From the NCBI GenBank assembly GCA_965261825.1, contig OZ253484.1, positions 65,184 through 129,183 of the forward strand: DNA of 64,000 nucleotides. The letters run 5' to 3'. The DNA comes from Dehalococcoidia bacterium (GTDB lineage: Bacteria > Chloroflexota > Dehalococcoidia > Lucifugimonadales > QGNO01). The notes under the pieces are model-generated. The model was not told the origin of the DNA, made no database searches, and saw only the letters and a list, made by a program, of their open reading frames with translations. The translations under genes and the position numbers were made by a program. Within the stretch, counting starts at the first letter, position 1; each line of letters begins with the position of its first letter. This document shows positions 1 to 64,000 of this stretch, piece after piece.

Positions 1-73
1 GCAGGGGGGTGAGGGAGTGGACCTTATACAAAGACTATGATACTGTACCGTCCAAGCAACTTGAGGTGGACCA

Positions 74-1273
74 ATGGAACTGACCGCCATATCCCTTTTT
101 ACGGGTGCTATGGGACTGGACTTGGGTTTCGAGCAAGAGGGGTTCGAAATCAAAGTAGCTGTAGAGAAAGACAGGACGGCGGTCGAGACGATAAAGGCAA
201 ATAGGCCCAATATTCCGGTAATCCAACAAGACATAAAGAACGTGCCTACGGAGGAAATCTTGTTGGAGGCCGGGCTAAGTGTTGGTGAAGCTACAGTAGT
301 GATAGGGGCGCCACCGTGTGAACCGTTTTCTACGGCGGGTAGAAGAAACGGTTTTTCCGACGATAGATCAAACGCAGTCGACGAGTTTATAAGGGTGATC
401 AGCGAAGCAAGACCGCGCTTCTTTGTCATGGAAGAGGTGGCTGGGTTTGTGCACTCGTCAAAGAAACACATCTCCTTTTACGAACGGGTAAAGAAAAAAG
501 AAGAAGACCTAGAAGAGGAAGAAAAGCTGGGGTCTGCCTTCCAGGAGATAATGGAGCACTTTCAAGGCTTGGGGTATGCGTTGAGCTATAACCCGGACAG
601 CCCCAAGTCTTCTATATTAAACGCTGCCGACTATGGAGTGCACCAGAAGCGAAAGAGGTTCATTCTGATAGGTTCGCGTGATGGTGGATCTGTGGGCCTT
701 CCATCTCCTGGATACGTTTCACAAGAGTCTGCGGAGGTGAAGCAAGGCTCCAAGAAAGCTTGGCGTACGCTGGCTGATGCGATTGGGGATGGCTTTGAAG
801 ACCCTATACCTGAACACAGACAATTCTCAAGAGTGTGGGCGCATTTCTTGGAGTATGTACCTGCAGGTGGATGTTGGAGGAACTTGCCTCCGGAAATGCA
901 TAAAGAAGCATTGGGCGGTGCTTATGATGACCCAGACAACGTAGAGACCAAAGGTCTAAAGGGTGGGAGGACGGGTTTTCTTAGAAAGTTAGCCTGGGAT
1001 CGGCCTGCTCCTACGTTGGTAGACTCTCCCACTTCAAAGTCCACATGCCTGTGCCATCCAAATAAAATGCGCCCTTTAACTGTAGGAGAATATTTGGCCC
1101 TTCAGGGATTTCCACTCTATTGGAAAGTTGTGGGGAAAACGACAGCCAAGTACCGCCTTATAGGCCAAGCAACACCTGTTGCACTGGCTGGTGCTGTTGC
1201 TAAAGCCATACTTGTCCACGAGATAGCGAGATCCCGGGCCAAAGAACCGCGCAAACCTGTAGCAATGACCTAA
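74..1273 (+). CDS. DNA (cytosine-5)-methyltransferase
   Basis: 399-aa ORF with ordered m5C-MTase motifs: I FTGAMGLDLGF, IV PPCEPFS, VI MEEV (ENV-like), VIII QKRKRFILIG, X GQATPV. GAGGTG lies 6 nt upstream of the ATG. Confidence 0.9.
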   Translation: MELTAISLFTGAMGLDLGFEQEGFEIKVAVEKDRTAVETIKANRPNIPVIQQDIKNVPTEEILLEAGLSVGEATVVIGAPPCEPFSTAGRRNGFSDDRSNAVDEFIRVISEARPRFFVMEEVAGFVHSSKKHISFYERVKKKEEDLEEEEKLGSAFQEIMEHFQGLGYALSYNPDSPKSSILNAADYGVHQKRKRFILIGSRDGGSVGLPSPGYVSQESAEVKQGSKKAWRTLADAIGDGFEDPIPEHRQFSRVWAHFLEYVPAGGCWRNLPPEMHKEALGGAYDDPDNVETKGLKGGRTGFLRKLAWDRPAPTLVDSPTSKSTCLCHPNKMRPLTVGEYLALQGFPLYWKVVGKTTAKYRLIGQATPVALAGAVAKAILVHEIARSRAKEPRKPVAMT

Positions 1274-1395
1274 ATAACGTACCTCGTGCCAGAACCTTGC
1301 GGCAAAACCTTGACACCGACTCAAGATTTTGGTAGAATCCTCTTGGGCCTGGAGAAAGTGCATCCAGAGTACTAAGGTTAATCAGGAGGAGATAA

Positions 1396-2532
1396 ATGAC
1401 ACAGGTTCACGCACTTAAAATCACTCAGTCCGGGATCGGCCCAAAGGGAGAGACAGTCAACTTATATATAGGCGCGCTATCACTCGGTAAACTCAGGGAA
1501 CATGCAAAAGTCGACTATTGGAGTCCAGATAATGATCAGGGCTATCAACGTCCTCTAGTAGACAGGCGTCTTCGTGATGTCGCTAAGTACGTCCGCGAGG
1601 AGCAGGGAATATTACCGACATCTGTGCTCCTTGCCACACGGCCAGATGACTCTGTATCGATAGACTTCAAGCCGATGGATGCATCAGACGGAGTTGGGGA
1701 GTGGGGACTGCTTTCGATTCCAGACGGAACCATTCTGTGGGTTGTAGATGGTCAACACCGTCTCTACGGTATAAACCGAGCATACGAGAAGGATGACGCT
1801 GTACAGCTAGAATCCTACCCATTCCCCATCTCGATTATGGAGATGGTAGACCAGTACGATGAGATGAACCACTTCAATATCATTAATACCCGTCAAAGAA
1901 AAATGTCCACGGACATTGTTGACCGGCATTTGGTAATCCGACAGCAAAAGGAAGGTCTAAACCTTATTGCTTCCGGAGGGCAAAGCGAGAAGGAATATCA
2001 TATAGCCACCGCCACCAGAATCGTGGACATGCTAAACGATGCTCAGAGCCCTTGGTATCATCAGATTGCTATACCGGGTGTCCCAGGACGGGACAAAGGG
2101 CTTGTACGTCAACATGCGATGGTAGTTTCGATTGACCCAGTACTCAAGGACAATTGGGTAAGAGCGCAACAGCCTATGGAGGAGCACGTAGTCAAGATCC
2201 TCACGAACTACTGGAATGCCCTTGCAGAGGTATGGCCTGAAGCCTTTCAAGCACCAGGGGATCACAGAATACAGGCTACTGTTGGAATATACTCTCTCCA
2301 TTTGGTACTGCCTGCAATTATTCAGAGATGCATGGCTGAGCGCGACCTGTCTCAAGGAAAGATAAAAGACTTAATACAGAGTACCGGGATTCAGTCTTCA
2401 TTCTGGAATAAGAGTTTAGACAAGGGCGGAGACCCTCTTACATTAGGTACTGGAATGGCCTCCATTCGTGCTCTGGCTCATTACATAATTGGAGTACTCC
2501 CCAGTACTTCGTCGCAGCCAGTTAAGCTATAG
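1396..2532 (+). CDS. DGQHR-domain protein (DndB/DpdB-like, ParB/Srx-type fold)
   Basis: 378-aa ORF with literal VVDGQHRLYGI motif and downstream FNIINTRQRKM. AGGAGG RBS upstream of the ATG. Family call from motif memory only. Confidence 0.7.
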   Translation: MTQVHALKITQSGIGPKGETVNLYIGALSLGKLREHAKVDYWSPDNDQGYQRPLVDRRLRDVAKYVREEQGILPTSVLLATRPDDSVSIDFKPMDASDGVGEWGLLSIPDGTILWVVDGQHRLYGINRAYEKDDAVQLESYPFPISIMEMVDQYDEMNHFNIINTRQRKMSTDIVDRHLVIRQQKEGLNLIASGGQSEKEYHIATATRIVDMLNDAQSPWYHQIAIPGVPGRDKGLVRQHAMVVSIDPVLKDNWVRAQQPMEEHVVKILTNYWNALAEVWPEAFQAPGDHRIQATVGIYSLHLVLPAIIQRCMAERDLSQGKIKDLIQSTGIQSSFWNKSLDKGGDPLTLGTGMASIRALAHYIIGVLPSTSSQPVKL

Positions 2533-2534
2533 AA

Positions 2535-3431
2535 GTGGTTGAAGAGGTCATGGGCCACAAGAGGTTTGCCGTCCAGCAGGCTGTGCTCGGCTGGGCGACA
2601 AACCATCTCCGTGACTATCCCTGGCGCAAGAAGCTTGATAACCCGTATGCCATTATAGTGGCAGAGCTGTTGTTGAAGCGGACCACTGCTAAGGCTGCCT
2701 CAAGGATTTATGAGGAGTTTCTGGGTGAGTTTCCTTCTGTGGAGAAACTAGCTTCGGCTACAGAGAAGGAGATGGTTCAAGCCTTTTCTGGGGTGGGTCT
2801 GCAATGGCAACGAGCAAGGGCTACAAAAAAGCTGGCCGACTATTTGATGGAAGAAGAGGATGGACACATACCCTGCGATTTGGAACGCTTGCTAGCTGTA
2901 CCCGGTCTTGGCGAATACAGCGCTAGAGCTGTGCTGTCGTTTGGATGTGATAAGCCAGTAGCGGTAGTGGATGTCAATGTGGAAAGGGTCTACTCCAGGG
3001 TATTTCAAAAGACCTTGCCAGAGAAACCAACACGCAACTTTCTCCAGTCTTTTGCTGAACAGCTCCTTCCGGCAGACCAGCATAGAGAGTACAACTTTGG
3101 GCTTTTAGATTTAGGAGGTCTGATTTGCAGATACGTAGACCCGTTATGCGGTCAGTGTCCTCTTAACGACGTATGTGATTATTACAGTTTTCGTGGGCCT
3201 AAACGGATTAGGGAAAGACCAGCTGAGTACATCACTTCCGGACCAGGCTCAAAGATCCGTAAGTTACGCAGGGAAAAGGGGATAGGGTTGGTGAAGCTGG
3301 CCCAAACCTCGGGCGTTTCCAAGCTGACCATCATTAAGGCAGAGGCTGGGAGAACAAAGCCAACGCGCCGAACACTAGAGAAGCTAGCAGTCGTCCTTGG
3401 AGTGGATGTCGATACACTTCTCACCAGTTGA
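2535..3431 (+). CDS. HhH-GPD DNA glycosylase (Mig/MutY-like, 4Fe-4S) fused to a C-terminal XRE-type HTH
   Basis: HhH VPGLGEYSARAVL (no EndoIII-type Lys) followed by the Asp region VVDVNVERV. Cluster CX6CX2CX5C (CRYVDPLCGQCPLNDVC). C-terminal IRKLRREKGIGLVKLAQTSGVSKLTIIKAEAG looks like HTH_3. Start is GTG 2535 or ATG 2550, 2 nt after the DGQHR stop. Confidence 0.8.
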   Translation: MVEEVMGHKRFAVQQAVLGWATNHLRDYPWRKKLDNPYAIIVAELLLKRTTAKAASRIYEEFLGEFPSVEKLASATEKEMVQAFSGVGLQWQRARATKKLADYLMEEEDGHIPCDLERLLAVPGLGEYSARAVLSFGCDKPVAVVDVNVERVYSRVFQKTLPEKPTRNFLQSFAEQLLPADQHREYNFGLLDLGGLICRYVDPLCGQCPLNDVCDYYSFRGPKRIRERPAEYITSGPGSKIRKLRREKGIGLVKLAQTSGVSKLTIIKAEAGRTKPTRRTLEKLAVVLGVDVDTLLTS

Positions 3432-3786
3432 AGTGAAGCTCAATAAGGCCGCCGTGTCGTTCGGGGTCGTAGTCTAGGATTGAGTCATCGTCTTCGTCAT
3501 CGGTGGTGTTGTGCAAGACCAGATCGTCTTGCCAGTCGTCCCAGGGGAGTGACCTCAGCCAGTCGATGATCTCGGTTCGCGCCGGTGCGTCAAGCTGCTT
3601 TCTTACGGCGAACTCGTCGAGCATGCGGAGCACCTGGCGCTGGCTGAAGCCGCCCCAGTTGTTGCCCTCGCCGTGCATGTAGCCGTTGGCGCCGGCTTCA
3701 ATGGCTAGCTCCCAGGCGAACTCATAGGCATGGCCTGTAGGGCGTGGCAGGTATTGGATTTTGATGATGCCGACATCTAGTCCCAT
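3421..3786 (-). CDS. hypothetical acidic protein
   Basis: 121-aa ORF with no recognisable motif. Asp/Glu/Trp-rich C-terminus (DDWQDDLVLHNTTDDEDDDSILDYDPE). Convergent 11-nt overlap with the glycosylase gene. Confidence 0.4.
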   Translation of the reverse strand: MGLDVGIIKIQYLPRPTGHAYEFAWELAIEAGANGYMHGEGNNWGGFSQRQVLRMLDEFAVRKQLDAPARTEIIDWLRSLPWDDWQDDLVLHNTTDDEDDDSILDYDPERHGGLIELHFNW

Positions 3787-3934
3787 GGCGGCCTCCGGGT
3801 TGTAGTTTCCGGGATTGTATCGGACCTTTGGCGGCGTGAGAGGACCCTTTTGTCGGGTTGTGGAGGTGGTTTTGGTGGCTGCGCCCGCTCATTTCCTTCG
3901 ACAGGCTCAGGATGAGCGGAGAGGGATGCACGGC

Positions 3935-4494
3935 CTGGGATGCTTCGTCGGCGGGGGTGGATGAAGGCTGGGGTGTCTGACCGACTCCTCAGCATGACAG
4001 GGGGGGTGTCCTCACGTGGGCGATTGACCCCGCGTCGCCACCAGATTGCTTCGGGTTCCCTCGCAATGACGATGGGGGTGTGCGCGGGAATGGGAGCAAA
4101 AAGGAGTCGTGTCCAGGAACGGTTCACCCCCATCTCAATCTTCCCCCATCAAGGGGGAAGAGGTTATGCAGAGGTCTGTCTGCGCGGGAATGACGGTGGT
4201 GTGGGTGCGGTGGTCTGGGATGCTTCGTCGGCGGGGGTGGTTGAGGGCGAGGGGTGTGCAACCGACTCCTCAGCATGACAGGGGGGTGTCCTCACGTGGG
4301 CGATTGACCCCGCGCCGCCGCCAGATTGCTACGCTGCGCTCGCAATGACGATGGGGGGGGTGCGTGGAAATGGGAGCAAAAAGGAGTCGTGTCCAGGAAC
4401 GGTTCACCCCCATCTCAATCTTCCCCCGTCAAGGGGGAAGAGGTTATGCAGAGGTCTGTCTGCGCGGGAACGACGGTGGGTGTGGGTAGACGGG
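3935..4494. repeat. two tandem copies (period 280 bp) of a composite intergenic repeat
   Basis: CTGGGATGCTTCGTCGGCGGGGGTGG... restarts at 3935 and 4215. Both copies run through ...GCAGAGGTCTGTCTGCGCGGGAA(T/C)GACGGTGG with few substitutions. Confidence 0.85.
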
Positions 4495-4511
4495 CAAACG
4501 GGCAGACAGGG

Positions 4512-4856
4512 TTAGAGGGCGAGGACGAGGAGGACGGTGACGACGGAGAGGGCGAGTGCGCTGAGGTGGCTGACGGCGGATGCGAGGCTCTTGGATACGG
4601 GCAGCTTGAAGTCGGCGGGGAGGGTGGCGATGCGATGGGCGGCGTGGAAGAGGGTCGTGGAGAGCAGGACGATGAGGAGCAGCTTGGAGACGGGGTTGCC
4701 GAGGAGGGAGAGGATGTTGTCGTAGACGACGGCGTCGGGCAGCCATCCGAGGGGGCCAGCGACGTTGTTGGCGAAGATGAGGGCGGGCAGTGCGAAGGCG
4801 GCGATGGTGCCGCCGACGCTGAAGAGGGCCCACCACATAGGTTCCAGCTTTTGCAT
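4512..4856 (-). CDS. frdD: fumarate reductase membrane anchor subunit D
   Basis: Only the last 114 codons of the long 4512..5756 ORF look real: MQKLEPMWWALFSVGGTIAAF...LFHAAHRIA resembles E. coli FrdD (EPxFWxLFxxGG, HR). ATG at 4854-4856. Confidence 0.6.
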   Translation of the reverse strand: MQKLEPMWWALFSVGGTIAAFALPALIFANNVAGPLGWLPDAVVYDNILSLLGNPVSKLLLIVLLSTTLFHAAHRIATLPADFKLPVSKSLASAVSHLSALALSVVTVLLVLAL

Positions 4857-4870
4857 AGTTGTCCTCCCGG

Positions 4871-5269
4871 TTATAAGCCTCGGAAGGCGAGAATGATGAT
4901 GACGGAGACGACGGTCCAGGCGGCCAATCCGCCGGCGGCTATGGCGACCTGCGGGATACGTATGCCGAATACGAACTCCGGCATGGCCCTGGGCACAAGC
5001 ATCAGAACCCAGGTTGCGGAGTGGAGGAGCGCGCCCAGAAGGAAGAGGATGTGAAGGGCTATCCATAGGGGCGATTCCATGAGCTGTAGGAATGAGTCGT
5101 AGGAGGCCTGGCCGGAGCCAAGCCGGGCAATCTGCACCAAGTAGAGGATGACAAAGCCCACTATAAGGATGGCGGTAAGCTCCCTGACCATGAACAGGGT
5201 GTAGCGCCGGTTTCGCAGCCACCAGGTGCGGGTCATGGGTCGCTTGTACTGGCTGGCGGCGGTATTCAT
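4871..5269 (-). CDS. frdC: fumarate reductase membrane anchor subunit C
   Basis: MNTAASQYKRPMTRTWWLRNRRYTLFMVRELTA matches the E. coli FrdC N-terminus (YxRPMTxTWW...FMLRExTA). The ATG overlaps the frdB stop (ATGA at 5266-5269). Confidence 0.65.
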   Translation of the reverse strand: MNTAASQYKRPMTRTWWLRNRRYTLFMVRELTAILIVGFVILYLVQIARLGSGQASYDSFLQLMESPLWIALHILFLLGALLHSATWVLMLVPRAMPEFVFGIRIPQVAIAAGGLAAWTVVSVIIILAFRGL

Positions 5270-6012
5270 CGCGAGCTCCAGGGCATGAGGATGGACTTGG
5301 CCCAGCTCTGGGCGCTTTGCGGCTTGGCGCGCTGGATGGCCTCGGCGGGAAAGACTCCTTTGGGGCAGGCGACGGAGCATTCGCCGATGAAGGTGCAGTC
5401 CCAGACGCCTTCGGGCCGGGCAAGGATGGAGTAACGCTCGGCTGCGCCCTGGTCGCGGGAGTCCAGGTTGTAGCGCTGGGCCAGGGCGATGGCGGCGGGG
5501 CCGGTGAAGTGGGGCTCCAGGTTAAAGACGGGGCAGGCGGCGTAGCAGAGCATGCAGTTGATGCAGGCGGATTGGTGGGCATAGGGAGCCATCTGCCGGG
5601 GCGGCTGAAGGTACTCGCCTTCAGCCAGGGGCTTGGTGTCCTTGCGGATAAGCCAGGGCTTGACGGAGGGTAGCTTGTTCTGCATGAAGTCGTCGATGTC
5701 GACGACGAGGTCGCGGATGACGGGGAAGCCGTCGAGGGGGGCGACGGTGATCTCATCGCCGTAGCTAGCCAGGTTGTCCTCGCAGGTGAGCCGGGGACGG
5801 TCGTCGACGGTCATGCCGCAGCTGCCGCAGATGCCCATGCGGCAAGACCAGCGGAAGGCAAGGGTAGGGTCAAGGTCGTCGCGGATGTAGTTGAGGGCGT
5901 CCAGAACCATCATGCCGTCGCGGGCGGGGACCTGGTAGGAGTCCACATAGGCGGCGGCGCCCTGTTCGGGGTGGTATCGCTCTACGTTCACTGTGAGTTG
6001 CCGCTGTGCCAT
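5266..6012 (-). CDS. frdB: succinate dehydrogenase/fumarate reductase iron-sulfur subunit
   Basis: 2Fe-2S CRMGICGSCGMTVDD, 4Fe-4S CINCMLCYAACP and 3Fe-4S CTFIGECSVACPKGV motifs. Confidence 0.9.
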   Translation of the reverse strand: MAQRQLTVNVERYHPEQGAAAYVDSYQVPARDGMMVLDALNYIRDDLDPTLAFRWSCRMGICGSCGMTVDDRPRLTCEDNLASYGDEITVAPLDGFPVIRDLVVDIDDFMQNKLPSVKPWLIRKDTKPLAEGEYLQPPRQMAPYAHQSACINCMLCYAACPVFNLEPHFTGPAAIALAQRYNLDSRDQGAAERYSILARPEGVWDCTFIGECSVACPKGVFPAEAIQRAKPQSAQSWAKSILMPWSSR

Positions 6013-6051
6013 GGTGTGCTCCTGTGGTCCGTGAGAGTGGTTCGTTGAATC

Positions 6052-7770
6052 CTAGTACTTGCGCTCCTGCGGTTGCCAGTTGGTAATGGTAACAGGGATG
6101 TTCTCCAATTTGGGGCCGTCCGCGGTGTGACGGGCGAGCTGGTGGACAAGCCAGGCATCGTCGTTTCGATCAGGGAAGTCGCGGCGAACGTGAGCGCCGC
6201 GGGACTCCTGGCGGGCGTAGGCGGAGTGTACGATGGTCTGGGCGATGTCCAGCATGAAATCAAGCTCCAGTGCGCCGATAAGTTCCACGTTGTAGACGCC
6301 GGTGGTGTCATGGACGTCGAGGTTTTGAATCCGTTCACGCAGGTCGGCGATCTCAGACATGGATTGCTGCAAGCCCTCCTTGGTGCGGAAGACCTCCGCG
6401 CCTCGTTCCATGGAGTCCTGGAGCTGGCGACGGAGGGTGGCGACTTGCTCTGTGCCTCTCTTGCCGCTGAGGAAGTGATCGCGGATGCGTTTTTCGTCGT
6501 GCTCGGCGGCGGGGGAGAGGTCGGCGGCGGAGTGAGGGGTTTCGAGTGCGTAGCTGGCGGCGGCGGCTCCGGCCCTGGCGCCGAATACGAGACATTCGGT
6601 GAGGGAATTGGATCCGAGACGGTTTGCGCCGTTGATGGTGACGCAGGCGTTTTCGCCGGCGGAGTAGAGGCCTTCCATGGGAGTCAGCCCGTCGTTATCG
6701 GTGTGGACGCCTCCCATCATGTAATGGAGCACGGGTCGCACGGGTATGGGTTGGGTGACGGGGTCTATGCCGACGTAGGTGCGGGCAAGCTCCAGAATGA
6801 AGGGCAGGCGCTCGTTGAGATGCTTTTCACCAAGATGGCGGAGGTCCAGGTGCACGTAGCCGTCCTTGGGATCGCCGTAGCCCAGGCCCTGCTCCAGCTC
6901 AGTAATGATAGCGCGGGAGATAATGTCTCTGGGGCCCATCTCCATGCGGTTGGGGATGTACTTTTCCAAGAAGCGCTCGCCGCTGGCATTGATCAGGTAT
7001 CCGCCTTCACCGCGGGCGGCTTCGGTGATGAGGATGCCGGTGTCTGGGAGGCCAGTGGGGTGGAACTGTACGAACTCCATGTCCTTCAGCGGCGCACCGG
7101 CGCGGTAGGCCAGCGTCATTCCGTCGCCGGTGCAGATGGCGCCATTGGTGGTGAAGGCGAAGACTCGACCGCCGCCGCCGGCGGTGAGGATGACGGACTT
7201 GGCCGTGATGAGGTGGAACTTGCCTGTGCTGATTTCAAGGGCAACGACACCCCTGGCTTTGCCATCGTCGACGACTATGGAGGTAACGAACCATTCGTCG
7301 TGACGCTTGATGGAGGGGTACTTGAGGGAGGTTTGGAAAAGGGTGTGCAGCATGTGGAAGCCGGTCTTATCGGAGGCGAAGACGGTGCGCTTGACACTCA
7401 TGCCGCCGAAGGCGCGAACGGCGACGTGGCCGTCCGGGTCGCGGCTCCAGGGACAGCCCCAGTGCTCCATCTGGATGATCTCGGCGGGGGCTTCCTTAAC
7501 GAAGAGCTCTACGGCATCCTGGTCGGCAAGGTAGTCCGCGCCGCGGATGGTGTCGGTGGCGTGCAGTTCAAAGTTGTCGTAGTCACGAAGGACGGCGGCT
7601 GCGCCGCCTTCCGCGGAGACGGTGTGACTGCGGACGGGGTAGACTTTGGATACGATGGCGATGTCCAGGGGCTTACCGGCGGATTCGGCGGTGTGCACCG
7701 CTTCAATGGCGGCTCTGAGACCAGCTGCGCCACCGCCAATGATCAGGATGTCGTGCTGTAAGGTTTCCAT
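6052..7770 (-). CDS. frdA: succinate dehydrogenase/fumarate reductase flavoprotein subunit
   Basis: 572 aa. FAD fold DILIIGGGAAGLRAA, covalent-FAD His region RSHTVSAEGG, plus HPTG and RGEGG motifs. Confidence 0.95.
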   Translation of the reverse strand: METLQHDILIIGGGAAGLRAAIEAVHTAESAGKPLDIAIVSKVYPVRSHTVSAEGGAAAVLRDYDNFELHATDTIRGADYLADQDAVELFVKEAPAEIIQMEHWGCPWSRDPDGHVAVRAFGGMSVKRTVFASDKTGFHMLHTLFQTSLKYPSIKRHDEWFVTSIVVDDGKARGVVALEISTGKFHLITAKSVILTAGGGGRVFAFTTNGAICTGDGMTLAYRAGAPLKDMEFVQFHPTGLPDTGILITEAARGEGGYLINASGERFLEKYIPNRMEMGPRDIISRAIITELEQGLGYGDPKDGYVHLDLRHLGEKHLNERLPFILELARTYVGIDPVTQPIPVRPVLHYMMGGVHTDNDGLTPMEGLYSAGENACVTINGANRLGSNSLTECLVFGARAGAAAASYALETPHSAADLSPAAEHDEKRIRDHFLSGKRGTEQVATLRRQLQDSMERGAEVFRTKEGLQQSMSEIADLRERIQNLDVHDTTGVYNVELIGALELDFMLDIAQTIVHSAYARQESRGAHVRRDFPDRNDDAWLVHQLARHTADGPKLENIPVTITNWQPQERKY

Positions 7771-7868
7771 GTCTTAGAGGTAGGAAAGTAACCGATACGA
7801 GCGGCATTCTACAATAAAACGGGGATTCGTGCATTGGTTCACTAATGTCATTTGCCGCTCGCCCACCG

Positions 7869-7927
7869 CCCCTGGGTTCCTGCCTCCGCAGGAATGACGG
7901 GGCAGGCTGCACGGGAACGACGGTGTG
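7869..7927. repeat. REP-type hairpins (family B)
   Basis: CCCCTGGGTTCCTGCCTCCGCAGGAATGACGG followed by GCAGGCTGCACGGGAACGACGGTGTGG. Same architecture as about 12 other intergenic sites. Confidence 0.7.
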
Positions 7928-8124
7928 GACCGTGGCTACACGGGGACAGGCGGCGTACGCTGGATAGCGTACGGTGTCTGGTATAGAATATCAAATGGGA
8001 TATACCGCCAGGCGAGCGCCAAGTAAGTAGCTTGAGAGGCTTCAATGGCGATGAGTGTTCGGCGCGCGGCCAACGGCGGTGTGTGTGCCACGCGCCAGGG
8101 CAGTCTGCAAATGGTAGGAGCGTG

Positions 8125-9384
8125 ATGATTACCTCGGTCCGGCTGGTCAACTTCAAGAGCTTCGCAGACGAAACACTGCGCGTGGGTCCCTTCACCGTGA
8201 TAGTGGGAGCCAACGCCAGCGGCAAGAGCAACGTCCGGGACGCCTTCCGCTTCCTGCACGGCATAGGCCGAGGCTACACTCTGGCGGAGATTCTGGGCGG
8301 TAAGTACGGCGAGGGTGGGTACAGAGAATGGTACGGCATACGCGGAGCTCCGGGGGAAATCAGTCGCTTCGTAAAAACGTTGGAACCCAAACTAAGCGAC
8401 TTCTCTGTCCAGATAGAGCTTGTCTCGGGAAAGCGGAGGATTTTCTACTCTATCGAGGTTCGATTCAACCTGAGAAGGCCAGATAGGTTCCGAGTTCGGG
8501 AAGAAGAGCTAAGAGTCGGATCCCAGGTCATATACAAGACATTAAGAGGATATAAGGGTTCGAAATTGGCAGTCCTCATGGGGGGAGATAGTGAGCGTCG
8601 AGTTATGCTCAGTCGGATCCAACCCGTGTTGACACAACGCTGGGGATCTCGCTTTTGGACTTCAAAGTACGAGCAATACGTTCGCGAAGTTTACTCAACG
8701 CTTGAGAGTATGCGATTTCTGGAGTTGGTTCCTGAGCGGATGCGGGAGCCCGCCTTCCCCGGAGCCGCGGTTTTGGGCGACAGCGGCGAAAATTTGCCAA
8801 CCGTGCTTGAGGCAATCTGCGCTGATTCCGCGCAAAGAGACGTACTCATATCGTGGGCGCAGGAGCTTACGCCTATGGACGTAAAGGACCTGCTGTTTCC
8901 CCGTGACCCCAGTGGAAAGGTACATCTCCAAATCATTGAGCGCAGTGGGCGCAAAGTATCGGCCTACAGCGCTTCAGACGGAACGATGCGTTTTCTCGGG
9001 ATGCTAGCCGCGCTGTTCAGCCCGGATCCGGCTAAGACTTACTTCTTTGAGGAGATAGACAACGGCATACACCCAAACCGTCTGTGGCTCCTGTTGGAAC
9101 TGATTGAACGGCAGAGCGCAAAGAACGGCATACAGGTCATCACCACCACACACTCCCCGGATATGCTGCATTTCATCGACGACACCACCTTTGAGAATAC
9201 GTCCATAACCTACCGCGACGAGAAATCCGCGGACTCCATAATCAGGCCTGTAGCGGAACTGCCAAATGCCAGGGAGTTGCGGAAGTCCCAAGGCCTAGGC
9301 AGGCTGCATACAAGCGGCTGGATGGAGACGGCCCTGGCCTTCACGGAAGGCGGGTATGACGAGGATTCAGAGGACGGAGAATGA
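8125..9384 (+). CDS. ABC/AAA_21-type ATPase (OLD/PARIS AriA-like)
   Basis: The real start is probably ATG 8125 (MITSVRLVNFKSF). Walker A GANASGKSN, Walker B-like YFFEEIDNGIHP, H-loop TTHSPDML. Confidence 0.8.
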   Translation: MITSVRLVNFKSFADETLRVGPFTVIVGANASGKSNVRDAFRFLHGIGRGYTLAEILGGKYGEGGYREWYGIRGAPGEISRFVKTLEPKLSDFSVQIELVSGKRRIFYSIEVRFNLRRPDRFRVREEELRVGSQVIYKTLRGYKGSKLAVLMGGDSERRVMLSRIQPVLTQRWGSRFWTSKYEQYVREVYSTLESMRFLELVPERMREPAFPGAAVLGDSGENLPTVLEAICADSAQRDVLISWAQELTPMDVKDLLFPRDPSGKVHLQIIERSGRKVSAYSASDGTMRFLGMLAALFSPDPAKTYFFEEIDNGIHPNRLWLLLELIERQSAKNGIQVITTTHSPDMLHFIDDTTFENTSITYRDEKSADSIIRPVAELPNARELRKSQGLGRLHTSGWMETALAFTEGGYDEDSEDGE

Positions 9385-9938
9385 AAGTCCTTATCATCCC
9401 GGAGGACTTTCGAAAGGATCAGCACATTTTGAAGCCTCTTTTCTCCCGGCTGTTGAGAGAAATAGGCGCATCCAGCATCCGCGTTGAGATTTGCAGGGAT
9501 CACCTGATGGGCGGCGTCGGAGAGGCGTTGAAATCGGAACGCCTGAATGAAGTCGTGGAACGGCATAGAGGAATGACGGACATTTTCATACTGTGCGTAG
9601 ATAGGGATGGGAAAACCGGGAGGCGTCAGAGGCTTGACCAGCTTCAAGACCACTTTGGCCCTACCTTCCTTGCCGAGAACGCCTGGGAGGAGATTGAGAC
9701 CTGGGCTCTGGCAGGACTGGATTTGCCCGGCGACTGGCGTTGGCAGGAGGTTCGCGCAGAAGTTGACGTGAAAGAGCGGTACTTCGAACCGTTTGCCCGC
9801 CAGCGCGGCCTGTCCGGCACGCCCGCCGGCGGGCGTGAGGCGCTGGGCAAGGAGGCCGCGCGCAATATCGACACCATCCTGCAGAAGTGCCCGGAGGACT
9901 TTGGCTCGCTGGCCCAGCGGCTGGAGGCCGCGGTCTAA
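9381..9938 (+). CDS. small Toprim-like partner protein (DUF4276/DUF4435-like)
   Basis: 185 aa. Its start overlaps the ATPase stop (ATGA). N-terminal acidic strand VLIIPED and a DxD-type motif LCVDRDG resemble split Toprim. Exact family undetermined. Confidence 0.5.
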   Translation: MKVLIIPEDFRKDQHILKPLFSRLLREIGASSIRVEICRDHLMGGVGEALKSERLNEVVERHRGMTDIFILCVDRDGKTGRRQRLDQLQDHFGPTFLAENAWEEIETWALAGLDLPGDWRWQEVRAEVDVKERYFEPFARQRGLSGTPAGGREALGKEAARNIDTILQKCPEDFGSLAQRLEAAV

Positions 9939-10044
9939 TCGCGGAGAAAGCAGGGTTAGCATGGTAGGTTCGGTTCACGAACCGCCCCTAGAAGCCACCC
10001 ACCCGCCGGATTGCTTCGGTTACTGGCAATGACGGAGGTGTGGG

Positions 10045-10107
10045 GGATGCTTCGTCGGCGGGGGTGGTTAAGGGCTAAGGGGGTTTGACCGACTCCTCAG
10101 CATGACA
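10045..10107. repeat. REP family A element
   Basis: GGATGCTTCGTCGGCGGGGGTGG...GACCGACTCCTCAGCATGACA. Confidence 0.8.
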
Positions 10108-10163
10108 GTGGGGCTTGTCCTCTGTTGCAGAATGTGGGCGAAGGGGCGGTTCGAGAACCGCCC

Positions 10164-11483
10164 CTACAGAACGGGGAGGCGTTCCGTGAGGACGGCTACT
10201 AGTTCCGGAATGGGGACGCGGACCTGTTCCATGGTGTCGCGGTCGCGGATGGTAACGGCGTCGTCCTCTTCCACGGTCTGAAAATCTACGGTGACGCAGA
10301 TGGGGGTGCCGATCTCGTCCTGACGGCGGTAGCGGCGACCGATGCTCTGGGAATCGTCGTACTGGGCGACGAAGCGGTCGTTGACCATATCGAAGACCTC
10401 TCTTGCCCTGGGCACGAGCTTCTCGTTACGAGATAGGGGTAGGACGGCCACTTTGACGGGTGCGATGACGGGGTGCAGCTTGAGGACGACTCGCTGTTCC
10501 ATCTTGCCTTTACCGGTGGGGGCCTGTTCCTCTTTGTAGGCGTCGGCCAAGAAGGCAAGGAAGGGGCGGTCTACTCCTGCGGAAGGCTCGATGACGTAGG
10601 GGTGGTAGTGCTCTTGGGCGTCGTCGTCAAAGTAGGTGAGGTCAACGCCGCTGGCCTGTGAGTGCGCCTTGAGGTCGTAGTCGGTGCGGCTGGCGATTCC
10701 CTGGATTTCGCCCCAGCCCCAGGGGAACCGGTACTCGATGTCGTAAGTGGCCTTGGCGTAGTGGGCAAGCTCATCAGGGGCATGCTGACGGATACGCAGG
10801 TTGTCTTTGGAGATGCCTGCGCCGACGAACCAGTCGAGGCAGTCCTTTACCCACATGTCAAGCCACTCCTCGTCGGTGCCTGGCTTGACGAAGTATTCGA
10901 TCTCCATCTGCTCGAACTCACGGGTGCGGAAGATGAAGTTGCCCACGGTAATCTCGTTGCGGAACGCCTTGCCTATCTGCGCGATGCCGAAGGGCAGCTT
11001 CTTGCGCGTGGAGTTGAGGACGTTGAGGAAGTTGACGAAGATGCCCTGCGCGGTCTCCGGTCGGAGGTAGGTCTGAGAGGCGTCCTCCTCTACGGGGCCA
11101 AGGAAGGTCTTGAGCATGAGGTTGAACATGCGGGGGTCTGTGAAGGTACCGCCGCAGTCAGGGCAGGCGTCCGACTCCAACTGGTCGGCGCGGAAGCGAT
11201 GGTGACACTCCCTGCACTCGACCAGTGAATCAGCGAATCCGGCGGAAGTGTGGCCGGAGGCGTCCCAGACCTGGGGCGCCATGAGGATGGCGGCGTCGAG
11301 GCCGACCATGTCGGCGCGCTTGTGGACGAATGTGCGCCACCAGTGATCCTTGATGTTGCGTCGCATCTCGACGCCGAGGGGGCCGTAGTCGTAGGTGGAG
11401 GCGAGACCGCCGTAGATTTCGCTGGACTGGAACACGAAGCCGCGGCGCTTGGCGAGGGATACTATGGTATTGAGGTCTGTCAT
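10164..11483 (-). CDS. glyQS: glycine--tRNA ligase (dimeric class II type)
   Basis: From ATG 11481-11483: MTDLNTIVSLAKRRGFVFQSSEIYGGLASTYDYGPLGVEMRRNIKDHWW is a typical GlyRS N-terminus. The upstream 35 codons of the ORF are probably not translated. Confidence 0.9.
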   Translation of the reverse strand: MTDLNTIVSLAKRRGFVFQSSEIYGGLASTYDYGPLGVEMRRNIKDHWWRTFVHKRADMVGLDAAILMAPQVWDASGHTSAGFADSLVECRECHHRFRADQLESDACPDCGGTFTDPRMFNLMLKTFLGPVEEDASQTYLRPETAQGIFVNFLNVLNSTRKKLPFGIAQIGKAFRNEITVGNFIFRTREFEQMEIEYFVKPGTDEEWLDMWVKDCLDWFVGAGISKDNLRIRQHAPDELAHYAKATYDIEYRFPWGWGEIQGIASRTDYDLKAHSQASGVDLTYFDDDAQEHYHPYVIEPSAGVDRPFLAFLADAYKEEQAPTGKGKMEQRVVLKLHPVIAPVKVAVLPLSRNEKLVPRAREVFDMVNDRFVAQYDDSQSIGRRYRRQDEIGTPICVTVDFQTVEEDDAVTIRDRDTMEQVRVPIPELVAVLTERLPVL

Positions 11484-11595
11484 GTGCTCCTGGAACCGGT
11501 CAGGCGAGACTTCAAATAGGCTAACGGTTAATGGGGGATACGTAAAGGGCGTTGCTGGGCGGACGTGGGGGCATGGGCGTGCGGGCAACTACGGC

Positions 11596-11790
11596 CTGGA
11601 TGCTTCGTCGGCGGGGGCGGTTTTAGGGCGAACGGGGTTCAACCGACTCCTCATGCTTCGTCGGCGGTGGTGGTTTGACGTCGAAACGGGTCTAACCGAC
11701 TCCTCAGCATGACAAGCCGCCCTGCCCCTGGGTTCCCGTTCCCCAATCGTGGTTGGGGACAAGCTGCGCGGGAAAGACGGTGTGGGCATG
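11596..11790. repeat. composite REP array (family A, 1.5 copies, plus family B hairpin)
   Basis: CTGGATGCTTCGTCGGCGG...CTCCTCATGCTTCGTCGGCGG...CTCCTCAGCATGACA, then CCCCTGGGTTCCCG...GCGCGGGAAAGACGGTGTGGG. Confidence 0.8.
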
Positions 11791-11813
11791 CGGGCAAGGG
11801 GTACGGCAGATGT

Positions 11814-12530
11814 TCAGCCTTGCGTTGCCGGGTTGGGAAGGGCGCTTCCTAGTGGGAGAAACCTGTACTCAGCCACGGTGCTCTGTTCCTCTAGAACACC
11901 GTCTTCGTAGCGGGATTCGCTACGGAGCAGCGGGGCATTCTCCACCACCTCTATCCTGCGCGTCTCTCCGTCATCATACTCACGTTCGAATATCAGGCTT
12001 GTCCTACCGTTGAGCGTCCCCCGCCCCTTGAACTCCCAGCCTGGCCTCTGAAGCGACAGCATGGCATCCCAATACGGACTCAACGTACCCTCAATATCAG
12101 AGAGGAACTCCGGCGGCAGAGGGAGAATCATCCCGGCCACAAGATCCGTGTGGGTCACGGTCCCGTCGTCATGAAGCTCCACATACCCCAACAGGTTACC
12201 CTCGAGGTCACGCACCGTTGAGGCCATCGCTACTCTCTGACCCTGTTCGTCCGCGACCATCCACGCCTCAACTATGGTGGTCTGGGGATGTGATCCACGC
12301 GATTCGAAAACCACGGGGTCCTTCTTGTATCTCACCGTCTTGAAATACAAAGGCCGTCCCTGGCGGATGCCTTCCAACAGCGCCTGCTTGTTCTGCTCTG
12401 CGGATGCCGCGATTTCGGGGGTAGTGGCCGGGTTGTTCCCACCCAACTGCGAGAGTCCTATCCAGGCAGCGGCGCCAAGGACCAGTATCAGCACTCCGGC
12501 TACTCCTAGTTGGGCTATTCTCGTCTTCAT
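11814..12530 (-). CDS. hypothetical membrane-anchored/secreted protein
   Basis: 238-aa ORF with N-terminal hydrophobic helix MKTRIAQLGVAGVLILVLGAAAWIG. No known motif. Confidence 0.5.
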   Translation of the reverse strand: MKTRIAQLGVAGVLILVLGAAAWIGLSQLGGNNPATTPEIAASAEQNKQALLEGIRQGRPLYFKTVRYKKDPVVFESRGSHPQTTIVEAWMVADEQGQRVAMASTVRDLEGNLLGYVELHDDGTVTHTDLVAGMILPLPPEFLSDIEGTLSPYWDAMLSLQRPGWEFKGRGTLNGRTSLIFEREYDDGETRRIEVVENAPLLRSESRYEDGVLEEQSTVAEYRFLPLGSALPNPATQG

Positions 12531-12638
12531 GATGAGAAAGTATCGTAAGAGTTACACCATGTAAAGGAGGGTGCTTGGGCATACGGGCATACGGGCATGC
12601 GAGCAGGGGGGCAAAGGGGGCAAGGGGGGAACTACGGC

Positions 12639-12702
12639 CTGGATGCTTCGTCGGCGGAGGTGGATGAAGGCTAAGGGGTTTGACCGACTCCTCAGCATGA
12701 CA
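12639..12702. repeat. REP family A element
   Basis: CTGGATGCTTCGTCGGCGGAGGTGGATGAAGGCTAAGGGGTTTGACCGACTCCTCAGCATGACA, preceded by a G-rich GGGCATACGGGCA tract. Confidence 0.8.
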
Positions 12703-12793
12703 GACTGCTCTGCATCGCCTCGCCGCTTCATGTTGACAGGGTATGGGCTGGTCACTAGGATGCGGGCAAATTGAATCAGGGAGGAGCCTCATA

Positions 12794-13615
12794 GTGACTA
12801 CAATTGACTATGCTCATCCGGAAATGCTAGTGGATACGGAGTGGCTGGCGTCGCATTTGGACGACCCCAACATGGTTATAGTGGACTGCGATCTTCCGGA
12901 CGCTTACAACCGGGCGCACATTCCGGGAGCGGTGAACCTGGGAGACAACCACTATATCAAGGGCGACGATGGTGTGAACGTGATGCCATTGGAGCAGGCG
13001 TCGGATTTCCTGGGCAATCTTGGCATTGGAGACGAAACTTTGGTGGTGGCCTACAGCGGCAGGTTTTCAATATACGCGGCGAGGCTGTGGTGGGTGCTGA
13101 GCTACTACGGGCACACAAAAGTGAAGGTGCTGAACGGGGGATGGCGAAAGTGGATGGGGGAGGGGCGCGCCATGACGGATAGGCCAAGCACCCCTGAGCC
13201 GAGGCGGTTCAGGCCAAAGGCGGATCCTTCTCTCATAGTGGAAGCCGGCGAGTTGAAGACGGCTATTGGCAAAGAGGGGACGATTATCTGGGATACAAGG
13301 TCAGCGGAGGAGTTCAGCGGGGAGAACAGCAGGGGCAACAAGTACAGCGGCCACATTCCAGGCGCGGCACACCTGGAATGGAGCGACGTTATGGACAGCG
13401 AATCGGGGGAGTTCAGGCCTGCGGATGAGATCAGGTCAATGCTGTCTGAGAAGGGGGTGACGCCTGAGCAGCAGGTGTACACGCACTGACAGGCGGGCAT
13501 CCGTGCGGCGCACGGAGTGTTCACCCTGAAGCTGCTGGGGTACGAGAATGCGGCGAACTACGATGCGTCTTTCGCGGAGTGGGCTAACGAGGAGGGGTAT
13601 CCGCTGGAGAGGTAG
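12794..13615 (+). CDS. two-domain rhodanese (thiosulfate/3-mercaptopyruvate sulfurtransferase-like) with in-frame TGA at the catalytic Cys position
   Basis: GTG 12794 after GGAGGAG. Typical N-terminus LVDTEWLASHLDDPNMVIVDC. The ORF stops at TGA 13487-13489 (..VYTH*), but the same frame continues QAGIRAAHGVFTLKLLGYENAANYDASFAEWANEEGYPLER to TAG 13613-13615. Together this restores the active-site loop C/U-QAGIRA. Confidence 0.7.
13500..13516 (+). promoter_or_regulatory. hairpin 11 nt downstream of the in-frame TGA (candidate bacterial SECIS)
   Basis: TCCGTGC-GGC-GCACGGA is a perfect 7-bp stem. The G-rich apical loop starts 18 nt after the UGA. Confidence 0.35.
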
Positions 13616-13727
13616 GGGGAAGGGAATTCGTGCCATGGTCAGAGTTCTGCGATCAAGATTGGAAATACTCAATCTACGGTTACACGGGGCAGTGGGCGTG
13701 CTAAGCTAAGTATCTCGTAATGCAACA

Positions 13728-14750
13728 GTGACGCTCACTAATTCTGTGTCTCTAGTAAGCCAGGATGTTGTTATGGGAAACTCGTACCGTGCCGTACCAC
13801 CATTGATGGTAGCGGCGGTAGTCACGGTCTTGTTATTGGGAATCGCGGGCTGCCGATCAAACTTCCGCGAAACTATTAGTCCAACTGCGGATATACCTAC
13901 GGAGACGGTTGTATCAGTTGCCTCTAGTCCAACCGCGGATATACCTGCGGAGACGGTTGTGCCAAATAATTCTTCTCCGGACGGTGGAGGCTATGCAGGG
14001 GAAGTAGACGTTGTTTTGGGCAGGGCGGTGCTACAGCCTAACGGGTGGGTGACTGTATTCTATGTTGCGAGGAATTCAGATGAGGAGTTCGAAGGATCCA
14101 TCCTAATCTACGGTGCGGGAATGGAAACCTCGGGTGGCGGCTCGCGGCTCACTGAAGGCTATGGCACGTTGCTGAACTGGCCACCTCTTACTTTGGGATG
14201 GCTGACGTTTCTAGTGGCCGATGCCTCCCCAGGGAGTTTCAAAGTATCAGTGAAAAGTGTTCAAGTCGACGGCAGTCACTTGACGGGGTCATGGCAGTTG
14301 GCGCAGCTCAGCGGCTTCGAGGCCAGGCGCGATGTGTCGGAACCAATTGTCATAGAATCAGGACTGTGCGTCAGTGCAGGCAGTGTGGCAATCGGCTTTC
14401 ACGAACACGCCTGTGCGACAGAGTTCGTTGATCCACACAGTTTGCGCGAGAAGGAGGACAATTCGGTCTCCACGCCTGTCACACCACGTCCCACGCCTAC
14501 ACCAAGGCAAATCTCTACTCGACCACCTGCTACTTCCACTCCTCCAGACACTACATTGCACGGTGGAGATATCAGTTTGACATTCGACCTCTGCACCCCT
14601 TGGCACTTCTTGGTGCAAGTGGGAATTGATCGATCGTCTACACCGATTGTGGGTTCCACCGGACCTTCAACAAGCATTCGATGTGTGCTTCCAGAGGATG
14701 AAGCCATCAGTTGGACGACTCTTGAACTTCTGGAACAACCTAGACTTTAG
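13728..14750 (+). CDS. hypothetical lipoprotein
   Basis: 340-aa ORF with lipobox-like LLLGIAGC. Internal direct repeat SPTADIP(T/A)ETVV. Pro/Thr-rich linker. AT-richer than its neighbours. Start uncertain (13728 or ATG 13773). Confidence 0.5.
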   Translation: MTLTNSVSLVSQDVVMGNSYRAVPPLMVAAVVTVLLLGIAGCRSNFRETISPTADIPTETVVSVASSPTADIPAETVVPNNSSPDGGGYAGEVDVVLGRAVLQPNGWVTVFYVARNSDEEFEGSILIYGAGMETSGGGSRLTEGYGTLLNWPPLTLGWLTFLVADASPGSFKVSVKSVQVDGSHLTGSWQLAQLSGFEARRDVSEPIVIESGLCVSAGSVAIGFHEHACATEFVDPHSLREKEDNSVSTPVTPRPTPTPRQISTRPPATSTPPDTTLHGGDISLTFDLCTPWHFLVQVGIDRSSTPIVGSTGPSTSIRCVLPEDEAISWTTLELLEQPRL

Positions 14751-14790
14751 GAACAAAGCCGTGCCTGCCAGGGCACTGATTGCAACTACA

Positions 14791-15426
14791 TTGGCTTCAA
14801 GTGAACTAATAGCGAAGAAGATAGTGGTTGGCTCCATGTCGGAGAACACCTATCTCGTAGGTTCGAAAGAGTCGGGAGAGTGCATACTGATCGATCCCGG
14901 GGCGCAGGCTGACCTGATACTGCAAGAAGTGGAAGAGGCCGGGCTCAGAGTGGTGCTGATGGTGAATACGCACGGCCACGGAGACCACAACGGGGCGATA
15001 AAGGAGATCAAGGAGAGGACAGGAGCGGAGTTCAGGATTCACCAAGCAGACGTGCGGGTCATGGCGGCGAGCATGTCGTGGGCGCCGATGATGATAGCGG
15101 GCTACCAGATGCCGCCACCGCCTGACGGCTTTCTAAATGACGGCGATGAACTGCGTGTGGGGGGAGTAATGCTGATGGTGCTGGAGACTCCGGGTCATAC
15201 GCCGGGGTCGGTGTGCTTTTATGGGGAAGGGATGGTGTTTACCGGCGACACGCTGTTCAAAGGAAGCATCGGCCGCTTCGATATGGACGGTGGTAGCGGG
15301 CCTCAACTGCTTGGGAGCATCGAGTCACGGCTGCTAACGCTGCCTGACGATACGGTGGTGATGCCAGGTCACGGCGAGGGATCTACGATAGGCGATGAGA
15401 GGCGGAATAACCCGTTCTTGCGGTAG
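14791..15426 (+). CDS. MBL-fold metallo-hydrolase (glyoxalase II-like)
   Basis: KKIVVGSMSENTYLVG first strand and HGHGDHNGA (HxHxDH) motif. The start is not an ATG in the conserved region: TTG 14791 or GTG 14761 is plausible, and ATG 14836 would clip strand 1. Confidence 0.8.
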   Translation: MASSELIAKKIVVGSMSENTYLVGSKESGECILIDPGAQADLILQEVEEAGLRVVLMVNTHGHGDHNGAIKEIKERTGAEFRIHQADVRVMAASMSWAPMMIAGYQMPPPPDGFLNDGDELRVGGVMLMVLETPGHTPGSVCFYGEGMVFTGDTLFKGSIGRFDMDGGSGPQLLGSIESRLLTLPDDTVVMPGHGEGSTIGDERRNNPFLR

Positions 15427-15622
15427 GGGGCGCTCTCCCCGCCGCCTGGATTCCCGTGTCGAGCACGGGAATGACGGTGGGGGTGCAATGACTAGTGGGG
15501 GTGACTGGCTCGCAATGACGAACGGGGGCGGTTGGAGGCTGGCAACGGTGTTCGATCGCTGCGCTCAGAATGACAGTGGAGGGCGCTCAGAATGAAACAT
15601 TTCATTGGAATAGGAGGAGACC

Positions 15623-15986
15623 ATGCCAATAGATAGCAGGTACTTTTTGCTTACCAGAATGGACGTGGAGCCAGGCAAGGAGGACGTGTTCAACGAGGTA
15701 TATGACCAGGAGCACGTGCCGGAGCTGTTGAAGGTGCCCGGAGTGCTCTCGGCGGTGCGGTTCAAGAGGTTTCCCAAAGTGGAGATAGCAATTTGGCGGG
15801 GGACTGCAGGTGTACGAGCATAGCGATGAGCCTTCCTACGCGGCGCTGTACGAGCTGGAGAGCCCGGATGTGCTGAAGGGTGATGATTGGGCCAAAGCGG
15901 TGGAGCTTGGCAGATGGCCGGAGCAGGTTAGGCCGTACACCAGAAACAGACGTCAGGTGCTGTACGGGCCTTTACTGGGGGGTTAA
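15623..15986 (+). pseudogene. small dimeric alpha/beta-barrel (EthD/DUF4286-like) protein, frameshifted
   Basis: Frame 1 MPIDSRYFLLTRMDVEPGKEDVFNEVYDQEHVPELLKVPGVLSAVRF... ends at 15823. A second frame opens at 15789 and reads GGGLQVYEHSDEPSYAALYELESPDVLKGDDWAKAVELGRWPEQVRPY to TAA 15984-15986. The shift lies within GCAATTTGGCGGGGGA. Confidence 0.45.
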
Positions 15987-15988
15987 GC

Positions 15989-17422
15989 ATGGCTGACATA
16001 CTGGTTGCCGGTGGATGGGTGATAACGATGGACCCGGATCGGAGGGTTATTGAGAACGGCGCGGTGGCAATAGGGGGCGACCGCATACTGGAGGTGGGGT
16101 CGAAGGGGGATGTGGAGGCCAGGCACCAGGCAAGCAGGGTGATAGACGCAAGGGGCAAGGTGGTTATGCCAGGGCTGATAGACGGGCACGGCCACGCGGG
16201 TCACAGCCTGGTGAAGACCTTGGGAGTGGGCCGTCCGGGGGTATGGGCAGAGACTGCCGACCGCATATACGCCGAGGCCACGGACGAGGAGTACTGGTAC
16301 GCGGATGCGCTGCTCACGTCGTTGGAGCGGCTGAAATTCGGAGTGACTGCGGGCGTCACCTTTCTTGGTGGCGGGACTATGGTGGTCCGCACGGACAGTC
16401 CCGTTTACGGAGAGCGGCACTGCGAGGCGGTGGAGCGCATGGGGACTCGGGAGTTTCTAGCGGTGGGGCCAAGCAACGCGCCTTATCCAAGAAGGTACGT
16501 GGAATGGGACGGGGGAAGACGCATTGAGAGGATGGTGGGGTTCGAGGATTACCTTGCCACCAGCGAATCGCTGATAGAGAGGTGGCATGGCGGGGCGGAG
16601 GGTCGGATGAGATTGATGATGATGCTGCCGGTGCACAACCCGGAAGGCGGGCGCGTCGATTTAGGAGAACTCAAGGCCCAGGCGGACGTTGTCAGGTCGT
16701 TGACCAGGAAACACAAGGTGATGTTCGCTCAGGACGGGCACTCCAGGGGCACGGTTAAATTTGCCCATGAGCAGCTGGGCATACTGGGGCCGGATGCTTT
16801 GCTATCGCACTCCACGGGGTTGACGGACGAGGAGATAGAGATCTGCCGGGAGACGGACACCAAGATAGTGCACAACCCCAGCGCGGTGGCGGCGATAATG
16901 GCTCGATGCCCGGTGCCCGAGCTGATAGATGCGGGGGTGACGGTGATACTCGGCTCCGACGGGAATGCCCCGGATAGGGGCTTTGATATGTTCAGGCATA
17001 TGTTCCAGTGCATGCACTACCAGAGAACGCACTTTCACGATCCTTCCTATATGCCGCAGGGCAAGGTCCTGGAGATGGTAACCATAGATTCGGCGAGGGC
17101 GCTGGGCGTGGAGAACGATCTGGGGTCGCTGGAGGCGGGCAAGAAGGCGGACCTGATCTTGATCGACATGGAGAAGCCGCATCTCTATCCGTCCAATATG
17201 CCGGTGTACCGCATCACCAATTTCGCCAGCGGGCATGATGTGGATACGGTGATAGTGGACGGGAAGGTGCTGATGGAGGGGCGCGTGGTGACGGAGGTGA
17301 GCGAGGCGGAGGTGCTGGAGCTGGCTCAAGGGGCAACGGAGAGGATGCTGGATAGGGCAGGTGTGAGAGACCTGCTGGAGCTGCCGGAGGGTTTCTGGGG
17401 GAAGAGCAGATACCCTGCGTAG
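15989..17422 (+). CDS. amidohydrolase-family protein (nucleoside/aminohydrolase-like)
   Basis: 477 aa. MADILVAGGWVITMDPDRRVIENGAVAIGGDRILEVG, metal site PGLIDGHGHAGHS, C-terminal ADLILID. Confidence 0.85.
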   Translation: MADILVAGGWVITMDPDRRVIENGAVAIGGDRILEVGSKGDVEARHQASRVIDARGKVVMPGLIDGHGHAGHSLVKTLGVGRPGVWAETADRIYAEATDEEYWYADALLTSLERLKFGVTAGVTFLGGGTMVVRTDSPVYGERHCEAVERMGTREFLAVGPSNAPYPRRYVEWDGGRRIERMVGFEDYLATSESLIERWHGGAEGRMRLMMMLPVHNPEGGRVDLGELKAQADVVRSLTRKHKVMFAQDGHSRGTVKFAHEQLGILGPDALLSHSTGLTDEEIEICRETDTKIVHNPSAVAAIMARCPVPELIDAGVTVILGSDGNAPDRGFDMFRHMFQCMHYQRTHFHDPSYMPQGKVLEMVTIDSARALGVENDLGSLEAGKKADLILIDMEKPHLYPSNMPVYRITNFASGHDVDTVIVDGKVLMEGRVVTEVSEAEVLELAQGATERMLDRAGVRDLLELPEGFWGKSRYPA

Positions 17423-17440
17423 GGGGAGAGGGTCAGCGCG

Positions 17441-18841
17441 TCATGGCGGGCTGGCCTGCCCGAAGGTATCTTCTCCCCAGCATTCGATGCTGCCGTCCGG
17501 TCGCAGTCCACAGCCATGATTCCTGCTCACGCTGAATGCCTCGAATGGGCCGGGCGGCGGCCAACCATCAGGCGAGCCAGAACCCCAGCACCCTGTGGAG
17601 CCTTCGTACCACAACGCGCACGAAAAGCGCTGGCCGCTGTCTATGATCTTGCGGCTGCCGTCCGGCACGCTGTCCGGGTCCCCTCCCCACGCTCTGTAGG
17701 CTTCGTTTACCCTCTCATCCGTCCAGCATCGGCTGGTGCCGTCGGCTTGCGGCTCGCAGATCTGGATCTCCCCATCCGGGCCCCCGACGATACTTCCCCA
17801 GCACCTTATTTCCCCATCGGGCCTGAACCCGCAGGTATGGTAGCCACCGGCGCTGATCACCTCGAACGGGCCGTCTGGCGGCGTCGCCTGGCCTAGAAAA
17901 TCGCCGTCGAACCCTGAATTGCTGCCCCAGCAGACGACGGTCTGGTCGATACGGATTCCGCAGGCATGGAATCCACCCGCGCTGACGGAGGTGTATTTCC
18001 CATCCGGCGGGGTCGGCGCGCCCGCAACGACGGCCAGGCCCCAGCACTCCGCGCTGTTGTCGATCCTCACCCCGCAGGAGAAATGGAACCCCGCGCTTAC
18101 CGATATGAACCGGCCTTCAGGGGGTGCCAACATAGCCTCCATCATGGCCTTTGCCTCAGGAGGCGAATCATCCTGAAAGAGATCCTCAACGAGCATACCG
18201 CCCCAACACTCCACCGTTCCGTCCCGGCGCAGAGCGCAGGAGTGGAGGTCTCCGGCACTGATCTGGGAGAAGGTCCCGGGAGGCGAGTCGATCAGCCCGG
18301 TGGCCTCCGTGAGGCGGTCGTCCTCCCCGCTCGCGCCCCAGCAGACGATGCTCCCGTCCGCCCGCAGCCCGCAGCTGTGGAACAGGCCGACGGAGACCTG
18401 GACGAACGGACTGTTGGGGTCACCGGCCGGTCTGATTTCCGTCGTGACTCCGGTCTGGCTTCCGGTTGCTAGGAGCGGCGTTGCTTTCGCGGTTTCCTGG
18501 GAAGGGGCTGGCATCAGGACAGCAGGAGGTTCCCCATCTGCATCCGGTGCTGTTGGCAAGGGAGTAGCGTGCTCCACTGCTTGAAGAGGAGGCGTTTGGA
18601 GCGGTTCTGCCCCCCGCGTGGGTATTGACCCCGAGGACAATTCCCTGGGTTCGGCTGCTGGCCCGCAGGCCGCAAATACCACAGCCAACATGGCCCCGGC
18701 TGCCAGCAGGGTTCTCAGGAGTTGCTGACGTCGGTTGGCTGGGTGGCGACTGTGCTGTCTTTGCAAAACTGAGCTTCCTAGAGGAGAGTTCCTGCAGCTG
18801 GAAGTTTCATTGAAGATATATAACCTTTGCCAACTGGTCAA
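17441..18841 (-). CDS. secreted RCC1-repeat (beta-propeller) protein
   Basis: Seven repeats of the xHxCGLRxDGxxxCWG type (GLFHSCGLRADGSIVCWG, DLHSCALRRDGTVECWG and others). N-terminal lipobox-like AVVFAAC. Start uncertain. Confidence 0.8.
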   Translation of the reverse strand: MTSWQRLYIFNETSSCRNSPLGSSVLQRQHSRHPANRRQQLLRTLLAAGAMLAVVFAACGPAAEPRELSSGSIPTRGAEPLQTPPLQAVEHATPLPTAPDADGEPPAVLMPAPSQETAKATPLLATGSQTGVTTEIRPAGDPNSPFVQVSVGLFHSCGLRADGSIVCWGASGEDDRLTEATGLIDSPPGTFSQISAGDLHSCALRRDGTVECWGGMLVEDLFQDDSPPEAKAMMEAMLAPPEGRFISVSAGFHFSCGVRIDNSAECWGLAVVAGAPTPPDGKYTSVSAGGFHACGIRIDQTVVCWGSNSGFDGDFLGQATPPDGPFEVISAGGYHTCGFRPDGEIRCWGSIVGGPDGEIQICEPQADGTSRCWTDERVNEAYRAWGGDPDSVPDGSRKIIDSGQRFSCALWYEGSTGCWGSGSPDGWPPPGPFEAFSVSRNHGCGLRPDGSIECWGEDTFGQASPP

Positions 18842-18900
18842 GGGAGTTCAGGGCTGGTCTGGCGGTCTGAACGCAGCCCTTTGAGCCGTCGCCGTGCGGG

Positions 18901-19313
18901 TTGATCGGGACGGCCCTGGGCCTTGCTATCGGTATCGGCATTTTAATCATTGACACGCTGCTCCCCTGGGAACAGGTATGCGCCGTGCTACCGCCCGCGC
19001 AAAAGGTGGTCGAGATTGGCGGCCCGCTGTTGACAGACCTTCAGGCTTGGCTGGCCAAAGCAGAAGAATTTCTGAGCACCGGAGCGTCGGAGCAGGCTGC
19101 GATTGAGGTTAAGAGCGACTTCGGTGGCCTAGACAGGGCCTAGACAGGGCCGAGGAGATCACCGGAGACGTAGTCGAGTCCGTAATCTCATTTGTGACGG
19201 CACCGCTACGCACACTCATTGACCTGGCACAGAACTTGATAAGCAATATACAGTCGGCTGTGGCCGCATCAGAGGACATCATCGCCAGCATAGACGCAAC
19301 CAAGTGCGAATAG
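18901..19313 (+). pseudogene. hypothetical membrane protein interrupted by an 11-bp tandem duplication
   Basis: The ORF 18901..19143 ends at a TAG created by the duplicated CTAGACAGGGC (19129-19139 and 19140-19150). Removing one copy extends the frame to TAG 19311-19313. Confidence 0.3.
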
Positions 19314-19804
19314 AGGTATATTCCCCATATGGTGTTTGGCAATCTCGTCTCCGTCGGGGAGGCCGCCACTACAGCACTCGTCCTTCATCCCCTGTTCAGC
19401 CCGCTTAAACTCCCAGCTTCGGACGGCGACCACGCTAACTCTGCACGCATGCTCGTCGATCACGGGGTCTTCTGGAGCGTGGGCCCAAGACGGCTCACAC
19501 TTACCAAACGCTCGGGCGCAGCTCAACCGGCAGTCCGTTAGGGACCCGTAAGTCCACCCAACTGGACAAAATCAAGAACCTTCACGCTGAGGTTCATTCT
19601 GGATCTGCAATCAGACACCGGATCACCCATCAGGTGCAGCCGACCCACGCTTTACCAATCCACTTTGCATGAGCGACCGTACTAAATTGTTATAAGGTCG
19701 ATACTCTTTCCGGAGACAACGGCCTTTCTTTGGGGTACAAGTATGGGGGTGCGGCGGACATGACAAGCTTAAGGCATATACTCAGAGCCAGCGTTGACGG
19801 CTAG

Positions 19805-20230
19805 TTGGAGGCGGCAATGAGTTTCCTAAGCTTCAGCGGGCGTTACCCGACCATAGCAACAGGGGAAGCGATGTTGAGATCGATCGTAATTTGGCTGGTT
19901 GCCGCTCCCGTACTTGTTGCCATGCTTCTGGCCGGGTGTTCCGATGAGTCCCCTACCGCCTCTGACCGTGCTGCGCTGGTTGCTCTGTACCACGCTACGA
20001 ATGGCCCAAACTGGGCCAATAACAGCAACTGGCTGAGTGACAGACCTCTCAACGAATGGCACGGTGTCAGCACCGACGGCGAAGGGCGTGTGACCGGGCT
20101 GGCTCTCGAACGCAACGAGTTGCTCGGGGCGATACCTGCGGAACTGGGCAGCCTCTCCAAACAGCAGGCTAGACTCCGGGTGCTGTTGATTACGTCGTAC
20201 CAGCCCTTATGGTTCCCGGGCGTGTGGTAA
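19805..20230 (+). pseudogene. orphan N-terminal fragment of an LRR lipoprotein
   Basis: Lipobox MLLAGC, LRR N-cap DRAALVALYHATNGPNWANNSNWLSDRPLNEWHGVSTDGEGRVTGLAL and one LRR (NELLGAIPAELGSL). Similarity is then lost. Confidence 0.5.
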
Positions 20231-20599
20231 GTGCTTCCAGCAACCCGGATACTCGCTGTGTAGACCCTGAAATTGTACCGTGTAGGTCTGGGAGTTCAGC
20301 ACGAAGGTGTTGTCGCTCATCGCCTGGGCGCAGCCTGTTGCTCCATCCGAATAGCTGCACCCGACGCCGTGTACGTAGAAGGGGTCTGTAAAGAGCACCC
20401 TGTTTGGGACGATGGTCTTGGCGTTGAGTGTCGAGTTCCACAGCGTTGCGGCTTCCGCTTGATTGGCGGGGACGATGAACAAAGTCCCGAGGAGCGCAAA
20501 GGCCAGCGCCAAAAGTGCAATGCGGCGCGACCTCCTCCGCCTGTATCGATCTGTCCCCGCGCACAACACTGGCAACTGGCCACAACGCGGACTGCCCAC
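20207..20599 (-). CDS. hypothetical secreted protein
   Basis: 130-aa ORF with Arg-rich n-region plus hydrophobic core and AEA cleavage-like site (RRRRSRRIALLALAFALLGTLFIVPANQAEA). No known domain. Confidence 0.4.
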   Translation of the reverse strand: MGSPRCGQLPVLCAGTDRYRRRRSRRIALLALAFALLGTLFIVPANQAEAATLWNSTLNAKTIVPNRVLFTDPFYVHGVGCSYSDGATGCAQAMSDNTFVLNSQTYTVQFQGLHSEYPGCWKHLPHAREP

Positions 20600-20640
20600 G
20601 CGTCTCCTCTCTGGTCCCCTTGGTTGTTCCTTAGGGCGGG

Positions 20641-21048
20641 CTACCGCCGCCGTCTGAGGAAATACGCTATGACGACTATGGCCAAGAACGCCCCGGCGCC
20701 TACCAAGGCGAGCAGCGCTATTGGCGGACCTTCCTCTTCCTCAGGCATTTCCGTTGGCGCCACCGGTGTGGCCGTCGGTGTCGGCGTGGGGATATGTGTA
20801 GTCGTTGGGACGGGCGTGGCCGTAGGCTCCGGCGTTGGAGTGGCGGTGGGTTCTGGGGTGGCCGTCGGGACCGGCGTAGGGGCCGGCCCAATCCGCAGGC
20901 TGGTGTCGCCGCCGACCTGCTCCTCCACCTTGCCTTGGTCCCGCACGAGACCGGAGAAGCTGTAGGACCCCTCGGCCTCAGGCGCCTCTATGGTGTAGGT
21001 GAACCGCTCATCCCTCAGCAGTGTGAACTTGACCGTGTCAACCTCCAC
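20641..21048 (-). CDS. C-terminal segment of the large surface protein (Pro/Thr linker + TM anchor)
   Basis: FTYTIEAPEAEGSYSFSGLV domain end, PTPVPTATPEPTATPTPEPT linker, TM ALLALVGAGAFLAIVVIAYF, RRRR tail. Similarity continues upstream in another frame. Confidence 0.6.
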   Translation of the reverse strand: MEVDTVKFTLLRDERFTYTIEAPEAEGSYSFSGLVRDQGKVEEQVGGDTSLRIGPAPTPVPTATPEPTATPTPEPTATPVPTTTHIPTPTPTATPVAPTEMPEEEEGPPIALLALVGAGAFLAIVVIAYFLRRRR

Positions 21049-21148
21049 GTTTACGGCGGAGGCGGGAGACTAGACTCTACGAAGCGGAATCCCGCCGGCA
21101 ATGTCTCCACCACCTGGCTAAAGGCGCCGTACTCCTGGGCCGTTATGG

Positions 21149-23281
21149 TCACCTGCAGCCGGCCACCCGCGGCGACGCAAAAGCCCGCTCGGCGCTGTGC
21201 CCAGTTTGCCCGCCTGTGCTGGGTGCGGGGGACTGCAAATAGAGGACGACGATACCCATCGCCTCTCCCAGGGTGATAGTGTCCTCGAAGTAGGCGGTGA
21301 CCGCCGCGATGGCCTCGTCCCGGTCGATCGTCTCGTTGCGGTCCGCGTCGTAGTCGTTGCCTTTGCCCGGCAGTTCCACGTTGGTCACGCGGATGGTCAC
21401 GGTGACGGCGGCGTCCACGGCCGCGTCGGGCTCGCCGTTGAAGTCCCTGCTGTCGCGGACCGAGACGGTGATCGAGTAGGCGGCCTGGGCCTCGTAGTCC
21501 AGGGGAGAGTTGCTCCGCAGCTGGCCGGAGGACACGTCGATCGTGAAGAACTCGGCGTCGGTGCCGCTCAAGGAGTAGGTCAGCGGGTCGCCGTCGGGGT
21601 CCGTGGCGGTGACCGGGTCGCCGATGTTGACGCCCGCGGCAGTGTCCTCGGACACGGATCGGGTGGCGCTGTCTCCCTCGGTGAAGGCGGGTGCGCTGTT
21701 TCCTGACGGAGACGGAGGCGACGGCGACGGCGTCCTCCTCGCCGTGACCGTGATGGTCACATCTATAGAATCATCCAATGCAGGGGAGGGGGCGTACTGT
21801 TGGTCGAACCCATCGTGGACTTCCACCGTCACGGTGTACGTGTTCTGCCCCTGTGGATCGTGGAGGAGGACAGACTTCGTCTGCAGCTGGCCGGTTCTCG
21901 GGTCGATGTCGAAGGAGTCGGCGTCCGACCCGCTCAGCGAATAGATGAGCACGTCATCGCGGTCCGCGTCCCTCGCCCTCACGGCAGCGCCGATGGAGCG
22001 GCCTAGCGCTGTGCCCTGGCTAATGGAGCGGGTGTCCGTGGTATCCGCAAACTCCGGCGTCTCATTCGTTGTGGGCCTGTCGGCTGCGTCGGCGATACGC
22101 GCGGTCAGCACGGCCTCAGCTGTCTTGCCGCTGCCCCGGTTGTCCGTGTACTCGGTACTGATCCGCAGGTAGTTGCCGACGTCATCGGCGGTCGCGGTGT
22201 AGGCGCTCGACGTTTCGCCGCTGATGTCCGTCCAGCTCGATCGGTTGGTGGACCGTGCCCATTGCCAGGTCTGGTCCACCAAGCTGCCGTCGCCGTCGGT
22301 CAGGCCGGCGCTGAATTGGGTGCCGGTCCAGCCCCGCGGCGGGGTGATTGTGACGGCGCCCTCTTCCTCCACGTCCGTCACGTCGAACGTTCCGGTCAGG
22401 TCGCCTTCGTCCGTGGCGACGACGGTCACCTCGTAGGTGTCCTTGCCGCCCTCGAAGCTGGGCGGCGACGCGAAGTGCAGGCGACCTTGCGTGGTCATCA
22501 CAAAGTCATTGCCGTCAGTCCCCGATACGGACCAGGTGAGCTTGTTCCGCTCCGGGTCTCTGCCGGTGTAGGTCGCGATTGCCCTGCTGCCGTTCTCCGT
22601 GTAGGTCGCCGTGGCATCGCCCGACACCGTCGGCGCCTCGTTCAGGTCTGTCACGTTGATGGAGACGTTAATCGTGTCGTCAATGACGTCGTTGTCATCG
22701 TCGCCGTTCCGGTCCCTGCCGTCGGTGACCTCCACCGTGACGCGGTAGGACCGCTTGCCCTCGTAGTCCAGGTCCACATTTTGCGCCAGCGCAAGCTGCC
22801 CGCTGCTTGCATCTATGGTGAAGGAACCGGCGTCCGTCCCGGTCAGCGAATACATGAGGGGGTCGTTCACCGCAGCGTCGCCGACGTTCAGATCGGTGGC
22901 GACAACGGGGTCGCCGATGTCATCGCCGCCGCTGGCGTCTTCCGCAACCTCGCGCCGGCCGTTCTCCGTCGACGGGAAAGCGGGCGGCGAGTTCACCGGC
23001 GGCGGCTCTTCAACGCTACGCGGCGACACCCCATGGGCGGTCTTGACTGTCACCGAGTTCGGTTCGGTCAGCGAGTATGTCGCCGCCCCGAACTCCACTT
23101 TCACCTCCGGGTCGTCGTCGTCGTCGTCGATGCTGACCTTCGTCGACGACGTGCTGCCCGCGCTTACTCCCGGTGGGAACGTTCCGAAGGCCAGCTTGAT
23201 CTTCTCGTCGTCGTCGTCAATGTCGTCGTCCGTAGGGGTGAAGGAGATGGTCTTGGACGTGTCCCCGCTAGCGAAGGTCAC
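21149..23281 (-). CDS. cadherin-like repeat segment of the large surface protein
   Basis: 710-aa ORF with about 6 repeats of the NxAPxF...Y(S/T)L(S/T)G(T/S)DAxxF(T/D)ID...G(Q)L type and DxNDxxP linkers. Dockerin/EF-hand-like DYDADRNETIDRDEAI near the end. Confidence 0.75.
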   Translation of the reverse strand: MTFASGDTSKTISFTPTDDDIDDDDEKIKLAFGTFPPGVSAGSTSSTKVSIDDDDDDPEVKVEFGAATYSLTEPNSVTVKTAHGVSPRSVEEPPPVNSPPAFPSTENGRREVAEDASGGDDIGDPVVATDLNVGDAAVNDPLMYSLTGTDAGSFTIDASSGQLALAQNVDLDYEGKRSYRVTVEVTDGRDRNGDDDNDVIDDTINVSINVTDLNEAPTVSGDATATYTENGSRAIATYTGRDPERNKLTWSVSGTDGNDFVMTTQGRLHFASPPSFEGGKDTYEVTVVATDEGDLTGTFDVTDVEEEGAVTITPPRGWTGTQFSAGLTDGDGSLVDQTWQWARSTNRSSWTDISGETSSAYTATADDVGNYLRISTEYTDNRGSGKTAEAVLTARIADAADRPTTNETPEFADTTDTRSISQGTALGRSIGAAVRARDADRDDVLIYSLSGSDADSFDIDPRTGQLQTKSVLLHDPQGQNTYTVTVEVHDGFDQQYAPSPALDDSIDVTITVTARRTPSPSPPSPSGNSAPAFTEGDSATRSVSEDTAAGVNIGDPVTATDPDGDPLTYSLSGTDAEFFTIDVSSGQLRSNSPLDYEAQAAYSITVSVRDSRDFNGEPDAAVDAAVTVTIRVTNVELPGKGNDYDADRNETIDRDEAIAAVTAYFEDTITLGEAMGIVVLYLQSPAPSTGGQTGHSAERAFASPRVAGCR

Positions 23282-24929
23282 GCTGTCGGGAACGCTGAAG
23301 TCCGCTGAGGTGCCCCCGCTCTCGCCGGTGCCGGCTATGGGTTATGGTCACCGACCGCTGGGGGTCTGCGCTCAGCGTCACCGTCACGTCCACCGAGTCT
23401 CCCTCGTCCGCCGAGTAGGTGGCCGCGCCGAATGTGACCGTCACCGCCGGGTCGTCATCGATGATGGTGACAGTGGTCGTGCGGTTGGTGGATGCCAGGG
23501 TCACGCCCTGGGGCAGGTCCGACCCAAAGGCCAGCCGGACTCTCTCCCCGTGGTCGGCGACGGTGTCCTCGGTAACGCTGAAGGAGAAGGTCTGCGTCGT
23601 GTCCCCGCTGTTGAAGGTCACGCTGGTGGGGTCCGTGTAGTCATCCGTGGACGTGGCGCCTCCCTGGCCGGTGGCGGTTACGGGTATGGTCACCGACCGC
23701 TGCGGGTCCGCGCTCAGCGTCAGCGTCACGTCCACCGAGTTGCCCTCGGTGACGGAGTAGGTTGTTGAGTCAAATTCGACGGTAACCGCCGGATCGTCAT
23801 CGATGAAGGTCACCGTGATCTCACCGTTGGAGCCGGCGCTCACCCCCGGCGGCAGGTCCGACCCGATAGCTAGCTTGACGCCCTCTCCCCGTTCGACGAG
23901 AGTGTCTTGGTAGATGTCAAATGTGATGTTCTTGGACGTGTCTGTGGCGCTGAAGGTCAAACTGTAGGATGCAGCAGCGTTGTGGTCTCCCCGAGTGCCG
24001 CCGCCCTGGCCAGTGACGGTTATTGGAATGGTTACCGGGCGCATCGGGGCTTCGCTCAGATTCACGGTCACGTTCCCACGCCCACCCTCGGCAACCTCGG
24101 ACGTGGCCACGGAAAAGCTGACGGTGACCGCCGGGTCGTCGTCGATGATGGTGACGGTGGTGGTGGTCGTGCCGCTCGCCGTTACGCCCGCCGGCAGGTC
24201 TCCGAACCCCAGCAGGACACTCTCGCCGTGGTCTTCGTCCGTGTCCTGTAGGGCGGCGAATCGGAATTCCGCTTCCGTCTCATCTTCGTGGATGTTCCCT
24301 GCTTCGCGGAATGTGTAATCCGCCGCCTCGGCCCCGCCCTGATGCGTCGTCGTAAAGGGAATGCGGACGCTGCGCTCCGGGTCCGCGCTCAGCTTTACAA
24401 CAATAGCTATACCGTCTTCTCCCTCGTCCACCGAATAGGTAGCGGCGCCGAAGCTGACCGTGACATTCGGGTCATCGTCGTCGGTGATCGAAACGGTGCT
24501 CTCCGCCGTGGTGCCCTCCGTTACGCCCGCCGGGAGCGTGCCGAAGCTGAGCTTCACCTTGTCCTCGTCATCGTCAGCAGTGTCCGCGGTCGCGGTGAAG
24601 GTAAACGTTTTCTCCGTGTCGCCGCTGGCGAAAGTGACGTTGGCCGGCACACCCGAATAGTCGCTGTTTGTTGCGCCGCCCTCGTTGGTCTTCGTGATCG
24701 GGATGACCACTTCACGCTCGGGATCCGCGCTCAGCGTGACTGTCACCTCGACCTTGTGCTCTTCCTCATCCATCGTCGTGTCATCGTCGGTTTCCGCGAC
24801 GGTGTACGTGCTCTGCTCGAATTCGACGGTGACCGCAACCGGGGTCTGCGCCTGCGCGGGCAGCGTAAGGGTCAGGACGTACAGGAGGGCTAGCCCCAAC
24901 CCAAAGGACAATAGTGTGGAACGGACCAA
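23268..24929 (-). CDS. Calx-beta repeat segment of the large surface protein (with signal peptide)
   Basis: Signal peptide LALLYVLTLTLPAQAQ, then 5-6 Calx-beta-like units (VTVSFGAATYSVDEGE...V.LSADPERSV.IP). The last unit breaks frame near 23335 and continues in the 21149..23281 ORF. Confidence 0.75.
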   Translation of the reverse strand: MVRSTLLSFGLGLALLYVLTLTLPAQAQTPVAVTVEFEQSTYTVAETDDDTTMDEEEHKVEVTVTLSADPEREVVIPITKTNEGGATNSDYSGVPANVTFASGDTEKTFTFTATADTADDDEDKVKLSFGTLPAGVTEGTTAESTVSITDDDDPNVTVSFGAATYSVDEGEDGIAIVVKLSADPERSVRIPFTTTHQGGAEAADYTFREAGNIHEDETEAEFRFAALQDTDEDHGESVLLGFGDLPAGVTASGTTTTTVTIIDDDPAVTVSFSVATSEVAEGGRGNVTVNLSEAPMRPVTIPITVTGQGGGTRGDHNAAASYSLTFSATDTSKNITFDIYQDTLVERGEGVKLAIGSDLPPGVSAGSNGEITVTFIDDDPAVTVEFDSTTYSVTEGNSVDVTLTLSADPQRSVTIPVTATGQGGATSTDDYTDPTSVTFNSGDTTQTFSFSVTEDTVADHGERVRLAFGSDLPQGVTLASTNRTTTVTIIDDDPAVTVTFGAATYSADEGDSVDVTVTLSADPQRSVTITHSRHRRERGHLSGLQRSRQRDLR

Positions 24930-25377
24930 CAGCGATGAGATTACTGAACCCCTCTATATCCTCGCTGAGTGCAGCCGCGTTGTTCATGGCTTATTCGTGA
25001 GCGCGTCTGTCGTATGGCGCATAACTGCGTTCTCCCCTATCGGCCAAAACACCTCAAGTCTCCTATACGCCTTCGGTTTTGCAAAGATGAATATGAGAAA
25101 ATGCGCCTTTCTCTTTTCCCCTGTTGTAGGACATCACTTTGCCTATTCAGGTTGGTACATTGTGCTCTCGTAGCAGTTGGGAGATTGATGTAAATTGTTA
25201 GTGGCAATAGCCACCAACGTTGCGCGGCTATAGGCGGATACATTAAGTGCGAGATGTGGCGGCGCATCCGAGTTCGTGAATTTGGACTGGGAGCCCGGAC
25301 TTTGCTGAGAGCAGGCACTGGAGCCATAAAGAAGCGGTTCGCACCATCGATCTGGGCCGACCCGGACGTGGTCCCGT

Positions 25378-26254
25378 ATGCCGCAAAGGTTTCGGGTGTG
25401 GGGGCGCTGGTTCGTCTTGCTCGTCACCATGTTCCAGTTCGCCTACCGGCCGGAGTTCTGGTATCCCGACAACGTCGAGTACACGCTCCTGCCGGCAGCG
25501 ATGTTGGCTCTCAATGGACTGGTCCACTACCGGCTCCTGACGAAAGGGCCGGTCACGTGGCGCTGGCTGCTCCTCCTCAGCGGCTTGGACTTTGCTTTGA
25601 TCACGGCCGGCATCGCCTTCAGGCCGGGGTCGCGTCGCCCCTCGGCCTCCAGTCCGCAATCTACGGATTTCTCTTCCTGGTCTACTACCCGGCCCTGGCC
25701 CTCCTGGCCGTGGTTTTCACGTCGCTGTGGTTCGGGTTGGCCTGGACGACGATGACCGCCGTCGTATATGCGCTCATATGCCTGACGGTGGGCCCCGGTC
25801 TCAACTTCGATGAGGACCACGAAAAGTTGCTGCTGGTCAGGGTGCGGCGATGTACGTCCTAGTGCTGTGGGTGAGCCTTATCGCCCGATTCGAACGCACC
25901 GGGAGGCAGGCTGCGGTGGAACGGGAGTGGCATCTGCAGCGGGAACGCATTGAGCTCTCCCAGGCGATTCACGACACGACCGCGCAGACCGCCTACATGA
26001 TTGGCATGGGGATTCACAGGGCCAGGGAGTTGGCCGGCGAGTCGAACGAGGAGTTGACGGCCGCTCTGGACGCGACCTCCGCGCTGTCGAGGTCGGCCAT
26101 GTGGGAGTTGAGGCGCCCCATAGACGCGGGGCACATCTTCGAAGGGAGGGAGCTGGGACGGCGCACCGAGAACCTGGCGCACCTGGGCAGCGGGGGCCTG
26201 GGACGGGCCTCCGGCGTGCTTGTGGGCCAGAACCTGGGAGAGGGTCCGCCATAG
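25378..26254 (+). pseudogene. sensor histidine kinase, N-terminal part (TM region + HisKA_3), frameshifted and truncated
   Basis: Three frames read through in series. The first two carry TM helices (WFVLLVTMFQFAY.., IYGFLFLVYYPALALLAVVF..). The third carries the H-box ERIELSQAIHDTTAQTAYMIGMGI and ELRRPIDAGHIFEGRELGR. No HATPase_c domain follows. Confidence 0.6.
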
Positions 26255-26693
26255 CAAGGCCCATTTAGCCACGGATACGGAGCCATGCAGTCACTAATCC
26301 CACATTCCATCCCACAGTCTTAACGGACTGTGTTTACCCTCGGAAAGATAAGAAGTTGACTCAGGTGGCCCTTAGTCCACTATAGCGGAAAAAGTGGATA
26401 GGGCGCAATTGGGTGATTGCAATGGGGAGTGATCTGTCTCACCAAGCCGCCTACTCCAAAGATGTAGTCAGATTTTCTTCCACTTCCTCCACCCCAGGCA
26501 CGAATTGAGTCGCAATGGTGGAAGCAGGGTGTTCGTCGGTGGAAGCAACAGAGGCGCGGGTGGAGGCAGAGACGGTACGACACGCCCAATGGACAACTAA
26601 GTCCCTCGAAATAGGTGGACTTAATTAGCACCAATCGGCTGTGGACCCCTCTAGTATTCCCTTAAACCCCAATAGCAAGGAGAGCGATCTCAG

Positions 26694-26849
26694 ATGGACG
26701 AGCCTCTAGAAGAACACCGAATCCTCCGCAGGAAGGAAGTCTCCCGACTGACCTGGCTAGGAAGGGCAACGATATACAAGAAGATAGCCGATGGCAGTTT
26801 CCCTCCACCCATCCGCTTGGGCACTCGCTCGGTAGGCTACAGGAAGTAA
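26694..26849 (+). CDS. AlpA/excisionase-like HTH protein (51 aa, below the ORF-track cutoff)
   Basis: AAGGAG RBS. MDEPLEEHRILRRKEVSRLTWLGRATIYKKIADGSFPPPIRLGTRSVGYRK resembles the AlpA pattern (LRxKEV..LTGLSRSTIYRxIxxGxFPxPxxLGxRxVxW). Confidence 0.55.
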   Translation: MDEPLEEHRILRRKEVSRLTWLGRATIYKKIADGSFPPPIRLGTRSVGYRK

Positions 26850-26859
26850 CGGCACACTG

Positions 26860-27216
26860 CTACCAACGAGAGTTTCTACCCCCGCCTCCGCCACCACTCC
26901 TTCCACCGCCGTACCCGCCACCACTCCTTCCACCGCCGTACCCGCCACCGCCGTACCCGCCACCACTCCGCTCCTGTCGAGGCCTGGCCTCATTGACCGT
27001 CGCCGGGCGCCCGCCGAATTCCTTGCCGTTGAGTGCGCTGATTGCAGCCTGGGCTTCTGCCATGGTCGGCATTTCAACAAAGCCGAACCCCTTAGGTCGG
27101 CCTGTGTCGCGATCCATCACCATGGAGACTTCCTGCACATGGCCATGAGCTTCAAAAGCCTGGCGTATTTCCTGTTCCTTGGTTTCAAACCCGAAGTTAC
27201 CCACGTAAATTCTCAA
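26860..27216 (-). CDS. RRM-type RNA-binding protein with Gly-rich tail
   Basis: RNP-2 IYVGNF, RNP-1 KGFGFVEM, C-terminal (GGYGGGRS)n. TTG start after GGAGAAGGAA. Confidence 0.85.
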   Translation of the reverse strand: MRIYVGNFGFETKEQEIRQAFEAHGHVQEVSMVMDRDTGRPKGFGFVEMPTMAEAQAAISALNGKEFGGRPATVNEARPRQERSGGGYGGGGYGGGRSGGGYGGGRSGGGGGGRNSRW

Positions 27217-27363
27217 TTCCTTCTCCTCTCCTGAATACTAACTGATTTGGTTGGCGGTAATTGACCGCCGACACTTGGTACGAAGAGGACAGCACTTGCC
27301 CGCTCCGTGGTTTGGACTGTCAACTTATCAGTTGGACCACATGGATGCCCTCTGTTTGCTGAA

Positions 27364-27633
27364 TCAGTCGATGCAGTAAACAGGCCGATCACTACGCGAC
27401 TGGAACGGTACCCTAGGGTCCTTGCCGAATTCTGCACAGACCAAGTGATACACCTCACGCCGACCTTTGTCGTAGCCACCATCGCGCTCACTGCGTCGCG
27501 CCTGACGGCACAATTCGCAGCGCTTGGGCTCGCTGGTGAGACCTCTTATAGCATGAAACGACTGATAGTCTGCGTTGAAGGTAAATTGTTGCCCAAAGTC
27601 CTAGCACGTAAGGATATTATCCCCGTAGTTCAT
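27364..27633 (-). pseudogene. degenerate double zinc-ribbon protein
   Basis: AAGGAG RBS + ATG. MNYGDNILTC*DFGQQFTFNADYQSFHAIRGLTSEPKRCELCRQARR...VCAEFGKDPRVPFQSRSDRPVYCID. There is an in-frame TAG at 27601-27603, and two expected Cys ligands are replaced by Phe. Confidence 0.5.
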
Positions 27634-28541
27634 TGGTGAACTCCTTGTCCGAATAGTTGGTAGGAGTCTGATCACCGATACAGAGGACGCCTTAGAGCAT
27701 CAGATATAGAGTTGAAAATATCTACCACCAAACAACATTGTACCACAAACAACAGGGAATACATGATGGGCCGGAGCGTACTTGGATATGGATTCCAGCC
27801 GTACTCCATAGGCTGTGGCTATACACGTACTCCACGCCCTCGCCCAAGGGCACACGGCCGCCAACGCGAACGGTGTCCCGACCGCCGCCGCGCACCACCA
27901 TCCCGCTCCGCTCACCCTTACTCCAACCCAGCACCTTCACCTCGGCGGGCATAACCCGCTCCTCCGCCTTCGTCCGCCGGACCCCGTACAGCCTCCTCAA
28001 CATGCCCGGCGACGGGTTGGCCCTGCCGCACATGTAATCGTCGACTCCATTCCCATTTCTCAATCGACACACAAGACTGAGCTACTCTTGGACGGTAGAG
28101 TTGGATACAACCAGGTAGGTCAGGCGAATCTACGAATGGTTGTACCACCGTCGGCCTTAACCACCGGTTCGAGTCTTCTCGATTGGGTCTATGCCATGAC
28201 AGGTCCAAACCGGTGTGCCAGACCCCAACTCGCTCCGCAGACCTAGGGCAGGTACATTTGTTGCAGAATCCGGCCCTTGGACGGCCCCGCCGGGACCTTG
28301 CATCGGGACCCCGGTCTCCCGGTCTCGTGCCCCTGACATGGTCACGATACTCATGGCCGGCGTGGCACACCCGCCAAATACTGGCTCGTCTTCCCAGAGG
28401 AGAGAGCCTTTTTGTCCGTTTTCTGTTAGAATGCATAAATACGCTTAATTTCCGCACCAAGGCTCCAAACACAATAACGGACTATCATTCTGTCCCGTCT
28501 TTCGTTTTTGTGGCCCTTTGGGATAAGGAGTCCGTTTCCAC

Positions 28542-29939
28542 ATGGCATTAGAATCCGCCTCTGTTCGCCCACTTTACTCCGGCTCTAGACGCCAGCACCA
28601 AGCCGTCTGCGCCGAATGCGGTACATCCACAACAGTCCCCTTCCGGCCAAGCCAAGACCGTCCGGTGTACTGCTTCCCGTGCTTCAAAGTACGGCGCAAC
28701 GACTTTCCCACACCCGCAGGAGAGTCGTTGACCGCAAATCAATCCTCTCAGGCACCCCTGTCTTTGGGCGATGCCCCTCCCACCTCCTCTGCTCCGGTGT
28801 TTGCTGAAATGGCCTTGAAAGCCTCCACTAGGGCAGCGCTTTCCTGTATGGACATATCAGAGCCTACGCCAATCCAAGAAAAGACTATCCCTCTTCTTCT
28901 AGCGGGTTTGGACGTGATAGGGCAGGCACGTACGGGGTCAGGCAAGACCCTGGCGTTCGCCGTCCCCCTGGCAGAACAGTGCGACCCGTCGGTCCGGCGA
29001 GTCCAGGCGTTGGTGCTGGTACCCACTCGCGAGCTAGCCATACAGGTGGCCGGAGTAACGGAGGCCATGGCGTCGCCACAGTCTCTACGTTGCACTTTGC
29101 TATACGGTGGCCGGTCGTTGCGGCCAGACTACACTGCATTGAAAACCGGCGCCCAGATCATCATCGGCACCCCCGGCCGCACGCTAGACCACATCCGGCA
29201 GGGCACTCTAGACCTCCAATCGGTGCGTTTCCTGGTTTTGGACGAGGCGGACGAAATGCTGGACAGGGGGTTCGCCCACGACGTTGAGGCCATCCTCAGC
29301 CGGACTTCTTCCAGCCGGCAGACGGCCCTTCTGTCTGCGACAATGCCAGACTGGGTGGCGAAGACAGCCACAAAGTACATGCGGAACCCGGTAACGGTGG
29401 AGGTGGACGCAGACCTGAAAGCGCTGCCCACTGTGAAGCATCTGGTCTATACCATCGAGAAGGCCGACAAGATAGGAGCGCTTCGGACCCTGCTGAACCA
29501 GCGGGACGGCGAGGCGGTCCTGGTCTTCGGCAAAACCAAGCGCGGCGTGAAAAGGCTGGCTTCACAGTTGGGAGAGATGGGCTATCCGGCAGGGGCACTG
29601 CAGGGGAATCTCAGCCAAAACGCACGCGAGCGCGTGATGGCAGACTTCCGTTCCGGCGCCATTCCCATCCTGGTGGCAACCAACGTAGCAGCCCGTGGGT
29701 TGGACATCGATGGCATTGGTCAGGTTATCAACTACGACCTGCCGGACTCTGACCTGCTGTTCACCCACAGGGTCGGACGGACAGGGCGCATGGGCCGCGC
29801 CGGCGAGGCCGTGACGTTCATCACGCTGGATGAAGAGCCGAAGTGGCGTGAGATTAACCGGAGCATGGGAGGCCGCCTCACTCGCCAGCCCTGGAAGGCG
29901 ACCCGCGCGGTGGGACACCGCCTACAGAGCGCCTCTTGA
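28542..29939 (+). CDS. DEAD-box ATP-dependent RNA helicase with N-terminal zinc ribbon
   Basis: N-terminal CAECGTSTTVPFRPSQDRPVYCFPCF. Q-motif PTPIQ, motif I ARTGSGKT, PTRELA, TPGR, DEAD, SAT, ARGLD, HRVGRTGRMG. Confidence 0.9.
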   Translation: MALESASVRPLYSGSRRQHQAVCAECGTSTTVPFRPSQDRPVYCFPCFKVRRNDFPTPAGESLTANQSSQAPLSLGDAPPTSSAPVFAEMALKASTRAALSCMDISEPTPIQEKTIPLLLAGLDVIGQARTGSGKTLAFAVPLAEQCDPSVRRVQALVLVPTRELAIQVAGVTEAMASPQSLRCTLLYGGRSLRPDYTALKTGAQIIIGTPGRTLDHIRQGTLDLQSVRFLVLDEADEMLDRGFAHDVEAILSRTSSSRQTALLSATMPDWVAKTATKYMRNPVTVEVDADLKALPTVKHLVYTIEKADKIGALRTLLNQRDGEAVLVFGKTKRGVKRLASQLGEMGYPAGALQGNLSQNARERVMADFRSGAIPILVATNVAARGLDIDGIGQVINYDLPDSDLLFTHRVGRTGRMGRAGEAVTFITLDEEPKWREINRSMGGRLTRQPWKATRAVGHRLQSAS

Positions 29940-31798
29940 CAACGGATGGTGCCGGGGAATTGAACGACTACCAGAACAACACCATACGCAACCTCGCTAT
30001 CATAGCCCACGTTGACCACGGCAAGACTACCCTGGTGGACGCGCTACTGAAGCAGGGCCAGGTCTTCCAGTCCCACCAACAAGTGGGCTCCTTAATCATG
30101 GACACCAATCCTCTGGAGCGGGAACGCGGCATCACAATCCTCGCCAAGAATGCCTCGGTCTACTACGGGGACGTGAGGATTAACATCATCGATACGCCGG
30201 GCCACGCTGACTTCAGCGGCGAGGTGGAACGCGTCATGAACATGGCCGATGGCTGTCTGCTATTGGTGGACGCCGTAGACGGGCCCATGCCCCAGACTAC
30301 CTACGTGCTGCGCCAGGCCCTCCAGCAGAACGTCACCCCCATGGTAGTCATCAACAAGATAGACAGGCCCGAGGCCCGGGTGGCAGAAGTAGTCGAGATG
30401 GTCCAGGACCTGTTCTTGGAACTGGCTACGGATGCGAAGCAACTGGATTTCCCGGTGCTTTATGCATCGGCCAGGCAGGGTTACGCTACCTCGGTTCTGG
30501 ACGCTCCAAGGCCGGACATGCAACCCCTCTTCCAAGCGATCTTGGATTCGGTGCCTCCTCCCAAAGGAGACCCCTCTGCCCCGCTCCAAATGCTGGTTGC
30601 CGCGCTGGACTACGACAACTACCTGGGACAGGTGGCCGTGGGCCGGATCACCAATGGCACCCTCAGGCAGCGTGACCACGTGACTTTGTTATGCCGCGAC
30701 GCCGAGCCCACCATCCACAACCTGGAGCACATATTTGTATTCCGCGGAATGGAGCGAGTGGAAGTACCCGAAGCCCAGGCCGGGGACATTGTGGCGGTGA
30801 CCGGTCCTGAGGGCGTGTCAATAGGCGACACCATAGCCTCTCCTGAAAACCCGGAGGTCCTGCCGGCTATCAACATCAGCGAACCGACGGTACGGATGAC
30901 ATTCGGGGTCAACACGTCCCCCTTGATGGGCAGGGAGGGCACCCACTGCACTTCCCGAAATCTCCACGAACGGCTGATGAGAGAGTTGCGGACCAACGTC
31001 AGCTTGAGGGTAGAGGCCACTCCCAGCCCCGACGTGTTTGTGGTTGCCGGACGTGGAGAACTACACCTGTCCATCCTAGTCGAGACCATGCGCCGTGAAC
31101 AGTTCGAATTTCAGGTGTCCCGTCCCGCTCCCGTGACCAAAGTGATCGACGGCAATACGTACGAACCCTACGAGATATTGAATGTCAGCGCCCGTGACGA
31201 GTACGTTGGCGTACTGACCGAATACTTGTCGACTCACCTGGCCCAACTCAGGGACATGCGGTACGATGAGAACGGCTATGTCCACATGGAATACAAGATA
31301 CCCACCCGCGGGCTGATCGGATTCAACGCTTTCTTCCTCCGCACCACCAGGGGTGACGGAGTCAAGAACAGCATCTTCACCTCCTACGAGCCAATGGGGA
31401 GTGATATAAGAGCCGAACGCGGCGGCGTACTCGTGGCATCGGAGGGCGGTGTCGCCGTAACCTACGGGCTGCTAAATGCCCAGGGCAGGGGCACCACTTT
31501 CATAGACCCTGGCACGATAGTCTACGAAGGTATGATCGTCGGCTCCCACCACCGCGATGGCGACATCGAAATCAACGTCTGCAAGGAGAAGAAGCTGACC
31601 AATATGCGCTCTTCAACGGCCGACGTGACCAGACGATTAAACGCCACTGCCAGGTTGAGCCTGGAGGAGGCCATGACGTTCATCTCTGACGACGAACTGG
31701 TGGAGATCACTCCACACAGCTTGCGCCTTCGTAAGATGGAACTCTCGGCTCTAGACCGGAAGCGCCAACGCCGGGACGGGGCTCGCGCCCGAGATTAG
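29936..31798 (+). CDS. typA: translational GTPase TypA/BipA
   Basis: [34 protein letters not shown]. Length and C-terminal domain are typical of BipA. TTG start overlapping the helicase stop; the exact start is uncertain. Confidence 0.9.
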
Positions 31799-31906
31799 GG
31801 ACGCTCCAAGGCAGATGCCCCTTCGCGAATTCCTCCGTTGACAACACGGTCACACGTGCTCATGGTGTAGGATAGCCCGTAGCGACTAATGATTTGGAGG
31901 CAACCC

Positions 31907-32049
31907 TTGGAAGCGTATTGTATGAAGTGTCGGGCAAAGGGGAAATGAGCAACCCCCAGGCAATCACGATGAAGAATGGCAGACCGGCCACTCAGGGTGT
32001 ATGCCCGGTCTGCTCTACAAAGATGTTCCGGATCGAAAAGGCCAAATAG
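31907..32049 (+). pseudogene. DUF5679-like small zinc-ribbon protein, frameshifted in a G run
   Basis: GGAGG + TTG. MEAYCMKCRAKGK* in frame 1, then ATG 31945 gives MSNPQAITMKNGRPATQGVCPVCSTKMFRIEKAK. One extra G in AAGGGGAAA would fuse them (CxxC...CxxC). Confidence 0.4.
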
Positions 32050-32196
32050 TTCGGGATTTTCCAAAGGCCGCAGCCGATGTGTGAGCCACTGTGGGTTAAC
32101 AGGTCCGCCCTGCTAAATCTGGCATAGTACTGGCATACCGTCCAAGATAGGCCTATAGAGTCCCCAACCACAATTCGAGGACGGTTCTGCCTTCAG

Positions 32197-32500
32197 TCAA
32201 GACACCCCGACCGCATCGTGTACTGAACCTGCCGTACCCCAGACTAGAGTCCCCGGGTACACCTCATTGACGAGGAGGGCGTGGACACTGGTCTTGCTCC
32301 AGGGCTTCCCTCCGGGGGTGGCGATGCCCTCCTCGTTGAGGGTGCGGGTGATGTTCGTCATTCCCCTCCCGGCCTCGGCCATATCAAAGATGCGCTTGAC
32401 GATGGGGCCGTATCCGGGTCAGTCTGCAAAGTTGGGCGCTTGTTGGTTCCGTCCTGCACCATGAGTTTGCCGTAGCCGTAGGGCACCCTGCTGCCGACCC
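32197..32500 (-). pseudogene. large serine recombinase, internal fragment (recombinase domain)
   Basis: ..VPYGYGKLMVQDGT...DPDTAP / IVKRIFDMAEAGRGMTNITRTLNEEGIATPGGKPWSKTSVHALLVNEVYPGTLVWG. One frameshift in a C run. No resolvase catalytic domain or C-terminal part adjoins it. Confidence 0.6.
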
Positions 32501-32507
32501 AGAAACC

Positions 32508-34628
32508 ATGAGAGGCGGCTTCGCGTCATCGCACTATCCTTTACACGCTATCCAGGTCTTCGTAGACTTACATCGGGCTGTTCGCCAGGGGATTCGCGCC
32601 TCCGTAGAGAGTTACTCCATCAAGAAACTGGAGCCGCTGTACGGCTTTGAGCGCGCCGTGGACCTGCGCGACGCTGGCACGAGCATCGTCGAGTTCGAGA
32701 CATGGCTGGAGTTGGGGCCAGGGCGAGGAGCGGGAGGAGCTATTGGCGCAGATCGAGGGCTACAACCGCGACGACTGCCTCTCTACCTTGCACCTGCGCG
32801 ACTGGCTGGAGGAGCAGCGGACCGTCCTGGCGGAGGAACTCGGCGAGGATTTGCCGCGGCCAGCGGTGAAGCCGCCGGAGGAGACGGAGGACAGCGAGGC
32901 GCAGAAAGTGGTGAACGAGCTCGTCGCCGCGTTGACCACTGGACTGCCCGAGTCCGCCGCCGACATGAGTGAGGATCAACACGGCCGATGGCTTCTGGCG
33001 CATCTGCTGAACTGGCATCGGCGAGAGAATAAGTCCTTCTGGTGGCGTTACTTCTATCTTGCCACTCTTACCGACGAGGAACGTCGCGAGGAGACCGACG
33101 CATTGGGCGAACTTACCTTTGTAGACTCACGACCGGATCCCGCGCCCCGTACCCGATCTACCACCTACCGCTTCCGGTTCCCGCCACAGGAGCACGCCAT
33201 CACCGTCGGCAGTACGCCACACGATCCGGAGACACAGGCGCCCGTCGGTACCATCTTCAGCCTCGACGACGAGCACGGCATCATCGAGATCAGACGTGGC
33301 AGCACCCAGCCTGCTCCGTCACCTACATCGCTGGTCCCATACGACTTCGTGCGTCCCCATCCCAAGCCGGAGAGCCTGCAGCACCTTGCCCAGCACGTCT
33401 TGGAGCACGGTATGGAGGGGCCCCGGGGAATACCAGGCAGAACGGGACCTCCTCATGCGCCGTCCCCCTCACTTCACGGTGGGAGAGCCACTACAGCACG
33501 GCAGGGAGGGGGCGGAAGAGGCGGCGCGACGACTCGTCGCCACCATCGATGAGAGCTACCTGGCGATCCAGGGGCCGCCGGGTTCCGGCAAAAGCACCGT
33601 GGGGGCACGGATGATCGTCGACCTGGTGGTTCAGGGGAAGCGTGTCGGTGTCACGGCCAACGCTCCAACGAGGAGCCCACGTTTGCCGGTGCCATGCATT
33701 TGAAGAGCGACGAAGCGGCGCGGGACGCTCTTTCCGGAAGCAGAGGTCGAAGTCGGCGGCGGCACGACATGGCTCTGGTCGCGTGAGGATATGGCCAGTG
33801 CGGTCGACGTCCTGTTTGTCGACGAAGCGGGGCAGAATGTCCCTCGCGGATGCCCTCGCAGCGTCTCCCTGCGCCCGCAGCCTTGTCTTACTAGGCGACC
33901 CTCAGCAACTCGACCAGCCGCTCCAGGGTACGCACCCGCCAGGGGCAGAGCGCTCCGTCCTTGCCCACGTTCTGGACGGCGAGCGGGTGATGCCGGATCA
34001 GTTGGGCCTCTTCCTGGATGGAAGCTGGAGGTTGCACCCGGACATCAGCGCATACACCTCGGAGGTCTTCTACGAGGTGCGCCTGCACTCGCATCCCGGC
34101 CGGGACCGACTCGGCCTGACCGGCGTGCCGCCGCTGTCGGGTACTGGTATCCGGTTCGTGCCAGTACCGCACGGCGGCCAGTCCAGCGAGTCATCGGAAG
34201 AGGCGGCGGTAGTAGCCGAGCTAGTGCGTAGTTTAAGGGACGCCTCGCCCACGCATACCGACGCGTCGGGGACGTCGCGACCACTGGCGGAGGCCGACGT
34301 GCTCCTGATTACGCCATACAATGCGCAGGTGCGGGCCCTGAGCGAAGTACTGCCGGGATTTCGCATCGGCACGGTTGACAAGTTCCAGGGCCAAGAGGCG
34401 CCCATCTCCATCTACTCCATGACGACCAGTTCCTCTGAAGATGCACCGCACGGGATGGAGTTCCTGTACAGCCTCAATCGGCTGAACGTGGCTACCAGCC
34501 GAACGCAATGCGTGGCCCTAGTCGTCGCTAGCCCGGCACTGCCCCGCGTACGCTGCCGCACCCCGCGCCAGATGCGCCTTGCCAACGCCCTAGCTCGGCT
34601 GGTAGAGGTGGCCGCCAATTCACTGTAG
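32508..34628 (+). pseudogene. RecB-like nuclease / SF1 (Dna2/Upf1-type) helicase, 5'-truncated with multiple frameshifts
   Basis: YSIKKLEPLYGFER...IEGYNRDDCLSTLHLRDWL (nuclease C-terminal part). Walker A IQGPPGSGKST, FVDEAGQ, LLGDPQQL, ITPYNAQV, VDKFQGQE, LNVATSRT. The path crosses at least 5 reading frames. Confidence 0.65.
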
Positions 34629-34831
34629 ATACAGTAAACTCCATAGGACGACATCTACTACATGGGTGGCCTGCCAATTGCCAGAGAATGTGGGAGCAGT
34701 TCAGGTCATTCGTATGAGTTTCTCAACGTTGGTAGACTCAATAGCTCCGCCTGTTGCAGCAAATCCTTGAAGGCTTGGTTCACTGACCCTGTCGAACAGT
34801 AGCGGTGTGCGAGCCTTGACGGAACTGACCC

Positions 34832-35790
34832 CCTTATTCTGTCACAACAAATGGTACAGGGCCGATAGAATGAGACATGGCGAGAGTAGAGATCAGAACG
34901 ATAATAGAGACGTGGAAAGCATGTGGAGAGAACTATTCAGAAACGGCGCGACGGTTGGGGATAGACCGGCGTACAGTGAAGCGCTGGGTGGATCGAGGTC
35001 GACAAGCCTGGGGCTACGTTCGGTGGAGGGGACTACAGCGCCTGTCCACGGCGCCCAAGCATCGCAAGAGGGCGCTGAGTGGCAGGGGCTCGCGTAAGGA
35101 GATGGAGGGAAGCCACGGGCTTTTGTGGGGAGAAACTGGCAGTGGTAGCGAGGACAGAAGGAATAGAGGTGTCGGCGTCCACCATTCACAGGTACTTGCG
35201 CCGGACGGGGCTGGTCCGTCCCAGCGCCAAGCGAAGACGACCCCGATTCCAGAACGGTCAGGTCATGCGCCCCAGTAACTGTCCCGGACTGGGCTACCTC
35301 CAGATGGATGTGAAGTACGTCACTCCCGAACTCTCCGGGCTGCCCTACACCTGCTATCTGTATGCCGCTATGGATATCTCCACCCGCTACAAGGTGGGGC
35401 TGATCCTGCCCAAGGTCGACACGGATGGGGCGCTCCTGGCCTTGTACCATGCCACCCAGGCCTTGCCCTTTCCCGTCTGCTACGTGCAGACCGACAACGG
35501 CCTGGAGTTCCAAAAGCGCTTTCACGCCAAGTGTGAGGAGGTGGGAGTGGAGCACTTCTACATTCACAAGAGCTCCCCCAATGACAATGCGGTCATAGAG
35601 CGCAGCTTCCGCACCGATGAGGAGGAGTTCTTCTTCCGGTTGGAGAGGCCGGCTAGAGACCACACACAACTGAATGGCTGGTATCAGGGCTTCTTGGACA
35701 CCTACAACACTCGGCGCCCTCACATGGGCATCAATATGCTTACCCCAAAGGAGGCTATCAACCTGTACCTAAACTCTTGACAGAATAAGG
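34832..35790 (+). mobile_element. IS481-like insertion sequence
   Basis: 13-bp perfect terminal inverted repeats CCTTATTCTGTCA (34832-34844) / TGACAGAATAAGG (35778-35790), flanked by direct ACCC (34828-31 and 35791-94). Encodes an HTH + rve transposase. Confidence 0.7.
34877..35780 (+). pseudogene. IS481-family DDE transposase, split by one frameshift near 35075-35090
   Basis: N-terminal HTH (YSETARRLGIDRRTVKRWV). The rve core has D (YLQMDVKYV), D (VQTDNGLEF) and E (NAVIERSF). Two overlapping ORFs: 34877..35278 and 35079..35780. Confidence 0.7.
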
Positions 35791-36044
35791 ACCCCTTGCA
35801 GGCAACTGCTATCTTTGCAAGGATAGCAGGCTGACACTAATGGCACTATCATGTCAAGGAACCAAGTCTCCATCTGGCAGGAGTGATCAATGGCTAGTTT
35901 CCTTTCAAAACTGCTTGGCAGGGCCAATGATGCGGCAACCGCGGGGACCTCTGGGTTACAGCAACTAGCTCCGGATTCACGAAGGATTCTGGACGGCGAG
36001 AACCACCAGCACAGCTCGACTGGTCACACGCCGAATACATTCCT

Positions 36045-37193
36045 ATGCCGCCGTCTCCCCGGACCTGGGAGGTAGATGGTCGTAACGAGTTTCACCGCGA
36101 GTACAACGACCCGATGATTGGACCAGTATTTCAGGCAGGCTTCAAGAATCAGCACACCAAAGTCGTGAAGCTGGCAGTTTCTCTTTCTGCTGAGCAACGA
36201 CAGGGCAGAGTCGGAGAAGAGATCGCGAAGGCCTACCGCAAGCAAATCATCTACCGCATGAAGGCTGGTCAGTTGGCGGCAGCAGCAAAGCAGTCTGTTG
36301 AGATGTTCGAGATGGTTCCCAGATATGTTCAAGATGTCGATCGGCGGCGGTTCAACCGCATTCTCAAGCAGATGGATAAGGAGGGGAAGAAACACTACTA
36401 CACACTCATTGATGTAGCCAGCCCATCCTCACAGCCTTTGTTCACAGTCGTGAACGGTCACGGATGGGGTGTCTCGGGAGAGCGGAAGCTGCAACGCGAA
36501 CAGCGACCCAATCCGGCCTTCAAGGTCGCCACTATGGACGGATCAGGAACGTGGCTACTCAACCGCTCCTGGTCTAGCATAGAGCAGCCGGAAGTCAGGA
36601 GCGTCCTTAGGAGGCTGGATATATTCGGCCGCTTCGTCGGTGAGAAGCCCCTCAATCACGACGCCTATCGGATCGGTGCCGGAGCCACTGGATCCCACAT
36701 TGCAATCATGGACTCCAGCGGGATACTGCACATCTACGATGCAGGGTTGAACGTCGTCACGGAAACGAATCTCCAAGAGGGTCCCAGAGTAGTGGATCAC
36801 TTCCGAACCATCGATACGAACTATTGGGGCGGGTTCAAATCCCAAGTCCGAGCTGTCGACGTTGCATCCGAAGGAGACCGGTACCTCTTCACGCTCGCCG
36901 ATGAGGCATGGTGCTGCACAGTAACCGGTCGCACCCTATGGGGAGTTGCGATGCCCCTCAAGGAAGGTTGGAAACACGTCGTAGGTAGAACCGAACGCTT
37001 TGGTGTAGGACATGAGGTTGAGGAGGCCCTCCATCTCTTTGGACTTTCTCTTCCGGTGAGTCCCACCGAAATCAAGCAGAAGTACCGCGTGTTGGCGATG
37101 GCCCACCATCCTGATCACAACGCCAGCAATCCCGGAGCGGGGGAGAAAGATGAAGGCGCTGAACAGGGCCTTCGAGATACTCACTGGGGTTGA
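36045..37193 (+). CDS. J-domain (DnaJ-like) protein with uncharacterised N-terminal region
   Basis: C-terminal EEALHLFGLSLPVSPTEIKQKYRVLAMAHHPDHN carries the HPD signature. Helix IV (KMKALNRAFEILTG) is only read after a +1 shift near 37150. The N-terminal limit is uncertain (possible link to ORF 35890..36075). Confidence 0.5.
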   Translation: MPPSPRTWEVDGRNEFHREYNDPMIGPVFQAGFKNQHTKVVKLAVSLSAEQRQGRVGEEIAKAYRKQIIYRMKAGQLAAAAKQSVEMFEMVPRYVQDVDRRRFNRILKQMDKEGKKHYYTLIDVASPSSQPLFTVVNGHGWGVSGERKLQREQRPNPAFKVATMDGSGTWLLNRSWSSIEQPEVRSVLRRLDIFGRFVGEKPLNHDAYRIGAGATGSHIAIMDSSGILHIYDAGLNVVTETNLQEGPRVVDHFRTIDTNYWGGFKSQVRAVDVASEGDRYLFTLADEAWCCTVTGRTLWGVAMPLKEGWKHVVGRTERFGVGHEVEEALHLFGLSLPVSPTEIKQKYRVLAMAHHPDHNASNPGAGEKDEGAEQGLRDTHWG

Positions 37194-37258
37194 TCCTAAC
37201 ACACTCGGGTTAGAGGAATCCGATGTTACATACTTCGCTCGCATAGCTCCCGACCACG

Positions 37259-37603
37259 TTGTCGAGTTGCAGTTACCTCGATACCTGTCGAGGTGGTAGT
37301 CCGAGGCGACGAGCCTGCGCTATCGACGGAGGCCCGGAACCGTCTATTCTCCATCGCTCACAACGCGCTCACCAATGCCTTTCGGCACGCGCATGCCGTA
37401 AGGTCGATGTCGAGCTGGACTTCACGACCGACCCCATTCGAATGTCCGTATCGGACGCCGGGCGGGGCCACGGGTTCACCGGAATGATGGCCGATGCGGA
37501 GGCTATCGGCGGAAGCCTCATCGCGGAATCGGGCGGGCGTCGCGGCGGCACTACCGTGACCTGCACGGTTCCCGTTAGAATGGACTATGGAGGGAGATTG
37601 TGA
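37259..37603 (+). pseudogene. histidine kinase C-terminal fragment (HATPase_c), frameshifted
   Basis: VVVRGDEPALSTEARNRLFSIAHNALTNAFRHAHA (N-box), shift, then KVDVELDFTTDPIRMSVSDAGRGHGF...GGSLIAESGGRRGGTTVTCTVP. The stop overlaps the response-regulator start (GTGA). Confidence 0.65.
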
Positions 37604-38283
37604 GTTCTGGAAGTAAGCCGATCAGGGTGGTGCTGGTCGACGACCACCCCGTCGTAAAGGCGGGCCTTACGGGATTGCTGGAGCATTTGCAAGACATAGA
37701 AGTAGTGGGGGAGGCCTCGGACGGCGTGGCGGCAGTTGAGAAGGCGGAGCAACTCCAACCCGACGTTATCGCCATGGACGTGATGATGCCACGGCAGGAC
37801 GGCGTGGAGGCGTGCCGGACTATCATGGAGAAACTGCCCGACTCGCAGGTGCTGATGCTGACGGCTTCGACCGAGAGGGACGCCGTGGTCGAGGCGGTGG
37901 CCGCCGGAGCATCTGGATACCTGCAGAAGTACTCCGGCGGCCAAGAGATGGAGGAAGCCATTCGCGCCGTCGCACGGGGCCGCCTGAGAATACCGGACCA
38001 GGCCCTGAGGAGATCCTTGGCGATGGTTCGTGGTGAACTCTGGGAAAAGACCCGTCGCGGCACGAGCACCCTGACCGCCCGAGAGCGGGAGCTTCTCACG
38101 CTGTTCGCCAACGGCGAGCCGTATGCCCGGATCGCGAAGGCGAAGGGCATCAGCCCCGTGACCGTGCGGAACACGGTCTCTCGCGTCCAGGATAAGCTGG
38201 GGCTGGACACCAAGCAGGAACTGGTGATCTGGGCCATGAGGAACGGGCTGGTGCAAGACCCTAAACCGAGCGACTGGCCATGA
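37600..38283 (+). CDS. NarL/LuxR-family response regulator
   Basis: REC domain IRVVLVDDHPVV...DVIAMDVMMP...MLTA. C-terminal LuxR HTH LTARERELLTLFANGEPYARIAKAKGISPVTVRNTVSRVQDKLG. Confidence 0.9.
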   Translation: MSSGSKPIRVVLVDDHPVVKAGLTGLLEHLQDIEVVGEASDGVAAVEKAEQLQPDVIAMDVMMPRQDGVEACRTIMEKLPDSQVLMLTASTERDAVVEAVAAGASGYLQKYSGGQEMEEAIRAVARGRLRIPDQALRRSLAMVRGELWEKTRRGTSTLTARERELLTLFANGEPYARIAKAKGISPVTVRNTVSRVQDKLGLDTKQELVIWAMRNGLVQDPKPSDWP

Positions 38284-39052
38284 CTATTTGCCCTGCAATC
38301 CTCAGATCATGCGTAGTGCCCGCGAGAGTGGGATTAGTCGTGTTGATTCTACTCCTGGCGTCTGATAGAGGCATAGCTGTGGCCGATTCTCCGGCCGAGA
38401 CATGTTCCAGTGGCATTGCTGTGACTAACCCTCAAGACAACCCGTTGCTGGTGCAAGATTGCAATGCCCTTCTGGCGGCCAGGGATACTCTGTCCCAGGG
38501 TGGGCGAAGACTTAGTGGGATGGCATCTCGATTGGAGGGTCGCCGGCGCGAGTCACTGAACTGCGGATCCGTGGGGACCAGGGAGGCAATGGAAGTCTAA
38601 AGGGAGCATACCTCCGGAGTTGGGGCAACTCACGGGGCTGGTGACCCTGGACCTGAATTCCAACGCTCTGAAGGGTACCATACCTCCTGAATTGGGTCGC
38701 CTCACACAGCTAGTAACTTTGAGTCTGGAGTACAACGAATTGACCGGAGAAATCCCAGCAAACATTGGGTAGACTCGCGAACCTGTACGAATTGGACCTA
38801 TACAATAACGAACTAACTGGGGAGATCCCGGCGGAGGTGGGCCAGCTAAAAGGGACTGACGAGACTCAGGTTGGGCTACAATAGGCTGACAGGTGCGATC
38901 CCGCCGGAATTAGGCGGGCTACTTTGGCTGCGTCGGTTGGGGGTGGAAAAAAACCAGCTGAGTGGCACGATACCACCGAAATTGGGCCGACTATCCAACC
39001 TCCAGATTATGAACTTTGATAGCAACAGGTTGACTGGAACAATCCGGACGAA
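38280..39052 (+). pseudogene. 5' part of the LRR surface protein gene, at least 5 single-base frame breaks
   Basis: Signal/TM VGLVVLILLLASD and N-cap LVQDCNALLAARDTLS. LRR units (GSIPPELGQLTGLVTLDLNSNALKGTIPPELGRL...) are readable only by hopping frames at about 38512, 38600, 38770, 38850 and 39045. Confidence 0.6.
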
Positions 39053-40858
39053 TTGGGCGACCTATCCAACCTGGAGAGACTAGTGCTGAGCCGCAATCAG
39101 TTGACTGGCGAAATCCCTGTCAGTCTAACCGAACTCGCGGACCTGCAATACCTGGCACTTAAAGAGAACAATTTGACTGGGAATATGCCAAAGGGGTTGG
39201 GCGACCTCATTCGACTGAAATGGATAGAGCTCCAAGTAAACAAATTGACCGGGAGCATCCCAGAGGAACTTGGAAACCTAGTTGATCTGCAATCGATAAT
39301 CCTAGTCGACAATAGGCTTTCCGGACGGATTCCGCCGACCCTCGGTAAACTTAGCAACCTACGGGAATTGTCGTTAGGTAGCAATGAGTTGACTGGAGAG
39401 ATTCCCCAATCATTCGGAGACTTAACCGAACTCGGGTATCTGTCACTCGACAATAACATGCTAAGTGGGGAGATTCCAGCGACGCTGGGCGAGCTTACCA
39501 AACTACGGGCATTGTATCTGAACGACAACGAGTTGACGGGAGAGATTCCAAGAGCACTCGGAGACTTGACCAGACTCCAGTATATTCAGCTCCAGAATAA
39601 TCAGCTAACCGGGGAGATCCCAGTCGAACTCGGGGACCTGGTTGAGCTGAGGCTGCTGAACTTGGAGGACAATAGGCTTAGTGGAACTATACCGCCTGAA
39701 TTGGGCAGGCTCGCCAATCTTTGGGGATTGTCCTTGGGCGCGAATCAGTTGACTGGCGAGATCCCGGCGACCATCGGCGGTTTGATGAATTTGATATCTT
39801 TTGGGGCGTCAAGCAATCTTCTGACCGGTTGCGTGCCGCTCGAATTGAGTCGATTTGAGGGCCATGCCTTCAACAATACTAACCTCAGGTTCTGCTTCGC
39901 AGTGGACGACAATTCGACCATCGTAGATTCTGCGGCTCTATTGACGATGGCAGAGGGAAGTGGCATTAGGATAGAAGAGTCGGTACTGTTGGCCAACGAC
40001 ATGGAAACAGAGAACTACACCCTCCGCATTACGAACGTTGGAGACGCGGTGAATGGCACAGTTTCGCTGGAGGTGTCTACAGTTGTCTTCTTGCATGACG
40101 GCTCGGAGACGACCTCAGGCAGCTTTGACTACACGGCCAGCGACGGCGTCCATTCCTCCACCACCACGGTGACCCCTGTCAACGACCCTACCGTCACGGT
40201 TGGTGACACGGCAACGGTAGCTGAGGGAGATACCCTGTCTATCGAGGCGTCAGTGCTCCTGGACAATGACACCGACGCGGAGAACGACACGCTAGGCATC
40301 ACTTCGGTCGGCGATGGGGTCAACGGAACGGTCTTGCTGGACGGGATGACGATCACCTACGAACATGACGGCTCGGAGACGACCTCAGGCAGCTTTGACT
40401 ACACGGCCAGCGACGGCGTCCATTCCTCTACCGCCACGGTGACCATCACGGTGACTCCTGTCAACTACCCTCCCGTCACGGTTGGTGACACGGCAACGGT
40501 GGCTGAGGGAGATACCCTGTCTATCGAGGCGTCAGTGCTCCTGGACAATGACACCGACGCGGAGAACGACACGCTGGGCATCACTTCGGTCGGCGATGGG
40601 GTCAACGGAACGGTCTTGCTGGACGGGATGACGATCACCTACGAACATGACGGCTCGGAGACGACCTCAGGCAGCTTTGACTACACCGTCAGCGATGGGA
40701 GAGACACCTCCACCGCCACGGTGACCATCACGGTGACTCCTGTCAACGACGCTCCCGTGGTGCCATTGGTCGCGCTGGCACTTGGTGCCGGAGTGCTGAC
40801 TGCGGTCGTATTGTTGGCATTCAGAGTGAGAAGGAGAAGTTCCAGTCAGCTCTCCTGA
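39053..40858 (+). CDS. LRR (plant-type 24-residue) + cadherin-like repeat surface protein, C-terminal TM anchor
   Basis: About 10 units of LxxLxxLxLxxNxLTGEIPxxLGxL. Three VNDxP...YTASDG cadherin-like units, two of them near-identical at DNA level. TM LVALALGAGVLTAVVLLAF + RVRRR. Confidence 0.75.
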   Translation: MGDLSNLERLVLSRNQLTGEIPVSLTELADLQYLALKENNLTGNMPKGLGDLIRLKWIELQVNKLTGSIPEELGNLVDLQSIILVDNRLSGRIPPTLGKLSNLRELSLGSNELTGEIPQSFGDLTELGYLSLDNNMLSGEIPATLGELTKLRALYLNDNELTGEIPRALGDLTRLQYIQLQNNQLTGEIPVELGDLVELRLLNLEDNRLSGTIPPELGRLANLWGLSLGANQLTGEIPATIGGLMNLISFGASSNLLTGCVPLELSRFEGHAFNNTNLRFCFAVDDNSTIVDSAALLTMAEGSGIRIEESVLLANDMETENYTLRITNVGDAVNGTVSLEVSTVVFLHDGSETTSGSFDYTASDGVHSSTTTVTPVNDPTVTVGDTATVAEGDTLSIEASVLLDNDTDAENDTLGITSVGDGVNGTVLLDGMTITYEHDGSETTSGSFDYTASDGVHSSTATVTITVTPVNYPPVTVGDTATVAEGDTLSIEASVLLDNDTDAENDTLGITSVGDGVNGTVLLDGMTITYEHDGSETTSGSFDYTVSDGRDTSTATVTITVTPVNDAPVVPLVALALGAGVLTAVVLLAFRVRRRSSSQLS

Positions 40859-40895
40859 GCCCACGACAGTTGTCAATCAGCAATAGCGGGACAGA

Positions 40896-42119
40896 ATGGG
40901 ATCCGAGAGATCAGAATCGACCAAGGGTCTCGAATGCTTCTCTAGAAGGGGTAGGCTACGGCCTATGAGGCACTGGAGGCCCGTTCGAAAGGTAGGCTGT
41001 CTGCTGCTTGTGGGGATGCTGGCGGTTGTTTTGTCGATTGCCTGCGACAGAAGGTCGTCGACGCCTACCCCCACACCAACAGTCACGCCGACGCTTCAGG
41101 ACCAGCTACTTCAGGAGCTTGTGACAGCTAGAGCTACGGCTACAGCATCAACGCCAACCCCTACACCCGAGCCAGAAAGCCGTATCTACCATTCCATTGC
41201 AGGAGAGCGCCTTGTCGCCATTGGTGCCGGATGGCAACACACATGCGGCTTGAGGGCAGACGGTTACACGCTTTGTTGGGGCGTGGGCAACATATACAAC
41301 GATGGCCAGATCCGCCCTCCCAAGGATGAGTACTTTCGTTCCATCAGCGTCGGGCCCTCTCATACCTGTGGGCTGCGGCTAAACGGTACAGCTGTGACCG
41401 GAAGCATACCCGCGGACTTGGGACGCCTTGCGAACTTGCAGAGGATGTACCTCAGCTTCAACGAACTGAGTGGACAGATACCGCCAGAGTTGGGCGGACT
41501 GGCAAGTATTGTCGGCCTAAGGGTCAGTGGAAACAACTTGACCGGGGTTATTCCAGCCGAGCTTGCCGAGCTCCAAGGGCTGGAGACGTTGCACTTGGAT
41601 TCCAATAACCTTACTGGAAGAATTCCCGGAGCCTTGGGTAACCTCAAGCGCCTCCGCTGGCTGGAACTTGGGTATAACAATATTGAGGGGAAGATACCTA
41701 AGGAACTAGCAAAACTTGAGCAATTGCAGATACTTGGCCTGGGATCCAACCAACTCACTGGAGAGATCCACCCCGAGCTTGCCAGTTTGGCTAGGCTAGG
41801 TTCGCTAAAGCTGAGAGGGAACAGCCTTACTGGCGAAATCCCGTCTGAGTTATCACAGTTGCAAACACTGTCGTATCTTGATCTTGCCCACAATGCGCTA
41901 ACCGGTGAGATTCCACGCTCCCTGGCCGACTTGACGGCCTTGAGACATCTGGATCTCGGGGATAACCAACTTACGGGAGCCATTTTCTCCGGTTTAGCTC
42001 GGTTGCCACACCTTGATCGGCTCTACCTCAGCGGCAATGCATTCACTGGGTGCATCCCGCGGGAGGCATCGGAGGTTCCACATAACGATCTGAACGATCT
42101 TGGCCTGCCAACTTGCTGA
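40896..42119 (+). CDS. RCC1-repeat / LRR chimeric lipoprotein
   Basis: TM/lipobox LAVVLSIAC, PT linker, two RCC1-type units (WQHTCGLRADGYTLCWG, PSHTCGLRLNGTAV), joined directly to 11 LRR units (TGSIPADLGRLANLQRMYLSFNELSGQIPPELG...). Confidence 0.7.
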   Translation: MGSERSESTKGLECFSRRGRLRPMRHWRPVRKVGCLLLVGMLAVVLSIACDRRSSTPTPTPTVTPTLQDQLLQELVTARATATASTPTPTPEPESRIYHSIAGERLVAIGAGWQHTCGLRADGYTLCWGVGNIYNDGQIRPPKDEYFRSISVGPSHTCGLRLNGTAVTGSIPADLGRLANLQRMYLSFNELSGQIPPELGGLASIVGLRVSGNNLTGVIPAELAELQGLETLHLDSNNLTGRIPGALGNLKRLRWLELGYNNIEGKIPKELAKLEQLQILGLGSNQLTGEIHPELASLARLGSLKLRGNSLTGEIPSELSQLQTLSYLDLAHNALTGEIPRSLADLTALRHLDLGDNQLTGAIFSGLARLPHLDRLYLSGNAFTGCIPREASEVPHNDLNDLGLPTC

Positions 42120-42317
42120 TAGGGTGGGACAACAGCCAACTTTCATGGCAGGGACGCAATAGCAACGAAAAAGTGCGGTACTAGTGGGCGGTTGATTTGG
42201 ATGAGCCGGATAAGTAAAGCGGGGCGACAAAGAGCGTGCCAACTGCCACTAGTCCTCTCCGACCCGTTCGAGTCAAGTTAAGTGGGCTAACGGCTACGGT
42301 AGATACCACCGAGCCAT

Positions 42318-42785
42318 TCAACGCCACCGCCTCTGCTTTTTTGCCGGTATGAGGCTATCGTCAGGCATGGGGACGGTGTAGCGGACGACGGCGTTGTCGG
42401 GTAGGAGTTCGATCTCCTTGACGAAGGTCTCGATGAAGGCTCTGCGCTCGGTCAACTCACTCTTCTGTAGGAACTTTCTGATGTCTAGGGCGTAGTCCGT
42501 GATCGTCTTCACGTCGTCGAGGACCGTGGTGCGCTGAGCTAGGATTGTCCTTGCGCCCTCCGCCGCAGACTCAAGACGCTCCTGCCGCTCTCTGAGGGCT
42601 CGAATGCGGGGCTTGAAGTCGTCGACGTGCATGTCGGTGGTCTCCACGATGTCGTAGAGGCGGTCGAGCCTACCAAGCACATCGGCAAGCTCCGACTCGA
42701 TAGTCTCCAGCCGCTTGCGCTGGTCATCGGTCACGCCGTCCAACCGTTTGTCCACTACCTTGATCAGGTCGCGAATGTTGCCCAC
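42318..42785 (-). pseudogene. large serine recombinase, C-terminal coiled-coil fragment
   Basis: LETIESELADVLGRLDRLYDIVETTDMHVDDFKPRIRALRERQERLE...RRAFIETFVKEIELLPDNAVVRYTVPMP is typical of the C-terminal third. It opens right after an in-frame stop, with no catalytic domain upstream. Confidence 0.55.
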
Positions 42786-43347
42786 GGTCTACTCGGTCTA
42801 TCCCTTCCGGGATGAGGACTCCCGCCCCGATGGACACCGCTACCCCGGCCTTCCCTCCTACGGGGACAGCCTGATCATCGGCTGTGCCGGCAACGCCGCC
42901 GCACGGCGGGCGATGGCGGAGTGCCTGCCGGGCGACCCGCGCCGGTGGCTCATCGACGCGGGCAACGACACCAACTGGGGGCAGGTGCTGGTCGGCAACG
43001 CTCCCGAGCAGGTGGCCTGGGACGGACCTCCCTTCACAGGCGAGACCTGCTACCTGGCCCCCGCGCCCACGCTGCAGCGCCCCGACCTACTGACCGCCGT
43101 GCCGACCGCTCCGCCGGACGTGGACTGCGCGGCGGCCCTCGACCTCACCGACCAGGACCCCACAATCAACCAGATGATGGCGTCGCTGGTGCTACAGGTG
43201 GTCCGCCGCATGGTGGCGGGGACCTGCCCCTTCATGGGCCTCTACCTGGACATGGAGCAGGGTACGGTCACCCCGTCCTACGTCACCCCGGAGGCGGTGG
43301 AGCGGGTGCTGAGGCTCGACCACGACCCGGGGGACCGGGCGAACTGA
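42715..43347 (+). pseudogene. ThiF/E1-like protein (PRTRC-system type), N-terminally truncated
   Basis: DSLIIGCAGNAAARRAMAECL...WLIDAGNDTNWGQVLVGN resembles PRTRC ThiF (dLvIGCVDNraaR...yWLDlGN..GQVvLG). The Rossmann GxGxxG part is missing, and the first 70-80 nt overlap the recombinase fragment. Confidence 0.5.
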
Positions 43348-43425
43348 CGCACAGAGGGGCGATGGCGTCCCGGCGATCAGCGCACAGGAACACATTCAGA
43401 GAAGCAACAACGAGAGGAGAAATCA

Positions 43426-43824
43426 ATGCTTGAGGAAAAGGGAACCACCACGACCGCGACGAACTGGCAGGACAACCACAGCGGGCGCCGCAGGCACAAG
43501 CTCATGACCAAGGAGCTCGGTGCCACGATCCCCGCTATCGGAGCCAACGAGGACGCCGAGGACTACGACGCCGTCCTCGCCCCGGCCAAGCTATTCAGCC
43601 CCTACACCGGCTGGCGCTGGTACATCACCGAGTGGGACCCCAATACCGGACTATGCTTCGGCCTCGTCGAGGGATTCGAGACCGAACTCGGATACTTCGA
43701 CCTCACCGAGCTGGCGGAGGCAACCGTGTTCGGCAGCGTCCCCGCCGTGGAGCGCGACCTGTACTGGGAGCCCCAGACCCTCGGTGAGATCAGGAAAGAG
43801 TCGAGGGGAAGGATGGCGGCCTAG
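43426..43824 (+). CDS. DUF2958-like protein
   Basis: LFSPYTGWRWYITEWDPNTGLCFGLVEGFETELGYFDLTELAE...VERDLYWEP matches the remembered DUF2958 pattern common on conjugative elements. Confidence 0.6.
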   Translation: MLEEKGTTTTATNWQDNHSGRRRHKLMTKELGATIPAIGANEDAEDYDAVLAPAKLFSPYTGWRWYITEWDPNTGLCFGLVEGFETELGYFDLTELAEATVFGSVPAVERDLYWEPQTLGEIRKESRGRMAA

Positions 43825-43873
43825 CCGGTCGGCCTATAGGCACAGTCGGAGAAGAAACAGGGAGAGGAGAACC

Positions 43874-44356
43874 ATGCCTGACGAAATCGGAACGGAAACA
43901 ACCCGCTCAGATGCCCTGGGCGCAGACGAGAGTCTCTTGGGCGATGCGGCAGACGACACGGCTGCTGCGGTTGTCGAAGAGCAGGACGCCGACAAGGAGG
44001 CCGAACAGGACCCAAAGGGTTCTGACGACGCTGGGGAGCAGGCCGGTACGCCGGAGGACCTGAAGGTTGTCGTGTCCATCAAGAGAGGCAGGGACACCAT
44101 CGGGGTGCAACGCACCTCGTTGGACCCGCACATCGAGTCATTCGATGACCAGGACCTGTCCGGGCTGACACGGGAGGTCTTGCCGGTGATCGAAAGGGCG
44201 AGAGCCAAGTGGGAAGACGAACCCAAATACCCGGCTCACGCCAGACCCGCTCCCCCGGCCAGGCGCCGGGCACGGCGTGGGCAGGGGTCGGCGCAGGCTT
44301 CAACCGCTGAGGGTGGGGCAGACCAGCAGCAACCCGAGACGCTGAGGCTGTTCTAG
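43874..44356 (+). CDS. hypothetical acidic protein (possibly PRTRC protein E-like)
   Basis: GGAGAGGAGA RBS + ATG 43874. Asp/Glu-rich N-terminus, then LKVVVSIKRGRDTIGVQRTSLDPHIESF and a basic/Ala-rich tail. Family unverified. Confidence 0.4.
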   Translation: MPDEIGTETTRSDALGADESLLGDAADDTAAAVVEEQDADKEAEQDPKGSDDAGEQAGTPEDLKVVVSIKRGRDTIGVQRTSLDPHIESFDDQDLSGLTREVLPVIERARAKWEDEPKYPAHARPAPPARRRARRGQGSAQASTAEGGADQQQPETLRLF

Positions 44357-44458
44357 GGGCCGGACCCTGCCTTCCAAGGGGCGGTCGGCGCAGGACGCTC
44401 GACCGCAATGCTACAGGGGGAGGTCATCGCAAGAGGCGATGGCTTCCCCCTGCTCGTC

Positions 44459-44529
44459 CATGTATGGGGGTCTTTTTGCGTTTCAGCCCGACCGCCTGCC
44501 CATGTATGTGGTCTTTCTTGCGTTTCAAG
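44459..44529. repeat. 28-bp imperfect direct repeats
   Basis: CATGTATGGGGGTCTTTTTGCGTTTCAG (44459-44486) and CATGTATGTGGTCTTTCTTGCGTTTCAAG (44501-44529), 42 bp apart, between the PRTRC-like genes and the HTH gene. Confidence 0.6.
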
Positions 44530-44553
44530 GCCCTGCGGTCGCAGGCCGTTTCC

Positions 44554-44796
44554 TTACTCTCTGAACAGGCCGAGACCCAGGTTATCGGCCAGGCTCAGCA
44601 GCGCATTCAGATGCCGGTAATTGGGCCGGATACCGGCCTTCCACCAGCGCCGTATGGTCATGGGAGAGATCCCGAGGCGGCGGGCGATCTCCGCCCACGA
44701 CAGGCCCGACGCGTGCTTGAACCACACCAGACGCTGCGGAAAGTCGTCGGGGAATGGGTAGGCTCTTCGGCTGTAATGAGTGCGCTGTCTCGGCAT
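44554..44796 (-). CDS. small HTH DNA-binding protein
   Basis: From internal ATG 44796: MPRQRTHYSRRAYPFPDDFPQRLVWFKHASGLSWAEIARRLGISPMTIRRWWKAG. Confidence 0.5.
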   Translation of the reverse strand: MPRQRTHYSRRAYPFPDDFPQRLVWFKHASGLSWAEIARRLGISPMTIRRWWKAGIRPNYRHLNALLSLADNLGLGLFRE

Positions 44797-44926
44797 GGCG
44801 CACCTGTCCCCCTCCAGGGCGCATCGGAACCCCTCGCTGATGGAAGCGGGCCGACAGTCGAGCCTCCACGTCCCGGACGGAGCGTGGACCCGCCCTGACA
44901 CCCATCTATGCGGCCTTTTCTGCGCT

Positions 44927-44974
44927 CAAGCAGGCGGCGCTGGTGGAAGATGCGCCGCCTGCTTGTTTCTTTGT
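44927..44974 (+). terminator. intrinsic-terminator-like hairpin
   Basis: 14-bp perfect stem CAAGCAGGCGGCGC / GCGCCGCCTGCTTG with an 11-nt loop, followed by TTTCTTTGT on the + strand. Confidence 0.45.
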
Positions 44975-45471
44975 AGCTACGGCTCCAGCACCACCGCCGT
45001 TGCTGCGCTGGTCAGCGTCTCCTCATTGCCCGCGTCAGAGGTTGGCGCGGCGGGGCGAGCCTCAATTCCGTGCCCTTCATCCCGCGCCCGGGAATCATGG
45101 TCAGCCACAACGCAGTGAGAGGCGATCGAGTGTGACACTCACCGACGACGGCTCGGAGTTCCACTCGCGCGCCTTTCGGCCAGACCGGGATCATTCGAGT
45201 CCAGGGTCGTTCTTTCGAGCCTGACCACCGGTGCTCGGCGGCGGTTACCGCGACCTGACCCGAACCTGGTAGCTGCCGTCTAAGCGAGACGAATAATCGC
45301 GATATTCGACCCCGAAGATGCACTATGCCACCTCTGTTGCTTATCCGGGCCACACATGTAGTGAACTCCTTTTGCCAAGTTGTCCTTGCGTACCTTAGGT
45401 TGAGTTGTTGAGCAAGCCTCTACTCGTGTGCAAGAGGCAAGGTCGTGTTGGCCTGGCTGTGGGTTGACAGG

Positions 45472-46857
45472 TTAGTACCAGTCGCGGTAGAAGGTCTCGT
45501 ATGGCACGTAAGGTGGGCGCGAGGGGTGGGGAATAGGAAGCTGCACAGGCCCACCCTGGCGAGAGGGGAGGTACACCGTAGCAGTACCTTGCGAGTGAGC
45601 CTCGCCTGACTGGTTGAGACCTTGATAACGAATGCCTATCGCGTAATATTCTGCCCTATTCGGTTTTTCGCCGGCAGCCGCCTCTCCTTCTTGGACCTGT
45701 ATGAACTTATTCACCACTTGTCCCTCATACCTGGTAACGTCGTCAACGTATACAGGCTTGCGGAGAGCTATCTGCATGCGACGGATGAAACCGTGATCCC
45801 CCATCCAGTTGGTGAACAGCTGTTGGGGTATCTGGAACCTCTGCACACCGTGGTCAAAGGGCGCCGGCTGACCATCATAGCCAGCCAAGATAGCATCGTC
45901 ATGTGCGACGTCCGCATTCCAAGGCCAACGCGTTAGCGGGTTGGTACGGGCGTCTCCCGGCAGGTTCTTTAGCATGCGAAAAGACGGCTCAAAAGCCAAT
46001 TCGTCCCCTTGCGGTTCTTTTAGAGGATCGTCAGTGCCTACAGATGTCCCTCCAGCGCTTACCAGGCAGTAGCTCATGTAGTTGGAGCATATCTGATCAC
46101 GCAAGGTCCAGGGCGGAAGAACAATGGGATTTAGCTCATCACCTACGTTCACGTCCTCCCAGTAGAGAGGTTCCGCTCCCCGACGTGGTTGGCCACGCAG
46201 CCCTTGGAGAAGTTGCTCTATATCTTTGGGCGTGTATTCCTGGATTTTCCTCTCATAAAGCAGCTTCTGACCCATGTTGTCGGCTTTCATGGCGCGGGAG
46301 GTACCCATGTTCTCCATGGGGACCGCTATCTGGGTGCCGTAGCATTTGCCTATGGCGTCGCCATGATGATCCCAGAAAGTGACCTCGGAGATAAGCAACA
46401 CCAATCGTCCCCGGGAGCCTTTCTTCTCAATCACCTCTTTGGTCACCTTGGATGAGCGGAACTGGGAGCCCACCCGGACAGCGTCGAAGAACTCCCAGGC
46501 GTTCCCCGAGATGAATTGGGCCAGTGGATAGCCGATGGGCCGCATAGCACCGTGGACAGAGGGGTACCGTATCAGTGAGAGGATGGTACCTGGCGCTATC
46601 TGGCAACCGTGGCAAGAATGCCTGCCATACTCCTGGTCTGTGTACAGCGGATTATCGTCTCCGATGCTGCGGGCGTAATCGCGCACAGTAACGGGATTCA
46701 ACCGCAACACAGCCTCATAGGGAGGTCCCGACTGGTCAAATGGTGACGGCAGCCGCGGAGGCAGGTGCTCTTTAGCCTCCTTGTCTATCAGCTCCCTTGA
46801 ACGCTGGATGTACTCAGTAACGGCTTCCTGGAATGTCTGGTCTGTGATATTTGTCAT
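45472..46857 (-). CDS. double hot-dog (MaoC/FAS1-like dehydratase) family protein
   Basis: 461 aa. VRDYARSIGDDNPLYTDQEYGRHSCHGCQIAPGTIL is MaoC_dehydrat_N-like. Paralogue of 54489..55856, sharing the C-terminus PYETFYRDWY. Confidence 0.6.
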   Translation of the reverse strand: MTNITDQTFQEAVTEYIQRSRELIDKEAKEHLPPRLPSPFDQSGPPYEAVLRLNPVTVRDYARSIGDDNPLYTDQEYGRHSCHGCQIAPGTILSLIRYPSVHGAMRPIGYPLAQFISGNAWEFFDAVRVGSQFRSSKVTKEVIEKKGSRGRLVLLISEVTFWDHHGDAIGKCYGTQIAVPMENMGTSRAMKADNMGQKLLYERKIQEYTPKDIEQLLQGLRGQPRRGAEPLYWEDVNVGDELNPIVLPPWTLRDQICSNYMSYCLVSAGGTSVGTDDPLKEPQGDELAFEPSFRMLKNLPGDARTNPLTRWPWNADVAHDDAILAGYDGQPAPFDHGVQRFQIPQQLFTNWMGDHGFIRRMQIALRKPVYVDDVTRYEGQVVNKFIQVQEGEAAAGEKPNRAEYYAIGIRYQGLNQSGEAHSQGTATVYLPSRQGGPVQLPIPHPSRPPYVPYETFYRDWY

Positions 46858-47059
46858 GCGGTCCGCCTTCCTGCTCGCAACAGTGGCAATGTGGAATGAA
46901 ATGTCCCAGTACGGATGTTAGATAACGTATTACTGTTCATTCAACAAACACAATAGTCATCTTGCAACCACATCCACAATCTTATCACTCAGAGACATAT
47001 CATCCAAAGGTGGTTCTGATTGACATCCCATCTGAGGTATGCTCAAGGTGACCCGCAGG

Positions 47060-47337
47060 CCCGCTCACTCCTTTCGGCTGTGCTCAGGGTAAACTTAAAG
47101 CTCAGGGTGAGCGGGGGTGCGCGATGCTCAGGGTGAGCGGAAGTCCATACCCCACCACTCCTGGATTCCCGTCTTCACGGGAATGACGGTGTGGGGTGCC
47201 CGCTCACTCCTTTCGGCTGTGCTCAGGGTAAACTTAAAGCTCAGGGTGGGCGGGGGTGCGCGATGCTCAGGGTGAGCGGAAGTCCATACCCCACCACTCC
47301 TGGATTCCCGTCTTCACGGGAATGACGGTGTGGGGAG
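47060..47337. repeat. two tandem copies (period 139 bp) of a composite REP unit
   Basis: CCCGCTCACTCCTTTCGGCTGTGCTCAGGGTAAACTTAAAGCTCAGGGTGAGCGGGGG...CCTGGATTCCCGTCTTCACGGGAATGACGGTGTGGGG restarts at 47060 and 47199. Confidence 0.85.
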
Positions 47338-47340
47338 TGG

Positions 47341-47616
47341 CTAGATGAACAGCGGGCCAAAGACAAGGGATACTATAGCCATGAGCTTTATCAGGATATT
47401 GAGGGACGGTCCGCTGGTGTCCTTGAACGGGTCGCCTACGGTATCACCGACCACGGCGGCGTGGTGAGTATCCGAGTCCTTGCCGCCGAAGTTCCCCAGT
47501 TCTATGTATTTCTTGGCGTTGTCCCAAGCCCTCCCGGCATTGGCCATGGTGATAGCGAGGAGGAATCCGGCGGAGATGGCTCCTATGAGCAGGCCGACCA
47601 GGGCCTCAGCGCCCAT
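47341..47616 (-). pseudogene. orphan 3' fragment of hppA (last 91 codons)
   Basis: Differs at 6 of 91 residues from the C-terminus of the full hppA at 49128..51170. Has no upstream coding continuation. Confidence 0.85.
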
Positions 47617-47648
47617 GAGGCTATGGGGGCTTTGGTGAGCGTGGTCAT

Positions 47649-48944
47649 CTAGACCGCCAACCGATCCCTGCCCAAGACGAAGGACCCTAAATCAACGGGA
47701 CGTCCCTCTAATAGGCATCTTATAGGTACGGCGAACATCCCGTCCCCAAATCCTGCGCCAACCTCGCCGTCATATACCACCACCCCGGCCACGAAGCGAT
47801 CGCCCGCAGCCTTCTTCAACTTCCGCAACCCGCGAAAGTCAGACTGCGTTACGGTGGCCGCCGCCTTCACTTCTACGCCGGCCACCTCTCTCGCTCCGCG
47901 CTCGATGACGATATCGACCTCTACCTGGTCCCTGTCGCGGTAGTGGAAGAACTCCAGGGGCGTCTCCTGGCATATGGACTGACGTCTTAGTTCCTGGAAC
48001 ACGAACGATTCCAAGTATTGACCGAGCAGTTCGCGATTCTGTGCAAGGTCACGGGGACCGACTCCAATCAGGGCGCATGCAAGACCGGTATCCCCTATAT
48101 GGAGCTTGGGCGTCTTGACCAAGCGCCTCAACTGGTTGGCGTGCCATGGCGGCAGTCGGTCTACAAGAAACAACCGTTCCAGCAGCGTCACGTAGTCGCC
48201 GATGGTAGGTCGGCTCAACTGGAAGAGGGATGCCATATTCGACAGGTTATAGAGTTGAGCGGTCTGCAATGCTGCGGCAGTCAGTAGCCGGGGCAGTGCG
48301 TCAAGTGTGCTGATCCTGGCCATGTCCCGCACGTCCCGCTGGAGCTGCGTGTCGATGAAGTTACGGTACCAGTTTGCCCGGCGCCGGGAGGTGGGACGGG
48401 CCAGCGCCTCTGGATAGCCGCCGCAGGCTATACGTTCTGCCAGCTCATCGGCAAGACGCTGGAAGGTGGACGTCTTGAACTCCCCGCGAAACAGGTCGTC
48501 TAGGAAGTTGGGGATGCCGCCGAACAATTCGCCCTGGGAGAGAGGGTGCAGCCGCAGTATCTCCATCCGGCCAGCCAGCGAATCGGCAAGGGCCGGCACG
48601 AGCAGTACCTGGGACGAACCGGTGAGCAGGAAGCGCCCGGGAGCGCGGCGACGGTCTATCTCCTGTTTCAAAGCGGTGAAGAGAGAGGGAACTCGCTGCA
48701 CTTCGTCGAGGATTGCATGCTCCGGTAGCCCGGCGACGAAACCCGCGGGGTCGGCGTTGGCAGCATTACGGGCGACGTCATCGTCAAAGCTGATATAGCC
48801 GTAGCCCATGGAGTCGCCGACCAGCCGGGCAAGGGTGGTCTTGCCGCACTGGCGCGGCCCGTGCAACAGCACAGCCGGCGAGTCGGACAGCGCTTCGACC
48901 AGAGGTCCTTCGGCGTAGCGGGAATAGAGGAGAGATGACTGCAT
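47649..48944 (-). CDS. AAA+ ATPase (AAA_14 + DUF4143 type)
   Basis: 431 aa. Walker [13 protein letters not shown], Walker B AILDEVQ. The C-terminal half is typical of the DUF4143/COG1373 family. Confidence 0.8.
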
Positions 48945-48950
48945 CGTCCC

Positions 48951-49027
48951 ATTGTAACTTTATAGTGCGTCTAATTGCAAGATATTGTTCCGTCTGATTG
49001 CAACTTTAGACAGCGTCTAATTGAAAG
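48951..49027 (-). promoter_or_regulatory. AT-rich phased repeats upstream of the ATPase gene
   Basis: CGTCT(A/G)ATTG at 48968, 48991 and 49014 (23-bp phasing), within two 31-bp direct repeats ATTG(T/C)AACTTTA....GCGTCTAATTG(C/A)AAG at 48951-48981 and 48997-49027. Confidence 0.45.
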
Positions 49028-49127
49028 ACATGGGTTATGTCGCCACCTCACCAGCCTTGGCAACAGCGCATCCCGCTGGTACGGTCCTGGATTCCCGTCG
49101 GCACGGGAATGACGGTGTGGGGAGTGG

Positions 49128-51170
49128 CTAGATGAACAGCGGGCCAAAGACAAGGGATACTATAGCCATGAGCTTTATCAGGATATTGAGCGACGGTCCG
49201 CTGGTGTCCTTGAACGGATCGCCCACTGTATCACCAACCACGGCGGCGTGGTGAGTATCCGAGCCCTTGCCGCCGAAGTTCCCCAGTTCTATGTATTTCT
49301 TGGCGTTGTCCCAAGCTCCCCCGGCATTGGCCATGGTGACGGCGAGAAGGAATCCGGCGGAGATGGCTCCTATGAGCATGCCGCCCAGGGCCTCAGGGCC
49401 CATGAGGGCGCCGACGGCTATGGGCGCAACGATGGCGACGAGCCCGGGCAGGATCATCTCGCGGAGTGCGCCGCTGGTGCTGATATCCACGGCGCGGGCG
49501 TAGTCGGGGCGGCCCGTGCCTTCCATAATGCCGGGGATCTCGCGGAACTGCCGCCTCACCTCTTCGATCATCTTGTTGGCGGCACGGCCCACGGCCTGCA
49601 TGGTCATAGAGGAGAAGACAAAGGGAAGTACCGCGCCAATGAGCAGTCCCAGCAGGACTTTGGTTTCTAGTAGATCAAGAAGGTCGAGGCCGGCGACCTG
49701 CGAATAGGCGACCATAAGGGCGAGAGCGGTAAGGACGGCGGAGCCTATGGCGAAGCCTTTGCCGGTGGCGGCGGTTGTATTGCCCAGAGCGTCTAGGGCA
49801 TCCGTACGCTGTCGGACCTCGGGAGGAAGGCCGGCTTGCTCCGCAATGCCGCCGGCGTTATCGGCTACGGGCCCGTAGGCGTCGGTGGCCAGGGTGATGC
49901 CAAGGGTGGAGAGCATACCCACTGCGGCCAGGGCAATGCCGTAAACGCCAGCCAGGGCATCTGCTATCCAGATGCCCGCCACAACAGCAGCTAGCGGCAC
50001 CACGGTGCTGAGCATGCCAAGGCCAAGGCCGCCGATGATGACGGTAGCGGGGCCGGTCAGGGCCTGCTCGGATAGCTTCTTGGTGGGGCTGTATTCGTAG
50101 GCGGTGAAGTACTCGGTGGCGAACCCTATTACCTGTCCCACCACCAGACCGACCAAGACAACCCAAAACAGCTTGAAGTCGAGACCTAGAATGGCGATGG
50201 CTACGGCGGTGCCTATGAGAACTAGTCCACCGGCGGAGTAGATGCCGGTGCGAAGGGCCCAGAGCAATCTTCCCATGGTGGCATTCTCTCCGGTGCGGAC
50301 AAGGAATGTGCCCAATATGGATGAGACGATGCCTATTGAAGCGACGAGAAACGGGAGCACGAAGCGTGCTCCGTCGAAGGAATCGCTTGAACCGCTGAAA
50401 ACGACAGCGGTTGCTCCCAGGGCGATGGCGGCGATGATAGAGCCGACGTAAGATTCGAAGAGGTCTGCGCCCATACCGGCTACGTCACCAACGTTGTCGC
50501 CTACGTTGTCGGCGATGGTGGCCGGATTACGCGGGTCGTCCTCCGGTATGTTCTGCTCCACCTTGCCCACGAGGTCCGCGCCGACGTCGGCGGCCTTGGT
50601 GAAGATACCGCCTCCGACACGGGCGAAGAGGGCGATGGATGATGCGCCAAAGCCAAAGCCGGCGACGATGTTGGCGTCTTGGAAGATCCAATAGAGGGCG
50701 GCGACGCCAATGATGCCTATTCCCACTACGGTTATGCCCATTACGGCGCCGCTGTTGAAAGCTACGCGGAGACCCGGGTTGAGGCCCTGAGCAGCGCCAG
50801 CGGTGGTGCGAGTGTTTGCCCTTACCGCGATGTTCATGCCGATAAATCCGGCCAGACCGGAGCCAATGGCTCCAACCAAGTATGAGATAGCGGTGGAGGG
50901 CAATGAGCGGTCAGAGCCGACTTTATCCAGGACGTCGTAGTCAATGAAGACAGCGATGATCACCGCGATGACTATGACAAAGGCGGCGAGGATGCGGTAC
51001 TCACGCTTGAGGAAGGCCATGGCCCCTTCCTGGATGGCTTTGCCGATATCTTGAACGGTCTCATTGCCGGCGCTTTGGCGGAGGACCCTGGTGATGAGAT
51101 AGACGGAGAAGAGTAATGCGACGATTCCTACGGCAATGGAAGCAGCGATGAGCTCTGGATAGGTTTCCAT
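49128..51170 (-). CDS. hppA: membrane-bound proton/sodium-translocating pyrophosphatase
   Basis: 680 aa, polytopic. Motifs [53 protein letters not shown]. Confidence 0.95.
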
Positions 51171-51267
51171 GGAGTGTTGCTCCTTACAACGACAGTGATT
51201 GGCTTTGAATGGCAGGCTGATTGCCAGTTGGGGACTGTATCATCAAGGTAAACCGAGGGTCAAGACG

Positions 51268-51582
51268 GGCAAGGGGGCAAACAGGCAGGTGGGCGGTACG
51301 CGGTCAACTACGGCCTGGATGCTTCGTCGGCGGAGGTGGATGAAGGCTTAGGGGTTTGACCGACTCCTCAGCATGACAGACCGCCCTGCCCCTGGGTTCC
51401 CGCCTACGCGGGAAAGACGGTGTAGGCAGACGGGCAAACGGGCAGGTGGGTGGTACGCGGTCAACTACGGTCTGGATGGTTCGTCGGCGGAGGTGGATGA
51501 AGGCTTAGGGGTTTGACCGACTCTTCAGCATGACAGACCGCCCTGCCCCTGGGTTCCCGCCTGCGCGGGAAAGACGGTGTAG
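51268..51582. repeat. two tandem composite REP units (about 157 bp each)
   Basis: A G-rich tract, then AACTACGG(C/T)CTGGATG(C/G)TTCGTCGGCGGAGGTGGATGAAGGCTTAGGGGTTTGACCGACTC(C/T)TCAGCATGACAGACCGCCCTGCCCCTGGGTTCCCGCCT(A/G)CGCGGGAAAGACGGTGTAGG, occurring twice. Confidence 0.85.
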
Positions 51583-51754
51583 GGGAGGCTGGTTTTGCAT
51601 GGCGGCCCCACCCCTCCACCCCGCCTGGGTTCCTGCCTCCGCAGGAATGACGGTATCGGGGGCAGGCTGAGGGGAGGAAATCGGTGTGGACACTGGACTA
51701 GAGAGTCGTCGTGGATACAATGGTTAGCAGAAACCCGTTTCAACGTGAGATTCC

Positions 51755-52996
51755 ATGGTCTCAACCCCCAGCCGAAGACCGATCATTCAGGTAGTAGCCA
51801 ACAGAGACTATCGTCTGCTGTGGGCGGCGGGTCTGTTTGCCATGCTGGCCCGCTGGATAGCGCTGCTGGTTTCCGGGTACCTGGTGCTCCAACTCACCGA
51901 CTCCATCTTCCTGACCCAGATGGCCGGAGTCGCCTTTCTCTTACCGCAGACGTTCATGGGCGTCTTCACCGGAGTCATCGCGGATGCTTACGACCGACGC
52001 ACCGTGATCGGCGTTGCCTTCATAGCGAACGCGCTGCTCTTTGCGCTGCTGGCGGCGCTCGTGTTCTCCGAGACGGCGACGGCGCCCCGGATCCTGGCCA
52101 TAAACTTCCTCATTGGAGTTTCCTTCAACGTAGACATGGTCGTCCGCAGAACGTTTGTCATAGATATCGTGGGCAAGGAGATGTTGACATCGGCGGTGTC
52201 GCTGGACACGGTAAACATGACGGTGGCGGTGCTAGTGGGGCCCGTATTGGCCGGGGTCCTGTTGGAAGTCATCCCCGAGAGCGGCTTTGCCAATGTGGCC
52301 TCCATATACTCGTTGATAGCGAGCTGCTACGTTGCGGCAGTGGTGTTGATCATCAGGGTGAAACCGCAGCTTCGCCAAAAAGCCAACATCAGCTTGAAAC
52401 AGACTTTGGCCTTCATCTCGGAAGGGTTCCGCGAAGTCTCAAGGAGCAGGGCAATGGTGGGAGTGCTGGGCGTCACGGTGTTAATGAACCTGGCCTTCTT
52501 CCCCTTCATGCCGATGATCCCGGTTTTCGCGGAGAAGGTGCTAGAGGTGGAGCCGGCCGCCATGGGGCTTCTGGGCGGAGCTTCCGGTGTAGGTTCTCTG
52601 TTTGGAGCGACGTTCATAGCGGCCCGGGGGAACATACAGCGAAAGTCGGTCTACTACTACGGCGGCACGCTGCTATCTTTGGGTATTCTGGCCGTGTTCT
52701 CCCTATCGACATCCTTCCCTATCTCACTGGCTTTGCTCATGCTGGCCGGCGCCACGACATCGGGATTTGGAACTATGCAGGCTACGTTGGTACTGATCTC
52801 GGCCAGGGAGGAGATGCGCGGCAGGGCGATGGGCATTCTGAGCCTGGCCATTGGCGCCGAACCGTTCGGCGGGATCATGCTCGGCGTGCTGGCGGAGCGG
52901 CTCGGCCCCAGCCAGGCGGTTGGGCTTATGACTGTTTCCGGCCTGGCGATGACCGCCGTTTGGACTTACTTTGCCAAGGAGATGAGGCGGCTTTGA
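51755..52996 (+). CDS. MFS transporter
   Basis: 413 aa, about 12 predicted TM helices. N-terminal NRDYRLLWAAGLFAMLARW is typical of the EntS/MFS_3-like group. Confidence 0.8.
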   Translation: MVSTPSRRPIIQVVANRDYRLLWAAGLFAMLARWIALLVSGYLVLQLTDSIFLTQMAGVAFLLPQTFMGVFTGVIADAYDRRTVIGVAFIANALLFALLAALVFSETATAPRILAINFLIGVSFNVDMVVRRTFVIDIVGKEMLTSAVSLDTVNMTVAVLVGPVLAGVLLEVIPESGFANVASIYSLIASCYVAAVVLIIRVKPQLRQKANISLKQTLAFISEGFREVSRSRAMVGVLGVTVLMNLAFFPFMPMIPVFAEKVLEVEPAAMGLLGGASGVGSLFGATFIAARGNIQRKSVYYYGGTLLSLGILAVFSLSTSFPISLALLMLAGATTSGFGTMQATLVLISAREEMRGRAMGILSLAIGAEPFGGIMLGVLAERLGPSQAVGLMTVSGLAMTAVWTYFAKEMRRL

Positions 52997-53063
52997 ACTG
53001 GGGGTGGGTTTGACAGGGTGCAGAGCATTCGTTTAGGAGTAACATCGCCCTGAAAGGAGAATA

Positions 53064-53816
53064 TTGAATTCTCTCAAGCAGATCCGAGATGCGGTCCGTA
53101 ATTGCCGGAACGCTGACAACATCGGTTGCGTCACTGTCACCAAATACCGCGACCAGAAGAATGTTGAGGGGGCAAGTCATCCCGTTCTGTTTCAGATAGT
53201 GCCGAAGGCCAGAATCGCGATAATAGGTGCTGTCCCAGGTTCAATCGATGCTGACCCAACAAAAGAAGCTTATCAGAAGCTGGTCAATGGACAGTTCTCT
53301 TTAGGACACAAGAGTGCTCAAGGGCTTGGCGAGATTATGATGAGGGTAGGAAATATCAAGAGAATAGACCTACCCTGTAGAATAACACGCCTTCCAGATA
53401 CGAGGAGTATTCAAGATGATCACCTGTTGGCACGTAAGCGCCTGGGTCTACACGCAACAAATCTGGTTAAGTGTCCTGCCCCTACAGGTTGGGAAAACTC
53501 CGAGAAGGAGCTTTGGAAGCAGGCCGCAAGAGCCTGTGAGAGTAGGCATTTAGCGAATGAAATTGAGTCTATAGATCCCTCAATGATAATCCTCTTGGGG
53601 CAGAGGGTTGTGGATTACATCGCGGAGAGGGAATCTTGGGGTTCATCCGTTAGCAGGCTCAAAATATCGGAATGGGCTCAACAAGCACGCTACCTGCCGT
53701 GCTATGGCAGAGAGAGGCTTGTAAGTGCTTGGGTGTTCACCCAGGAGGACAGTACTTCTGGATACAAGGTAAGGCTTGCTGGGATTTGTACGCTGAGCAA
53801 ATGGCTAAATTCGTAG
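53064..53816 (+). CDS. uracil-DNA glycosylase-superfamily-like protein
   Basis: 250 aa in an AT-richer patch. Layout resembles family-4/5 UDGs: ARIAIIGAVPGS (where GE(A)PG sits), LHATNLVKCPAP, MIILLGQRVVDYI. Weak, by eye only. Confidence 0.4.
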   Translation: MNSLKQIRDAVRNCRNADNIGCVTVTKYRDQKNVEGASHPVLFQIVPKARIAIIGAVPGSIDADPTKEAYQKLVNGQFSLGHKSAQGLGEIMMRVGNIKRIDLPCRITRLPDTRSIQDDHLLARKRLGLHATNLVKCPAPTGWENSEKELWKQAARACESRHLANEIESIDPSMIILLGQRVVDYIAERESWGSSVSRLKISEWAQQARYLPCYGRERLVSAWVFTQEDSTSGYKVRLAGICTLSKWLNS

Positions 53817-53924
53817 AATAGTCGGAGTACACGAAAGAACCGGGACGATGGCATTATCTAAATTTAGGTGCCACACTTACATGACCCCCAAGTGGCAAAA
53901 AACTAGGTGTGAGGTCAGAACGTA

Positions 53925-54160
53925 ATGCCTATTCATGAGGAAGTCCTTGCGGCAGCCAAGCTTCTGAGCGATGCCTCCGGTGACGGCACATTCACTCCCA
54001 TTCAAGTCGTTGAGGCTTTGCCGCACTTAAAGAGAGTACCGTTCGTACGCATGTTGTAAGCCGGTGTTGTGTAAACGCTCCAGGCAACCACGCAGTCAGA
54101 TACGCTTACTTTCGTCGTGTTGAGCGTGGTATCTATAAGATTGAGCCTCCTTTTCGCTAA
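53925..54160 (+). pseudogene. small conserved-motif protein, frameshifted
   Basis: ATG 53925: MPIHEEVLAAAKLLSDASGDGTFTPIQVVEALPHL, then shift near 54030 to ..KESTVRTHVVSRCCVNAPGNHAVRYAYFRRVERGIYKIEPPFR (TAA 54158-54160). Confidence 0.3.
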
Positions 54161-54265
54161 TTGGCCAGAAAGACCGCAGTGCAGGATGCCACCAGTGGGC
54201 CCTGCTCCTTACGGCGACGGGGCTTTCCCAGGACAGGGTGCCTTAGTTGGTATGAGGTTCCTTTT

Positions 54266-54362
54266 GGATGCTTCGTCGGCGGGGCTTGGTTGATGCAAGC
54301 GGGATTGACCGACTCCTCAGCATGACATCCCGTTCCTGGATGCCCGTCATCACGGGCGTGCT
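54266..54362. repeat. REP family A element followed by a family B hairpin
   Basis: TGGATGCTTCGTCGGCGGGGC...GACCGACTCCTCAGCATGACA, then CCTGGATGCCCGTCATCACGGGCGTG. Confidence 0.75.
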
Positions 54363-54488
54363 GGTCGGGAGGGGAGCGCGCTCAGAGCGAGCCTATTTCA
54401 ATAGTAATGACAGGGTGTGAAGAGGTGCGAAGTGTGCAAAGAGGGGTGTGCAGACTTCAACAATCTGCACACCCCTCTTGAATGCGGT

Positions 54489-55856
54489 CTAGTACCAGTC
54501 GCGGTAAAAGGTCTCGTAGGGGATGGCTTGGGGCTTGGCCACGTGCGGGATGGGGAGCTGCACCATGCCGCTTTCACGTGAGGGCAGGTACACCGTAGAG
54601 GTGCCCTGTACGAAGACTTGGTCCTCCTGGTTACGTCCCTCATACTTGATGCCGACGGCGTGGTAGGTGCGATCTCCGGGGATGGCGCCCTCGCCGGCTT
54701 CACCCGTCTGCACCTCCGTGAACTTCTTGGTGACCGTGCCGTTGTAGAGGCCGATGTCGGAGTAGTAGAAGGGTCTGCGCAGAGCCATCTGGAGGCGCCG
54801 GATGAAGCCGTGGTCGCCCATCCAGTTGCTCATCAGGGCCTGCGGTATCTGAGACCTCTGGCCGCCCCAGTCGAAGGGTAGAGCCTGGCCGCGATAGGCG
54901 GCCATTAGGGCGTCGCCGTGCTCGTCGGCGGCGCTCCAGGGCCAGCGGGAGACGGGGTGGGTGTAGGCGAAGCCGCCGAATCCCTCGTGCCTGATGTGCC
55001 GGCGCATCTTGTGACCGCCCTCGAAGTTATATCCGAACATTGGAGGGCCGTTACGCATGTGGAACATGGACGTCCAGTCCTGGTCGGTCCAGGGCGGGAT
55101 GATGAAAGTGGGGAGCTTATCGCCCTCGTTGACATCCTCCCAGTAGAGGATGTCCTTGCCCCTGGGTCTGGCCTTCTCCATGAGGTCGAGGATCTCCTCC
55201 ACCTGCTCGGAGTTGAGCTTGGGTACGTTGCGCTCGTACATCATGCGCTCGCCCAGGCGCTCCACGGACATGGCTCTGCCGGTGCCCATCTCTTCCCTGG
55301 GCACCATGATGAGTGTGCCGTAGCACTTGCCGAGGAGGTCGCCGCGCATGTCCCAGTAGTTGACGTCTGTGATGAAGAAGAAGAGGTTGCCGTGGGCGCC
55401 TGGCTTCTCGATGATCTCCTTGCCCACGGAGGAGGTCTTGAATCCGGTGCCGACGCGTAGGATGTCGAAGAACTCCCAGGCGGTGCCGGAGTGGAAGTTG
55501 GCGATGGGCCAGCCGCCGACGCGGCGAGCGCCGTGCCACATGGCGTTTCTGGCCATGATGAGGGCGGTGCCCGGTGCGATGAGGCAGCCATAAGGCCCGT
55601 TCTTGGCGTATTCGGGATCGGTGTAGAGCGGGTTGTCGTCGCCGATGCTGGCGGAGTAGGCCTTGATCACGGGTTCGGTGAGCACCCAGGGGCTCTTGTA
55701 TGGTGGGCCTGAGGCGTCGTAGGGCTGAGTAGTGCCTGGGTAGAGGTACATATCGAGCGGGTATCCTTCCCCGATGACCTCGTTTTCTAGGTCTTCGTGG
55801 GAAAGCCGCCTGAACTCGTCGACTAGGCTCTCAAAGGTTTCGCTGGTAGTTGTCAT
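54489..55856 (-). CDS. double hot-dog (MaoC/FAS1-like dehydratase) family protein, paralogue 2
   Basis: Real start ATG 55854-55856 after GGAGG (MTTTSETFESLV...). IKAYSASIGDDNPLYTDPEYAKNGPYGCLIAPGTAL. C-terminus IPYETFYRDWY. Confidence 0.65.
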   Translation of the reverse strand: MTTTSETFESLVDEFRRLSHEDLENEVIGEGYPLDMYLYPGTTQPYDASGPPYKSPWVLTEPVIKAYSASIGDDNPLYTDPEYAKNGPYGCLIAPGTALIMARNAMWHGARRVGGWPIANFHSGTAWEFFDILRVGTGFKTSSVGKEIIEKPGAHGNLFFFITDVNYWDMRGDLLGKCYGTLIMVPREEMGTGRAMSVERLGERMMYERNVPKLNSEQVEEILDLMEKARPRGKDILYWEDVNEGDKLPTFIIPPWTDQDWTSMFHMRNGPPMFGYNFEGGHKMRRHIRHEGFGGFAYTHPVSRWPWSAADEHGDALMAAYRGQALPFDWGGQRSQIPQALMSNWMGDHGFIRRLQMALRRPFYYSDIGLYNGTVTKKFTEVQTGEAGEGAIPGDRTYHAVGIKYEGRNQEDQVFVQGTSTVYLPSRESGMVQLPIPHVAKPQAIPYETFYRDWY

Positions 55857-55908
55857 GGTTTCTTCCCTCCTCCGCTTGAGCGGATGATAAGCCCGACGGG
55901 TCAACGAG

Positions 55909-57018
55909 TCAAGAACGGCTAGGCGGAGCCCAGGCTTCTCCCGGTTGCCTGGGGTGCCGGTACATGTGGCCTGATTGCACCTCCGGGAAGCTGATCGCCT
56001 CCAATAGGGCGGACCCTTCCCTGTAAGCGGCGACAAGGGCGTCCTCCGCTTCATAAGCGAAGGGATCGCCGAGCTGCATTTCGTTCTCTCCACCGGGCTC
56101 GGGCCTGTTCTCCAACAGCCACTCGACGGAACAGGCAAGGGCGCTGCTCACGGGGACGACGTCGCTATATCCCAGCCGGCTCTTGATCTTGGTGATGTCG
56201 TAATTGACGACAGCTTCCACTGCGGGCGCTCCGCTGCCCCTGTACACTCTGCTTGCCAGGGCAGGCGGCATCTCCACTATCTCACAGTCGCGGCCCATGT
56301 GCTTAATGATGAACTCGACGATCTGGCGCTGGGAGTACTGAGCGTCCTCCCTGACGTTGAAGATTTGCCCGGACGATTCCTCCGGCTTGTCGACGCCGAG
56401 CAGAAGCGCGTGAGCGGCGTTCTTGCCGAAGGCACGACGGCGCGGCGCGGCGGTGTTGGGGACGACGACGTGCTTCCTACCGTCCAGCAACCGCCGAACA
56501 ATGCTCCATTCGGGATTGGCGGGAGCGTTGGGCCCGTATACCTGGGGGTATCTGAAGATGGCGGCGCTGTAGAAGCCGTCCTGGTGAGCCTGCATGACCG
56601 TCTGTTCCGTAACCCACATCATGTAGGAGAGACGCGGCCCGTCGGGGTCCTGGCTCAGCGGGCTGTCCTCCGGCACCATTGGAGGTGCGCCAAGGGGGGC
56701 CCACCGGTCGTCGTTGCTGCGGGCGTAGACTCCGCCACCGCCCACGGTGATCAGGCGCTGGGTCTTGCCCTTGAGCACGTCGGCCACAATGCGGATCCTG
56801 CCATAGGTGGCAACGGCAAGGTCGAAGGTGCGGTTTGCCAAGCCCGCTTCCAGCGTCTCCTTGAAGTGAGGGTCGGCGTGAATGTGCTCAACGTCCGCGT
56901 CGAATTCGGCCTCGTGCTGTCCTCCGTGGAGGACAGCAACCTGGTACCGGCGCTCCAGGAGGCCGTTGACGAGGTGAGGGCCGGATGGGCCGGTTCCTCC
57001 GATAACGAGGGCTTTCAT
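55909..57018 (-). CDS. NAD-dependent epimerase/dehydratase (extended SDR)
   Basis: MKALVIGGTGPSGPHLVNGLL Rossmann motif. 369 aa. Upstream of, and co-directional with, the hot-dog paralogue. Confidence 0.8.
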   Translation of the reverse strand: MKALVIGGTGPSGPHLVNGLLERRYQVAVLHGGQHEAEFDADVEHIHADPHFKETLEAGLANRTFDLAVATYGRIRIVADVLKGKTQRLITVGGGGVYARSNDDRWAPLGAPPMVPEDSPLSQDPDGPRLSYMMWVTEQTVMQAHQDGFYSAAIFRYPQVYGPNAPANPEWSIVRRLLDGRKHVVVPNTAAPRRRAFGKNAAHALLLGVDKPEESSGQIFNVREDAQYSQRQIVEFIIKHMGRDCEIVEMPPALASRVYRGSGAPAVEAVVNYDITKIKSRLGYSDVVPVSSALACSVEWLLENRPEPGGENEMQLGDPFAYEAEDALVAAYREGSALLEAISFPEVQSGHMYRHPRQPGEAWAPPSRS

Positions 57019-57811
57019 GCGCGTCTCCCGCTGGTTGGTTGTGCAGGGTTTGGGTAGAGAGTATCACCGACGGCCGTTGTGAACAACCGTTGGGGAAGTT
57101 GGCATGCAATGACGAATGGCTTGGGATTCTTCGTCGCTGGCGCTCCTCAGAATGACAGATGGGTTGCGGTAGGGCCCCACGCCCCTGGATTCCCGTGTCA
57201 AGCACGAGAATGACGTTAAGAGGGGTCCCTAGCGTCCTTTCCCTTCTACTATGCTCAGGGTAGACTTCCGGTTCAGCAACTGTCTTGGCCTAGTGGGGCA
57301 TAAGATTCCCTGTGCTCCTCAGACATTAGGCATGGAAACGATGTAAAAAGGGTCTTGGTATCACTTTTGATACCTGCCGTACCACGCTCCGGGCTCTCTC
57401 GACCGCTTGCGGGGTGGAGGATTACGGCTGGGCTGGAGTGCCAGTTGTTCCAAAAGTCTGAGGGCTTGTCTCCCTCAGGCGGTAAGTGCCGAGTGCAGCC
57501 TGTGAGGAATGCCATTTTCTCGGGAACAAATGCAGCGCCTTGACGACTAATTTCTCAAAGCGCCGATCTTCAGGAGTCCTCGCGCTGGGAGGCGGTTTGC
57601 TAGCGAGTTCTCCGTTCTCTGCGTGAAGAGCTAATCATGATTCCTGGTATTGGGGATTTGCATTTTTGCACTTCCCGCGTGTGCGCGTTCCACTCTGTCT
57701 GTCTGTCTATCTTGTCTTTCAGTCTTCCGGATGATACTTTGTTTCGGCGGTCGAGTTGGAGAAGCCGCTTCGCCCACTCGCCGATTCGTCGCGATACCGC
57801 ATCACCTCGGT

Positions 57812-58219
57812 CTACGTAGCTGATAGCGGAACCCCTTCTGCGACGGCGGCTTGGCCAAGTGGCCCGTCAAGTGTCGCGAGCTCTGCACCCTCCCTCTTGG
57901 CTAGTTCCAGGTAAAGGGCGTCATACAGAGACAGTCCATGTACCCTCGCCAAGGCGAAAGCAGATTGAAGGTCGGAGTCCTCGTCAGTGGTGATGGGTAG
58001 GCCCTTCAAGGCGTCCAAGCGTTCCTTGACTTCCCCCGACGAGAGGCGACCACGCCGCTCAGCCGTGAGCAAGGAGTTACGCGTCGACAGATGCCAGAAC
58101 TGTGGCACAAGTGCCCCGTCCTCCGCAAGTTGCTCCAGAACCCTATCTGCGCGCGGCTCGTCCTCATCGTCGAAGAGCCACGCTACTACGACCGAGGCAT
58201 CGACAACTAGTCCGCTCAT
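57812..58219 (-). CDS. vapC: PIN-domain toxin VapC
   Basis: From ATG 58217-58219: MSGLVVDASVVVAWLFDDED...LYDALYLELA...LATLD (PIN acidic residues). The start overlaps the antitoxin stop (ATGA). Confidence 0.8.
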   Translation of the reverse strand: MSGLVVDASVVVAWLFDDEDEPRADRVLEQLAEDGALVPQFWHLSTRNSLLTAERRGRLSSGEVKERLDALKGLPITTDEDSDLQSAFALARVHGLSLYDALYLELAKREGAELATLDGPLGQAAVAEGVPLSAT

Positions 58220-58467
58220 AGACGGTGACCTTCGTGGCGTGCCGTGAGTATCTCGTCCGTCGAGAAAGCAACGCGCCTCCACCCGGCGCGGCGCTCCCGA
58301 AAGCCCTCTATTGCCCTCTCGCGGCTAGCGCGGTCCCGAGCGTCGGCGGGAACCAGGTGCGCTACCGCCCTGCCATGTCGAGTTATGACGACGGTCTCTC
58401 CATGCTCGACCGCCCGAAGGAGTTCGGCCAAGCGCGTCTTGGCTTCAGTAGCCTGAATCTCACGCAT
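58216..58467 (-). CDS. Phd/YefM-type antitoxin
   Basis: MREIQATEAKTRLAELLRAVEHGETVVITRHGRAVAHLVP is a typical Phd/YefM N-terminus. Confidence 0.75.
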   Translation of the reverse strand: MREIQATEAKTRLAELLRAVEHGETVVITRHGRAVAHLVPADARDRASRERAIEGFRERRAGWRRVAFSTDEILTARHEGHRL

Positions 58468-58717
58468 ATTTGACTCCAACCTGTTGTTTTGACCATACCA
58501 TGTTACCCAAGTGCCACTATCCGAGTCAAGACAGTTGCTTTTCGCTGGGAGGTCGCTGCGCTCCTCAGAATGACAGGGTAGGGGTGGGTGCTTTCCTCGC
58601 TCATTCCCCTTCCCTTCGACTATGCTCAGGGTAAACTTCAGGCTCAGGATGAGCGGGGGTTGTTTAGAATGACAGATGGGGGATTCCGGGGCAGGGTCTT
58701 AAGTGGGAGAGGAGGGG

Positions 58718-59623
58718 TTACTTTGGCCAGAGCCAGAGGCGCTTGGCGGGTTTGAGGTTGTCGCTGAGCAGGGCTACTATGGCGGGATTACCGGCCAACA
58801 GGCTGGCCCTCCACTTGGCGAGGTCTCCTTCCGTGGAGCGACCTGCCTCCCTGCTGCCGGGTAACGATTCGAGCGGCAGCCATCGATTCGATGTTCTTGT
58901 CAGTACCTCGCCGCCGGCCTCTCGCACAATTGCTACTCCCGCGGCAACGTCCCATACGTGCGGCGCGGAGAAAGCGGCGTACTGCATGACCCCGGAAGCT
59001 ACCAGCGTCATCTCGTAGGCGATGCTGCCGATGTTGCGCAACTCGCCAAGCCTTCTCAACTCCTTGCCGATTCGGTATCGCCGCCAGAAAGCCGCGGGGA
59101 GGGTGACGAGACCGTTGGGCGTCGGCTTGACCTTGTCAAAGACACGGATGGGAGTGTCGCCGGCGAATGCGCCACTCCCGCAACGGGCGTGAAACACCCG
59201 GCCGGCGGATGTGGTTGGCGATGGGACGTAGATGGCCCCGGCGATGGGTTTGCCCTGGTGAAGCACGCCAATGGAGGAGGCAAAGACGGGCAATCCGTTA
59301 ACGAAGTTGGTGGTGCCGTCCAGAGGGTCTATTACCCAAACGAAAGTCCGGTCCAGGTCTTCCGCCGGAGGGGTCTCTTCAGAGAGGATGCCGTGACTGG
59401 GAAAGCGGCTGCGGATCCCATCGACGATGAGCTGTTCAGCGCCTTTGTCGGCGTCGCTGACGGGGTTTCTTGACCCTTCAGACTTGTACTCAACCTTCAT
59501 ATCACTGTGGAAGTAGTCCAGAAGCAACTCACCCGCGCTTGCGGCCAGTGAGACGGCGTGCTCTTCTATGGAGGATAGGAGGTTGGGGTCTATTTCAGAT
59601 GAACGGGTATCCGTGGCTGACAT
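58718..59623 (-). CDS. inositol monophosphatase family protein
   Basis: SEET..., WVIDPLDGTTNFVNGLP, WDVAAG motifs. Confidence 0.85.
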   Translation of the reverse strand: MSATDTRSSEIDPNLLSSIEEHAVSLAASAGELLLDYFHSDMKVEYKSEGSRNPVSDADKGAEQLIVDGIRSRFPSHGILSEETPPAEDLDRTFVWVIDPLDGTTNFVNGLPVFASSIGVLHQGKPIAGAIYVPSPTTSAGRVFHARCGSGAFAGDTPIRVFDKVKPTPNGLVTLPAAFWRRYRIGKELRRLGELRNIGSIAYEMTLVASGVMQYAAFSAPHVWDVAAGVAIVREAGGEVLTRTSNRWLPLESLPGSREAGRSTEGDLAKWRASLLAGNPAIVALLSDNLKPAKRLWLWPK

Positions 59624-59795
59624 TCCTAAGATGCCGGGTAGCCGGCTTTGACGTGTGCGCTGATACCGCCGCGGTCGTTGTACCAGGCTTCCACGGTCAT
59701 GGCCTCCGGTTCAAGCAGGGCCGCCAGATCGTTGAGCACCCGGTTGACGGCGTGCTGAACGTCGTATCTTCGCGACGTGTATTTGTCGGTGAGCA

Positions 59796-60719
59796 TCATC
59801 TCCTCGTCCCAGGCGTAGCTTCTTCCCGCAGTTGTTTGGGCAGCACGAAGGTGAAGTTCTCCTCTGCTATGGTCGTTGTGCGAACGTTCCTGGGCTCCAG
59901 TCTATCCACTACGGCTTCCACCAGCCATTCCGGCGTTGAAGCGCCGGAAGTGATGCCAACGCTTTGCACGCCTTCCAGCCAGGCATCGTCTATGTCGTCG
60001 GGGCTGTTGATGAGATAAGCCGGTCTTCCGGCGGCCTCAGCGGTTTCCCGCAGCCGGTTGCTGTTGGAGCTGTTCAGTGCTCCTACAACCAGGACCAGTT
60101 CGACGTCAGGCGCTATGGCCTTGAGGGCGTTCTGCCTGTTGGTAGTGGCGTAGCAGATGTCGTTGCGAGTTAACAGGGCGGGAAATCTCTCTTTGAGGAC
60201 GGCTATGACCTCTTCCGTGTCGTCCATGCTCAGAGTGGTCTGAGTTAGAGCCACCACCCTATTGGGGTTTTCAACCTGAATCTTGGCGGCCTCTTCAGCC
60301 GTTTCTATGAGGATAGTGCTGTCGGGGGCTTGCCCCAACGTGCCGGCAATTTCGACGTGTCCGCGGTGACCGATTAGGATTATGGTATAGCCTTCGCGTG
60401 CGTATTTCTGAGCTTCAAGGTGGACCTTGGTGACCAGCGGGCAGGTGGCGTCAATGATGTCCAATCCCCTGGCTTGGGCCTGCTGCCAGACGGAAGGGGA
60501 GACGCCATGCGCGGAAAAGACCACGACACTACCCTCCGGGATATCGTCGATGTCCTCCACGAAGACGGCCCCTTTGTCCCGCAACTCGCCCACGACGTGA
60601 GAGTTGTGCACGATTTCGTGTCGAACGTAAACGGGGGGCTGGAAGCGCTCCAGGCATAGCTCTACCACGTCAATGGCACGGACAACGCCTGCACAAAACC
60701 CTCTGGGTGAGCTGAGCAA
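59796..60719 (-). CDS. ispH: 4-hydroxy-3-methylbut-2-enyl diphosphate reductase
   Basis: PRGFCAGVVRAI, SAHGV, ATCPLVTKVH, NSSNSNRL motifs. Non-ATG (TTG) start, exact start uncertain. Confidence 0.9.
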   Translation of the reverse strand: MLSSPRGFCAGVVRAIDVVELCLERFQPPVYVRHEIVHNSHVVGELRDKGAVFVEDIDDIPEGSVVVFSAHGVSPSVWQQAQARGLDIIDATCPLVTKVHLEAQKYAREGYTIILIGHRGHVEIAGTLGQAPDSTILIETAEEAAKIQVENPNRVVALTQTTLSMDDTEEVIAVLKERFPALLTRNDICYATTNRQNALKAIAPDVELVLVVGALNSSNSNRLRETAEAAGRPAYLINSPDDIDDAWLEGVQSVGITSGASTPEWLVEAVVDRLEPRNVRTTTIAEENFTFVLPKQLREEATPGTRR

Positions 60720-60772
60720 GACTTCTATGATCGGCCTCTCTCTCGCTGCTCAGAGCGCCGGCTTTGCTTCAA

Positions 60773-61687
60773 CTACCTGGTTCGCCTCGTTTGCAGTACG
60801 TAAGCGCCGCCTGCCACCACAAGGAGGAGTCCCGCCAGCATCATGGTAACGAGTGCTCCGGAGCCGGGCGAAAAGTCGCCGGCAGGTGGGGGTACGGGGG
60901 TAGGAGTAGGTCTAGGAGTACGTTCGGGCGGGGGCCAGGGATATGAAGGCCCGACCACCACAGCCTCATTGATACTTGTCCCCTCATGGAGGGTTAACAA
61001 GTTGCCGTCGACATCAAAGAACAGAAGCCTAAACCCAGTTGGCTCCGCTCTAAGATTGCTCACTGTCAGGCCCAGCACCCTGTCGGTAGGCAGGGAGGCC
61101 TGGGTAGGGAGCTTGAGGTTCATAGCGGGTTGGTGGTCGCCGCGCTGTCGCGGGCTGTAGACAGGGTACACCTCTATGGCGACCACCGGAGCGGAAAGGC
61201 CGCTGTCGGGGAGCTTGACTTCGACTAGCGCCTGGTTGCCCCGTATCTGGTGCTTCCATCCTAGGTCGCTTGGGACCAGGTCTTCGGCGCCTTCCGGCTC
61301 ATCCGAAGTGACCAATACCGCATCGGCAGAGTCCAGAACATTCAGTGTGACATCGGGATCTTGTAGAATGCCGTCATCGTCTAATGCAACTACAAGGTCA
61401 GACACCTTCACGGCGGTGATGACGCCTTCATCGGGAGCGTCCACGGTCTGTGTTAGGTCCCCAACGCTTATTTCCACTTTCGCTGCATCTCCTTTGACAG
61501 TGAGGACCATTACCACCCAGAGGTCTGCCGTGGTTCCATTGGAATCAAACGCCTGGTCCCAACTGATATCGGGAGCGGGAGGGGTTTGGGCGTTGACTCT
61601 TTGCAGGCCGTAGAATGTGAAGAGTAGGCCGAGAAACAGGACGATTCCTACTGCCAGTATGGGGATTCGGTTTTTGGCTAGCACCAT
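60773..61687 (-). CDS. hypothetical surface protein with N-terminal and C-terminal TM segments
   Basis: N-terminal IPILAVGIVLFLGLLFTF, PT-rich linker PRPTPTPVPPP, C-terminal LVTMMLAGLLLVVAGGAYVL + RRTR. Confidence 0.5.
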   Translation of the reverse strand: MVLAKNRIPILAVGIVLFLGLLFTFYGLQRVNAQTPPAPDISWDQAFDSNGTTADLWVVMVLTVKGDAAKVEISVGDLTQTVDAPDEGVITAVKVSDLVVALDDDGILQDPDVTLNVLDSADAVLVTSDEPEGAEDLVPSDLGWKHQIRGNQALVEVKLPDSGLSAPVVAIEVYPVYSPRQRGDHQPAMNLKLPTQASLPTDRVLGLTVSNLRAEPTGFRLLFFDVDGNLLTLHEGTSINEAVVVGPSYPWPPPERTPRPTPTPVPPPAGDFSPGSGALVTMMLAGLLLVVAGGAYVLQTRRTR

Positions 61688-62020
61688 TGCAGGCTACCTC
61701 CGGGGGTTGGACCCACTAATATGAATGATTACTAAAATAGCAACAGGAGCTCACCCTTCTTCACAGGGCGGACGGCAAACTCCGTTGGAATGCTAGCATT
61801 GAGCTTGCCTCAGTGTCAAGCGTTCAGGTACGGAAACGGGAGGAAATATGCGGACATACGGAAATGGGGCAGGGGAAGGGGCTGGCTCTCGGCCCCGGCT
61901 TGCCTCTAAACCACCTCTGGCCGTGGATGCCCGTCGCCACGGGCATGACAGAAGGGGGCGCGGGGACGGAAGGGACGTGCGGGCATGACGGTGAGGGGCG
62001 CAGGGATGATGGGTGCACGG

Positions 62021-62125
62021 CTAGGAGACGCCCTTCTGCATCAAGTAATCGTGGAGGCGTTCCAGCGTTTTGCGGTTCTCTTCCAGGGGGAATCCGTCCA
62101 CGGCGTAGGCGCGCTTCACCTTGAC
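62021..62125 (-). pseudogene. orphan 3' fragment (34 codons) of the DUF4392 gene
   Basis: VKVKRAYAVDGFPLEENRKTLERLHDYLMQKGVS* versus FKVERTYAVDGFPLEENRETLERLHDYLMQQGVS* at the end of 62991..63842. Confidence 0.75.
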
Positions 62126-62185
62126 ACTAGTGCTGTTTTAACCTAGTCTGATGGCTAGTCAGTACAATGGATAAAGAGGTTAACC

Positions 62186-62446
62186 ATGAGCAAGAGATGG
62201 CCGGTTCAGGATGCCAAATCGAGATTTAGCGAGCTTCTGGACACCACCCTCGCGGAAGGGCCACAGATTGTAACCAAGCGAGGTGTGGAAGCCGCCGTGC
62301 TCCTTCCCATTGAGCAGTGGCGGAGGCTGGAGCGGATGACGAGACCGGATCTGAAAGAGTTGCTGCTTGCCCCTGAGGCACGAACCGAGACCCTTACGTC
62401 GCCGCGCCAGCAGCACCGCCGCCGCCCACCCGTAGTAGTGGAGTAG
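62186..62446 (+). CDS. type II antitoxin (Phd/YefM- or VapB-like)
   Basis: MSKRWPVQDAKSRFSELLDTTLAEGPQIVTKRGVEAAVLLPIEQWRRL. Lies 3 nt upstream of the PIN gene. Confidence 0.75.
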   Translation: MSKRWPVQDAKSRFSELLDTTLAEGPQIVTKRGVEAAVLLPIEQWRRLERMTRPDLKELLLAPEARTETLTSPRQQHRRRPPVVVE

Positions 62447-62449
62447 CCT

Positions 62450-62857
62450 ATGTACCTCTTGGACACCAACGTGGTTTCGGAGCTGCGTCGCCCCCGACCG
62501 CATGGCGCAGTTCTGAATTGGATTGCAGACGCACCGGCGGAGCAGCTCTTTGTGTCTGCCGTTACGGTTGGCGAGATACAGGCGGGGATCGAGATCACCC
62601 GTGAGCAGGATGAAGCCAAGGCTGAGGAGTTGGGAGCGTGGCTGGACAAGGTACTGGCTTCCTACGGCATACTCCCAATGGATGCGCTCGCCTTCAGAGA
62701 GTGGGCGCGGCTGATGCACGGGAGATCAGGCGCTATGACCGAAGACGCCATGATAGCGGCGACAGCCATGGTTCACAGGTTGACGGTGGTCACTAGAAAC
62801 GTGGCCGACTTTGACGACCTTGGTGTTGACTATGTGAATCCGTTTGGAAGTGGATAG
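62450..62857 (+). CDS. vapC: PIN-domain toxin VapC/FitB
   Basis: MYLLDTNVVSELRRP...VTVGEIQAGI...AMIAATAMVHRLTVVTRNVADF. Confidence 0.85.
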   Translation: MYLLDTNVVSELRRPRPHGAVLNWIADAPAEQLFVSAVTVGEIQAGIEITREQDEAKAEELGAWLDKVLASYGILPMDALAFREWARLMHGRSGAMTEDAMIAATAMVHRLTVVTRNVADFDDLGVDYVNPFGSG

Positions 62858-62990
62858 GCAGGCCAGCCCCCGCTTGCTCTAAGACCACCTCCGCCCCTGG
62901 ATGCCCGTCGCGACGGGCATCCAGGGGCGCGGGGACGGATAGGGACGCGCGGGCATGACGGTGAGGGGCGCAGGGATGGTGGGAACGCGG

Positions 62991-63842
62991 CTAGGAGACG
63001 CCCTGCTGCATTAAGTAATCGTGGAGGCGTTCCAGCGTTTCCCGGTTCTCTTCCAGGGGGAATCCGTCGACGGCGTAGGTGCGTTCCACTTTGAAGCCGT
63101 CCACAGCGCCGACATCTACCATTTGCTTGATGACCTCTTCTTCTTCCTCCGGCGAGGGCAGTAGATTCTGCTTCGCCTGCAGGGAGAGGCCTGCTATGAG
63201 ACCGGAAGCGCCCCAGTTGGAGACGCTGGCCAGGATCAGCTTGTCGGTGGGAACTATGGTGGGCTGCTTGGGCAGGGTATCGATGGTGGGGATCTGTTCG
63301 GCCAGCTTGCCCATGCCTATCTCGTTGCCGCCGTCTCCTATGCCCACGGTGGCGTTGTGGTCGAGCACGAGATAGTCCGCCCTGGCGTTGTACTGCGAGA
63401 TGTCGACGCCCCGCATGTTCAGATATTCGCCCTTCTGAGTCACGCCGCAGCGTTCGGTGGATATGACGATGGACGGCTTCAAGTCGCCCAGGAGCTCCCG
63501 GGCAAACTTCCGGCTAGAGTCTTCGTCCGTAACGGGGAATTCAATCACTTCGCCCACGTCTGAAAGGCAGTTGTAGAGAGACGAGCTAAACTCGTCGGTA
63601 ACGTGTGTGACGTCGTAACCAAGCTGTTGCAGCGCTTTACCGATGAAATAAGCGCCCGGGGGGCCGTCGGTCTCCGAAGCCATGGCTCCTATTATGAAAA
63701 AGCCGCTGATGACGAAGGCGCGTCCCGGGTTGCGCAGGATCAGTTGCGCCGCGTCTTCGCAGTAGTCTTCGGGGAGGTACCCACGCAGCTTGGATATTCC
63801 CCTCTGGTCACGGTCAAGGATGATGTCTTCTATAACGGACAC
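62991..63842 (-). CDS. DUF4392-family protein (D-glutamate cyclase-like, N-terminal-type domain)
   Basis: 283 aa. ETDGPPGAYFIGKAL, IGDGGNEIGMG, SVSNWGASG motifs as remembered for DUF4392. Confidence 0.65.
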   Translation of the reverse strand: MSVIEDIILDRDQRGISKLRGYLPEDYCEDAAQLILRNPGRAFVISGFFIIGAMASETDGPPGAYFIGKALQQLGYDVTHVTDEFSSSLYNCLSDVGEVIEFPVTDEDSSRKFARELLGDLKPSIVISTERCGVTQKGEYLNMRGVDISQYNARADYLVLDHNATVGIGDGGNEIGMGKLAEQIPTIDTLPKQPTIVPTDKLILASVSNWGASGLIAGLSLQAKQNLLPSPEEEEEVIKQMVDVGAVDGFKVERTYAVDGFPLEENRETLERLHDYLMQQGVS

Positions 63843-63881
63843 GTTTGCCCTCCCAATTTGCGGTGTGCAGTATTTGTCTAA

Positions 63882-64000
63882 TCAAAGAACGGCTAGGTCT
63901 TCGTCGCGGACGTCGGTGATGAACATGTGCCCCGGCGAGTGGGTAATCATGAATGGCGGCTTGGACTGCATAGCCACGGCCTGAGGTGTAACGCCGCATG
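63882..64000 (-). CDS. DUF1445/UPF0317 putative hydro-lyase (D-glutamate cyclase-like), C-terminal 38 codons only
   Basis: [38 protein letters not shown] contains the remembered CGVTPQ...ITHxPGHM(L/F)(I/V)TD signature. Cut by the window edge. Confidence 0.5.

What the first reader, a model, noticed from the sequence alone, without database searches (positions are those of the whole stretch)
74..3431. m5C methyltransferase + DGQHR (DndB-like) protein + Mig/MutY-like glycosylase::HTH cassette without a recognisable endonuclease
Three co-directional genes: a 122-nt gap with a strong RBS, then a 2-nt gap. By eye they are clearly more AT-rich than the adjacent frd operon, and the cassette ends in a convergent overlap. 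Pairing an m5C MTase with a HhH-GPD T:G-mismatch glycosylase has a precedent (M.MthTI/Mig.MthI on plasmid pFV1, functionally like Dcm/Vsr). A DGQHR protein sandwiched between them is not an arrangement I recognise as a described system. DGQHR proteins are otherwise tied to DNA-modification systems (DndB in phosphorothioation, DpdB in 7-deazaguanine). Two hypotheses. (a) A solitary MTase with dedicated deamination repair and autoregulation. (b) A modification-linked defence in which the DGQHR protein and/or the glycosylase is the effector.
Basis: partly seen in the sequence, partly recalled or inferred. Interest (0 to 1): 0.7.

Follow-up and report, generated by a model that had tools for sequence, protein, structure and literature searches.

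The report
Nuclease-free methylase, ParB-like, mismatch-glycosylase cassette
This is a real, conserved three-gene island found in uncultured Dehalococcoidia: a cytosine DNA methylase, a repair enzyme for the T:G mismatches that methylated cytosines produce, and a ParB-like DNA-binding NTPase, with no restriction nuclease, a combination I could not find described anywhere.

Summary
Window 74-3431 encodes an m5C methyltransferase, a DGQHR (ParB-fold) protein and a glycosylase fused to an Xre-type HTH. The three genes form a 49% GC island in a 59-62% GC genome.

A near-identical relative (L023) shows a host-like phosphoesterase gene upstream, not a restriction enzyme. The same three-gene order recurs in at least seven other non-redundant Dehalococcoidia loci with different flanks, and the three families stay linked in rearranged loci.

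The glycosylase is Mig.MthI-like (T:G/U:G), not MutY. Methylase and glycosylase co-vary as a pair. DGQHR is a swappable middle module: a second cassette type replaces it with a sigma-like protein plus a KorB/ParB-fold protein, in the same methylase/Mig-HTH frame and at the same chromosomal hot spot.

A conserved near-consensus promoter in the 122-nt gap drives DGQHR and the glycosylase as a separate unit. Neither cassette type has a nuclease domain.

Best reading: a Dcm/Vsr-like methylation-plus-deamination-repair module with a ParB-family NTPase partner whose role is inferred (a DpdB-like helper of the glycosylase). A nuclease-free defence role is not excluded. It is a new variant of a known kind, and I found no prior description.

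The parts
1..73 (+). Leader upstream of the MTase, cut by the window edge. In relative L023 the full intergenic region is 416 nt and is followed by a divergent host gene.
   Evidence: No sigma-70-like site passed the scan here. No remnant of the small HTH ORF that precedes the MTase in L001, L011, L013 and L026.
74..1273 (+). C5-cytosine DNA methyltransferase (399 aa) of a distinct clade: PPCEPF instead of PCQ, GQATPV instead of GNAVP, and a large insertion after motif VI.
   Evidence: PF00145 at 2.8e-54, TIGR00675 at 173 bits above cutoff. Best solved structure is M.HaeIII. Catalytic Cys and motif VI Glu are kept in all cassette MTases.
1310..1338 (+). Near-consensus sigma-70-type promoter (TTGACA, 17 nt, TAGAAT, with TG) for the DGQHR + glycosylase unit.
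   Evidence: 11/12 match. TTGACR-17-TAnnnT sits at the same place in window, L023, L001, L002, L003, L004, L011 and L014; L016 has TTGACT-17-TACACT.
1339..1395 (+). 5' leader with a stem-loop (core CTGGA 1349-1353 / TCCAG 1363-1367), the conserved GTACTAA (1369-1375) and the RBS AGGAGGAG (1384-1391). In the predicted fold the 5' end pairs with the RBS.
   Evidence: The stem arms differ between loci but stay complementary. No Rfam match. Whether it acts as an RNA hairpin or as a DNA operator for the HTH is undecided.
1396..2532 (+). DGQHR protein (378 aa): an N-terminal ParB/Srx-fold NTPase-like domain plus a helical C-terminal domain, the DpdB/DndB-like architecture.
   Evidence: TIGR03187 above cutoff; DpdB and DndB models far below theirs. 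QR, DGQHR and FxxxN motifs are invariant in 65 sequences. AF2 pLDDT 90. Foldseek finds only ParB N-domains.
2535..3254 (+). Mig.MthI-type HhH-GPD [4Fe-4S] mismatch glycosylase domain (alternative start ATG at 2550).
   Evidence: 1KEA at 9e-36 over residues 8-217 of 221. The Mig specificity residues are conserved family-wide. The PADLOC 'Type II nicking endonuclease' model matches at 3.4e-37.
3255..3431 (+). C-terminal Xre/Cro-type HTH domain fused to the glycosylase.
   Evidence: HTH_3 at 5.6e-10, residues 241-294. The fusion is present in all 120 listed homologues. The HTH is absent from the unfused glycosylases of L015, L016 and L020.
3421..3786 (-). 121-aa ORF of unknown family, convergent and overlapping by 11 nt. 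It is a recurrent neighbour of the cassette but probably a passenger of the hot spot rather than a component.
   Evidence: Homologues sit next to the cassette in L023 and L026 (convergent, downstream) and in L001 (divergent, upstream). GC is 0.585 and GC3 0.74, which is host-like. No family match.

Best explanation
This is a compact, horizontally exchanged, nuclease-free 'methylate and clean up' module with two transcription units. Unit 1 is an m5C DNA methyltransferase. Unit 2 is driven by a conserved near-consensus promoter in the 122-nt gap. It encodes a ParB-fold DGQHR NTPase, tightly coupled to a Mig.MthI-type glycosylase that removes T (or U) from the T:G (U:G) mismatches created when 5-methylcytosine (or cytosine) deaminates. 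That makes the glycosylase a functional analogue of Vsr next to Dcm. The C-terminal Xre-type HTH on the glycosylase most likely autoregulates unit 2, possibly through the inverted repeat just after the promoter. I infer that the DGQHR protein is an NTP-driven DNA clamp or scanner that loads or recycles the glycosylase on DNA. The precedent is its closest named relative, DpdB, whose ATPase activity is required for the base-flipping, glycosidic-bond-cleaving enzyme DpdA. Shown here: gene content, conservation, absence of a nuclease, the Mig-type active-site signature, the separate promoter, and the swappable ParB-fold middle module. Inferred: the repair role, autoregulation, and above all the cooperation between DGQHR and the glycosylase.
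For: Conserved cassette in different flanks: L001, L002, L003, L011, L014, L004/5, L023. No REase: L023 has a host-GC Metallophos gene upstream, and the low-GC island is exactly the three genes. The glycosylase is Mig-like: 1KEA at 9e-36; E42, R47, A50, Y126, D144 and the four Cys are conserved in 115-120 of 120 homologues; position 187 is F/L/Y/W and never the Gln of MutY; the MutY C-terminal domain is absent. MTase and glycosylase co-vary (r = 0.65, Mantel p = 0.013), while DGQHR is decoupled. Two loci have a destroyed MTase but an intact glycosylase-HTH (the L026 deletion and the L024 IS insertion), so the glycosylase is not toxic without this MTase. DGQHR has all its NTPase-associated motifs invariant and no nuclease domain or SspE-type EHxxP motif. 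The best named model is DpdB, aligned over residues 4-324, and DpdB is an ATPase required for DpdA (PMC10164549). DGQHR and the glycosylase are separated by 2-17 nt or overlap and share a conserved promoter. A 2.1-kb tract covering exactly DGQHR plus the glycosylase is about 100% identical between the window and L023, inside 87-94% flanks. The sister cassette type B puts a KorB/ParB-fold protein in the same slot. Distant DGQHR proteins sit directly upstream of varied DNA-acting enzymes.
Against: No experiment supports any step. DGQHR phylogeny does not track the glycosylase (r = 0.13), which is weak support for an obligate complex. Some DGQHR-clade members have no glycosylase nearby (L017, L018, L019, L021) or pair with PC4-like proteins instead. 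DpdA and DpdB did not form a stable complex in vitro, so the analogy is only functional. Simple repair does not obviously explain persistent compositional foreignness, residence in a hot spot with toxin-antitoxin-like genes, or module swapping; those features are typical of defence or selfish elements. Mig.MthI needs no NTPase partner.
Confidence: 0.45

Rival explanations
1. It is a nuclease-free, restriction-modification-like defence system. The MTase marks self DNA. The ParB-fold DGQHR NTPase, alone or by recruiting the glycosylase, acts on unmethylated incoming DNA by clamping or silencing it, or by directing base excision that leaves AP sites and breaks.
For: DGQHR occupies the slot that an EcoO109I-family REase has in the M-R-Mig operon of L020. 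The cassette is 4-11 GC points below its flanks in all 11 loci. It sits in a variable hot spot with TA-like and defence-like genes. The middle module is swapped between two ParB-fold alternatives, as effectors or sensors often are. DGQHR relatives neighbour R-M systems, a DUF262/GmrSD_N protein and nucleases. ParB-fold relatives include the defence NTPase/nickase SspE. The PADLOC model matching the glycosylase is filed as a restriction component.
Against: No nuclease domain or motif in any component of either cassette type. The glycosylase carries the full Mig repair signature and survives intact where the MTase is destroyed (L024, L026). DGQHR + glycosylase sit behind a near-consensus promoter with no sign of delayed expression, which would be risky for a toxic effector on entering a new host (inference). 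The type B substitutes resemble regulators (ECF-sigma-like, KorB-like). No member is on viral contigs, plasmids or in PADLOC as a system.
Confidence: 0.27
2. DGQHR is a DndB-like transcriptional or epigenetic regulator. Together with the HTH it sets the level of methylase and repair enzyme, and it has no enzymatic role on DNA lesions.
For: DndB is a DGQHR protein that negatively regulates the dnd modification operon (PMC4507180). The type B replacement is structurally closest to KorB, a ParB-family transcriptional repressor, and travels with a sigma-like protein. In both Dnd and Dpd the DGQHR protein belongs to the modification side. Conserved promoter and inverted-repeat architecture.
Against: The DndB model scores 26 bits against a cutoff of 328. 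The cassette already has one or two HTH regulators. Invariant NTPase-type motifs and a 378-aa two-domain protein are a lot of machinery for repressing a three-gene operon. No shared operator motif was identified.
Confidence: 0.18
3. The adjacency is incidental: three unrelated genes that happen to sit together in a defence or variable island.
For: DGQHR-clade genes also occur next to unrelated R-M systems or IS elements (L018, L019) and alone beside ribonucleotide reductase genes in the 40% clade.
Against: The same order and spacing, a shared internal promoter and start/stop coupling appear in at least eight non-redundant loci spanning 43-99% DGQHR identity. The linkage survives rearrangement (L015, L016, L020). 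The island boundaries coincide with the three genes.
Confidence: 0.03

Closest known systems
M.MthTI / R.MthTI / Mig.MthI of Methanothermobacter plasmid pFV1 (m5C R-M system with a T:G mismatch glycosylase)
   Same: An m5C MTase is linked to a HhH-GPD [4Fe-4S] glycosylase whose best solved relative is Mig.MthI itself (1KEA, 9e-36), with the same specificity residues. Locus L020 shows the full M-R-Mig arrangement in this gene pool.
   Different: There is no restriction endonuclease. The glycosylase carries a C-terminal Xre-type HTH. A ParB-fold DGQHR protein lies between the MTase and the glycosylase.
Dcm / Vsr of Escherichia coli (orphan m5C methylase with very-short-patch repair)
   Same: The functional logic is the same: a cytosine methylase without a cognate nuclease, paired with an enzyme that corrects T:G mismatches from 5mC deamination.
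   Different: Vsr is an endonuclease of an unrelated fold, and no Vsr family match was found. Here the repair is by base excision, with an extra NTPase-like partner and a fused regulator, and the module is compositionally foreign and exchangeable.
DpdA / DpdB of the Dpd 7-deazaguanine system
   Same: A DGQHR/ParB-fold protein with the same two-domain architecture is encoded next to an enzyme that flips a base and cleaves its glycosidic bond. DpdB's ATPase activity is required for that enzyme. DpdB is the best named model for the window protein, aligned over residues 4-324.
   Different: The score is 82 bits against a cutoff of 300. There is no TGT-like DpdA, no DpdC and no dpdD-K genes. The partner is a hydrolytic HhH-GPD glycosylase, not a transglycosylase. 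The motif is DGQHR rather than DpdB's DGQQR.
DndB of the Dnd phosphorothioation system
   Same: DGQHR domain (PF14072 hit), association with a DNA modification enzyme, and a possible regulatory role.
   Different: TIGR03233 scores 26 bits against a cutoff of 328. There are no dndA/C/D/E or dndFGH neighbours.
KorB / ParB / Noc CTP-dependent DNA clamps
   Same: The ParB N-domain fold is seen in the DGQHR protein (weakly) and clearly in the type B substitute (KorB 8qa8 at 3.8e-4, prob 1.0). Clamp or repressor behaviour is plausible.
   Different: No detectable sequence homology, no partition ParA partner, and no parS-like site identified.

Membership tests
C5-cytosine DNA methyltransferase (PF00145 / TIGR00675) | Whole-protein score above the curated cutoff, with the ten-motif framework including the catalytic Pro-Cys (motif IV) and the Glu of motif VI | tested here: met
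   185 bits (cutoff 22) and 173 bits (cutoff 100.65). PPCEPF and E-E-V are present and conserved across cassette MTases, with clade-specific deviations (PCE not PCQ, GQATPV not GNAVPV). Methyl-transfer activity and the target motif were not tested.
DGQHR domain family (TIGR03187 / PF14072) | Score above cutoff, plus the QR pair, the DGQHR pentapeptide and the FxxxN motif | tested here: met
   121.9 bits (cutoff 58.85). Q51-R52, D118/Q120/R122 and F160/N164 are invariant, and G119/H121 are at least 90% conserved, in 65 sequences. Motif definitions come from PMC4619093.
DpdB (NF041060 equivalog) | Score of at least 300 bits and a dpdA (TGT-like) / dpdC neighbourhood | tested here: not met
   82.4 bits. 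No TGT-like gene in any of the loci examined.
DndB (TIGR03233 equivalog) | Score of at least 328 bits and a dndCDE neighbourhood | tested here: not met
   26.4 bits. No dnd genes nearby.
Mig.MthI-type T:G/U:G mismatch glycosylase (HhH-GPD, Nth/MutY clan) | HhH-GPD fold with catalytic Asp (D144); Glu (E42); Tyr in place of the Nth lysine (Y126); Ala at position 50 and a hydrophobic residue at 187 (MutY has Val/Gln); a 4-Cys Fe-S loop; no MutY C-terminal domain | tested here: met
   1KEA at 9e-36, aligned over residues 8-217 of 221. The window protein has E, R, A, Y, D, F, with Y at position 27 and all four Cys. The family-wide counts are and the residue roles come from PMC2714593. An HTH follows the catalytic domain instead of a NUDIX-like domain.
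Mig.MthI-type T:G/U:G mismatch glycosylase | Measured excision of T or U opposite G | not testable with these tools
   Needs a glycosylase assay on T:G and U:G oligonucleotides.
MutY adenine glycosylase (TIGR01084 equivalog) | Score of at least 286.5 bits; V45/Q182-type adenine pocket; C-terminal 8-oxoG-recognition domain | tested here: not met
   175 bits. Ala and Phe occupy the two pocket positions. The alignment stops at about residue 218 and an HTH follows.
Type II restriction-modification system | A cognate restriction endonuclease encoded next to the methyltransferase | tested here: not met
   No REase family match in the three proteins or in ORF121. The upstream gene in L023 is a host-GC Metallophos gene. 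Flanks differ between loci with no shared fourth gene. REases are recognisable in this gene pool when present: RE_EcoO109I in L020 and MvaI_BcnI in L018. A completely novel nuclease fold within DGQHR cannot be excluded.
SspE-type ParB-fold NTPase/nickase | C-terminal nuclease domain with the EHxxP motif | tested here: not met
   There is no conserved E-H-x-x-P among the invariant or near-invariant columns. The motif definition comes from PMC10164549. No GmrSD/DUF1524 hit.
R-M controller (C) protein-type regulation | An Xre-type HTH plus a defined palindromic operator (C-box) at the regulated promoter | tested here: inconclusive
   The HTH_3 domain is present. An inverted repeat follows the -10 element in every canonical locus, but its sequence differs between loci and it could equally be an RNA hairpin. 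Eight sequences are too few for a covariation test.

The most novel reading that the evidence does not exclude
The cassette is a new kind of nuclease-free, methylation-gated immunity or exclusion system. A ParB-superfamily NTP-switch protein (DGQHR in type A, a KorB-like protein with a sigma-like partner in type B) loads on target sites that lack the cassette's m5C mark. It then either spreads to silence the foreign DNA or hands it to the tethered Mig-type glycosylase for base excision. The same glycosylase doubles as the repair enzyme that pays the mutational cost of self-methylation.
Probability: 0.15. Interest if true: 0.85.

Novelty: new variant of a known kind. Interest (0 to 1): 0.6.

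Why it matters
Pairing a cytosine methylase with dedicated T:G repair is a known solution to the mutagenic cost of 5-methylcytosine (Dcm/Vsr, MthTI/Mig). Two things are new here. First, the pair travels as a self-contained, exchangeable island with no nuclease. Second, a ParB-superfamily NTPase-like protein is a constant third member, in two structurally related but sequence-unrelated versions. DGQHR proteins are poorly understood: DndB is a regulator, and DpdB is an ATPase needed by a DNA transglycosylase. A minimal three-gene system that couples one to a simple, assayable glycosylase would be a tractable model for what these ParB-fold partners do for base-flipping enzymes. If the module instead proves to be defensive, it would be a restriction-like system that works without a nuclease. 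It also bears on why orphan methylases persist and spread.

Tried and rejected
- Exact-sequence look-ups of the window MTase and DGQHR found nothing. The source context was recovered through the glycosylase homologue P0121.
- The viral-contig scan found no relative. Plasmids and phages hold only 21-32% identical DGQHR proteins in other contexts.
- Sequence profiles of the DGQHR family and of the type B 430-aa family against PDB gave nothing significant. hhalign between the two families gave nothing. Only structure prediction plus Foldseek showed the ParB fold, and the match is weak for DGQHR (best E 0.011).
- The upstream Metallophos gene was considered as a hidden nuclease partner. I rejected this: it has host GC, belongs to a conserved host backbone, and is absent next to the cassette in L002 and L003.
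- The glycosylase as a restriction glycosylase (R.PabI-like logic) or as a 5mC-excising ROS1/DME-like enzyme: disfavoured by the full Mig signature and by intact glycosylase genes next to destroyed MTases.
- No direct or inverted repeats bracket the cassette, so no att or IS boundaries were found. There is no Rfam family in 1-4600.
P0121 and P0178 are scored 'neither' there, although direct inspection shows DGQHR neighbours.
- The leader alignment has too few and too divergent sequences for a formal covariation test.
- The PycTM label on a neighbouring gene in L023 was not reproduced by my own Pfam scan.

Full report
**1. The observation**

The window holds three co-directional ORFs at 74-1273, 1396-2532 and 2535-3431.
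- **First ORF:** a C5-cytosine methyltransferase (PF00145 at 2.8e-54; TIGR00675 at 173 bits, cutoff 100.65).
- **Second ORF:** a DGQHR-domain protein (TIGR03187 at 121.9 bits, cutoff 58.85; PF14072).
- **Third ORF:** an HhH-GPD glycosylase with an HTH_3 domain at residues 241-294.

The gaps are 122 nt and 2 nt. The second gap is 17 nt if the ATG at 2550 is the true start, as called in a close relative. GC is 0.48-0.52 over the cassette and 0.58-0.66 from about 3250 through the frd operon. GC3 is 0.48-0.52 against 0.78-0.86. A 121-aa minus-strand ORF (3421-3786) overlaps the cassette end by 11 nt.

**2. What lies upstream**

The window starts 73 nt before the MTase. The window's own proteins are not in the contig index. 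A glycosylase homologue (P0121, 98% identical) led to L023, a 2.44-Mb metagenomic contig with the same gene order, including ORF121 and the frd operon. Protein identities to the window are MTase 92.5%, DGQHR 99.5% and glycosylase 99%.

In L023 the MTase is preceded by a 416-nt gap and a divergent 418-aa Metallophos gene with 65-69% GC. That gene belongs to a conserved host backbone (Pterin_bind, HPPK, Trm112p, CopD-like, AhpC, Metallophos). The low-GC island is therefore exactly the three genes. No restriction endonuclease is present, and no repeats bracket the island.

**3. Is the arrangement conserved?**

The DGQHR protein has 138 homologous clusters at E ≤ 1e-5, full length, from 93% down to about 40% identity. 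An exhaustive search of 1.84 billion representatives shows that the cassette-type clade is only a handful of 50%-identity clusters, inside a moderate family (108 at ≤ 1e-30; 1,269 at ≤ 1e-3). The only reference genomes that carry it are three Dehalococcoidia MAGs. There are none on viral contigs. Plasmids and phages have only 21-32% identical DGQHR proteins.

Neighbourhoods:
- **Canonical order.** MTase, DGQHR, glycosylase-HTH occurs in the window/L023, L001, L002 (= L010), L003 (= L012), L011 and L014.
- **Duplicated DGQHR.** L004/L005 have the canonical order with two DGQHR genes.
- **Decayed copy.** In L026 one deletion removed MTase residues 55-399 together with DGQHR residues 1-43.
- **Flanks.** They differ or are inverted relative to the cassette, and no fourth gene is shared.
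- **Rearranged loci.** Linkage survives rearrangement. In L016 an unfused glycosylase lies divergent from MTase-DGQHR. L015 has the same layout, plus an unassigned 266-aa ORF and a GmrSD_N protein. In L020 the DGQHR gene sits 2.3 kb from a complete MTase / EcoO109I-family REase / Mig operon.

Counting non-redundant loci of the ≥43% clade, an m5C MTase lies within 5 kb in all 12 where the flank is visible, and a Mig-like glycosylase in 12 of 16. The exceptions are L017 (followed by a PC4-like ORF), L018 (next to an MvaI/BcnI-type R-M pair and an IS), L019 (an IS) and L021 (a short contig). At about 40% identity the DGQHR gene stands alone beside class II ribonucleotide reductase genes, which marks the edge of the cassette clade. 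In all 11 loci measured the cassette is 4-11 GC points below its flanks.

**4. The glycosylase is Mig-type, not MutY**

The best solved-structure match is 1KEA, Mig.MthI (9e-36, residues 8-217 of 221), ahead of MutY catalytic domains. The MutY equivalog model scores 175 bits against a cutoff of 286.5. The published Mig determinants are E42, R47, A50, Y126, D144, L187 and F27, against MutY V45, Q182 and S120 (PMC2714593). They are matched as follows:
- The window protein has E, R, A, Y, D, F and Y at these positions.
- Across 120 homologues, E and R are 119/120, position 50 is Ala in 115 and Ser in 4, and Y and D are 120/120.
- Position 187 is F, L, Y or W, never Gln.
- The four Fe-S cysteines are kept.
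- The MutY C-terminal domain is replaced by the HTH.

PADLOC's closest model is a 221-position 'Type II nicking endonuclease' (3.4e-37). I take this to be a REBASE-derived Mig-like entry, which is an inference. The glycosylase-HTH fusion family has at least 298 clusters, and all 120 listed carry both domains.

**5. The DGQHR protein**

The QR pair, the DGQHR motif and FxxxN are invariant or nearly so in 65 sequences. The AlphaFold model is confident (pLDDT 90, pTM 0.85). Foldseek against PDB returns only weak matches. The consistent ones are ParB N-terminal CTP-binding domains (6sdk, 5k5a/5k5d, 6ryk; probabilities 0.85-0.96). The helical C-terminal half has no match. No nuclease domain is detected, and SspE's EHxxP nicking motif is absent.

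The best named model is DpdB (82 bits over residues 4-324, far below the 300-bit cutoff). DndB scores 26 bits. It is therefore a DGQHR protein with DpdB/DndB-like architecture but a member of neither family. DpdB is experimentally a ParB-family ATPase required for the DNA transglycosylase DpdA, without forming a stable complex (PMC10164549). DndB is a negative regulator of the dnd operon (PMC4507180).

**6. Who goes with whom**

Pairwise identity matrices over nine loci show that MTase and glycosylase co-vary (r = 0.65, Mantel p = 0.013). DGQHR is decoupled from both (r = 0.13 and -0.05). The signal comes largely from L015 and L020, where DGQHR is still 55-61% identical to the window's but the MTase and glycosylase are a different lineage (37-45%; conventional PCQ/ENV/GNAVP motifs). 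So MTase plus Mig is the coherent pair, and DGQHR is a module that has been combined with different pairs.

**7. A sister cassette with a different ParB-fold protein**

L030 is at the same chromosomal hot spot (Metallophos | cassette | ... tRNA synthetase), and L024 is on an ICE-like stretch with its MTase split by an IS. Both carry MTase, a 252-255-aa ECF-sigma-like protein, a 426-430-aa protein, and the Mig-HTH fusion.

The 430-aa family has at least 161 clusters and no Pfam domain. Sequence profiles fail to place it. Its AlphaFold model (pLDDT 83) matches KorB, Noc, ParB, Spo0J and PadC in all of the top ~28 Foldseek hits (best E 3.8e-4; probabilities 0.75-1.00, mostly ≥0.92).

The MTases of both types belong to one clade (PPCEPF, GQATPV). 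A Mig-HTH 88% identical to the window's (P0122) shares a contig length with a type B ParB-like protein. By contig-length fingerprint, Mig-HTH clusters co-reside with the DGQHR family in at least 12 cases, with the 430-aa family in at least 15, and never with both (these are lower bounds). The constant theme is m5C MTase + ParB-superfamily protein + Mig-HTH, with no nuclease in either type.

**8. Regulation**

The 122-nt gap holds TTGACA, 17 nt, TAGAAT with an upstream TG (1310-1338; 11/12 match). The same TTGACR-17-TAnnnT sits at the same place in every canonical locus. DGQHR and the glycosylase-HTH are thus a separate, potentially strongly expressed unit, and the MTase has no comparable promoter in the 73 nt available.

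The transcribed leader carries a stem-loop whose arms differ between loci but stay complementary, followed by GTACTAA in the closer relatives. In the window the predicted fold also pairs the 5' end with the RBS. It matches no Rfam family. It could be an RNA element or the HTH's operator; the data do not decide. Some loci (L001, L011, L013, L026) have an extra small HTH ORF just upstream of the MTase, in the manner of a C protein. The window and L023 do not.

**9. Interpretation**

*Best supported for the MTase/Mig-HTH frame.* It is a Dcm/Vsr-like or MthTI/Mig-like pairing in which the glycosylase corrects T:G mismatches from 5mC deamination. Intact glycosylase genes beside destroyed MTases (L024, L026) argue that the glycosylase is not a restriction effector kept in check by this MTase.

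*The ParB-fold partner.* I commit, at modest confidence, to an NTP-driven DNA clamp or scanner that serves the glycosylase. The grounds are tight coupling and a shared promoter, the DpdB/DpdA precedent, the pattern of distant DGQHR proteins sitting just upstream of assorted DNA enzymes, and a 2.1-kb tract covering DGQHR plus the glycosylase that is about 100% identical between the window and L023 inside 87-94% flanks.

*Against this reading.* DGQHR does not co-vary with the glycosylase. Some clade members lack a glycosylase. Simple repair does not explain compositional foreignness, hot-spot residence or module swapping.

*The main rival.* A nuclease-free restriction-like defence, with the ParB-fold protein as sensor or effector. 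DGQHR's position in the REase slot of an M-R-Mig operon supports it. The absence of any nuclease motif and the unguarded strong promoter count against it. A purely regulatory (DndB/KorB-like) role is the third option.

**10. Novelty**

Full-text searches found no paper describing a DGQHR/DndB-like protein with a glycosylase and a cytosine methylase. PADLOC has no such system. The M + Mig logic is known. The nuclease-free island, the HTH fusion and the obligatory, swappable ParB-fold partner are not. I rate it a new variant of a known kind, of moderate to good interest. Function is unproven and the hosts are uncultured, but the cassette is small enough for direct heterologous testing.

Noticed in passing
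window 1050-3150 against L023 8501-10601: Nucleotide identity is about 100% across 2.1 kb (the 3' end of the MTase, DGQHR and the glycosylase catalytic domain), while both flanks, including the MTase 5' two-thirds with its target-recognition region, are only 85-94% identical. This looks like a recent recombination or gene-conversion tract between strains.
   Followed up: partly
window 3421-3786 (-); L001 8064-8345 (-); L026 7992-8276 (-): The unassigned 121-aa ORF has homologues (33-51% identity) directly beside the cassette in other genomes. It is sometimes downstream and convergent, once upstream and divergent next to a UPF0150/HicB-like gene. Its GC is host-like. It may be a TA-like passenger of the hot spot.
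   Followed up: partly
window 3932-4491: A tandem duplication of a roughly 280-nt unit (88-96% identical copies) lies in the intergenic stretch between ORF121 and the frd operon. Each copy carries the palindrome TCTTCCCCC(A/G)TCAAGGGGGAAGA. The long 'ORFs' listed there are probably spurious.
   Followed up: no
L030 4476-8915; L024 1772-7879: A sister 'type B' cassette: the same MTase clade and Mig-HTH, but the middle slot holds an ECF-sigma-like 252-255-aa protein plus a 426-430-aa KorB/ParB-fold protein. That family has at least 161 clusters and no Pfam domain, and one member is from a Melainabacteria MAG.
   Followed up: yes
L006 7438-14706; L008 7540-16533: DGQHR homologues at about 40% identity stand alone, divergent from a class II ribonucleotide reductase gene and near a second RNR gene, with NrdR in L006. 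This context is conserved in two unrelated contigs.
   Followed up: no
L017 1467-1835; L020 8236-10347: In the 54-57% clade the DGQHR gene is followed by a PC4-like (ssDNA-binding) ORF. In L017 it follows directly. In L020 it comes after two unassigned ORFs of 206 and 403 aa. This may be a different DGQHR system.
   Followed up: no
L026 5612-7900; L024 1772-4248: Decayed cassettes. In L026 a single deletion joins MTase residue 54 to DGQHR residue 44. In L024 the MTase is split by a DDE transposase. The glycosylase-HTH is intact in both.
   Followed up: yes
L001 8522-8677; L011 6513-6686; L013 1056-1220; L026 5612-5779: An extra small Xre-type HTH ORF lies immediately upstream of the MTase, placed like an R-M controller protein. 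It is absent from the window and L023.
   Followed up: partly
window about 8250-9500 (L023 15713-17516): A second lower-GC patch (0.52-0.56) lies beyond the frd operon, with small ORFs. The contig index labels one PycTM and another DUF2513. My own Pfam scan did not reproduce the PycTM label. The stretch from the Metallophos gene to the tRNA synthetase gene looks like a variable hot spot.
   Followed up: no
L004 10001-12224; L005 5634-7857: A tandem duplication of the DGQHR gene (373 and 358 aa, each about 38-43% identical to the window's) sits inside an otherwise canonical cassette with a longer 314-nt MTase-DGQHR gap.
   Followed up: no

Follow-up and report, generated by a model that had tools for sequence, protein, structure and literature searches.

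The locus described here raises the question of whether an in-frame TGA, found where a rhodanese-type sulfurtransferase gene would be expected to encode its catalytic cysteine, terminates the protein or is read as selenocysteine (Sec). The gene lies in a stretch of 64,000 nucleotides from a Dehalococcoidia bacterium, the whole of which is referred to below as the window, and a preliminary description of this DNA had put the gene forward as a Sec candidate. Conservation of the TGA across species, the presence of Cys in homologues, selection on the codons downstream and the fit of an adjacent hairpin to the bacterial SECIS model all support that proposal. We consider it very probable that the gene encodes a Sec-containing tandem rhodanese in which Sec would be the catalytic nucleophile, decoded by means of a SECIS element within the coding region.

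Translation from the GTG at 12794 yields 231 sense codons, the last of them encoding QQVYTH, and then the TGA. The same frame continues for 41 sense codons (QAGIRAAHGVFTLKLLGYENAANYDASFAEWANEEGYPLER) until a TAG stop at 13613-13615, which is included in the end coordinate given for the gene in Table 1. A reading frame broken by TGA directly after QQVYTH and running on beyond it was what the preliminary description had reported, and each of these elements is present at the position it gave. The GTG start agrees with the N-termini of homologues, the equivalent residue opening the sequence MTTTGYAHPEM. Two Rhodanese domains are recognized by Pfam in the read-through product (E = 1.6e-35), and residues 5-271 can be aligned with the solved rhodaneses 1UAR (E = 1e-45), 8K55, 3AAX and 3HWI, with E-values in the range 1e-45 to 1e-38. 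In tandem-domain rhodaneses the N-terminal domain is non-catalytic and, by analogy, the domain spanning residues 15-121 would be the non-catalytic one here.

Table 1. Positions within the window of the rhodanese gene, its predicted elements and its neighbours.
Feature	Position	Strand	Basis or remarks
Glycine-tRNA ligase (GlyRS)	10164-11588	-	
Small hypothetical gene	11814-12530	-	
Shine-Dalgarno-like GGGAGGAG	12779-12786	+	7 nt 5' of the GTG; read from sequence
Rhodanese-type sulfurtransferase CDS, two-domain	12794-13615	+	273 residues including the proposed Sec232; translation, Pfam, structure alignments
N-terminal rhodanese domain, residues 15-121	12836-13156	+	Best Pfam stretch
In-frame TGA, proposed Sec codon, residue 232	13487-13489	+	Alignment to catalytic Cys; TGA across species
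Predicted active-site loop U-Q-A-G-I-R-A (UxxG motif)	13487-13507	+	Translation
C-terminal part of catalytic rhodanese domain, 41 codons	13490-13612	+	Alignment to 1UAR C-terminus; dN/dS
Extended SECIS-like stem-loop, 39 nt, 16 bp in three helical segments	13490-13528	+	Folding
Core candidate SECIS hairpin, stem 13500-13506/13510-13516, loop GGC 13507-13509	13500-13516	+	All four bSECIS criteria
Hypothetical gene	13728-14750	+	
MBL-fold gene	14791-15426	+	Resembles hydroxyacylglutathione hydrolase and Blh sulfur dioxygenase, with scores below cut-offs

The structure-sequence alignments place the TGA in the column of the rhodanese-loop Cys of 1UAR ('vvyCRIAERSSH') and of 8K55, so that its assignment to the catalytic Cys codon, as first proposed, proves to be exact. 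It had also been suggested that reading the TGA as Cys or Sec would restore a loop C-Q-A-G-I-R-A, and homologues that possess the Cys indeed read CQ[AG]G[IV]RAAH.

Conservation of the TGA was assessed at the DNA level by scanning a single genome for each GTDB species; the 80 best-matching loci (numbered with the prefix L) were taken, all of them from Dehalococcoidia, Chloroflexota or SAR202 MAGs. The codon at the site is TGA in 79 of these 80 species and TGT in the remaining one, L064, and the check for TGC or TGT in relatives that the preliminary description had named favours Sec. When the window's own gene is included, 91 of 92 related genes share the TGA at the same codon. A second set of genes, matched by motif and including paralogues and a few metagenome contigs, contains TGA at 95 of 101 sites and neither TAA nor TAG at any of them. 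The motif U-Q-[AG]-G is found in all 95 TGA genes, although the pattern used to collect them, U-Q-[AG]-G-[ILV]-R-[AS], means that the Q-[AG]-G part was preset. In at least 11 loci a second paralogue, likewise with a TGA, lies about 1 kb upstream.

The protein databases give a complementary picture. A search with the read-through product shows that, among the best 120 matches, all 43 with identities of 57% or more are proteins of 231-239 aa, covering 83-85% of the query and ending in VYT[HYQ], directly before the catalytic position. The full-length homologues among the same 120 matches (265-309 aa) are all at most 53% identical. For 22 of these full-length homologues the sequences were read, and in every case the site is occupied by Cys, in the context [YH]CQ[AG]G[IV]RAA. 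A comparison of homologues for Cys/Sec pairs, as suggested in the preliminary description, thus sets 95 TGA sites beside Cys in 22 full-length proteins.

The hairpin following the TGA provides further evidence. The sequence UCCGUGC-GGC-GCACGGA forms a perfect 7-bp stem, its first nucleotide being the 11th downstream of the UGA, and the loop lies at a spacing of 17 nt from that codon; the hairpin is exactly as it had been described, and its placement was correctly taken to suit a bacterial SECIS. The published bSECIS consensus specifies the size of the hairpin (3-9 nt in the apical loop, 4-16 bp in the upper stem), a G in one or both of the first two positions of the loop (G, then G or U), a distance from UGA to apical loop of 16-37 nt and a minimum free energy (MFE) of -7.5 kcal/mol or lower (PMC13188914, Fig. 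2). With its GGC loop, 7-bp stem, 17-nt spacing and -9.9 kcal/mol, the window hairpin agrees with all four of the criteria applied. The longer stem-loop in which it is embedded has an MFE of -19.5 kcal/mol (z = -2.36, with 7 of 200 shuffled sequences folding equally well), and conservation within the family is confined to its upper helix.

The significance of this fit was measured with our own strict version of the published model, in which only contiguous stems are allowed. Under this model 88 of the 95 TGA genes pass, compared with 7.4% of 9,500 synonymous recodings in which the same peptides were encoded by codons sampled according to usage within the family. Among close Cys-form genes one of six passes, a small control since the metagenome scan for Cys-form DNA retrieved mostly distant CRIGERS-type rhodaneses and left six usable close forms. 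The high pass rate of the TGA genes is explained by the near-fixation of the stem-building codons CGT, GCG and GCG. The Arg at U+5 (counted from the Sec position) is encoded by CGT in 87 of 95 genes, a codon that makes up 8% of those for Arg in the remainder of their sequences. For the Ala residues at U+6 and U+7, GCG is used in around 90%, against 27% in the remainder. Cys forms encode the U+5 Arg as CGG, CGC, AGG or AGA. Synonymous divergence is 0.32 in codons 1-10 after the TGA and 0.62 in codons 11-24. The hairpin is thus maintained by selection acting at the RNA level on synonymous sites.

Explicit counting of pairs over 85 distinct sequences finds 86% of cells paired, compared with 18-66% in control slides. 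At stem pair 19/25 a G-C pair has been replaced by U-A in five sequences (L038, L041, L044, L066 and L078). As the stem lies within the R-A-A-H codons, this compensatory change comes at the cost of two amino acid replacements, Ala to Ser and His to Asn. Most of the other stem pairs are invariant and therefore uninformative with regard to covariation. RNAalifold gave no consensus structure when applied to the alignment of the 85 sequences, so that the case for the hairpin rests on the explicit pair counts together with the recoding control. In lineages that lost the core hairpin, replacements are found: CGUGCUG-GUCA-CAGCACG at 19 nt in L007, L023 and L048, and an 8-bp stem with a GUG, GUU or GUC loop at 25 nt in SAR202-type genes (for example L030, L051, L055 and L067); both arrangements fit the bSECIS model. 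Across the family, GGG, GUCA, GUG and GUU are seen as loop variants and the main hairpin spacings are 17, 19 or 25 nt. Taken together, the prediction that the window hairpin is a bacterial SECIS is strongly supported.

The Sec machinery was sought both in the window and in the loci of its relatives. ARAGORN and Rfam find no tRNA of any kind and no Rfam family within the 64-kb window, and tblastn searches for selA, selB and selD, with E. coli queries, gave no credible match either in the window or across 1.7 Mb of loci. The only match in the window, at 29993-30448, which might have been read as selA-selB, belongs to a DEAD-box helicase and TypA/BipA gene pair, and SelD-like matches in L038 and L041 resemble a ThiL-type kinase on visual inspection of the translated L038 sequence. 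As tRNA-Sec, selA, selB and selD are all absent from the window and from the 20-kb loci of its closest relatives (L001-L003), the Sec trait of the window's own genome is something that we infer, and SelA, SelB and SelD are presumably encoded in that genome. For the clade, on the other hand, the trait is documented. In L043 ARAGORN locates a tRNA-Sec with anticodon UCA 2 kb downstream of the orthologue of the predicted Sec-rhodanese, and this tRNA scores 70.8 bits against the Rfam RF01852 threshold of 47. A tRNA-SeC reported by ARAGORN in L044 was discounted, having no Rfam support even at E <= 1. L028, a SAR202 MAG with two predicted Sec-rhodaneses, also contains a gene of the GrdB family interrupted in frame by a TGA in the motif GTT-U-PRC, followed after 18 nt by a SECIS-like 8-bp hairpin with a GGC loop. 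In BSepDB, two Dehalococcoidia MAGs, with 49 and 46 selenoprotein genes, are among the ten bacteria richest in such genes (PMC13326102). At 59% GC, a scan of the window for further genes interrupted by TGA gave too much noise, and a stricter scan for CxxU or UxxC motifs combined with a SECIS produced no further selenoprotein candidate in the window.

It is conceivable that the UGA is recoded to a standard amino acid, whether by a Cys-charged tRNA-Sec-like tRNA or by tRNA-Trp or tRNA-Cys acting as near-cognate decoders, with read-through promoted by the hairpin. The inserted amino acid cannot be identified from sequence alone, the searches of the window and of the fetched loci uncovered neither selA nor selD, and unusual tRNA-Sec-like species have been described in Chloroflexi and other phyla (PMC5389517). 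Nevertheless, TGT or TGC would specify Cys without any recoding, as they do in L064 and in the distant homologues, and the retention in 79 species of a UGA and a costly hairpin would therefore lack a rationale. Furthermore, the position is that of the catalytic nucleophile, as in a classic Sec/Cys pair, the L043 tRNA scores as a canonical tRNA-Sec and Dehalococcoidia MAGs are documented to be rich in selenoproteins (PMC13326102). We consider recoding to a standard amino acid to be very unlikely.

Gene callers and NCBI annotation treat the TGA as a genuine stop, as exemplified by the deposited MBI4200147.1 of 233 aa, and TGA does function as an ordinary terminator in these genomes. The DEAD-box helicase gene of the window ends with it, as do 19 of the rhodanese genes, and a genome-wide reassignment can accordingly be dismissed. 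A genuine stop would imply a 231-residue product without the catalytic loop, perhaps with occasional regulatory read-through, and a downstream tail conserved for some other reason. The true stops of the rhodanese genes are TAG in 49, TAA in 24 and TGA in 19, so that TAA and TAG, while absent from all 95 sites in question, account for 79% of the terminators of the same genes. The downstream region, too, has the properties of coding sequence. In all 92 genes 40-47 codons follow the TGA in frame, and the motif NYD.S..EW.N is kept in every one. The selective constraint that the preliminary description had asked about is evident from Nei-Gojobori dN/dS values of 0.20, 0.06, 0.30 and 0.26 over 40 codons after the TGA, for the window compared with L001, L002, L003 and L004 respectively; the corresponding values before the TGA are uninformative for L003 and L004, where indels shift those stretches out of register. 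On these substitution patterns, the post-TGA codons are under purifying selection, and they retain intact rhodanese motifs. The truncated protein, moreover, would be without the catalytic residue and a part of the domain that is present in solved structures, and a separate downstream peptide would have no conserved start codon or ribosome-binding site. Termination at this TGA thus appears extremely unlikely. The recurrence of TGA across species, never replaced by TAA or TAG, rules out an ordinary stop, and equally a sequencing error or a strain-specific pseudogene. Although one C/T-to-A change would suffice to turn TGC or TGT into TGA, and indel-type interruptions had been noted elsewhere in the window, the chance of a pseudogene or of a sequencing or assembly error is negligible, with the TGA present in 79 of the 80 species genomes fetched, which were assembled independently and include both short-read MAGs and complete chromosomes, as well as in extra metagenome contigs, and accompanied by a co-evolving hairpin.

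Under the favoured reading, a Sec-containing rhodanese, the UGA would be decoded as Sec, with the mRNA stem-loop immediately after it, centred on the core hairpin and its GGC loop, acting as a bacterial SECIS. Translation would then proceed for a further 41 codons and so complete the catalytic domain. Selenium would presumably be incorporated at residue 232, and, as in other rhodaneses, sulfane sulfur would be shuttled from donor to acceptor through a covalent intermediate on that residue. The intermediate would be a selenenyl-sulfide, or Se-persulfide, rather than a Cys-persulfide. A more specialized role may also be imagined, in which the protein is part of a dedicated chalcogen relay, for example as a Se-S/perselenide carrier feeding selenium to selenophosphate synthetase in the selenoprotein-rich marine Dehalococcoidia. 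The idea arises from the presence of the Sec form in 79 of the 80 species genomes of the clade that matched best, from the frequent tandem duplication of the gene and from a SECIS so strictly kept that compensation brings about the Ala-to-Ser and His-to-Asn replacements in the active-site helix, but we think it unlikely to be correct.

The gene neighbourhood contains a possible functional clue. GlyRS adjoins the rhodanese gene in L001-L003, L011, L026 and L064, and an MBL gene lies directly 3' of it in L005, L011 and L026 and around 1.4 kb downstream in L064. The resemblance of this MBL-fold neighbour to GloB and persulfide dioxygenases suggests a plausible link to persulfide or thiosulfate metabolism.

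The practical value of these results lies in annotation correction. The window gene and hundreds of orthologues have been deposited as proteins of about 231 aa which do not contain the catalytic residue and, among the NCBIfam sulfurtransferase models, none reaches its cut-off for the window protein. Inventories of sulfur metabolism in SAR202 and other Dehalococcoidia are therefore expected to miscount the predicted Sec-rhodanese. No concept is changed, since selenocysteine rhodaneses and selenoprotein-rich Dehalococcoidia had both been documented previously. The family does offer a well-controlled example of a Sec/Cys pair, along with a natural series of Sec/Cys and SECIS variants. What is added here is a clean cross-species demonstration of RNA-level selection on the predicted SECIS, which constrains both synonymous codons and amino acids of the active-site helix across at least 79 species.

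When the window protein is compared with solved tandem rhodaneses, the same two-domain fold is indicated by sequence (E = 1e-45 to 1e-31) for the Thermus thermophilus protein 1UAR, the Mycobacterium SseA/CysA-type structures 3HWI, 3HZU and 3AAX, Azotobacter vinelandii RhdA (1E0C) and the bovine enzyme 1RHD. In all of these the catalytic residue occupies the same alignment column but is Cys. Their loops are CRIAERS, CRIGERS, CQTHHRS and CRKGVTA, compared with UQAGIRA in the window. Classical active-site loops are CRKGVTA in the TST subfamily and CG[ST]GVTA in MST. Assignment to the classical TST/MST subfamily was rejected on the basis of the UQAGIRA loop and of the best NCBIfam match, the SseA/3-mercaptopyruvate sulfurtransferase model NF008557, whose score of 116 bits falls short of its cut-off of 250.

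Closer relatives are the Cys-type rhodaneses of Dehalococcoidia and Chloroflexota (such as P0042, P0083 and P0103), which are 46-53% identical to the window protein over its full length and have the same loop, C-Q-[AG]-G-[IV]-R-A-A-H, and the same C-terminal NYD.S..EW.N. Their genes differ in having TGT or TGC in place of TGA, and in the absence of the CCGUGC-GGC-GCACGG hairpin. In L064, with its TGT codon, the GlyRS-rhodanese-MBL gene order of the window is nevertheless kept.

The predicted SECIS of the window resembles those of the E. coli fdhF/fdnG type in being a coding-region stem-loop positioned right after the UGA with a small loop that begins with G. It differs in its GGC triloop, carried on a GC-rich stem of 6-7 bp, and is shorter than the fdhF element. 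The bulged U of the fdhF type is not evident in the window hairpin.

Several kinds of Sec-rhodanese are already recognized. Form 1 of Geobacter (UxxS), the COG0607/PspE type, the LYCAU form 3 (NF041203, CxU) and the TsoB form 5 share with the window protein a rhodanese domain with Sec in or beside the loop, but most of them either have a single domain or are fusions, and their Sec motifs differ. Membership of the LYCAU type was rejected, the window protein scoring 37 bits against the NF041203 cut-off of 115. The match is instead with the 'Rhodanese-related sulfurtransferase, COG2897', one of the 15 novel families of selenoproteins that Zhang, Fomenko and Gladyshev identified in 2005 in metagenomic sequence from the Sargasso Sea, listing three sequences and giving a predicted SECIS for AACY01016424 (PMC1088965). 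A 2022 review retains the family as COG2897 (SseA), with MQG53192.1 as representative (PMC9312934), and a review of 2026 designates it 'form 4' (PF00581, motif UxxG), represented by MCY3690685.1 (PMC13188914); in both reviews the COG2897-type selenoprotein family is listed as predicted. Compared by description, AACY01016424, MQG53192.1 and MCY3690685.1 show no difference in kind from the window gene. The features in common are the tandem SseA architecture, predicted Sec in place of the catalytic Cys, the UxxG motif (here U-Q-A-G), a small bacterial SECIS with a G-containing loop directly downstream and relatives in metagenomes of marine and other uncultured bacteria. By its sequence, then, the window gene is a newly found, unannotated member of a selenoprotein family known since 2005. 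The family as first described comprised three sequences, whereas the predicted Sec form is present in 79 of the 80 species genomes of Dehalococcoidia/Chloroflexota fetched here, and frequently occurs as tandem paralogues.

In a single one of the 80 species, the orthologue at locus L064, the rhodanese family occurs in a Cys form, the codon at 10688 being TGT. The gene order glycine-tRNA ligase (GlyRS), rhodanese, MBL-fold gene is retained there, while the family hairpin that otherwise follows the UGA is absent, the codons being Arg CGG, Ala GCT, Ala GCT and His CAT. L064 is a Sec/Cys switch in situ, of use both for dating and for enzyme comparison. Its MBL homologue lies around 1.4 kb 3' of the rhodanese gene, homologues are found immediately after that gene at three further loci (L005, L011 and L026), and the MBL-fold gene of the window is also on its 3' side. 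The rhodanese and MBL-fold genes may act together as a pair in persulfide metabolism.

A single rhodanese copy is present in the window. At least eleven of the related loci have an extra, tandem-domain paralogue about 1 kb 5' of the main copy, the distance reaching some 2 kb in L017. Its catalytic codon is likewise TGA, in the motif AY-U-QAGLRA, and is accompanied by a hairpin, CCGUGC-GGC-GCACGG, identical to that of the main copy; the C-terminus is acidic and longer.

Public gene calls, including those of NCBI, systematically cut the Sec-rhodanese family at the Sec codon, leaving products of 231-239 aa. Shortened entries occur among the protein database matches P0001-P0054, for example MBI4200147.1 (P0022). 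No NCBIfam model attains its cut-off for the family.

Selenoprotein B of glycine/sarcosine/betaine reductase is represented in Pfam by GRDB. A gene in the SAR202 MAG L028 matches this entry and has an in-frame TGA in the context GTT-U-PRCH, with an 8-bp hairpin bearing a GGC loop 18 nt past it. The gene adds a second known selenoprotein family to the two Sec-rhodaneses of that MAG.

Repeats of two kinds were seen in the window. One dispersed intergenic family (at least nine copies, unit about 70-157 nt) has the core TGGATGCTTCGTCGGCGG...GACCGACTCCTCAGCATGACAG, with internally self-complementary ends, and looks like a REP/MITE-type element. The hypothetical gene 11814-12530 lies between two of the copies; one copy stops about 45 nt 5' of where the rhodanese gene begins. 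There are also several direct repeats, tandem or close together: three 282-nt units in a 601-aa ORF, three repeats with a 342-nt period, a 300-nt segment in two copies (95% identity, 1.8 kb apart) and 138-154 nt repeats near 47.1 kb and near 62-63 kb.

Coordinates of features in the window and at related loci
Feature	Locus	Coordinates	Strand	Remark
MBL-fold gene	window	14791-15426	+	GloB / Blh sulfur-dioxygenase-like; below every curated cut-off
GlyRS	L064	6830-8125
MBL gene	L064	12184-12807
GRDB-matching gene	L028	2291-3289	+	Pfam GRDB, 45.8 bits; TGA at 2981
Upstream paralogue, TGA	L008, L009, L012, L013	9741, 9134, 9135, 9758
Upstream paralogue, TGA	L015, L017, L018, L020	9744, 1508, 9756, 9744
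Upstream paralogue, TGA	L028, L075, L077	9753, 9728, 9790
Intergenic repeat	window	3937-4004, 4217-4286, 10044-10113, 11575-11738, 12592-12748, 51268-51581, 54265-54332
Direct repeats	window	39890-40723		within ORF 39053-40858
Direct repeats	window	23340-24172, 47059-47335
Direct repeats	window	47298-47597 / 49085-49384, 61892-62124 / 62866-63094

At one further related locus, L044, ARAGORN called a tRNA-SeC with anticodon tca (20-114, + strand), a segment giving no match to the Rfam tRNA-Sec model even at E <= 1. Either the call is false or it marks an unusual tRNA-Sec-like species, for example of the 8/4 type, as has been reported for Chloroflexi (PMC5389517).

Follow-up and report, generated by a model that had tools for sequence, protein, structure and literature searches.

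The window, by which we mean the whole 64-kb stretch of Dehalococcoidia DNA that was analysed, contains a pyrophosphatase gene, hppA, whose 3' end is present twice. The genes flanking this repeat structure are hppA, MFS and FAS1_DH. On the minus strand, the order is intact hppA, a REP hairpin, a 140-nt leader, an AAA_14/DUF4143 ATPase gene, a 91-codon hppA orphan and again a REP. The features of the locus, in the direction of transcription, are as follows.

49128-51170, minus strand: intact hppA, a membrane H+/Na+ pyrophosphatase of 680 aa (Pfam H_PPase, E = 7e-269, full profile length).
49085-49407, minus strand: repeat copy completing hppA, with the last 92-95 codons, the stop codon and the REP1 hairpin (repeat search, base-by-base comparison).
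49085-49130, minus strand: REP1, an imperfect hairpin (CCGTCATTCCCGTG CC GACGGGAATCCAGG) directly 3' of the hppA stop codon (pattern count, predicted fold).
49032-49084, minus strand: unique spacer x (CCGTACCAGCGGGATGCGCTG...), the left edge of the block common to the sister clade (blastn and alignment against locus L097).
48945-49031, minus strand: array of four CAATyrGACG repeats with an exact spacing of 23 nt, the last of which ends at the ATG (repeat analysis).
47649-48944, minus strand: cargo gene, an AAA_14 + DUF4143 ATPase of 431 aa (Pfam, PADLOC, invariant residues).
47621-47648, minus strand: junction J, consisting of ATGACCAC (shared with the sister clade), GCTCACC, AAAG and the orphan start (sequence comparison).
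47298-47620, minus strand: orphan copy, with a 91-codon hppA tail (ORF 47341-47616), the stop codon and REP2 (comparison, Pfam).
47059-47335, minus strand: two tandem 139-nt REP-containing units continuing from REP2 (repeat search).

The direct repeats 47298-47620 and 49085-49407 are 323 nt long, lie in register at an offset of 1787 and differ at 16 positions in a base-by-base comparison (95.0% identity). This agrees with the original prediction, which described an hppA 3' end and REP duplicated around a single AAA/DUF4143 ATPase. The same comparison confirmed 91 hppA codons, a stop codon and a REP hairpin in each copy, the peptides differing at six residues. Over their final 107 nt, the copies differ only at two positions, both in the REP loop. 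Pfam H_PPase is matched by both peptides, by the orphan at profile positions 560-645 of 645. As hppA lies on the minus strand, the copy higher in window coordinates (49085-49407) completes the gene and the lower one is the orphan; the predicted intact upstream and orphaned downstream copies are thus correctly named in the direction of transcription. The sole contents of the 1464 nt separating the repeats are, as had been claimed, the AAA_14+DUF4143 ORF and its AT-rich leader, whose repeat array has a G+C content of 38% vs 59% in the window. Junction J has no homology to hppA. The nearest species representatives for the hppA protein are Dehalococcoidia, with identities of at most 72%.

Three long-read assemblies of the same Dehalococcoidia species, made independently from different samples, all have this structure, on contigs of 2.4 Mb, 0.5 Mb and 3.9 Mb. 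Gene order is the same in all three, with strain-specific SNPs, indels and unit copy numbers, and hppA orphan peptides occur on at least 10 contigs. Therefore, a collapse or chimera of the assembly at the repeat, which had been named as a possible refutation and in favour of which there is nothing but the general risk of metagenome assemblies, has a practically negligible probability.

The REP pattern has 7 matches in the window vs 0 expected, all of them on the minus strand. As short intergenic hairpin repeats in multiple copies, these elements have the character of REP/REPIN elements. The predicted fold of REP1 has an energy of -14 kcal/mol; the REP hairpins span -14 to -23 kcal/mol, and every related locus has variants of them. 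Distally, the hppA-tail repeat stops 1 nt past the REP. The number of 139-nt units differs by strain, with 2 in the window and in L081 and 5-6 in L083. The ATPase gene belongs to a cassette that lies between hppA and FAS1_DH in both the window clade and its sister clade and consists of spacer x, the four-repeat array (a putative operator/promoter), the ORF and ATGACCAC after the stop codon. In every lineage, REPs flank this cassette. In the window these are REP1 and REP2; L097 has a REP remnant ahead of spacer x, and L084 has a pair of REPs of 37-42 nt (4809-4850 and 6450-6491). The flanking hairpins are in direct orientation in the two clades alike. An integron cassette with attC sites was considered and rejected, as reading of the sequence revealed no GTTRRRY core at the REP boundaries, housekeeping genes lie between REPs, and no integron integrase was found among the approximately 18 window ORFs run against Pfam.

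The cargo ATPase belongs to the family described in PADLOC as PDC-S01 (AAA_14/DUF4143, COG1373), whose model it matches over its full length (PDLC04790, E = 4.3e-161, residues 6-413). DUF4143 was also detected with Pfam (E = 6e-46). The C-terminal part contains a PD-(D/E)XK-type motif, D344 ... E358-V-K360, and residues D337, D339, E342, D344, E348, E358 and K360 are invariant in 26 homologues. DUF4143 is listed in the PD-(D/E)XK nuclease superfamily (PMC3424549). The AlphaFold model of the protein (mean pLDDT 48) was unusable for a fold search, and no relatives with a solved structure were found beyond the P-loop. The ATPase gene is accessory and a candidate for a role in defence; it comes with a regulatory array of its own and has a separate lateral history.

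The leader array overlaps a promoter-like site, TTGCAA-18-TACAAT, at 48951-48980, and no Shine-Dalgarno sequence is evident by eye before the ATPase. This array also accompanies the gene where the genomic context differs, and it does so in other phyla as well. Across phyla, members of the PDC-S01 family have 3-8 repeats with a period of 22-23 nt, and the array ends at the start codon; the retrieved literature does not mention this phased upstream array. The unit of array and ORF occurs after hppA, after tRNA-Arg and after relA, and the ATPases in those genomes are 82-83% identical. At three loci of ATPase relatives, target duplications were observed. In L085, the 17-nt 3' end of tRNA-Arg is duplicated around the gene. 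In L103, a 32-nt duplication covers the overlapping stop and start codons (ATGAGATGA) of a phage tail gene and the next gene, both of which are intact. In L089, the duplication is also 32 nt long, and an excisionase-type HTH_17 gene lies within its repeats. The proposed survey of DUF4143 ATPase genes for flanking duplications was thus positive at these loci (17-32 nt), but 0 of 10 plasmid contexts and none of several other loci had one. Two plasmid homologues of the ATPase lie beside recombinase genes.

The claim that the same architecture recurs with different cargo at 61904-63095 proved to be real, with limits of 61892-63094 and the following features.

62866-63094, minus strand: gene-completing copy, with the tail of a GLUCM-like gene (62991-63842) and a 130-nt 3' flank with a REP (repeat comparison, Pfam).
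62186-62857, plus strand: cargo, a Phd antitoxin (62186-62446) and a PIN/VapC toxin (62450-62857) (Pfam, NCBIfam).
62125-62185: promoter region of the Phd/VapC pair.
61892-62124, minus strand: orphan GLUCM-like tail with a REP (repeat comparison).

These repeats, 61892-62124 and 62866-63094, are approximately 88% identical with small indels and comprise the last 34 codons and the 130-nt REP-containing 3' flank of a D-glutamate-cyclase-like gene (62991-63842, minus strand). The adjacent Phd/VapC genes were recognised by Pfam (PhdYeFM_antitox, E = 4e-15; PIN, E = 1e-17); in NCBIfam, phd_fam was matched, and the VapC hit fell below its cut-off. The sister lineage L099 also has the orthologous GLUCM-like orphan junction. 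A third gene-tail duplication involves the MFS gene in L084, where the cargo is a DUF7669 gene and a retropepsin-like gene. In a scan of 1.17 Mb of loci, gene-tail repeats of such a kind were confined to this lineage.

The sister clade is informative with regard to the order of events. In L097 and L084, the same cassette lies beside hppA, and the left flank (CCGTACCAGCGGG...) and the right end (TAGATGACCAC, then a REP) are shared, but the orphan is absent. The first 35 nt of spacer x are identical to L097 (blastn, alignment). The right end of L097 is identical as well: it reads TAGATGACCAC and then passes directly into the REP left flank and arm (ACCCACCGTCATTC). The window orphan is placed exactly between GCTCACC and GTCATTCC. 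With cassette and junctions the same but the orphan missing in the sister clade, cargo and duplication are separable, the duplication was not obligatory on arrival, and the presence of the cargo did not need it. The sister-clade state could equally be a deletion between two CACC microhomologies from a window-like state, and such deletions occur: L098 has lost the ATPase ORF by a microhomology deletion. Local duplications are documented too. At the hppA locus of L084, a unit, leader and ATPase are followed, at a period of 1387 nt, by a second unit and leader and by the terminal 76 nt of the ATPase gene, and in L117, a 134-nt leader repeat follows the ATPase gene. The comparison of relatives for empty sites, on which the prediction had relied as a check, returned none, the ATPase-less L098 still keeping the leader, and no within-species presence/absence polymorphism was found. 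No outgroup carries the cassette, and L102 is without synteny.

The orphan is a decaying pseudogene fragment derived from the resident allele. It shows a G->R change in the GGAWDNAKK motif, a G->D change and a 10-nt deletion at its 5' edge. At four clade-diagnostic sites (130, 133, 187 and 262), it has the window-clade base; its nearest intact allele is that of L083, and its private changes are pseudogene-like. These observations contradict a diverged, foreign tail as the source of the orphan. The 10-nt deletion is common to the orphans of the window and of L082/L083, and the orphans of two strains have damaging substitutions in common as well. Between the window and L083, the orphans differ at 5/285 sites and the intact tails at 15/285, which groups the orphan with the ATPase and FAS1_DH in a low-divergence frame. 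An orphan is present in every assembly whose ATPase is 99-100% identical. The orphan of L081 is without the 10-nt deletion and differs from its own intact copy at 4/285 sites (98% identity) and from the window orphan at 25/285. Such a pattern shows that the orphan and the intact copy have exchanged sequence repeatedly by gene conversion and that the L081 orphan was converted by the intact copy. An old orphan could have been made young and clade-like in the same way.

Divergence at fourfold degenerate sites between the clades is 0.078-0.128 for the ATPase vs 0.17-0.29 for eight core genes. The ATPase is therefore approximately half as diverged as the core genes (p ~ 3e-4), which indicates that the cargo moved laterally. 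In the comparison with L097, the ATPase value is 0.078, and 12/214 non-coding positions differ upstream of FAS1_DH vs 21/158 upstream of hppA and MFS. It seems that the low-divergence block crosses junction J into the FAS1_DH upstream region, as judged from 214 non-coding bases that are perhaps constrained (p ~ 0.015). Low divergence beyond J is not expected if J parts donor from recipient DNA. The intact hppA tail differs from L097 by approximately 10% all the way to the stop codon. Between the window and L083, divergence is 0.123 for hppA and 0.020 for the ATPase; this reflects a within-species replacement of the hppA-MFS allele with a breakpoint at the hppA stop codon/REP1. Subsequent gene conversion and replacement of alleles blur the donor/recipient genealogy signal.

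The evidence points to an old, fixed and vertically inherited recombination scar in one species-level Dehalococcoidia clade and not to the integrated form of an active element. As to its origin, we tentatively favour, at somewhat less than an even chance, a local, host-mediated copy of the hppA tail that was seeded by the two REPs flanking the cassette. In the ancestor of the window clade, REP2, downstream of the cassette, would have paired with REP1, after the hppA stop codon. In a one-step route, repair synthesis primed at REP2 on the REP1 template would have copied approximately 280 nt backwards into hppA and ended with a join without homology at ATGACCAC/GCTCACC. In a two-step route, the hppA tail and the cassette would have been duplicated in tandem, and the second cassette would then have been lost by a REP-by-REP deletion. 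Both routes would yield the hppA tail with REP1, the cassette, the copied tail and REP2.

This local copying is favoured because the sister clade holds the cargo without the orphan, and because the cassette has REPs on both sides in every lineage, the repeat stops 1 nt past the REP and REP2 continues into the 139-nt units. It is further favoured because the orphan derives from the resident lineage, divergence relative to L097 is low on both sides of J, and the orphan is inherited in all assemblies with a 99-100% identical ATPase, with conversion in L081. Finally, local duplication with internal deletion is documented at the L084 locus, L117 being a similar case. Dispersed REP/BIME hairpins are known to recombine, and collapsed tandem duplications leave partial remnants whose copies evolve in concert. 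The hppA locus resembles these rearrangements in its short dispersed hairpin repeats as recombination substrates, its remnants and its concerted evolution. It differs from them in that the duplicated piece is the coding tail of an essential gene set across an accessory gene, and the exact route would be one of the two given above. Local copying alone does not explain why all three gene-tail duplications bracket accessory genes, nor does it explain the 17-32-nt target duplications at the ATPase relatives in L085, L103 and L089. It also needs a separate lateral exchange for the lower synonymous divergence of the ATPase.

A serious, though somewhat less probable, alternative is one-sided homologous recombination at the arrival of the cargo, either from a Campbell circle or by linear HFIR. 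DNA of a relative, carrying the hppA 3' part, a REP and the ATPase cassette, would have joined homologously in hppA, the other end would have joined illegitimately in the recipient's tail, and the orphan would be the recipient's original tail. This is essentially the Campbell-type integration of the original prediction, and an integrase is unneeded. Such an event accounts exactly for the topology, in which one junction is homologous, the other is illegitimate and the hppA anchor is duplicated. Both processes are experimentally documented, HFIR and single-crossover circle integration having been shown in Acinetobacter, Pseudomonas stutzeri, S. pneumoniae and E. coli, with HFIR inserts of approximately 1 kb and circle single crossovers that duplicated homologous segments of 109-950 bp (PMC3240628). 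The junction types, the insert of approximately 1 kb and the anchor duplication are all shared with the hppA locus, but those were laboratory events with a defined donor, whereas at hppA no donor-recipient relation can be demonstrated and the insert occurs in the sister clade without the duplication. HFIR has also been proposed for the displaced C-termini and "orphan" 3' regions of Rhs, CDI and T6SS effector-immunity loci (PMC5361080). There too, an intact gene, one or a few small accessory genes and a displaced 3' fragment are found without a recombinase, and host recombination is invoked. In those systems, however, the tails encode different toxin domains and function is diversified, whereas the hppA tails are near-identical housekeeping sequence, no function is evident for the orphan and the cargo has no relation to hppA.

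One-sided insertion would account for the orphans beside accessory cargo at three loci and for the target duplications at other members of the ATPase family, and it agrees with the lateral movement of the cargo and with the allele replacement that broke at the hppA stop codon/REP1. It is weakened by the sister clade, which has the same cassette and junctions and no orphan, and by the intact tail, which is not donor-like. In addition, divergence is low on either side of J, no microhomology is demonstrable there, and no true empty site was found. The predicted Campbell-type event is partly supported: the topology, the recurrence, the lack of a recombinase between the repeats and the lateral history of the cargo stand, and the sister clade, the resident origin of the orphan and the divergence across J speak against it. 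A broader and speculative proposal, which we regard as unlikely, is that, in this lineage, small cassettes of accessory genes (the PDC-S01 ATPase and array, toxin-antitoxin pairs) spread integrase-free by duplicating conserved gene ends of 17-323 nt. The copies would recombine to give a circle with cargo and gene tail that could re-enter any genome with the conserved gene, and the ATPase acting on its phased array might drive its own insertion.

It is quite improbable that the ATPase cassette is itself a mobile unit, in which the AAA+ / PD-(D/E)XK protein binds the phased array and promotes cassette insertion at conserved gene ends, leaving target duplications of 17-323 nt and intact flanking genes. 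The recurrence of the array and ORF unit after hppA, tRNA-Arg and relA, the duplications in L085, L103 and L089 and the invariant nuclease motif are in line with it. Transposon ends carry multiple binding sites, which the array resembles. However, the array may more simply be read as an autoregulatory operator; it is present at one end only, with no conserved termini past array and ORF, and there is no obvious strand-transfer enzyme. Unrelated cargo (Phd/VapC; DUF7669 and retropepsin-like) lies in the second and third gene-tail duplications, and the plasmid contexts and several other loci are without target duplications.

Still less probable is a decayed or cis-mobilisable integrative element with a tyrosine or serine recombinase located elsewhere or lost, an attP with a replacement hppA tail, and the repeats as attL/attR. 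Integrase-driven elements are known to duplicate gene tails over 100-200 bp: phage 21 and e14 at icd in E. coli, like tRNA-targeting islands, insert at gene 3' ends and supply a replacement tail. As there, a direct repeat of the target 3' end brackets the insert at hppA and leaves the gene intact; unlike there, no integrase is present, the cargo is one gene and a REP hairpin sets the boundaries instead of a short core site. L085 resembles a classic tRNA att pair, L089 has its HTH_17 gene, and two plasmid homologues adjoin recombinase genes. However, the sister clade's cargo is without att-like hppA repeats and no excision polymorphism was found. In agreement with the prediction, the 1464-nt interval contains no recombinase gene, nor was one detected among the approximately 18 window ORFs run against Pfam (the window has 52 ORFs of at least 200 aa).

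If the local scar is the true reading, the locus would be a clear case from nature in which REP hairpins and illegitimate joins have remodelled an essential gene at its end, near an accessory gene, in uncultured Dehalococcoidia. It would also indicate that gene conversion can keep fragments looking "alive" and would warn against taking gene-tail duplications for attachment sites as a rule. Should the insertion-associated reading hold instead, the scars would be footprints of homology-anchored uptake of defence and toxin-antitoxin cassettes without a dedicated recombinase, a process that has been measured in the laboratory and rarely documented in wild genomes. In addition, the conserved phased array of the PDC-S01 family offers a handle, through its DNA ligand and autoregulation, on a very widespread candidate defence protein.

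The 3' end of hppA is present twice in the window. A repeat search detected the pair 47298-47597 / 49085-49384 (95%), and base-by-base comparison enlarged it to 47298-47620 / 49085-49407 (323 nt, 16 mismatches), which confirmed the original prediction of direct repeats around a single ATPase gene. The mismatches are concentrated in the gene-proximal 220 nt, and the last 107 nt are identical but for two hairpin-loop bases. Comparison of the peptides encoded by the two 91-codon tails, one in the intact gene and one in the second copy (the orphan), bore out the predicted 6 residue differences. Every feature of the hppA-ATPase-orphan locus lies on the minus strand, in the following order of transcription:

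51170->49128, minus strand: hppA, 680 aa, Pfam H_PPase (E = 7e-269), first in transcription order
after hppA, minus strand: REP1 hairpin, second in transcription order
between REP1 and the ATPase ORF, minus strand: 140-nt leader
48944->47649, minus strand: AAA_14+DUF4143 ORF (the ATPase), 431 aa
47621-47648, minus strand: junction J, 28 nt without homology between the ATPase ORF and the hppA tail
47616->47341, minus strand: hppA tail (the orphan), 91 codons, H_PPase profile positions 560-645
after the orphan, minus strand: REP2 hairpin, then two 139-nt REP-containing tandem units

The REP family has 7 copies in the window (7871, 47160, 47299, 49086, 51391, 51548, 51624), all on the minus strand. 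Past the orphan, a REP-containing unit of 138-139 nt (47059-47335) is found in 2 copies in the window and in L081, a locus of the same species, and in 5-6 copies in another, L083 (6536-7287). Other tandem duplications of REP-bearing intergenic DNA lie at 51268-51581 (157 nt, twice) and 3936-4480 (280 nt, twice). The REP variant of the sister-clade locus L084 carries compensatory stem changes (GTACCCGCGCAGGCGGGTAC).

Exact look-ups of the window hppA, ATPase and P0001 gave no match, so genomic context was drawn from near-identical homologues. Long-read contigs (0.5-3.9 Mb) assembled from other samples carry ATPases 99-100% identical to that of the window. The window gene order is kept in three loci of the same species (L081, L082 and L083), each with a 91-aa H_PPase fragment called after the ATPase, and orphan peptides are found on at least 10 contigs. 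The three loci differ by strain-specific SNPs, by an extra 79-nt insertion in either copy and by the number of tandem units, from 2 to 5-6. The same order in three long-read loci with such strain-specific differences excludes, for practical purposes, an assembly artefact. Among species representatives, the nearest hppA belongs to Dehalococcoidia, with at most 72% identity and no flanks in common (genome contig scan), and a metagenome scan with the ATPase returned homologues at no more than 64%. A further locus (L102, hppA 84%) has no synteny with the window locus and was therefore unusable as an outgroup.

The orphan is an inherited, decaying copy subject to gene conversion. A 10-nt deletion at its 5' edge is common to the window, L082 and L083, as are private substitutions that include G->R in the invariant GGAWDNAKK motif; G->D is a further change in the window orphan. 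The window orphan differs from those of L082/L083 at 5/285 sites. The L081 orphan is without the deletion and carries L081-specific bases, differing from its own intact copy at only 4/285 sites and from the window orphan at 25. Such a pattern is concerted evolution, with the orphan and the intact copy exchanging sequence. Together with the shared deletion and substitutions, it shows that the duplication is older than the split of these strains and fixed.

The ORF enclosed by the two tails matches Pfam AAA_14 and DUF4143 and, over its full length, the PADLOC candidate defence family PDC-S01 (E = 4e-161). DUF4143/COG1373 has been placed in the PD-(D/E)XK superfamily (PMC3424549), and D344 and E358-V-K360 of the ATPase are invariant in 26 homologues. 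The predicted structure (pLDDT 48) was too poor for a fold search, and matches in a PDB sequence search were confined to the P-loop. Four CAATyrGACG repeats, spaced by exactly 23 nt, fill the 87 nt before the ATG; the last ends at the start codon, and the array overlaps a TTGCAA-18-TACAAT site. Rfam gave no match in the locus, so the leader is no known RNA element, and no tRNA was found in the window, so no tRNA att site is involved at the hppA locus. Homologues at 82-83% identity adjoin tRNA-Arg (L085) and relA (L086), in both cases after the gene. Because the DNA similarity of these two loci to the window is limited to the array and the ORF (49027->47649), array and ORF behave as one unit, a cassette found at different places.

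Arrays of this kind, with 3-8 direct repeats of a 22-23-nt period, precede the ATG in nearly every sampled PDC-S01 homologue. They lie within 70-160 nt upstream of the start codon and end at the ATG or a few nt before it (window 48945-49031; L084, L085, L086, L087, L088, L089, L091, L092, L093, L097, L100, L101, L103, L113, L114, L121, L123 and L124). The homologues sampled range from Chloroflexota to Alpha- and Gammaproteobacteria, Thermus and Mycobacterium, at 100% to ~32% protein identity. The CAATyrGACG motif recurs in many of them, among them plasmid-borne homologues of Agrobacterium and Marinobacter that are 47% identical in protein sequence; others have GGTCG, CTGACG, GGCCG or ACTTTrGAwwATTC, and a long palindrome replaces the array in the most distant members (~30%). 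No description of this phased array was found in the literature searched.

The sister clade (L084, L097 and L098; hppA at 91-94% nucleotide identity, background 4-fold-site divergence 0.17-0.29) carries the same cassette directly downstream of hppA. In L097 a REP remnant comes first, and the block then opens with the window's 35 nt (CCGTACCAGCGGG...); it closes with the same TAGATGACCAC, followed at once by the REP left flank and arm (ACCCACCGTCATTC). Beyond the cassette come REP units, the upstream region and the first 22 codons of the same FAS1_DH gene. No hppA orphan is present in the L097 block; that of the window sits exactly between GCTCACC and GTCATTCC of REP2. Since this clade has the cassette without the orphan, cargo and hppA-tail duplication are separable. 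L084 shows another derived state: the cassette is in tandem with a period of 1387 nt, the second ORF is cut to its last 76 nt, and the duplicated cassette is enclosed by a 37-42-nt REP pair. L098 (7081-7201) has kept the complete array and is without the ATPase ORF, which was lost with 400 nt downstream via 3-6-nt microhomologies (ACA, CGTTGC). REPs flank the cassette in every lineage compared; this flanking was not taken as significant on its own, since almost all intergenic regions here contain REPs.

Between the clades, the ATPase diverges by 0.078 (L097) and 0.128 (L084) at 4-fold sites, about half of the 0.17-0.29 seen in core genes (Fisher p ~3e-4; hppA, MFS, amidohydrolase, FAS1_DH paralogue, epimerase, GLUCM-like gene, LytB and inositol phosphatase), which marks the history of the cassette block as younger and lateral. 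Little divergence (12/214 sites) is also seen past the orphan, in the non-coding DNA that precedes FAS1_DH, and more (21/158) in the unique non-coding stretch ahead of hppA and MFS, so the low-divergence block seems to extend across J. Within the species, hppA (0.123) and MFS (0.084) stand out between the window and L083, the ATPase and FAS1_DH having values of 0.020 and 0.004; the breakpoint falls at the hppA stop/REP1. Recombinational allele replacement ending at the hppA 3' end is thus frequent. When window positions 49128-53000 are compared with L083 and L081, the 4-fold-site divergence of hppA and of the divergently transcribed MFS gene exceeds that of the adjacent ATPase and FAS1_DH genes 4- to 30-fold.

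Every model of the duplication requires one junction without homology, J, and one REP end set by homology. The preferred model, tentative and rated a little below an even chance, places a local event in a genome in which REP1, the cassette and REP2 were already present. Repair synthesis primed at REP2 could have used REP1 as a template and copied back into hppA; alternatively, the tail and the cassette could have been duplicated in tandem, with a subsequent REP-by-REP deletion. A local event would explain why the sister clade looks as it does, why the orphan sits within the left flank of REP2 and why the two sides of J appear to have a common genealogy. It would also account for the resident-type sequence of the orphan, which has window-clade bases at all four sites separating the two clades and the intact L083 allele as its closest relative. 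Duplication plus deletion is, moreover, documented at the same locus in L084. The model is weak in that the association with accessory cargo is left unexplained and the direction of change is unproven. A CACC/CACC microhomology deletion would turn the window state into that of L097 equally well, which weakens the argument that the deletion endpoint at J proves gain of the orphan.

The main rival, possible but on the unlikely side, is insertion via one homologous crossover and one illegitimate join, either Campbell-type or by homology-facilitated illegitimate recombination (HFIR). Both are established processes (PMC3240628), and an origin by HFIR has been proposed for 3' regions found orphaned in Rhs and T6SS loci (PMC5361080). 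Insertion would explain the cargo link and the lateral history of the cassette. It fits the sister-clade state and the genealogy across J less well, and the intact hppA tail is not donor-like. The Campbell-type integration originally proposed is partly supported as a topology; as an account of cargo arrival it is not supported. An integron/attC origin was dropped: the REPs are without core sites and have housekeeping genes between them, and the scanned ORFs included no integron integrase.

With low probability, the cassette may drive its own insertion; the target duplications in L085, L103 and L089/L090 leave some room for this. Flanking repeats were surveyed in ~25 contexts of ATPase relatives. 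In L085 (4741-4757 / 6368-6384), an exact 17-nt repeat of the tRNA-Arg(CCT) 3' end brackets 1.6 kb that contains a cassette 83% identical to that of the window and no integrase. In the IMG/VR contig L103 (2847-2878 / 4341-4372), an ATPase cassette (45% identity), encoded on the opposite strand, separates a phage tail protein gene from the small gene that follows. It is flanked by a 32-nt target duplication spanning the overlapping stop/start (ATGAGATGA) of these two genes, both of which are left intact. This cassette behaves like a "moron" insertion, and the duplication of its target is long. A 32-nt target duplication also surrounds an HTH_17 gene and the ATPase in L089/L090. The HTH_17 (excisionase-type) gene of L089 (3383-3904; 63%-identical relative) immediately precedes the array and ATPase, and a pair of 32-nt direct repeats, which contain a hairpin, encloses it. 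In three unrelated lineages, the ATPase operator/leader is repeated directly after the gene (L084 4882-6446; L117 2808-2941 / 4175-4308; L127 1887-1921 / 3164-3199), an arrangement suggestive of tandem cassette duplications that have collapsed. Flanking repeats were absent from the remaining loci checked, 9/10 plasmid contexts among them.

Gene-tail duplication is not confined to hppA. The same architecture with different cargo, as predicted, was verified around a Phd/VapC pair, where a D-glutamate-cyclase-like gene (62991-63842) has its final 34 codons, together with 130 nt of 3' flank, repeated at 61892-62124. The sister-lineage locus L099 (6020-6492) shares the orphan junction and retains Phd, with VapC cut to 80 nt; the toxin-antitoxin instance is thus old, and its cargo is decaying in place in L099. 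No tail or head orphans beyond these two known tails were found in the window. A third instance lies in L084 (273-360 / 1340-1427), where 88 nt from the end of an MFS gene reappear (94% identity) at a distance of 982 nt, with a DUF7669 gene and a retropepsin-like gene between the copies; L097 has a 96-nt REP segment instead of the retropepsin-like gene and orphan. This instance fits no single model cleanly. In the window, another small variable spot at a gene end is seen: compared with the sister clade, an extra UDG-superfamily gene lies between the MFS gene and the DUF7669 gene (53064-53816 / 53889-54161), and the DUF7669 copy is a pseudogene with 3 stop codons.

The gene-tail duplication is real and recurrent, a new example of known processes, and its novelty is modest. 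The evidence favours a fixed host-recombination scar, located where a REP-bounded gene end adjoins an accessory gene, over a new class of mobile element that needs no integrase. The most promising leads are the conserved phased array of PDC-S01 and the target duplications that flank some members of this family.
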